DNA of 20,000 bases, taken from NCBI GenBank assembly GCA_000934665.2, contig KZ538478.1, forward strand, positions 47,414 through 67,413, read 5' to 3'. Within the stretch, counting starts at the first letter, position 1. Each line of letters starts with the position of its first letter. The translations under genes were made by a program, and so were the position numbers. The stretch is from Catajapyx aquilonaris. Its lineage: Eukaryota. The notes under the pieces are model-generated. The model was not told where the DNA came from. It made no database searches and was given only the letters and a program-made list of their open reading frames with translations. Shown here in pieces: positions 1 through 20,000 of this stretch.

Positions 1-250
1 CACAGAGCTGGGTCATCTCTGGATTCGTCTCTGGTGGGATTCCTCGACCCTAACCACCCAGGGTAACTCACTAAATGCCCAAGCAACAACATTGCACTTG
101 TACCTCACCTCCTACTCACCTGCCCGATCTGCGAACCCAGGCACATCAACCAAAAATTAGAAAACAAAAACTGTATACCTGTTGAAGAAAATAAAAGTCT
201 GTGCAAAATGGTAAACCACTTTTGAGGTGTGCACTATACCCAATTATTAC

Positions 251-554
251 TACACTATACTCCCGATTATCTGGGCTAATGACTGCAAGGGTGTCACCGG
301 ATAATCGAAACATAGTTCTAGATACCGTAAAAGTGAGCTGTTTGGAGGTTTTAAATGAATGAGTGTACATACTATGCACTTCTTTAAATAAGATTGAATC
401 AAAATAATGAAACTTCCCACATGTCTTCTGGAAAAAGTATGTTATATTTCTTTGTTTTCAAGACATATCGGCATTTGTTAGGACATGAATTTATTTTCCT
501 TTGATTTGGCAGTGCACGGATAATCCGCACCCGGATAATGAGGAGTACTGTGTA
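251..554. mobile_element. Tc1/mariner (pogo/Tigger-like) MITE
   Basis: Imperfect TIRs TACACTATACTCCCGATTATC / GATAATGAGGAGTACTGTGTA with TA ends; homologous inverted copy split across 13734-19480. Confidence 0.65.
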
Positions 555-701
555 ATTACAATGGGAGGATGTGATTTTGGAAACATTAATATCATTTATT
601 CCCAATTTTTATTCCCAACCATGAACAATTGGCATCTTGAAAAGCAAATCATATTGTACCATTGCTTGACAAATTATAAAAAATTAGGCCTAGGTCAAGG
701 T

Positions 702-917
702 TAAGTCTACCAGGTCCGCCATTGAGCAGGACAAAAAAGCATCTCTCCTGCACATGACGCCACTAGGTGCATGGCACATGTGTTATCACGGCAAGTCATA
801 TTATTAAGCACTGGTGTCGACTGCTTCAAGGGTGTAGCCTGAGTATTGAAAAGGAATACCCCTTATGTATGAGTGGGCTTGTTTTTGTCCTGCGCAATGG
901 CTGAGCTGATAGACTTA
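702..917. mobile_element. Small MITE with ~40-bp imperfect TIRs
   Basis: TAAGTCTACCAGGTCCGCCATTGAGCAGGACAAAAA versus reverse complement of the right end TAAGTCTATCAGCTCAGCCATTGCGCAGGACAAAAA. Confidence 0.6.
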
Positions 918-1101
918 TAAGTGGAATTCTAGAACTTGGGGTCTATACTACCCTGTAAAATATTTTAGAAATCTAAAATTAATTTGGTGGCATTTAGCCA
1001 TTAAGAGCATGATTTTTCAAAAAAAAAACATACGGTTCATCCGTGTTGCCTCTGTATAAATGATTCAAATCTGAACTGAGAAGCATGACATTATATTAGC
1101 G

Positions 1102-1510
1102 TATCCAGAAAGTAAGGTCTGGTTATTTATTACAAAAACCACAATGCACTCTCAAAATTTTTATTTGCACATCTGAAATCGACAATTGTCTACTTTTTTT
1201 CCTAATAGTTTCCAAACAAATCGAGACATTTTTCATTGAGTTACAGAAGATTTTGTATGCCTATGTCATAGAGGTCAGCCAGCCATTTTTGTGATCCCTG
1301 AATGCTGGATTGCAATCCAGAAAATGGCTGGCGGCTGACCTCTATGACGTAGGCATACAAAATCTGGTGTACCTCAATGAAAAATGCCTCGATTTGTTTC
1401 TAAACTATTTTGATAAAAAGAAGACAGTTGTCGATTTCAGATGTCTAAATAAAATTTTGGGGGTGCATTGTGGTTTTTCTAATAAATAAATGGACCATAC
1501 TTTCCAGATA
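1102..1510. mobile_element. Mariner-derived foldback MITE (~190-bp inverted arms, ~30-nt loop) in the putative Adar 3' UTR
   Basis: Arms 1102-1290 and 1321-1510 are reverse complements; right arm translates as KWLAADLYDVGIQNLVYLNEKCLDLFLNYFDK, like a mariner transposase C-terminus. Confidence 0.85.
1126..1165 (-). terminator. Candidate distal poly(A) signals AATAAA (1165-1160 and 1131-1126)
   Basis: Two TTTATT hexamers on the + strand inside the distal hairpin arm; motif only. Confidence 0.35.
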
Positions 1511-1543
1511 TTTTGTATAATATCATGAGTATTCCATACACAC

Positions 1544-1549
1544 TTTAAT
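1544..1549 (-). terminator. Candidate proximal poly(A) signal ATTAAA
   Basis: TTTAAT on the + strand, about 45 nt after the stop codon; motif only. Confidence 0.3.
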
Positions 1550-1592
1550 TATCCATGAAAAACCGTTTCTGCCACTGGTATAAATGCAGGCT

Positions 1593-1706
1593 TCAATATT
1601 CACTAGGTACATCTTCAAACACAAACTGGTCTTGCTCAATGGGCTTTGTGATCCACGTTCCCAAGCCAGCGTCTTGGAATGCCATATACAGGTGGATTTT
1701 GGCATT
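1593..1706 (-). CDS. Adar: ADAR terminal coding exon NAKIHLYMAFQDAGLGTWITKPIEQDQFVFEDVPSEY*
   Basis: Hand-translated; CCCATTTCAG| acceptor in phase 0; matches ADAR2 AGLGAWVEKPTEQDQF; TGA at 1595-1593. Confidence 0.95.
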   Translation of the reverse strand, partial: NAKIHLYMAFQDAGLGTWITKPIEQDQFVFEDVPSEY

Positions 1707-1777
1707 CTGAAATGGGACAAAACCACATTTTCACTGGCTGCCATCCAATGTCTTAAGTTGTTGATATTTCACATGTA

Positions 1778-2244
1778 CAATAAAACCTCGATTATTATCC
1801 ATCACCCACAGGACTGGAGCATGATCGGAAAGCAAAAAATGTAGGACAATCCGAGAAGCACTTTAAAAAACCTTAATAAAACGCAACAAAGAGCATGTAA
1901 AAATTTGAAATTCTCTATGGTGGTTTTCTAATAAAGTGAAGAAAGGGTAATGTTTTACATACAGAGTGTACTGTATTTATTTACAGTTTAACTAAGGAAA
2001 CACAAGACAAAACACACAGTAAGTAGTGTAGTACAACATTTGATGAGAAAACGTAGATTTATTGCAGGCGAAAAAAACCTTTTATACTGTAATGTTCTGT
2101 TTTAAAGACGATATTCTATCCTTATCTGCTTAGTCTCTCCACTTCTTTAGCCACAAAATCTCCATAAGTGTTGAATGAGGATGCTGTTCTATAAGAGAAG
2201 GACAGTCGGATCAACCGAGGAGTTGGATAATCGAGGTTCTACTG
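1778..2244. mobile_element. pogo/Tigger-like MITE
   Basis: TA|CAATAAAACCTCGATTAT ... ATAATCGAGGTTCTACTG|TA. Confidence 0.7.
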
Positions 2245-2559
2245 TAGCTCGAATAAAAGTCTTACAGACATAAAGCAGAAAGTTTGTTGGTATATGGGTG
2301 ATTCTCCAAAAACCTACCGTACCATTTTCAAGGCAAAAATTAATGAATTTCAAAACTTCTTTTAAAAATCTGAAAAAAATTACACTTACTCTATAGGAAG
2401 TCACAAACAAGGAAAAAATCAGGGGAACTACCTTTCATACTGTGCGAATACTGTGATTGAAACTAGTCATTTAAATTTTAGCCACCAGGAGAGTGACAGA
2501 TGGTGCCAGGAGAGTGACATAACCAGTATATCTGTGGCTCAGAAAATATTTAATCTAAT

Positions 2560-2975
2560 CAAAGCATGTACATCTTCCATGCTCAGATGTATCCAAATAA
2601 CTAGTGTTCAGAGTTTCACGTCTTTATCACCAAATCCACGCTCCAAATTCACTTAGAGAGGTATGATGTGCCCGTTAAATCTAGCAACCCCGAGAGTGAC
2701 CCACAGCAGGGTCATCCATAGCGGCCCATTTTCAGACATGTTCAGAAGTGTCCAAAGACCAATTGTAGCGAGTTTCATGTTTTTATCACCGAATGCAAGG
2801 TCCTAAAGGTATGCTGCACTTGGTAGATATGGCAACCCGGTGAAAGTGACCCCCGGCGGGGTCAGTCATCGTGGCCATATGTCCAGATACGCTAAGAAGT
2901 GTCCAAAGAAAGAGTGTACCGAGTTTCATACTTTTATCACAAAATTCAAAGGTCAAACCCTGAGCACCCGGACTA
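2560..2975. repeat. Three diverged ~150-bp direct repeat units, possibly a Helitron/Helentron-type non-autonomous element
   Basis: Recurrent core CAGA..TGTCCAAAGA...GAGTTTCA(T/C)..TTTTATCAC at about 2585-2630, 2745-2790 and 2895-2940. Confidence 0.45.
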
Positions 2976-5455
2976 CTGGCACAGAAACTGCCAGGAGAAT
3001 GAATATTACTGCCAGGAGTGTTAGCGCCACGAGAATGAGTTTTGGATGCATTAGGATTAATATAAAGGTCCAGAACAAACGTTGACCATGGAAATTTCTG
3101 TCAGGTGATGACATCCTCTAATGCCGTGGAATCACAGTTATTTCAAAATATTTGAGTTATTATGTGGTATAGAATATGCCTGCCAGGAGACTGAGAGCAA
3201 AATGTGCTACATAACTCAATTAAAAACTTCTTACCATATTACCTCTCATAAAGCGGCATGCCGGTGTAGTCTACGTCAACCAGTTTTTAGAAATGCATGA
3301 TCTGGTGGCTATACCAGCATGCCGGTAGAAGGTGAGGTATGCTGGTATAAGGTGAGGTTTTCACATAAGTTATAATTAGTATATAAGTACTTTCCGAACT
3401 AGACATTTACCTGAAAATCGAAATTCATGTAAAGCCTATCGAAAAGGCACATTTTCCGAATAGGGTATCCGTACCATATGCTGCTTTCAATTGCAGTGTC
3501 TGGCAATAATCTCTATTTAAACAGTATATTGGAGCAGGGGGTTCCCCTGTCAAAGCAGGCTGACAATGGGATTGGTCACACACACTACATTTTTTATATG
3601 CACTGTGCAGCAGAACTTGCATATTCTCACAGCCTGTACACTCGCCCATTTTCATTGTAACATTATTTTAGTATACGGTACCAAATGCATTCCAAAAAAT
3701 TGGGCAAGGATCAAAATTATGGAAATCTACCTCGGTTATTGCGGCATGCCGGCCTCCCCCTGATTATATACTGGCATGCTGGTCGACCTTGTTTTACGCA
3801 TTTCAAAATTGCCGCCCCATACATGTGCTTCTCTATTAATTTCCACCACTGTACATGTACAGGACTAACACGGCACATGTATGGGTCGACCATTTTGAAA
3901 TATGATGTCATAGGGGCCAAATCAAGTGAATGACATACAAGGCACGGTCTTCATTCGTCTCAGTGATGTCGAATTATGCAGAAAATACACTTTAACTGAA
4001 ATAATCAGGCAGTTGAGGCACTTTCAATTAGCACACCACTGATTTTAATTGACACCCCCCTCCCCCTCCTCAAGGATGGAATTTCATGTGCTGTGAACGA
4101 AAACCTGGCATTGAGTCCAGCTGGGAACATTTTCCCAAAGTGGCTTGCTTCTAACATCATTATTTTCACTTTTTTCCTGCATATCTCTGCTGTGATTCAA
4201 GCAGGCAGACCAATCGCTAGGTCATCCACATCACTCGCTCCCTGTAAACAGTGGCAACAATCAAAAGAACACTATAAGCGACCTCCATGAGATGATGTCT
4301 GAATGGCGCGGTTGCCAGGTACCGGTAACACCAACGCTGTTGTTAACATTTAGGGAATGTAATTTTGTTCTGGTACTGTACGTACAACAACTCTCTGTCG
4401 GATTGACTATATTGGGTAATTTCATATGAAATACTGGCTGGTGCACACACTTACTCAGGCCACAACAAGTCTTGCTCATGACTGTGACATGTTCAAAGCC
4501 ATCACTCCCGTGAGCACAGAGCATTTACAGACACTCTGCCTTAGCTCACAGAATATGCAGGCTATTCAAACTTTTACTATTCATTCAATTCATTCATCAC
4601 TTCCTGTGCGAAGATTGGATAACCTGCTAGTTATTTTCATAAAATCCAAACTGGCAAAACCCAGGCAATTGGTTGACATATCATGAACCATTATACTTTT
4701 CTGAGGCAGTAGTAAAAATGAAGCTATAATACACAGACACAACATTATACAGTATTGCATCTCCACCTTAAAATAATATGCCCAATCTCCTTTGGTCAAT
4801 GATAAAATTAACAAGTTACTTGTGTTACAGCAGTCACAGTATGAGCACGTGCTGCAAATTTTTAAAGTCCCATTCCCATTAATATCGCGGAAGGATGATG
4901 GCATGGAAGTTCCTTGCATATGCAGCTTTGTCAGGAGGTTCAGGAACACTTCTGCAGAGATTATAAGCTATTCTAGTATTACACACACAGTCAGAGGGAC
5001 CAATATCACAATACCACAAGTCAACAACAATAATTGGTTATACTAGCTGAGAGGAAGCAAAACCTCTCCTGGATATTAATTATTCCAAGCTTGTTGAATG
5101 AATGGCTGAATTCAGTGGATATAGCACACCCATTGAATGCAATACTGTAGATATTTTTGAGGCATTTCCCAGACCACCATATTACAAGTAATATAACAGG
5201 GCTACTAAACTGATGGACCTATGTTCAGATGTGGACACCAACATGACTTTGTCCAGACTGCTTCCATGTCCACATTATACAGGAGGAAAATATAATTAAT
5301 ATACACTCCCATGGGTTTCTATTTTCAATAAAATGGTATGCATGATCTTCCCAACCTGCTATTTCCAAGTGTGCAATTCCATCAATCTTTTATTGATGTT
5401 CCTTTCAGATTTCTGTGAGTCTAATTTTCATTCAGGATTCTTCCAGCCATTTATA

Positions 5456-5944
5456 CAGGGTGATTCTCTTGAATGGAAGCCCAAACATTCCTGATTATCT
5501 TTTTAACTATGGTATGGTTCCCGATGAAAATTAACATGTACTTACCTTGTATCATGCCAAACAAGGTCTGACTAAAGAATATACCAAAAGTGGTCCCCTC
5601 CAGCATCCAAGAATTTTTTAATGCGAGTCTGCATATTTCCGAAGACTCCTGCTGATTCCCGGCGGCGATCCCATCCATTCCCACCACCCGCCTGCTTGGC
5701 GAGAGAGCCAAGTAGGCGGAGATGAGTGCAATCCTCGCCGGGAATCAGCAGGAGTCTTCGGCAATGTGCAGACTCGCATTAAAAAATTCTTGGATGCTGG
5801 AGGGGACCACTTTTGGTATATTCATTAGTCAGACCTTGTTTGGCATGATACAAGGTACGTACATGTTAATTTTCATCGGGAACCATACCATATTTAAAAA
5901 GTTATTGAGGAATGTTTGGGTTTCCATTCGAGAGAATCACCCTG
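5456..5944. mobile_element. Palindromic Tc1/mariner-superfamily foldback MITE, copy A (CAGGGTGATTCTC termini, ~210-bp arms)
   Basis: Near-perfect inverted arms; TA on the left; further copies at 16803-17307 and 17356-17848. Confidence 0.9.
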
Positions 5945-6643
5945 AAAGCTGGATTCACATATACGCGAAAAAGCGTCAAAAGCGAGCGAAAAACAGCCTT
6001 CCGCGAAAAAGCGTCGACAAAAGCAATTCACGTATCGGCGAATTCCCGCAAGACGCGAGCGAATTTTGGTTACTCGCGCGTCTAAACACAAAATCGCGCT
6101 CGCCTGCCAGAGACAGATAGAAGCGAATTTTTGACGCGAGCGAATTTTGGAGCTGGTTCGAGCCACCCAGCGCCGCCACGCGGATTTGTCGGCCTTCCTC
6201 GGCCATGTTAGGAATGCGGATGCCGGATGCCCGAGCTCGGAAGTTACCTATTATTTTGTCGCAAACTCCAGACCCGGCCAGCCTTCGCACCACGTCCAGC
6301 TCTTGCCCCACTTGGTGCACTGTGACCTGGACCCCCTTCCGTGGTCGGTTCAGCAGCATTTTCACTGCCATGCCGGCTGCCGCCGCAGCACAGAGCTCCG
6401 CCATCTTTCTCATCCCAAGACCTCCCCCTGCCCACACCGACCCTGACCCCGTCCTCCCTCCTACCTGCCCTGCTGCACAGCTCATGCTCCATAACTAACG
6501 AGTAAGTTTTATCGCATAGCGGATACGTGAATGCCTGGAAAATTTTTCAAAAATTCGCACTCTTCGTGACGTAAAAGACGCGAAAAAGCGAAACATGAAA
6601 TTCGCTCGCAAGTATTTACTCGCGTATATGTGAATCCACCTTT
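5945..6643. mobile_element. CpG-rich non-autonomous DNA transposon (PIF/Harbinger-like) inserted at the right end of MITE A
   Basis: TIR AAAG(C/G)TGGATTCACATATACGCG at both ends; subterminal CGCGAAAAAGCG and GACGCGAGCGAATTTTGG repeats; superfamily assignment is tentative. Confidence 0.7.
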
Positions 6644-6826
6644 AGGTTGTGATAGACATTATCATCTGCCTTGAATGTAAAGTCCCTGAATTATCTTGGA
6701 TGTAGTTTTGTGCAGCACTAGTATTATTCTACCCCAACATCAAGTAGTGAGAATTTGATAATTATTTTACTCTGTATGTCATATGGAATTCTGGATGCAT
6801 ACTGTCTTCTGATCTGCATCACAATA

Positions 6827-7885
6827 CAGTAAAACCTCGATGTAACGCTAGCCCTTGCACTATCCTGTTTTTAACACCCTTTTTTCCCCAGTCCCTTGGT
6901 CAGCCCCAAAAGGCCCAATGGTAAATTTTCCCGCTCATAACGCTTCCTGCTTGTAACACTTTCCCGCATATGCCGCTCGATTTTTTAAGTCCCCAGAGAA
7001 ACTTATCCTGCATAAAGCATCAATTTTTTCCCCATAATCGAAGTGACAGAAATTGAAAAAAATTCTAATTTGGCTACAGATTTTTACAACATTTTGCGGA
7101 TTTTCCCCTTGTTTTGCTTTTATTTCTTGTCATAGGAAAAAAACCATGTGTCAATACATGATGGTCACCTTTATTAATGAATATTATTTTATAATTAGTT
7201 GAAAATGGCGGTTTTATCGAAATTTTTAAAAGACAAAACAATTAAAATCTCTGCTAACATGGTACCTAGGACAACCAACCGAAGCAGTAGTGGTGTAGTG
7301 GTATGGTGTCCGACTGCTAATCGGGAGGTCCTGGGTTCGAATCCCGGAGGCCGGCGACCCTGATCATGGTTTTCTGTGGTTTCCCATGGTCATCGCAGGA
7401 TAATTCCGGGGTCTTTACCGTAATTATAGGCCACAGCCGCTTCCTTCCTTACCTATCCTTGCTTCAATTCCGATGAAAAGTATAGTAAAAATGGAAAGAG
7501 TTCCAGACAAAAAAATGGGAGAAATCCCCCCCTAATAAAGCCTAAAGGGCTGATAATGGGGTATCAATTATTATTATTACCTAGGACAACCATTCCTTTT
7601 TTCGAACCTCTTTTGAACCCGCTTTCAAACATTCTTTCCACTTTTAATTTTTACCATAAGTTTAAGCTTGAGAAATGAAAAACCTCTGGATGGGGGTGGT
7701 CCTAAACTTTCAGGAAAGATTGTACATGGTACGTGGGCAGGTCAGTGCAGGTTAAAGTGGTTTATAGGCTTCAATCTACATGGCAACAGTGAAGACATTC
7801 ATTTCCTGACAAAATAGTGAATTAAATCCTATAACACTATTTTTGGGTGGTCCCTTAAAGAGCGTGTTATATCGAGGTTTTATTG
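6827..7885. mobile_element. pogo/Tigger-like non-autonomous element interrupted by a SINE
   Basis: TA|CAGTAAAACCTCGATGTAAC ... GTTATATCGAGGTTTTATTG. Confidence 0.7.
7278..7577 (+). mobile_element. tRNA-derived SINE (S1)
   Basis: A box TGGTGTAGTGG, B box GGTTCGAATCC, (ATT)n tail, 15-bp TSD TACCTAGGACAACCA (7263-7277 and 7578-7592). Confidence 0.9.
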
Positions 7886-7923
7886 CATATAAAGTGTCAA
7901 TACGAACCTGACAGTTACCTTAC

Positions 7924-8111
7924 CTGGTAATCTAGTGATGCAGCCTTTGCATCGTGGTAATTCAAAGGGCAGGACTTCATCTCAGTGATAGTACTCAATT
8001 TGCCAGTTGCCTCCAGAAAGCACTGGAAAAGTGCCATTTTTGACAGGCGAGACATCCTCCCTGACTCAAGTTTGCCAGTAACAGAATTGACCATCTCAGG
8101 GCAATCACGTC
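7924..8111 (-). CDS. Adar: ADAR exon GRDCPEMVNSVTGKLESGRMSRLSKMALF...NYHDAKAASLDYQ
   Basis: Hand-translated; TTCAAG| acceptor preceded by GACTAAC branch point; CAG|GTAAGG donor; matches ADAR2 TGK..GR.SRL.K and YHESK..YQ. Confidence 0.93.
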
Positions 8112-8185
8112 CTTGAATTGTAGAGAGAAGTGTAAGTTAGTCACAGCCAGAAATCCTCCAATTGATAACAAAACATATCTCTTGC
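8112..8185 (-). other. 74-nt GC-AG intron of Adar
   Basis: AAAG|GCAAGA donor, GACTAAC branch point, pyrimidine tract and CAAG| acceptor; this junction restores the frame and homology (NWNK-G-RDCPEMVN). Confidence 0.85.
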
Positions 8186-8337
8186 CTTTGTTCCAGTTAA
8201 GACTTATCTTCGGTGCTTTTTTTCCTGGTTGGCGTGTTTCAATTGAACTGCACTGACCCATCAAGGGCATATTCACAACATAAGATGGTGTTATCAGGCC
8301 CGGAACTGCGGGGAAGGGAATCCGTCCACAAACTGCC
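8186..8337 (-). CDS. Adar: ADAR exon (R)AVCGRI...ETRQPGKKAPKISLNWNK(G)
   Basis: CTCTCAG| acceptor; ends at non-canonical AG|GCAAGA donor; matches ADAR2 RQPGKAPNFSVNW. Confidence 0.88.
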
Positions 8338-8752
8338 CTGAGAGTGGTGAGATACATTCCATTTTAACGTATGCCATGGTTTATAATGCTATATCATATC
8401 ATAATACTAATATGTCACTTCTTGGAGGGGGTGAGGGTGGAGGAAGACAATGACGACTATGAAAACATTGTGATCATTACATCAGCAACAAGGTCTAACC
8501 TAGGCTTCATCATTAAACAGCAGTATTAACCCTATGGCCACTAGCTCATTTTGACTGGGTTTTCTGTTTTCCCACCCAACATGAGGATAACCCATGAAAA
8601 TGCCTTTCCACATGAGAAATTCCTCTATCCAATTAGGGGATGGAATGAAGGACACCTCAGACCAATGATAACCACCAGACCACTATCAGGCTTCATATTA
8701 CATCACCTTAAACCACAATAAGGAAACATACTATGTATTCAACAATATTTAC

Positions 8753-8907
8753 CTGTACAAGTGAACCGGATGATACAGACTGCCCAAAACGATGCTTTCC
8801 AAATAGATAGGCTCAATGAAATGAGACAGCAATGCTCCTTGCACTCCCAGCACATTCCAACGAGCAATCTTGTCAGAGCATGACATCGTCAGATTTCGCT
8901 GCTGACC
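8753..8907 (-). CDS. Adar: ADAR exon [51 protein letters not shown](R)
   Basis: Hand-translated; CCTTACAG| acceptor and AG|GTAAAT donor; MSCSDK third Zn ligand. Confidence 0.96.
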
Positions 8908-8952
8908 CTGTAAGGCATGAATAAAAAATTTATTTAATTACATGTGAAATAA

Positions 8953-9647
8953 TAAGGTGACCAGACGTCCCGAATTTTCCGGGACAGTCCCGAATTTTCA
9001 CCCTTTGTCCCGGAATTTTTCAAGGGTCATTCGGGACGCCCATTTGTCCCGAATTCGGCCAAGTTGTCCCGGAAAGGAATGAATAAGTATATTCGTATGG
9101 TGTCACATTTCGAAACTAACCATGTCCCATGCAAAAAAAAATCTTAAGTTAGCAGAATTCCTTTTTTGCTTGCTTGGGACAAATGCTGCCACTGAAAGGG
9201 TATTCTCCCTCATGAATAGTGTGTGGACCAGTGACAAAAGTCAACTGAGTGTGGAAACTCTAAAGGCAATGTTAGTGACTAAGGTCAACTATGATGAAAC
9301 TTGTGTAGAGTTTTTTTTAATGCTTCTGACAAAGAAAGACCTCCTTAAAAAAATTCACAGCTCTGGAAAATACTGTACTACAGCAGTTTGGCTTCTGCTT
9401 CTCAAATGTTGCTAAAGTAAGTACTATATACTTCACATGTAGATGATGATGATGATGGTAAATAAATTGTGAATGTTCTAAGTGACACCTTGCTTTGTCA
9501 GATTGGCTTAGGACATCTGGGCTTGCTTGTAGTACATCTCATTGTCCTAATAAGGAATGTTCATTTTCTTTAAGTGNNNNNNNCCCCCCCCCGGTTTGCG
9601 ACATAATGAGCGTCCCGAATTTCGGGCCCGGAAATCTGGTCACCTTA
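8953..9647 (+). mobile_element. hAT (Blackjack-like) internal-deletion derivative retaining the transposase C-terminal dimerization region
   Basis: TIR TAAGGTGACCAGA, subterminal GTCCCG repeats, flanking GAAATAA duplication; 9122-9415 reads LFCLLGTNAATERVFSLMNSVWTSDKSQLSVETLKAML; contains an N gap. Confidence 0.88.
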
Positions 9648-10121
9648 GAAATAAGGGCTTAGTTTCAGATAAGACTCCACTGCTTCAAAATGATATATTT
9701 TTGCCTCTATTTCAAAAAAGATCAGTAACAATATGGTAATAAAAAATAATAAGTAACAGTATTGGTATGGACAATCTGAAAGGTAATGGGATAGTGGAGG
9801 AGGAGAAGGGGGAAAAGACTGATGGGCAGGTTTATAGTTGTGATTCAAAATTAATTCAGGAGGAAGAGACATTTCACATATCCAGTGATAGTCTCACTTG
9901 AATGGTGTAAATATTGAAATTAAAGCACCACTATGTTGCTAATAAAGTTGTAATGACACAAAATTATTTCCCAAAAATGGGTATCAAATACAATAGAAGG
10001 CAGGGGCAGACGCTGGAGATGAGAGCGTTTATGCATAAAGTTACACACACTGTTGCTGATTTCAACAGATTCCATGAAATAACACAGTAGTAATAATTAT
10101 AGGAGTCCTGCTGCAACTTAC

Positions 10122-10278
10122 CATCATGATTCCATCCCAAGTGCGTATACTGCCCATGTTCATTACAGGAATGGTCCCTTCTCCAGACTCAATTTTTGTT
10201 CTCAACAAGCCCCTGCATTTACGATTAGGATGTTTGTCCACACTGACTCCTGATAATTCTTCATGTGGTGAAAACATC
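10122..10278 (-). CDS. Adar: ADAR exon (R)MFSPHE...[25 protein letters not shown]...TWDGIMM
   Basis: TTTTTAAG| acceptor and |GTAAGT donor; ADAR2-type 5' binding loop and GEG base-flipping loop. Confidence 0.96.
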
Positions 10279-10365
10279 CTTAAAAAGTAATTCATTCCCC
10301 AATTAAAATTCATGTAACATTTACGAAGGTTGAAACCAAGCCTTGGCAAAATGAACCATGCTTAC

Positions 10366-10477
10366 CTCCCATCCCCACAGGGCGCAGTACTGATGTACAA
10401 GTGAAACTTTATGTTGTTTTTTAACATGTATCCGCTTCCACAAGGTCTTGGAACAAAAATGGATGAGCTGAAGGTGT
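10366..10477 (-). CDS. Adar: ADAR exon DTFSSSIFVPRPCGSGYMLKNNIKFHLYISTAPCGDG(R)
   Basis: Hand-translated (absent from ORF track); TTTTTTTTGACAG| acceptor and AG|GTAAGC donor; FHLYISTxPCGD motif with Zn-ligand Cys. Confidence 0.95.
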
Positions 10478-10503
10478 CTGTCAAAAAAAACCAAGTAGAA
10501 ATT

Positions 10504-10526
10504 ATAATGACAATGATAATAATAAT

Positions 10527-10558
<32 letters not shown>

Positions 10559-10575
10559 AAATGATGATGATGATG
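10504..10575. repeat. Compound trinucleotide microsatellite (ATA)n(ACA)n(ATG)n
   Basis: Direct reading. Confidence 0.9.
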
Positions 10576-11385
10576 GTGGACTTTCAGTTATAACAGACTT
10601 GGAAGGCTGGTCCTGGCAAACTTCCATGTCCTGTGTATTTTCACTCCTGATATAACAGACTCATTTCACCTCACCTCGGGTACAACAGATCATTTTTTGG
10701 CTCCTCGTTGGAAAAATATGCTGTTTTTGAGTACTCAGCTTCCTTTCCCTTGTGAGAAAACCACTGTATACTGGAGCTGGGGTGATTTTCCCACCTGTCA
10801 CTGATCTAACACTTGCAGAAGAGGTCAAAATCATACTTTTTCTGGTATATTTGGAAACAAAGCAGAGATAGCATAAGAAAATTGTGGATTTTTTGGTCCT
10901 TTGTAATTCATGGGAGCTAATTTTACACTTTTGTAGATATTTTCGTTAATCAGTATCCTGTAGTGTGCACATTACAGGCATGTGGAAAGCGAAAAACTTT
11001 GCATATTTGCTGAAAACGTGTCAATTTGGTTATAACAGACCTGAAGAAGAAAATGACAAGCACCAGCATGCAAATTGCTATTAATATAACACCCATCCTG
11101 AACTACTGTTAAAGTCATGTAACTCGAGTTATCTGAGTTTCATATAGCATGAAAAAGCCAATCTTCTGATACAAAATAACAATTTGTCCTATGGCCTCTA
11201 ACAAAGAGCTGAACAGCAATGTATCTGAAGATTATATTGCACCTATATTGCAAGTCTAACAGCAAGACTTCACACAGAACATAATCCAGTCCCATAAAAT
11301 TGTGATTTTCTCAACTAACATTATTACTAATGGTTCCCATACAGTTTAATTCACTATGCTTTTCTTACTGCAATATCATACTTAC

Positions 11386-11645
11386 CAGGAGAAGTGAGAA
11401 GTTCTAATTGTTGATAGAGGTAATCCCAGAGGCACCTCCTGGAGATGATTTCCGCATGGCAATCATTTAAGGCACTCCCAGAGCAACTCAGATGGTCACC
11501 ATCAATACACTTTGTTCCAGTTGACACTGTCACAAGAGTGGCATCTTGCATGTCATAATCTCGGGTCATAACTATCCCTGCTAACACTTTTCGACGCAGA
11601 TGATCTGGGTTATCTGATAGGGTTTGGAAGTGGCTGTTGACCAAG
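11386..11645 (-). CDS. Adar: ADAR deaminase domain exon with RRKVLAGIVMT, STGTKC and the NDCHAEIISRR catalytic motif
   Basis: TTTTTTTCAG| acceptor and |GTAAGT donor; HAE Zn-ligand/catalytic Glu motif. Confidence 0.97.
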
Positions 11646-11990
11646 CTGAAAAAAATAATAAGTCTGTTAGGAACATGCTCTTGCAATACTGATCAGAAAG
11701 AATGGCAGGCAATTTTACAAAATTAATATAGTGGGCCATGATACAGCAAATGCATGTGGCCAATATGCTGCAATGTGGTAGCAACAAATAAAGGTATCAG
11801 TTTCTGATACCTTTGCTTGTTTGTTGCACTAGGGGGCCATTAATACTGTGGGAATTCACTTGAACTGATTGCTGGCCCACACAGTCCAAAATGTGCAGGC
11901 AAAAGTCAACCAAAATAAACAAATATTATAGCATTAATAGATTAAAGTTTCATACAATTTACAACTGATTTATCATATGAATGCTTTCAC

Positions 11991-12156
11991 CTTGCAACTC
12001 GATCTGCCAAGCTTTGTGGCATAACCAGCTCCTTTGGCAAGCTTTCTTCAAATTCAAATCCATTGATTGCATGTTCACCCTGAGTGAAATTCAAATTATG
12101 CAATTTAGACAATGCTGCTTTCGCTACAGCTAACTTGGCTAATTTTTTGCTTGGAC
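11991..12156 (-). CDS. Adar: ADAR exon: dsRBD helix 2 (GPSKKLAKLAVAKAALSKLH) and linker to PQSLADRVA
   Basis: TTAG| acceptor and AG|GTGAAA donor; phase 1 to 2; matches ADAR2 KKLAK and PQVLADAV motifs. Confidence 0.93.
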
Positions 12157-12246
12157 CTAATGGATGAAATGGAAAAAACAAAAGCAGAATTAAAAAGCTT
12201 AGAGCATAAAATGGGCACTACCTTAATACATTTTTTATAGACTTAC

Positions 12247-12519
12247 CAGTTCCTTCAAATGTTTCCTCTTCAACAGTTACTTGAACTGTGAATGTCCTCT
12301 GATGAGGATCTCCTCTTTCAGTGATTTCATGCTTAAGGTCTGGGTAATATGCATTCAACAATATGACAGGGTGCTTGTCTAGACACTTAAACTCCTGTGG
12401 AGGACTAGGAATCACAGGAATCCCACCAAGCTGTGAACTGCTCTGGGAAAACTCCATGCCATGTAATCCAGCTAGCACATCTTTAGCCAGTTCCAGTTTA
12501 GCCCGTTTCTTGTTCTGAC
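12247..12519 (-). CDS. Adar: ADAR2-like exon: end of a dsRBD (GQNKKRAKLELAK), linker, and most of the next dsRBD (HPVILLN...GDPHQRTFTVQVTVEEETFEGTG)
   Basis: Acceptor TTTTTTTAAAAG| at 12520 and donor |GTAAGT at 12246; phase 1 to 1; dsRBD motifs KKxAK and GxxH. Confidence 0.93.
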
Positions 12520-12679
12520 CTTTTAAAAAAATCACTAGCTGAGGAAAAGAACTTTAAAAAGCTTCAGCAATGCTGAAAGAGACACTATGCATTGTAATGA
12601 GCACATCAGCCTCTCTACTTGATGGCACAAATAACATTCAAAATAAATTCCCCATATAAAGGGAAAGTAAATCACGTTC

Positions 12680-13330
12680 CACTAGGTAGTCCCCCCCAAA
12701 GAATCGGCCATATTTTTCTTACCACTCTACCTAGAAAAGTCATGTTTGGTTTAAAAGTTACCTTAGTTCATGGGAATGCTACATCATTCACAATAAATGC
12801 TGTGATTGACCTTCAATGTCCTCCATACGCTCTCGACCGTGACTCGACTCGATGCTCTTTATTATCAAAGATCCTCCACACCATATCCTCATAAATAGTC
12901 CAGATTGCTGCACCTATGTTGCTTTCCAAGTCTTCTAACCTCGAGGCTTATTGCGGCTTCTTGTGACAAAATCATGGTGACTTTTTCGGTCATGCTAGCA
13001 GCCTGTGCTTCACTTTTTCGATTTTTTTCTTCCTCTGAAGGAGGTCATCTGCCCTTGTATTGGTCCAAAACACTTGGTGCAACAATCCTGACTATTAATG
13101 TCGATATGCTGCAGAGGGCCTTGGATAATAAGGAGCGTCGTGTCAAGTCGCGTTCGAGTGCATATGCTGGAGGTTGTTTAAGGTCAATCCCAGCATTTCC
13201 TTTGAATGGTTCTACATTCCCATGAACTAATAATAAGGTAAGTTTTAAACCTAACATCATATTTACAGGTAGAGTAGGAAGAAAAATATAGTTGATTCTT
13301 TGAGGGGGACTACCTAGTGAAACACCCTGT
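12680..13330. mobile_element. Older foldback element with ~250-bp diverged inverted arms
   Basis: CACTAGGTAGTCCCCC.AAAGAATC... at left and its reverse complement at right; right end reads TACAGGGTGTTTC on the minus strand; arm translates INVDMLQRALDNKERRVK..GG.L like a transposase C-terminus. Confidence 0.75.
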
Positions 13331-14190
13331 AAAAGGGTTCTGATTGGTCCGCTGCATATTGTTGTTACCGCAATGCTTCCTATTGGCCCTCATTCCACAC
13401 ATGTGCAATGGGGTGGAGGCAGAACCTCTGGTGGGTGGGAGGAGAAACTGTCTATTCATTACATGTTGTCCATAGGGTGAACTTCGCTCTCTCCCCACCC
13501 AGTCCTCCACCCACCCAACAACAACCACATCTGTGCCCCACTCCGCACCCCTCACAGCCTACCATCTACACTCTGCCCCCCCATCCCCTCCTGCTCCACC
13601 CACCCATCCCTGTATTGTTGGCCAGATGGCACTACTGTCAGGTTGTTGACAGTCAGTAAATTGTTCTTGGAACGTCAGTTGGTCAGGACGCATTCTGATA
13701 ACCGGGCTGTTCGAAGGCCAAAGCGATTAACAATACACTGTACTCCCAATTATCTGGTGCAGATTCTCTGGGCATCGCCATAAATAAAACTGAAAATAAA
13801 AGTCGGAAAAAATGTCAATATGTTTCGCAAATGAAGAAATATGACAAACTATTTCCAAAAGACAAACTAAAAATCAATGGTAAGTTTCCTTAAATCTTAT
13901 TTAAAGCATCTTGATACACTGTGTACAGTAGTACTTGCCGAACACCAATGAAGTTCGCCTAGCACGAAAATCACCTGCATGTCGATGTTACAAATACGAA
14001 TTACATGAGAATGAATCATGTTTTAATCACACAACTTATATGCTAATGAGCCACATGGAAGAGTAATGTTGGGGCCAGATATCAATCCGTTTGTCAGTGG
14101 AACAAGACGAATAGGACAGTAGGCCTATTTATTTAGCGCACCGGGGGCAATGGAGTTCACCCAGAGCGCTAAACACACCACAAAGTTCGC

Positions 14191-15703
14191 CTAGAAGCAG
14201 GTGACATCGCCATGGGCAGCAATGACGGCCTCCACACAACACGACATGTGTTGAATGAGCTCTGGCACTCGGCTAGAGTGATGGTGTCCCGAACCTCCCG
14301 TAGCTTGGCCCTCAAGGGATGCCTTGGTGCAAGGATGTTTCCTCTGAAGTACCTTCTTCATGATTTTCCAGTCAGTCTCAATCAGATTGAGGTCCAGGCT
14401 GCTCTATGGCCACGTAGAATGTCAATCCCCTTGTCTGCTTCTGCTGTTTTGGCAAGATGCAAATAGTCTTGTTGAAATATTACGTGACCATCCGGATGTA
14501 AGGTTGCTATTGAGACACACACAGCAGATGGCCTCTCAAAATCTCCTGAAACATGGCTGTATCGATGGTGCTACTGATGCCGTGAAAGTTTCCAAGGCCG
14601 ACACTACCCATGCATCCCCACACCATAATGCTGTGTGCATGTTTGATGGTTCTGGTGAGACATTGGGATGGTACGCTTCTTTCTTTGTTTGCAGTACTAG
14701 ATATGGATGTCCGGGGAGGTGTAGATGGCCGAGATGGTAACGTCTCGGCTTGCTGATGTTGAGTGAAAGACCCCAGGTTCGATCCCCGCCTGGGGAACTT
14801 TCCTTTCACCTGCATCAGGAGGGTCTCTGACCTGCACCAAGGAGGTGTCTGGCAACCTAACCTCCTGGGGAACAGCACATGACCCCTTTACCGACCTTGC
14901 ACTTGCACCAATGTTCCCTCCCCAAAAATCCCTATCCCTACCCTACATCCTTGACTCCTTGCACCAGTGAATGAAGTTAATATAGGAAAATGGAGTGAAA
15001 TGGTGGTATTCCACCCCCCTAAAAAGGCTCAGCCTTATCACGGGGTAACGTTAAAAAAAACACACACACACAAACAAAAAAATGGATGTCCCAGTACTGA
15101 CTAATTCATCGCGAAACTTGACTAATTCCACATCTGATGTGCCCAATACTTCCATTCCTTCTCCCAAGCAAGTCTTTTTCCTGGTCCAGCACCATCAAGA
15201 GTGGTATTTTCTTGACCTATTGTCAAGAGAGCAGGTCCTGATTTCATGAATTCCCCATTAGTCTTTGAGAAGTTACGCATAAAAGTTCATCTTCATGGTA
15301 CTGATGCAGAGTCGACAGGTTGTTGTGGGGACCACCTTTTGGGTCACTTCTGACCATTTTGAAATTGATGGTCGCTGCTCCTTTCGCCGATTTTGCGACA
15401 CATTTTCTTCAGCTCTCAGTTTTTCCTTGCTGCTGTTGCCTGGTGACGTCCATGATAAGATTTTTCTGGATGGTACTTGTAGTTTTGTTACTTCATGCGA
15501 TGCCCCTTACCATGGAGCATGGCCCATGCCCTTCTTGTCCAACCACATACGCAGACTTTCCTTCTTCAGAGCTCTTCCATATCACCTTGCATACCTCTGG
15601 GGGAATGGGCTTACCACCTCCCATGATTGTTATTTTCAGACACAGAGTGCAATGAGTAATGGCATTGTGGTGCAGGGCAAGACACCTGCACTTTTTTTCC
15701 CAT
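14191..15703 (-). pseudogene. Degenerate Tc1 transposase
   Basis: Motifs SIMVWGCM, VIFQQD, (S)LDLNLIE..W and VEAVIAAHG lie in different frames; interrupted by a SINE. Confidence 0.85.
14713..15081 (+). mobile_element. tRNA-derived SINE (S2) inside the Tc1 transposase
   Basis: A box TGGCCGAGATGG, B box GGTTCGATCCC, A/CA-rich tail, TSD ATGGATGTCC (14703-14712 and 15082-15091). Confidence 0.85.
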
Positions 15704-16027
15704 CTGGCACAACCGCATCAGTCTGTATTTAACAGTGGACGAACTTTGTGGTGCGTTTAGCACTCTGGGCGAACTTCATTGCCCCCGGCATGCTTAATAA
15801 ATACTGTCCTATTCATCTTGTTCCACTGACAAATGCATTGATATCTGGCCCCAACATTGCTCTTCCATGTGGCTCATTAGCATATAAGTTGTGTGATTAA
15901 AACATGATTCATTCTCAAGCAATCCGTATTTGCAACATCGATATGCAGGTGATTTTCGTGCTAGGCGAACTTCATTGGTGTTGGGCAAGTACATTAAGAA
16001 CCTGTGAAAAGCTCATTTTTACAGTGT

Positions 16028-16328
16028 TTGTTTGTTTGTAATACCCTGTGATAGGGCCAGGCCTGGGCCCTCTTCGGGGGGGGAGAGGAGGTTACCAAGT
16101 TAGGGCGCTCTNAGGAAGGGCGCTCTTAAGTAGTCATTTCAGACCCTCTTATATACCAGACCTTTTCTCCTGGCCCTGGGCAGAGAAGGGAGTGCAATTC
16201 TGTCTGGACATGTCGGGTGAAAAGCGGAAAAAGACCAGACCAAGAGAAGGTGACGGGGATGGGATTTGAACCCCAGACCTCCCGCTTGGCTGGCCAGTAG
16301 CATGGCCACTAGACCACCATGCTCCACT
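16028..16328 (-). mobile_element. tRNA-derived SINE (S3)
   Basis: A box TGGTCTAGTGG, B box GGTTCAAATCC, (AAAC)n tail, 15-bp TSD TCATTTTTACAGTGT (16013-16027 and 16329-16343). Confidence 0.88.
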
Positions 16329-16802
16329 TCATTTTTACAGTGTCCAGGACCTCAAAAAAATGCCCCAATAAAATATAACTGGATCAAGCAACAAGATAAA
16401 CTGCTCAATGCCTATGGGCAATCAATTAGATTTCATGGCAAAAGATGACGAAAACTGGTTACGGAAGTATGCAACATTGACATAAACTATGCTAGATATC
16501 GAAGTAAAAAATTATATTGATTGTCTCAGTAAGTTAACTTCTAACTATATTAAATCGATATTCTACGATAACTAAGTTATAAATACTTCCCTTCTCAATA
16601 TGTTACAGCTCCTGTACCATTAAATCTTAGGAGAATGTTGGCATGCATCAGATTTAATAATTCTAATTGGATACCATTAGGTAACAGAAGTCTCCAAATT
16701 AATCCTGATGAAAATTGTAATCTTTGTAACTATAAGAATGTTAATGACTGGGTCCATATTCTTAGTGAATGCCCAATATTTCTGGGAAGCAGGTTTAAAC
16801 TA

Positions 16803-17307
16803 CAGGGTGATTCTCTCGAATGGAAACCCAAACATTCCTCAATAACTTTTTAACTATGGTATGGTTCCCAATGAAAATTGACATGTACTTACCTTGTATC
16901 ATGCCAAACAAGGTCTGACTAAATAATATACCAAAAGTGGTCCCCTCCAGCATCCAAGAATTTTTAAATGCGAGTCTGCACATTGCCGAAGACTCCTGCT
17001 GATTCCCGGCGGGGATTGCACTCATCCCCGCCGGCCCGCCTACTTGGCTCTCTCGCCAAGCAGGCGGGTGGGCGGTGGGTGGGAATGGATGGGATCGCCA
17101 CCGGGAATCAGCAGGAGTCTTCGGCAATATGCAGACTCGCATTGAAAAATTCTTGGATGCTGGAGGGGACCACTTTTGGTATATTCTTTAGTCAGACCTT
17201 GTTTGGCATGATACAAGGTAAGTACATGTTAATTTTCATCGGGAACCATACCATAGTAAAAAAGATATTGAGGAATGTTTGGGCTTCCATTCAAGAGAAT
17301 CACCCTG
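16803..17307. mobile_element. Palindromic foldback MITE, copy B
   Basis: TA|CAGGGTGATTCTC ... GAGAATCACCCTG|TA; same family as 5456-5944 in opposite orientation. Confidence 0.92.
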
Positions 17308-17355
17308 TATAAAAACACATATCACCATTATAAAGAGACTATCTGGCTAATCCTC

Positions 17356-17848
17356 CTATGGTATGGTTCCCAATGAAAATTGACATGTACTTACCTTGTA
17401 TCATGCCAAACAAGGTCTGACTAAAGAATATACCAAAAGTGGTCCCCTCCAGCTTCCAAATTTTTTTTAATGCAAGTCTGCATATTGCCAAACACTCCTG
17501 CTGATTCCCAGCGGGAATGGCACTCATCCCCGCCGGCCCGCCTACTTGGCGGGCGGGCATCAGTCTGAAGGCAATGGGCCAGTTGCCTTGAGATGCTCTC
17601 TCGCCAAGCAGGCGGGCGGGTGGGAATGGATGGGATCGCCGCCGGGAATCAGCAGGAGTCTTTGGCAATATGCAGACTTGCATTAAAAAATTCTTGGATG
17701 CTGGAGGGGACCACTTTTGGTATATTCTTTAGTCAGACCTTGTTTGGCATGATACAAGGTAAGTACATGTCAATTTTCATCGGGAACCATACCATAGTTA
17801 AAAAGTTATTGAGGAATGATTGGGTTTCCATTCGAGAGAATCACCCTG
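17356..17848. mobile_element. Palindromic foldback MITE, copy C (left-truncated, part of a tandem duplication)
   Basis: Repeats 16854-17307 and is followed by the same 48-bp flank TATAAAAACACATATC...CTAATCCTC. Confidence 0.88.
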
Positions 17849-18029
17849 TATAAAAACACATATCACCATTATAAAGAGACTATCTGGCTAATCCTCCAAG
17901 AGCCTACGCTAGAACAATTGAATATATGTGATTTATTATTTTCTGATGTACGTAGCCAAATGGCCCAACATACTCTAATACCAACGTCATACACTACTAT
18001 TGTGTCCTTCTCTGCACTATAATCTGTAA

Positions 18030-19405
18030 TAATAATCACTCCAAAAACGGCATACAATTACCTGGTGACGGAAACAACATTAAAGCCTTACTCTCTGCTG
18101 TTGACATAGCATTGCTTGCAGACAATAAACTCTATACCTACAAAGACTGCTAACTTCTACTGATGATTATTATCTCAAGGAAAATGGCCTGAACCTTAAT
18201 ATAAATAAAACTGAGGTGATCATCGTTAGAAGAGGTGGCAGGCGTTCCTCTTCCAAAAAATTTACAATAGATGACAAATCTATCGAGATTGTCACATCGT
18301 CATTCACTTATCACAGAGTAAAATTTTCCTCGTCTGGCCTATTTATGAATGCGATGACGGATAGGGTAAGTAATGCGGTGACAATGTTAAACGTCTCCTG
18401 GCCCATGTTAACCCAAGTCCACCTCCCCACACTAACATCCACTTTAAAATATATCGACTCGGCAGTTATAACATCGGCTAATTATTATGCCTCTCCGATC
18501 TGGGGACTAAATGGACTCAAAAACCTAGAAAGGGTACAAATGACAGCTATTAAAAAATTACTTTCGACAGGTAAGCAAACGGCTGGCTACTTATTACGAT
18601 TAGAAACTGGCCGCCCTCCACTTAAAATTAAAGTTATTCTCCACGGAGTTAAATATCTTAAGAGAGTTGTGAATATGGACCCACAGCACAGAGTGATGAA
18701 GTACCTACTTACTCAATCAAACCCCTTAGCTCATTTCAACTGGGCCAAACAATGAGATTCACTTCTGAACGAATACAGCCAGTCAATCACACACTTCACT
18801 ACAAAGGAAGACACCTTCTGGCTTCAAAAATATGAAATCGGATAGGAATAGCGAAAAAGTACAATACTATGATAAACATAGATATTTTCCCGCTTATTAT
18901 ATAGGAAAGCCAATACAGATAAACTTGCGCAGACTACTGGCCTGTCTTCGGCTTGGCTCAAATTGGATACCATTGGGAGAAAAAAGATAAACCCTGGAAA
19001 TGAAAGTTGCACTTTATGCAATATGAATTCTGACGATGAATGGTTCCACACCTTTTTCGAATGTCCGATGTATACCGGGGGCCATCAAAGTCTGTTACAA
19101 GACTTACTGATCCCTCCAAGGGCTGGCTTTTGTCGGTCCTACACCAGCCTTCAGAAAACCAATTAAAACACACGTTTTTCTTCCTCACTTACGTGGCTAA
19201 ATGGCATGGAATCATCCACTTTGAATTCTGACGAAGGTAAACCTGTCCAAACTGTACTTACTCCCCCCACCTCTGGTTAATGTTACAATTTGTTACTATA
19301 GCATGTCTAACAAAAAAGAGTGAATAGTGTATGGAGCGGTGTCCCTTGGCGAAACATTTCGCTGAGGTGAAATAAATTGAATTGAATTGATTGATTGATT
19401 GATTG
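18030..19405 (+). mobile_element. 5'-truncated non-LTR retrotransposon (RTE-X-like), fragment 2
   Basis: Degenerate YADD region (LLSAVDIALLAD), LNLNINKTEV, YASPIWG, LETGRPPL and CTLCN..DDEWFHTFFECPMY; 3' stem-loop GCGAAA-CA-TTTCGC, AATAAA and (TTGA)n tail; clade is tentative. Confidence 0.85.
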
Positions 19406-19481
19406 AGTGTCTAGGACCACTTTCAGATTATCCGTGTTTTCCGATTATCCGGCGACACCCATGCAGTCATTAGCTTGGATG

Positions 19482-20000
19482 CAGCGGTGGATTTCCCATT
19501 AGGCACAATAGGCACTGCCCTAGGGGCGGCCGCGAGTTGCAATAAATAATATTTCTCAAATACAATAATAATAGGAAATTAAGGCGAGATCCCAAAGAAA
19601 AGCAAATTGTTGACAGCTTGATTTGCCACTACATGCAGAAAAGGTAATTGCCAAAGGGCGGCCATAACTTTCAATATAATATTTTTAAAATAAAATAACA
19701 TTTAATAATAATGGATACTCCGTGATAGGCCCCTTGGGCCTCTTAGGGGATCATCTTTTGAATACCCGACTTTAATCATTTGCCTGTAATGTGATGGACT
19801 TTGATAGTGGGAGGAAACGGGAGAACCCCGAGAAAACCCACGCGAACACAGAGAGAACCCATCGAAACTCTATCCACATAAGTATCCTCCGTCCGACCCG
19901 GGGATCGAACTCGGGACCTTAGAGGTGGAAGGCTGCGGCGCTAACCACTCTGCCACCGTGTTGCCCTAAATAAAATAACATTAAATCAGTGGTTCGGGGG
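19482..20000. mobile_element. Possible hAT-like element end, running out of the window
   Basis: CAGCGGTGGATTT start with TAGGCAC repeats, at the point where the host MITE TIR breaks off; partner TIR not seen. Confidence 0.35.
19703..19967 (-). mobile_element. tRNA-derived SINE (S4) with V-domain-like core
   Basis: A box TGGCAGAGTGG, B box GAGTTCGATCC, core GTTCTCTCTGTGTTCGCGTGGGTTTTCTCGGGGTTCTCCCGTTTCCTCCCAC, TSD AAATAAAATAACATT (19688-19702 and 19968-19982). Confidence 0.9.

Follow-up and report, generated by a model that had tools for sequence, protein, structure and literature searches.

The 3′ end of an ADAR2-type gene

The window, a 20,000-nt stretch of Catajapyx aquilonaris contig KZ538478.1 (C855 in our numbering), carries nine exons of an ADAR2-type gene on its minus strand, with the TGA stop at 1595–1593, where the exon end reads ...KPIEQDQFVFEDVPSEY.

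1593–1706, minus strand: last coding exon of the ADAR2-type gene, from exon reading and paralog alignment
12519–12247, 12156–11991, 11645–11386, 10477–10366, 10278–10122, 8907–8753, 8337–8186 and 8111–7924, minus strand: eight internal exons

The eight internal exons (7924–12519) encode two dsRBDs, of which only the end of the first is included, together with the deaminase domain, and the nine exons join into an open frame of 524 residues up to the stop with zero internal stops. A Pfam scan placed PF02137 (A_deamin) in five of the nine exon translations and a weak dsrm match in one; the dsRBD content amounts to one full and one partial domain. The frame holds CHAE, PCGD and SCSDK motifs, which we take to be the catalytic motifs of an ADAR2-type editase, and one exon scored 90.8 bits against human ADAR2 chains compared with 57.7 against the ADAR1 chain. 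Judged by its frame and domain content, the host is an intact ADAR2-type gene, which agrees with the ADAR assignment of an earlier note on this DNA. Its 5′ exons were looked for in the contig, which stops where the window stops, and were not found. Downstream of the gene, no further gene was recognised by eye among frames of at least 90 residues over ~20 kb.

The gene belongs to a small family. Among 16 deaminase candidates in the genome, four were deaminase loci (the window on C855, C396, C3633 and C3271); three of these are ADAR2-type genes (C855, C396, C3633), and none of the 16, typed by eye, is ADAR1-type. The C855 and C396 genes form a derived pair, and C3633 appears to be the conserved ADAR2-type copy. 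Between the window gene and its C396 paralog, residue identity is 80%, dS is 0.29 and dN/dS is 0.37 (0.29 in the deaminase), a ratio that indicates purifying selection on the window gene and makes both copies look functional. The two genes also differ in structure: the C396 paralog (L092:5950–8590) has additional dsRBD exons, one of them tandem-duplicated, and stops six codons earlier, and its last intron spans ~1.1 kb compared with 6.2 kb in the window gene. In both, the deaminase region is interrupted by a short intron of the GC-AG type (window 8185–8112, minus strand), which apparently begins with GT in the C3633 gene. A dsRBD exon near the end of contig C350 (L102) could be part of either the window gene or the C3633 gene.

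A mariner-derived hairpin behind the stop codon

The earlier note had described a foldback with ~190-bp arms about 82 nt past the TGA, containing several perfect helices of 14–17 bp, and both points are borne out. The main stem pairs 1510–1312 with 1305–1102, begins 82 nt past the stop and includes unbroken Watson–Crick runs of 16, 17, 14, 16 and 16 bp. In the fold calculation that the note had suggested, the predicted fold of 1080–1600 on the minus strand reached −258.1 kcal/mol, relative to a shuffle mean of −107.6 (n = 100, z = −23.8), with 0 of 100 shuffles as good; on this prediction, the duplex can form in the gene’s own sense strand. Over 189 aligned columns the arms are 86.2% identical, with 163 Watson–Crick columns and 26 that differ (9 A–C, 3 G–U and 14 other mismatches on the sense strand). 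Host flanks at 1084–1095 and 1516–1527 also pair with each other and add 11 bp to the stem, because the element had entered a short, AT-rich palindromic target with TA at its centre, which is still visible in the paralog.

1096–1515, unstranded: internally deleted palindromic mariner-derived MITE copy, 420 bp, beginning 77 nt past the stop
1094–1095, unstranded: TA target-site duplication on the distal side, with the family end intact next to the TA
1516–1517, unstranded: TA target-site duplication on the gene side; the outer ~6 element bases differ from the family end
1322–1510, minus strand: gene-proximal hairpin arm, departing from the family majority at 15 of 189 columns
1102–1288, minus strand: distal hairpin arm, departing from the family majority at 13 of 189 columns
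1178–1324 (approximate limits), minus strand: decayed remnant of a mariner transposase C-terminus, mirrored in the other arm on the opposite strand

A genome search with 1095–1520 gave 130 matches on 40 contigs, from the 40 scored of 261 candidates. When the ends of 16 other copies were aligned to the window copy, they shared a TA-flanked terminus and their flanks were unrelated. Full-length copies of the family are palindromes of ~750–910 bp, and the window copy, with arms of ~190–220 nt, a length of 420 bp and no intact transposase, is one of several shortened copies whose internal breakpoints differ. Both arms of three other copies (L009, L020 and L030) match the transposase C-terminal part of PF01359 loci (tblastn, both strands, E from 3 × 10−7 to 8 × 10−4). 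The remnant in the window copy, which contains stops, gave E = 3 × 10−4, and longer copies went down to 3 × 10−7; a plus-strand frame at 1295–1489 supports the mirrored remnant. By this homology, the family is a non-autonomous element made of two inverted mariner 3′ ends, and its stable fold follows from that build. The transposon origin claimed in the earlier note is thereby confirmed as a dispersed, TA-flanked, mariner-derived family, with the true limits of the element at 1096–1515. Of 149 transposase loci, 30 were compared for an autonomous partner with matching ends, and none gave a nucleotide match at E < 0.2.

Elements of this build have been described before. In the report on Rhodnius prolixus (PMC4678618), Rpmar17 and Rpmar49 likewise have a 3′ part in place of the 5′ part, very long arms with transposase homology, a TA duplication, a length of ~900 bp and independent secondary deletions around the centre, as in the window family. 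The window copy differs from them in its host, in its altered outer bases and in its deletion to 420 bp. The end of a sister-subfamily copy, L030, equals the Rpmar33 terminal inverted repeat over 23 nt, compared by eye with the sequence printed there in Table 1 (subfamily ‘New’; PMC4678618). Similarly, Drosophila Dromar7, 11, 28 and 36 combine internal deletion with end replacement and have unusually long terminal inverted repeats and strong secondary structure (PMC4161770); in those sublineages, however, the 5′ part replaces the 3′ part, the mirror case of the element here, in which the transposase C-terminus lies in both arms. The element is therefore a further copy of an already described MITE type and as it stands matters little.

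An assembly fold-over as the source of the hairpin was excluded by the arm identity of only about 86%. More broadly, an assembly or amplification artefact has next to no likelihood, given that 26 of 189 arm columns differ, TA duplications flank the element, the family is dispersed and the flanks join in the paralog.

The earlier note had proposed that the choice of poly(A) site switches between a hairpin-free and a hairpin-bearing mRNA, the latter bound or edited by ADAR according to its level, which would give transposon-derived negative feedback. A strong predicted duplex with nine A–C mismatches speaks for this proposal, and, as the note had held, transcription of a long imperfect duplex of this kind would provide ADAR with a good substrate.

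Age and decay of the insertion

The C396 paralog preserves an empty site. It aligns with the window at 1757–1518 and resumes at ~1090–950 with no element between.

950–1093, minus strand: host DNA on the far side of the element, with its homologue in the 3′ flank of the C396 paralog; with 1518–1592 it defines the empty site

At this position the paralog has a short AT-rich palindrome centred on TA that is shorter than the rejoined site of the window, and the alignment thus gives no sign of an excision footprint; the simplest reading would be that the element inserted after the gene duplication. No long inverted repeat was found near the 3′ end of the C396 paralog, and the 3′ flank of the third ADAR2-type gene, C3633, gives no alignment. 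The absence of the element from both other ADAR2-type genes counts against a feedback role.

The element differs from the family majority by 7.4%, inside the range of 14 other copies (5.0–10.8%), and the paralogs have diverged, per lineage, by ~14% at synonymous sites and roughly 8% in introns. Set against each other, these values would place the insertion, in rough terms, between about half and nearly the full age of the duplication. Aligned with the paralog, the flanks are identical at 62 of 69 columns ahead of the element and at 115 of 135 past it, inside the range of six introns (80–95%), and no constraint on the 3′ UTR was seen in this comparison.

We compared arm decay in 15 copies, the window’s and 14 chosen from 30 loci with both arms inside the locus, over 189 columns. 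Relative to the family majority, the window arms carry 13 and 15 changes, of which one is in common, and differ from each other at 26 columns; the arms have thus decayed independently, like those of other copies, and the window’s arm identity of 86.2% ranks 14th of the 15. Maintenance of pairing by selection was not seen in this 15-copy comparison, which again speaks against feedback. This evidence against use is weak, as a rough duplex is enough for editing. The lean of A–C over G–U mismatches was not significant (P = 0.15), and other copies show like skews.

Position of the hairpin relative to gene ends

As controls we used 52 gene ends, from 40 trypsin and 12 P450 matches near the profile end, one per contig; the control stop was the first in-frame stop past the match, and the exons are presumed last exons. 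No control (0 of 52; 95% upper bound 5.6%) had a foldback with arms of at least 150 nt that begins 1,000 nt or less past the stop. With arms of at least 80 nt and a limit of 500 nt, one of the 52 had a foldback, and three large ones begin at 1.4–1.7 kb. In 20 unselected 10-kb stretches we counted five foldbacks with arms of at least 150 nt in 199,975 bases, a similarly low rate, although long contigs with few repeats are over-represented in that sample. From the control density, a large foldback is expected in the first 100 nt past a given stop with a chance of ~0.2%, and from the local density, taken from a 40-kb stretch of this contig, with one of 1.2%; within 500 nt, the corresponding values are 1.2% and 6%. 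A hairpin so close to a stop codon is uncommon, which favours the feedback proposal of the earlier note. With three ADAR genes and over a thousand genome windows surveyed, an event with a chance of one to a few percent should turn up by coincidence occasionally.

The locus is also rich in such structures, a further point against a specific feedback role. Foldbacks with arms longer than 200 nt number six in the 20-kb window, none in 30 kb around the C396 gene and three on the 21.7-kb C3633 contig; the window’s gene copy accumulates MITEs. The five other large window foldbacks lie at 5456–5944, 12676–13323, 13931–15992, 16801–17309 and 17356–17797, and those at 5456, 16801 and 17356 are a single family of 89–97% identity. 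Decayed frames at 18129–19166 are, by appearance, presumably the end of a LINE reverse transcriptase. Downstream of the MITE, a small foldback at 702–917 (36-nt arms, 89% identity) would lie inside a long-UTR isoform that ends at 613/600.

Poly(A) signals around the hairpin

The hexamers that the earlier note had listed at 1549–1544, 1165–1160 and 1131–1126 are present, and three further ones downstream (at 613, 600 and 495) were missing from it.

1544–1549, minus strand: ATTAAA in host DNA, 44 nt past the stop, unpaired (pairing probability at most 0.11), not in the sister paralog
1160–1165, minus strand: AATAAA carried by the element, paired (0.78–0.99); site present in 21 of 28 family arms
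1126–1131, minus strand: element-borne AATAAA, fully paired (1.0); site present in 21 of 28 family arms
595–613, minus strand: tandem AATAAA pair (613–608 and 600–595), the first hexamers past the hairpin and a candidate long-isoform end
490–495, minus strand: third downstream AATAAA, from the hexamer scan

The counts of 21 of 28 refer to the other family arms, with each AATAAA site scored at the same place. At this frequency, either orientation of insertion would supply the signals, so they are poor evidence of design; the distal hexamers are generic element content, which weighs against the feedback proposal. In the predicted fold, the proximal signal is accessible and the distal signals are sequestered in the stem, an arrangement that would suit a switch. 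By the same prediction, the element-borne AATAAA hexamers are likely to be poor poly(A) signals. The note had described the hairpin as bracketed by alternative poly(A) signals. Its proximal side stands, as a host-derived, unpaired ATTAAA; its distal side is not supported as described, since those two AATAAA hexamers are paired and would be brought along by the element whichever way round it inserted. The hexamers at 613, 600 and 495 could take their place as distal signals.

A very short UTR that ends at the element’s edge is plausible: a hexamer lies within 75 nt past the stop in 15 of 52 control gene ends, about twice the ~13% expected by chance (by arithmetic from hexamer counts). We also queried the genome with the last exon and the proximal UTR, since a processed copy could reveal the poly(A) site in use; both candidates (two of two) were the genes themselves, in the window and on C396.

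Possible roles of the hairpin

We think it likely that the hairpin is a passenger, a MITE inserted 77 nt behind the stop, with no selected feedback on ADAR level. The DNA is without sign that the hairpin was kept as a self-regulation switch. A non-autonomous mariner derivative inserted at a TA 77 nt past the stop of a lineage-specific ADAR2 duplicate, probably after the duplication. The mRNA would end mostly at the unpaired host ATTAAA, with cleavage at ~1530–1515, the element’s edge. Polymerase would continue through the hairpin, and read-through RNA would retain the entire hairpin and end at 613/600, because the element’s own AATAAA hexamers would be locked in the stem. Nascent and read-through RNA would then be a bystander substrate for any cellular ADAR, like the window’s five other large foldbacks, and the hairpin RNA, if read through, is probably edited. 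Against this reading, beside the uncommon position, stands that the gene has carried the element for a long time and is intact and under purifying selection.

A further observation counts against the passenger reading. The C396 paralog has no ATTAAA at the corresponding position (a 4-nt indel and one substitution separate the two sequences), and its first hexamer lies more than 500 nt past its own stop; the ancestral 3′ UTR may thus have extended over the place of insertion, in which case the mRNA may include the hairpin. A hairpin in the main mRNA might lower the output of the duplicate without editing, through impaired elongation or dicing, and would then act as a tolerated damper of dosage with no feedback. 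We regard this as unlikely. It draws on the missing hexamer in the common 3′ flank of the paralog, on the very stable predicted fold and on PMC5080714, in which inverted SINEs in 3′ UTRs reduce mRNA even without ADAR1 and ADAR2. The unpaired ATTAAA upstream of the hairpin stands against it, as does PMC3458544, in which a duplex 15–65 nt past the stop of a human reporter had no effect on translation (the window’s begins at 77–82 nt); the data of both reports are mammalian.

In another account, the insertion did harm, and the ATTAAA was gained or retained in this copy because it ends the mRNA before the hairpin, as compensation and not co-option. The ATTAAA occurs only in the element-bearing copy, and cleavage there would fall at the element’s edge. 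Two sequences, however, cannot polarise gain against loss, the C3633 3′ flank is unalignable and the event is single, and we give this account very little credence.

Transposon-derived duplexes in mammalian 3′ UTRs are the closest tested analogs of the hairpin. Inverted Alu and SINE pairs are likewise transposon-derived, long, imperfect and placed behind a stop, and editing is expected if they are transcribed (PMC3458544 and PMC5080714). The structure here is, in contrast, one palindromic DNA-transposon derivative; the mammalian duplexes consist of two retroposons, and the effects described for them are independent of editing and weak near the stop. Specifically, inverted Alu duplexes lower translation without editing, an effect that is gone at 65 nt from the stop (PMC3458544), and inverted SINEs lower mRNA in cells without ADAR1 and ADAR2, Dicer, Staufen1 or PKR (PMC5080714). 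Feedback needs a drop in output that comes from editing or binding, and these mammalian analogs point the opposite way.

Autoregulation of ADARs has precedent (PMC9479739), in loops that work through recoding or through creation of a splice acceptor. As with Drosophila Adar S>G editing and rodent Adarb1 splice-acceptor editing, the window gene is of ADAR2 type and its unit holds or abuts duplexes (PMC9479739 and PMC10486299). The known loops recode or re-splice at a defined site, whereas here we find a TCA codon, and the duplex is a transposon insertion that only one of the three paralogs carries. The codon that corresponds to the fly S>G site (FSPHE motif) is TCA in the window gene, C396 and C3633, all three ADAR2-type genes, and recoding of this codon class to glycine is impossible (PMC10486299). 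Auto-recoding of the Drosophila type is accordingly ruled out, TCA not being an editable AGY serine codon. That the fly loop is unavailable in all three genes counts for the feedback proposal of the earlier note.

In a concrete form of the feedback proposal, editing would open the stem or alter a paired AATAAA, and the choice of 3′ end, or stability, would shift. We consider feedback in this sense very unlikely. To the element’s absence from the sister paralog, the unmaintained pairing, the many foldbacks in the gene and the editing-independent mammalian UTR repression (PMC3458544 and PMC5080714) is added that the two other ADAR2-type genes could edit the hairpin as well, so that the gene’s own product would not be specifically read out. 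The feedback function proposed in the earlier note is not supported by the DNA of this locus.

The idea is worth stating for what it would mean. A self-limiting 3′ end could in principle come from one MITE, with an open proximal signal set against read-through into a 190-bp duplex that hides its own signals, and with ADAR level setting the fate of the transcript; we put little weight on this possibility. If true, it would be a third route of ADAR autoregulation, ready-made from a DNA transposon, beside the exonic and splice-site loops. A search of the literature on ADAR 3′ UTR feedback and MITE editing, judged by listings and with poor coverage of subscription journals, found no transposon-donated ADAR loop. 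Whatever its role, the locus offers a natural pair, two 80%-identical ADAR2 paralogs with and without a 190-bp duplex behind the stop, and this pair could show whether a transposon hairpin beside an editing gene is excluded, tolerated or used.

Three ADAR2-type genes in one genome

The three ADAR2-type genes are possibly a better lead, and of more interest, than the hairpin. Drosophila has a single Adar gene (PMC9479739), and in a literature search judged by listings, with incomplete coverage, we found no paper on duplicated ADAR2 in arthropods.

The remaining loci contain structures of their own. The fourth deaminase locus, on C3271 (L034:1468–3318, minus strand), is an intronless open frame of 617 residues with a full A_deamin domain; by eye, we take it to be ADAT1-like and its head-to-head neighbour to be proteasome beta-subunit-like. 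On C3633, a palindrome at L095:1747–1976 has arms of 113–115 nt with 98–100% identity and no loop, which may point to a fold-over in the assembly or to an event of very recent date. In the 3′ flank of the C3633 gene (L096:1790–2860, minus strand) lies a long-range duplex that begins ~75 nt past the stop, with arms ~935 nt apart, a core run of ~18 bp plus G–U pairs and a predicted energy of −81.6 kcal/mol; one genome search showed a single copy of this region. Its score was reached by 0 of 60 shuffles and, in contrast, by 14 of 140 unselected genomic windows. With no recognisable repeat in it, this predicted duplex is, compared with the MITE, the better candidate for a self-editing structure native to the gene.
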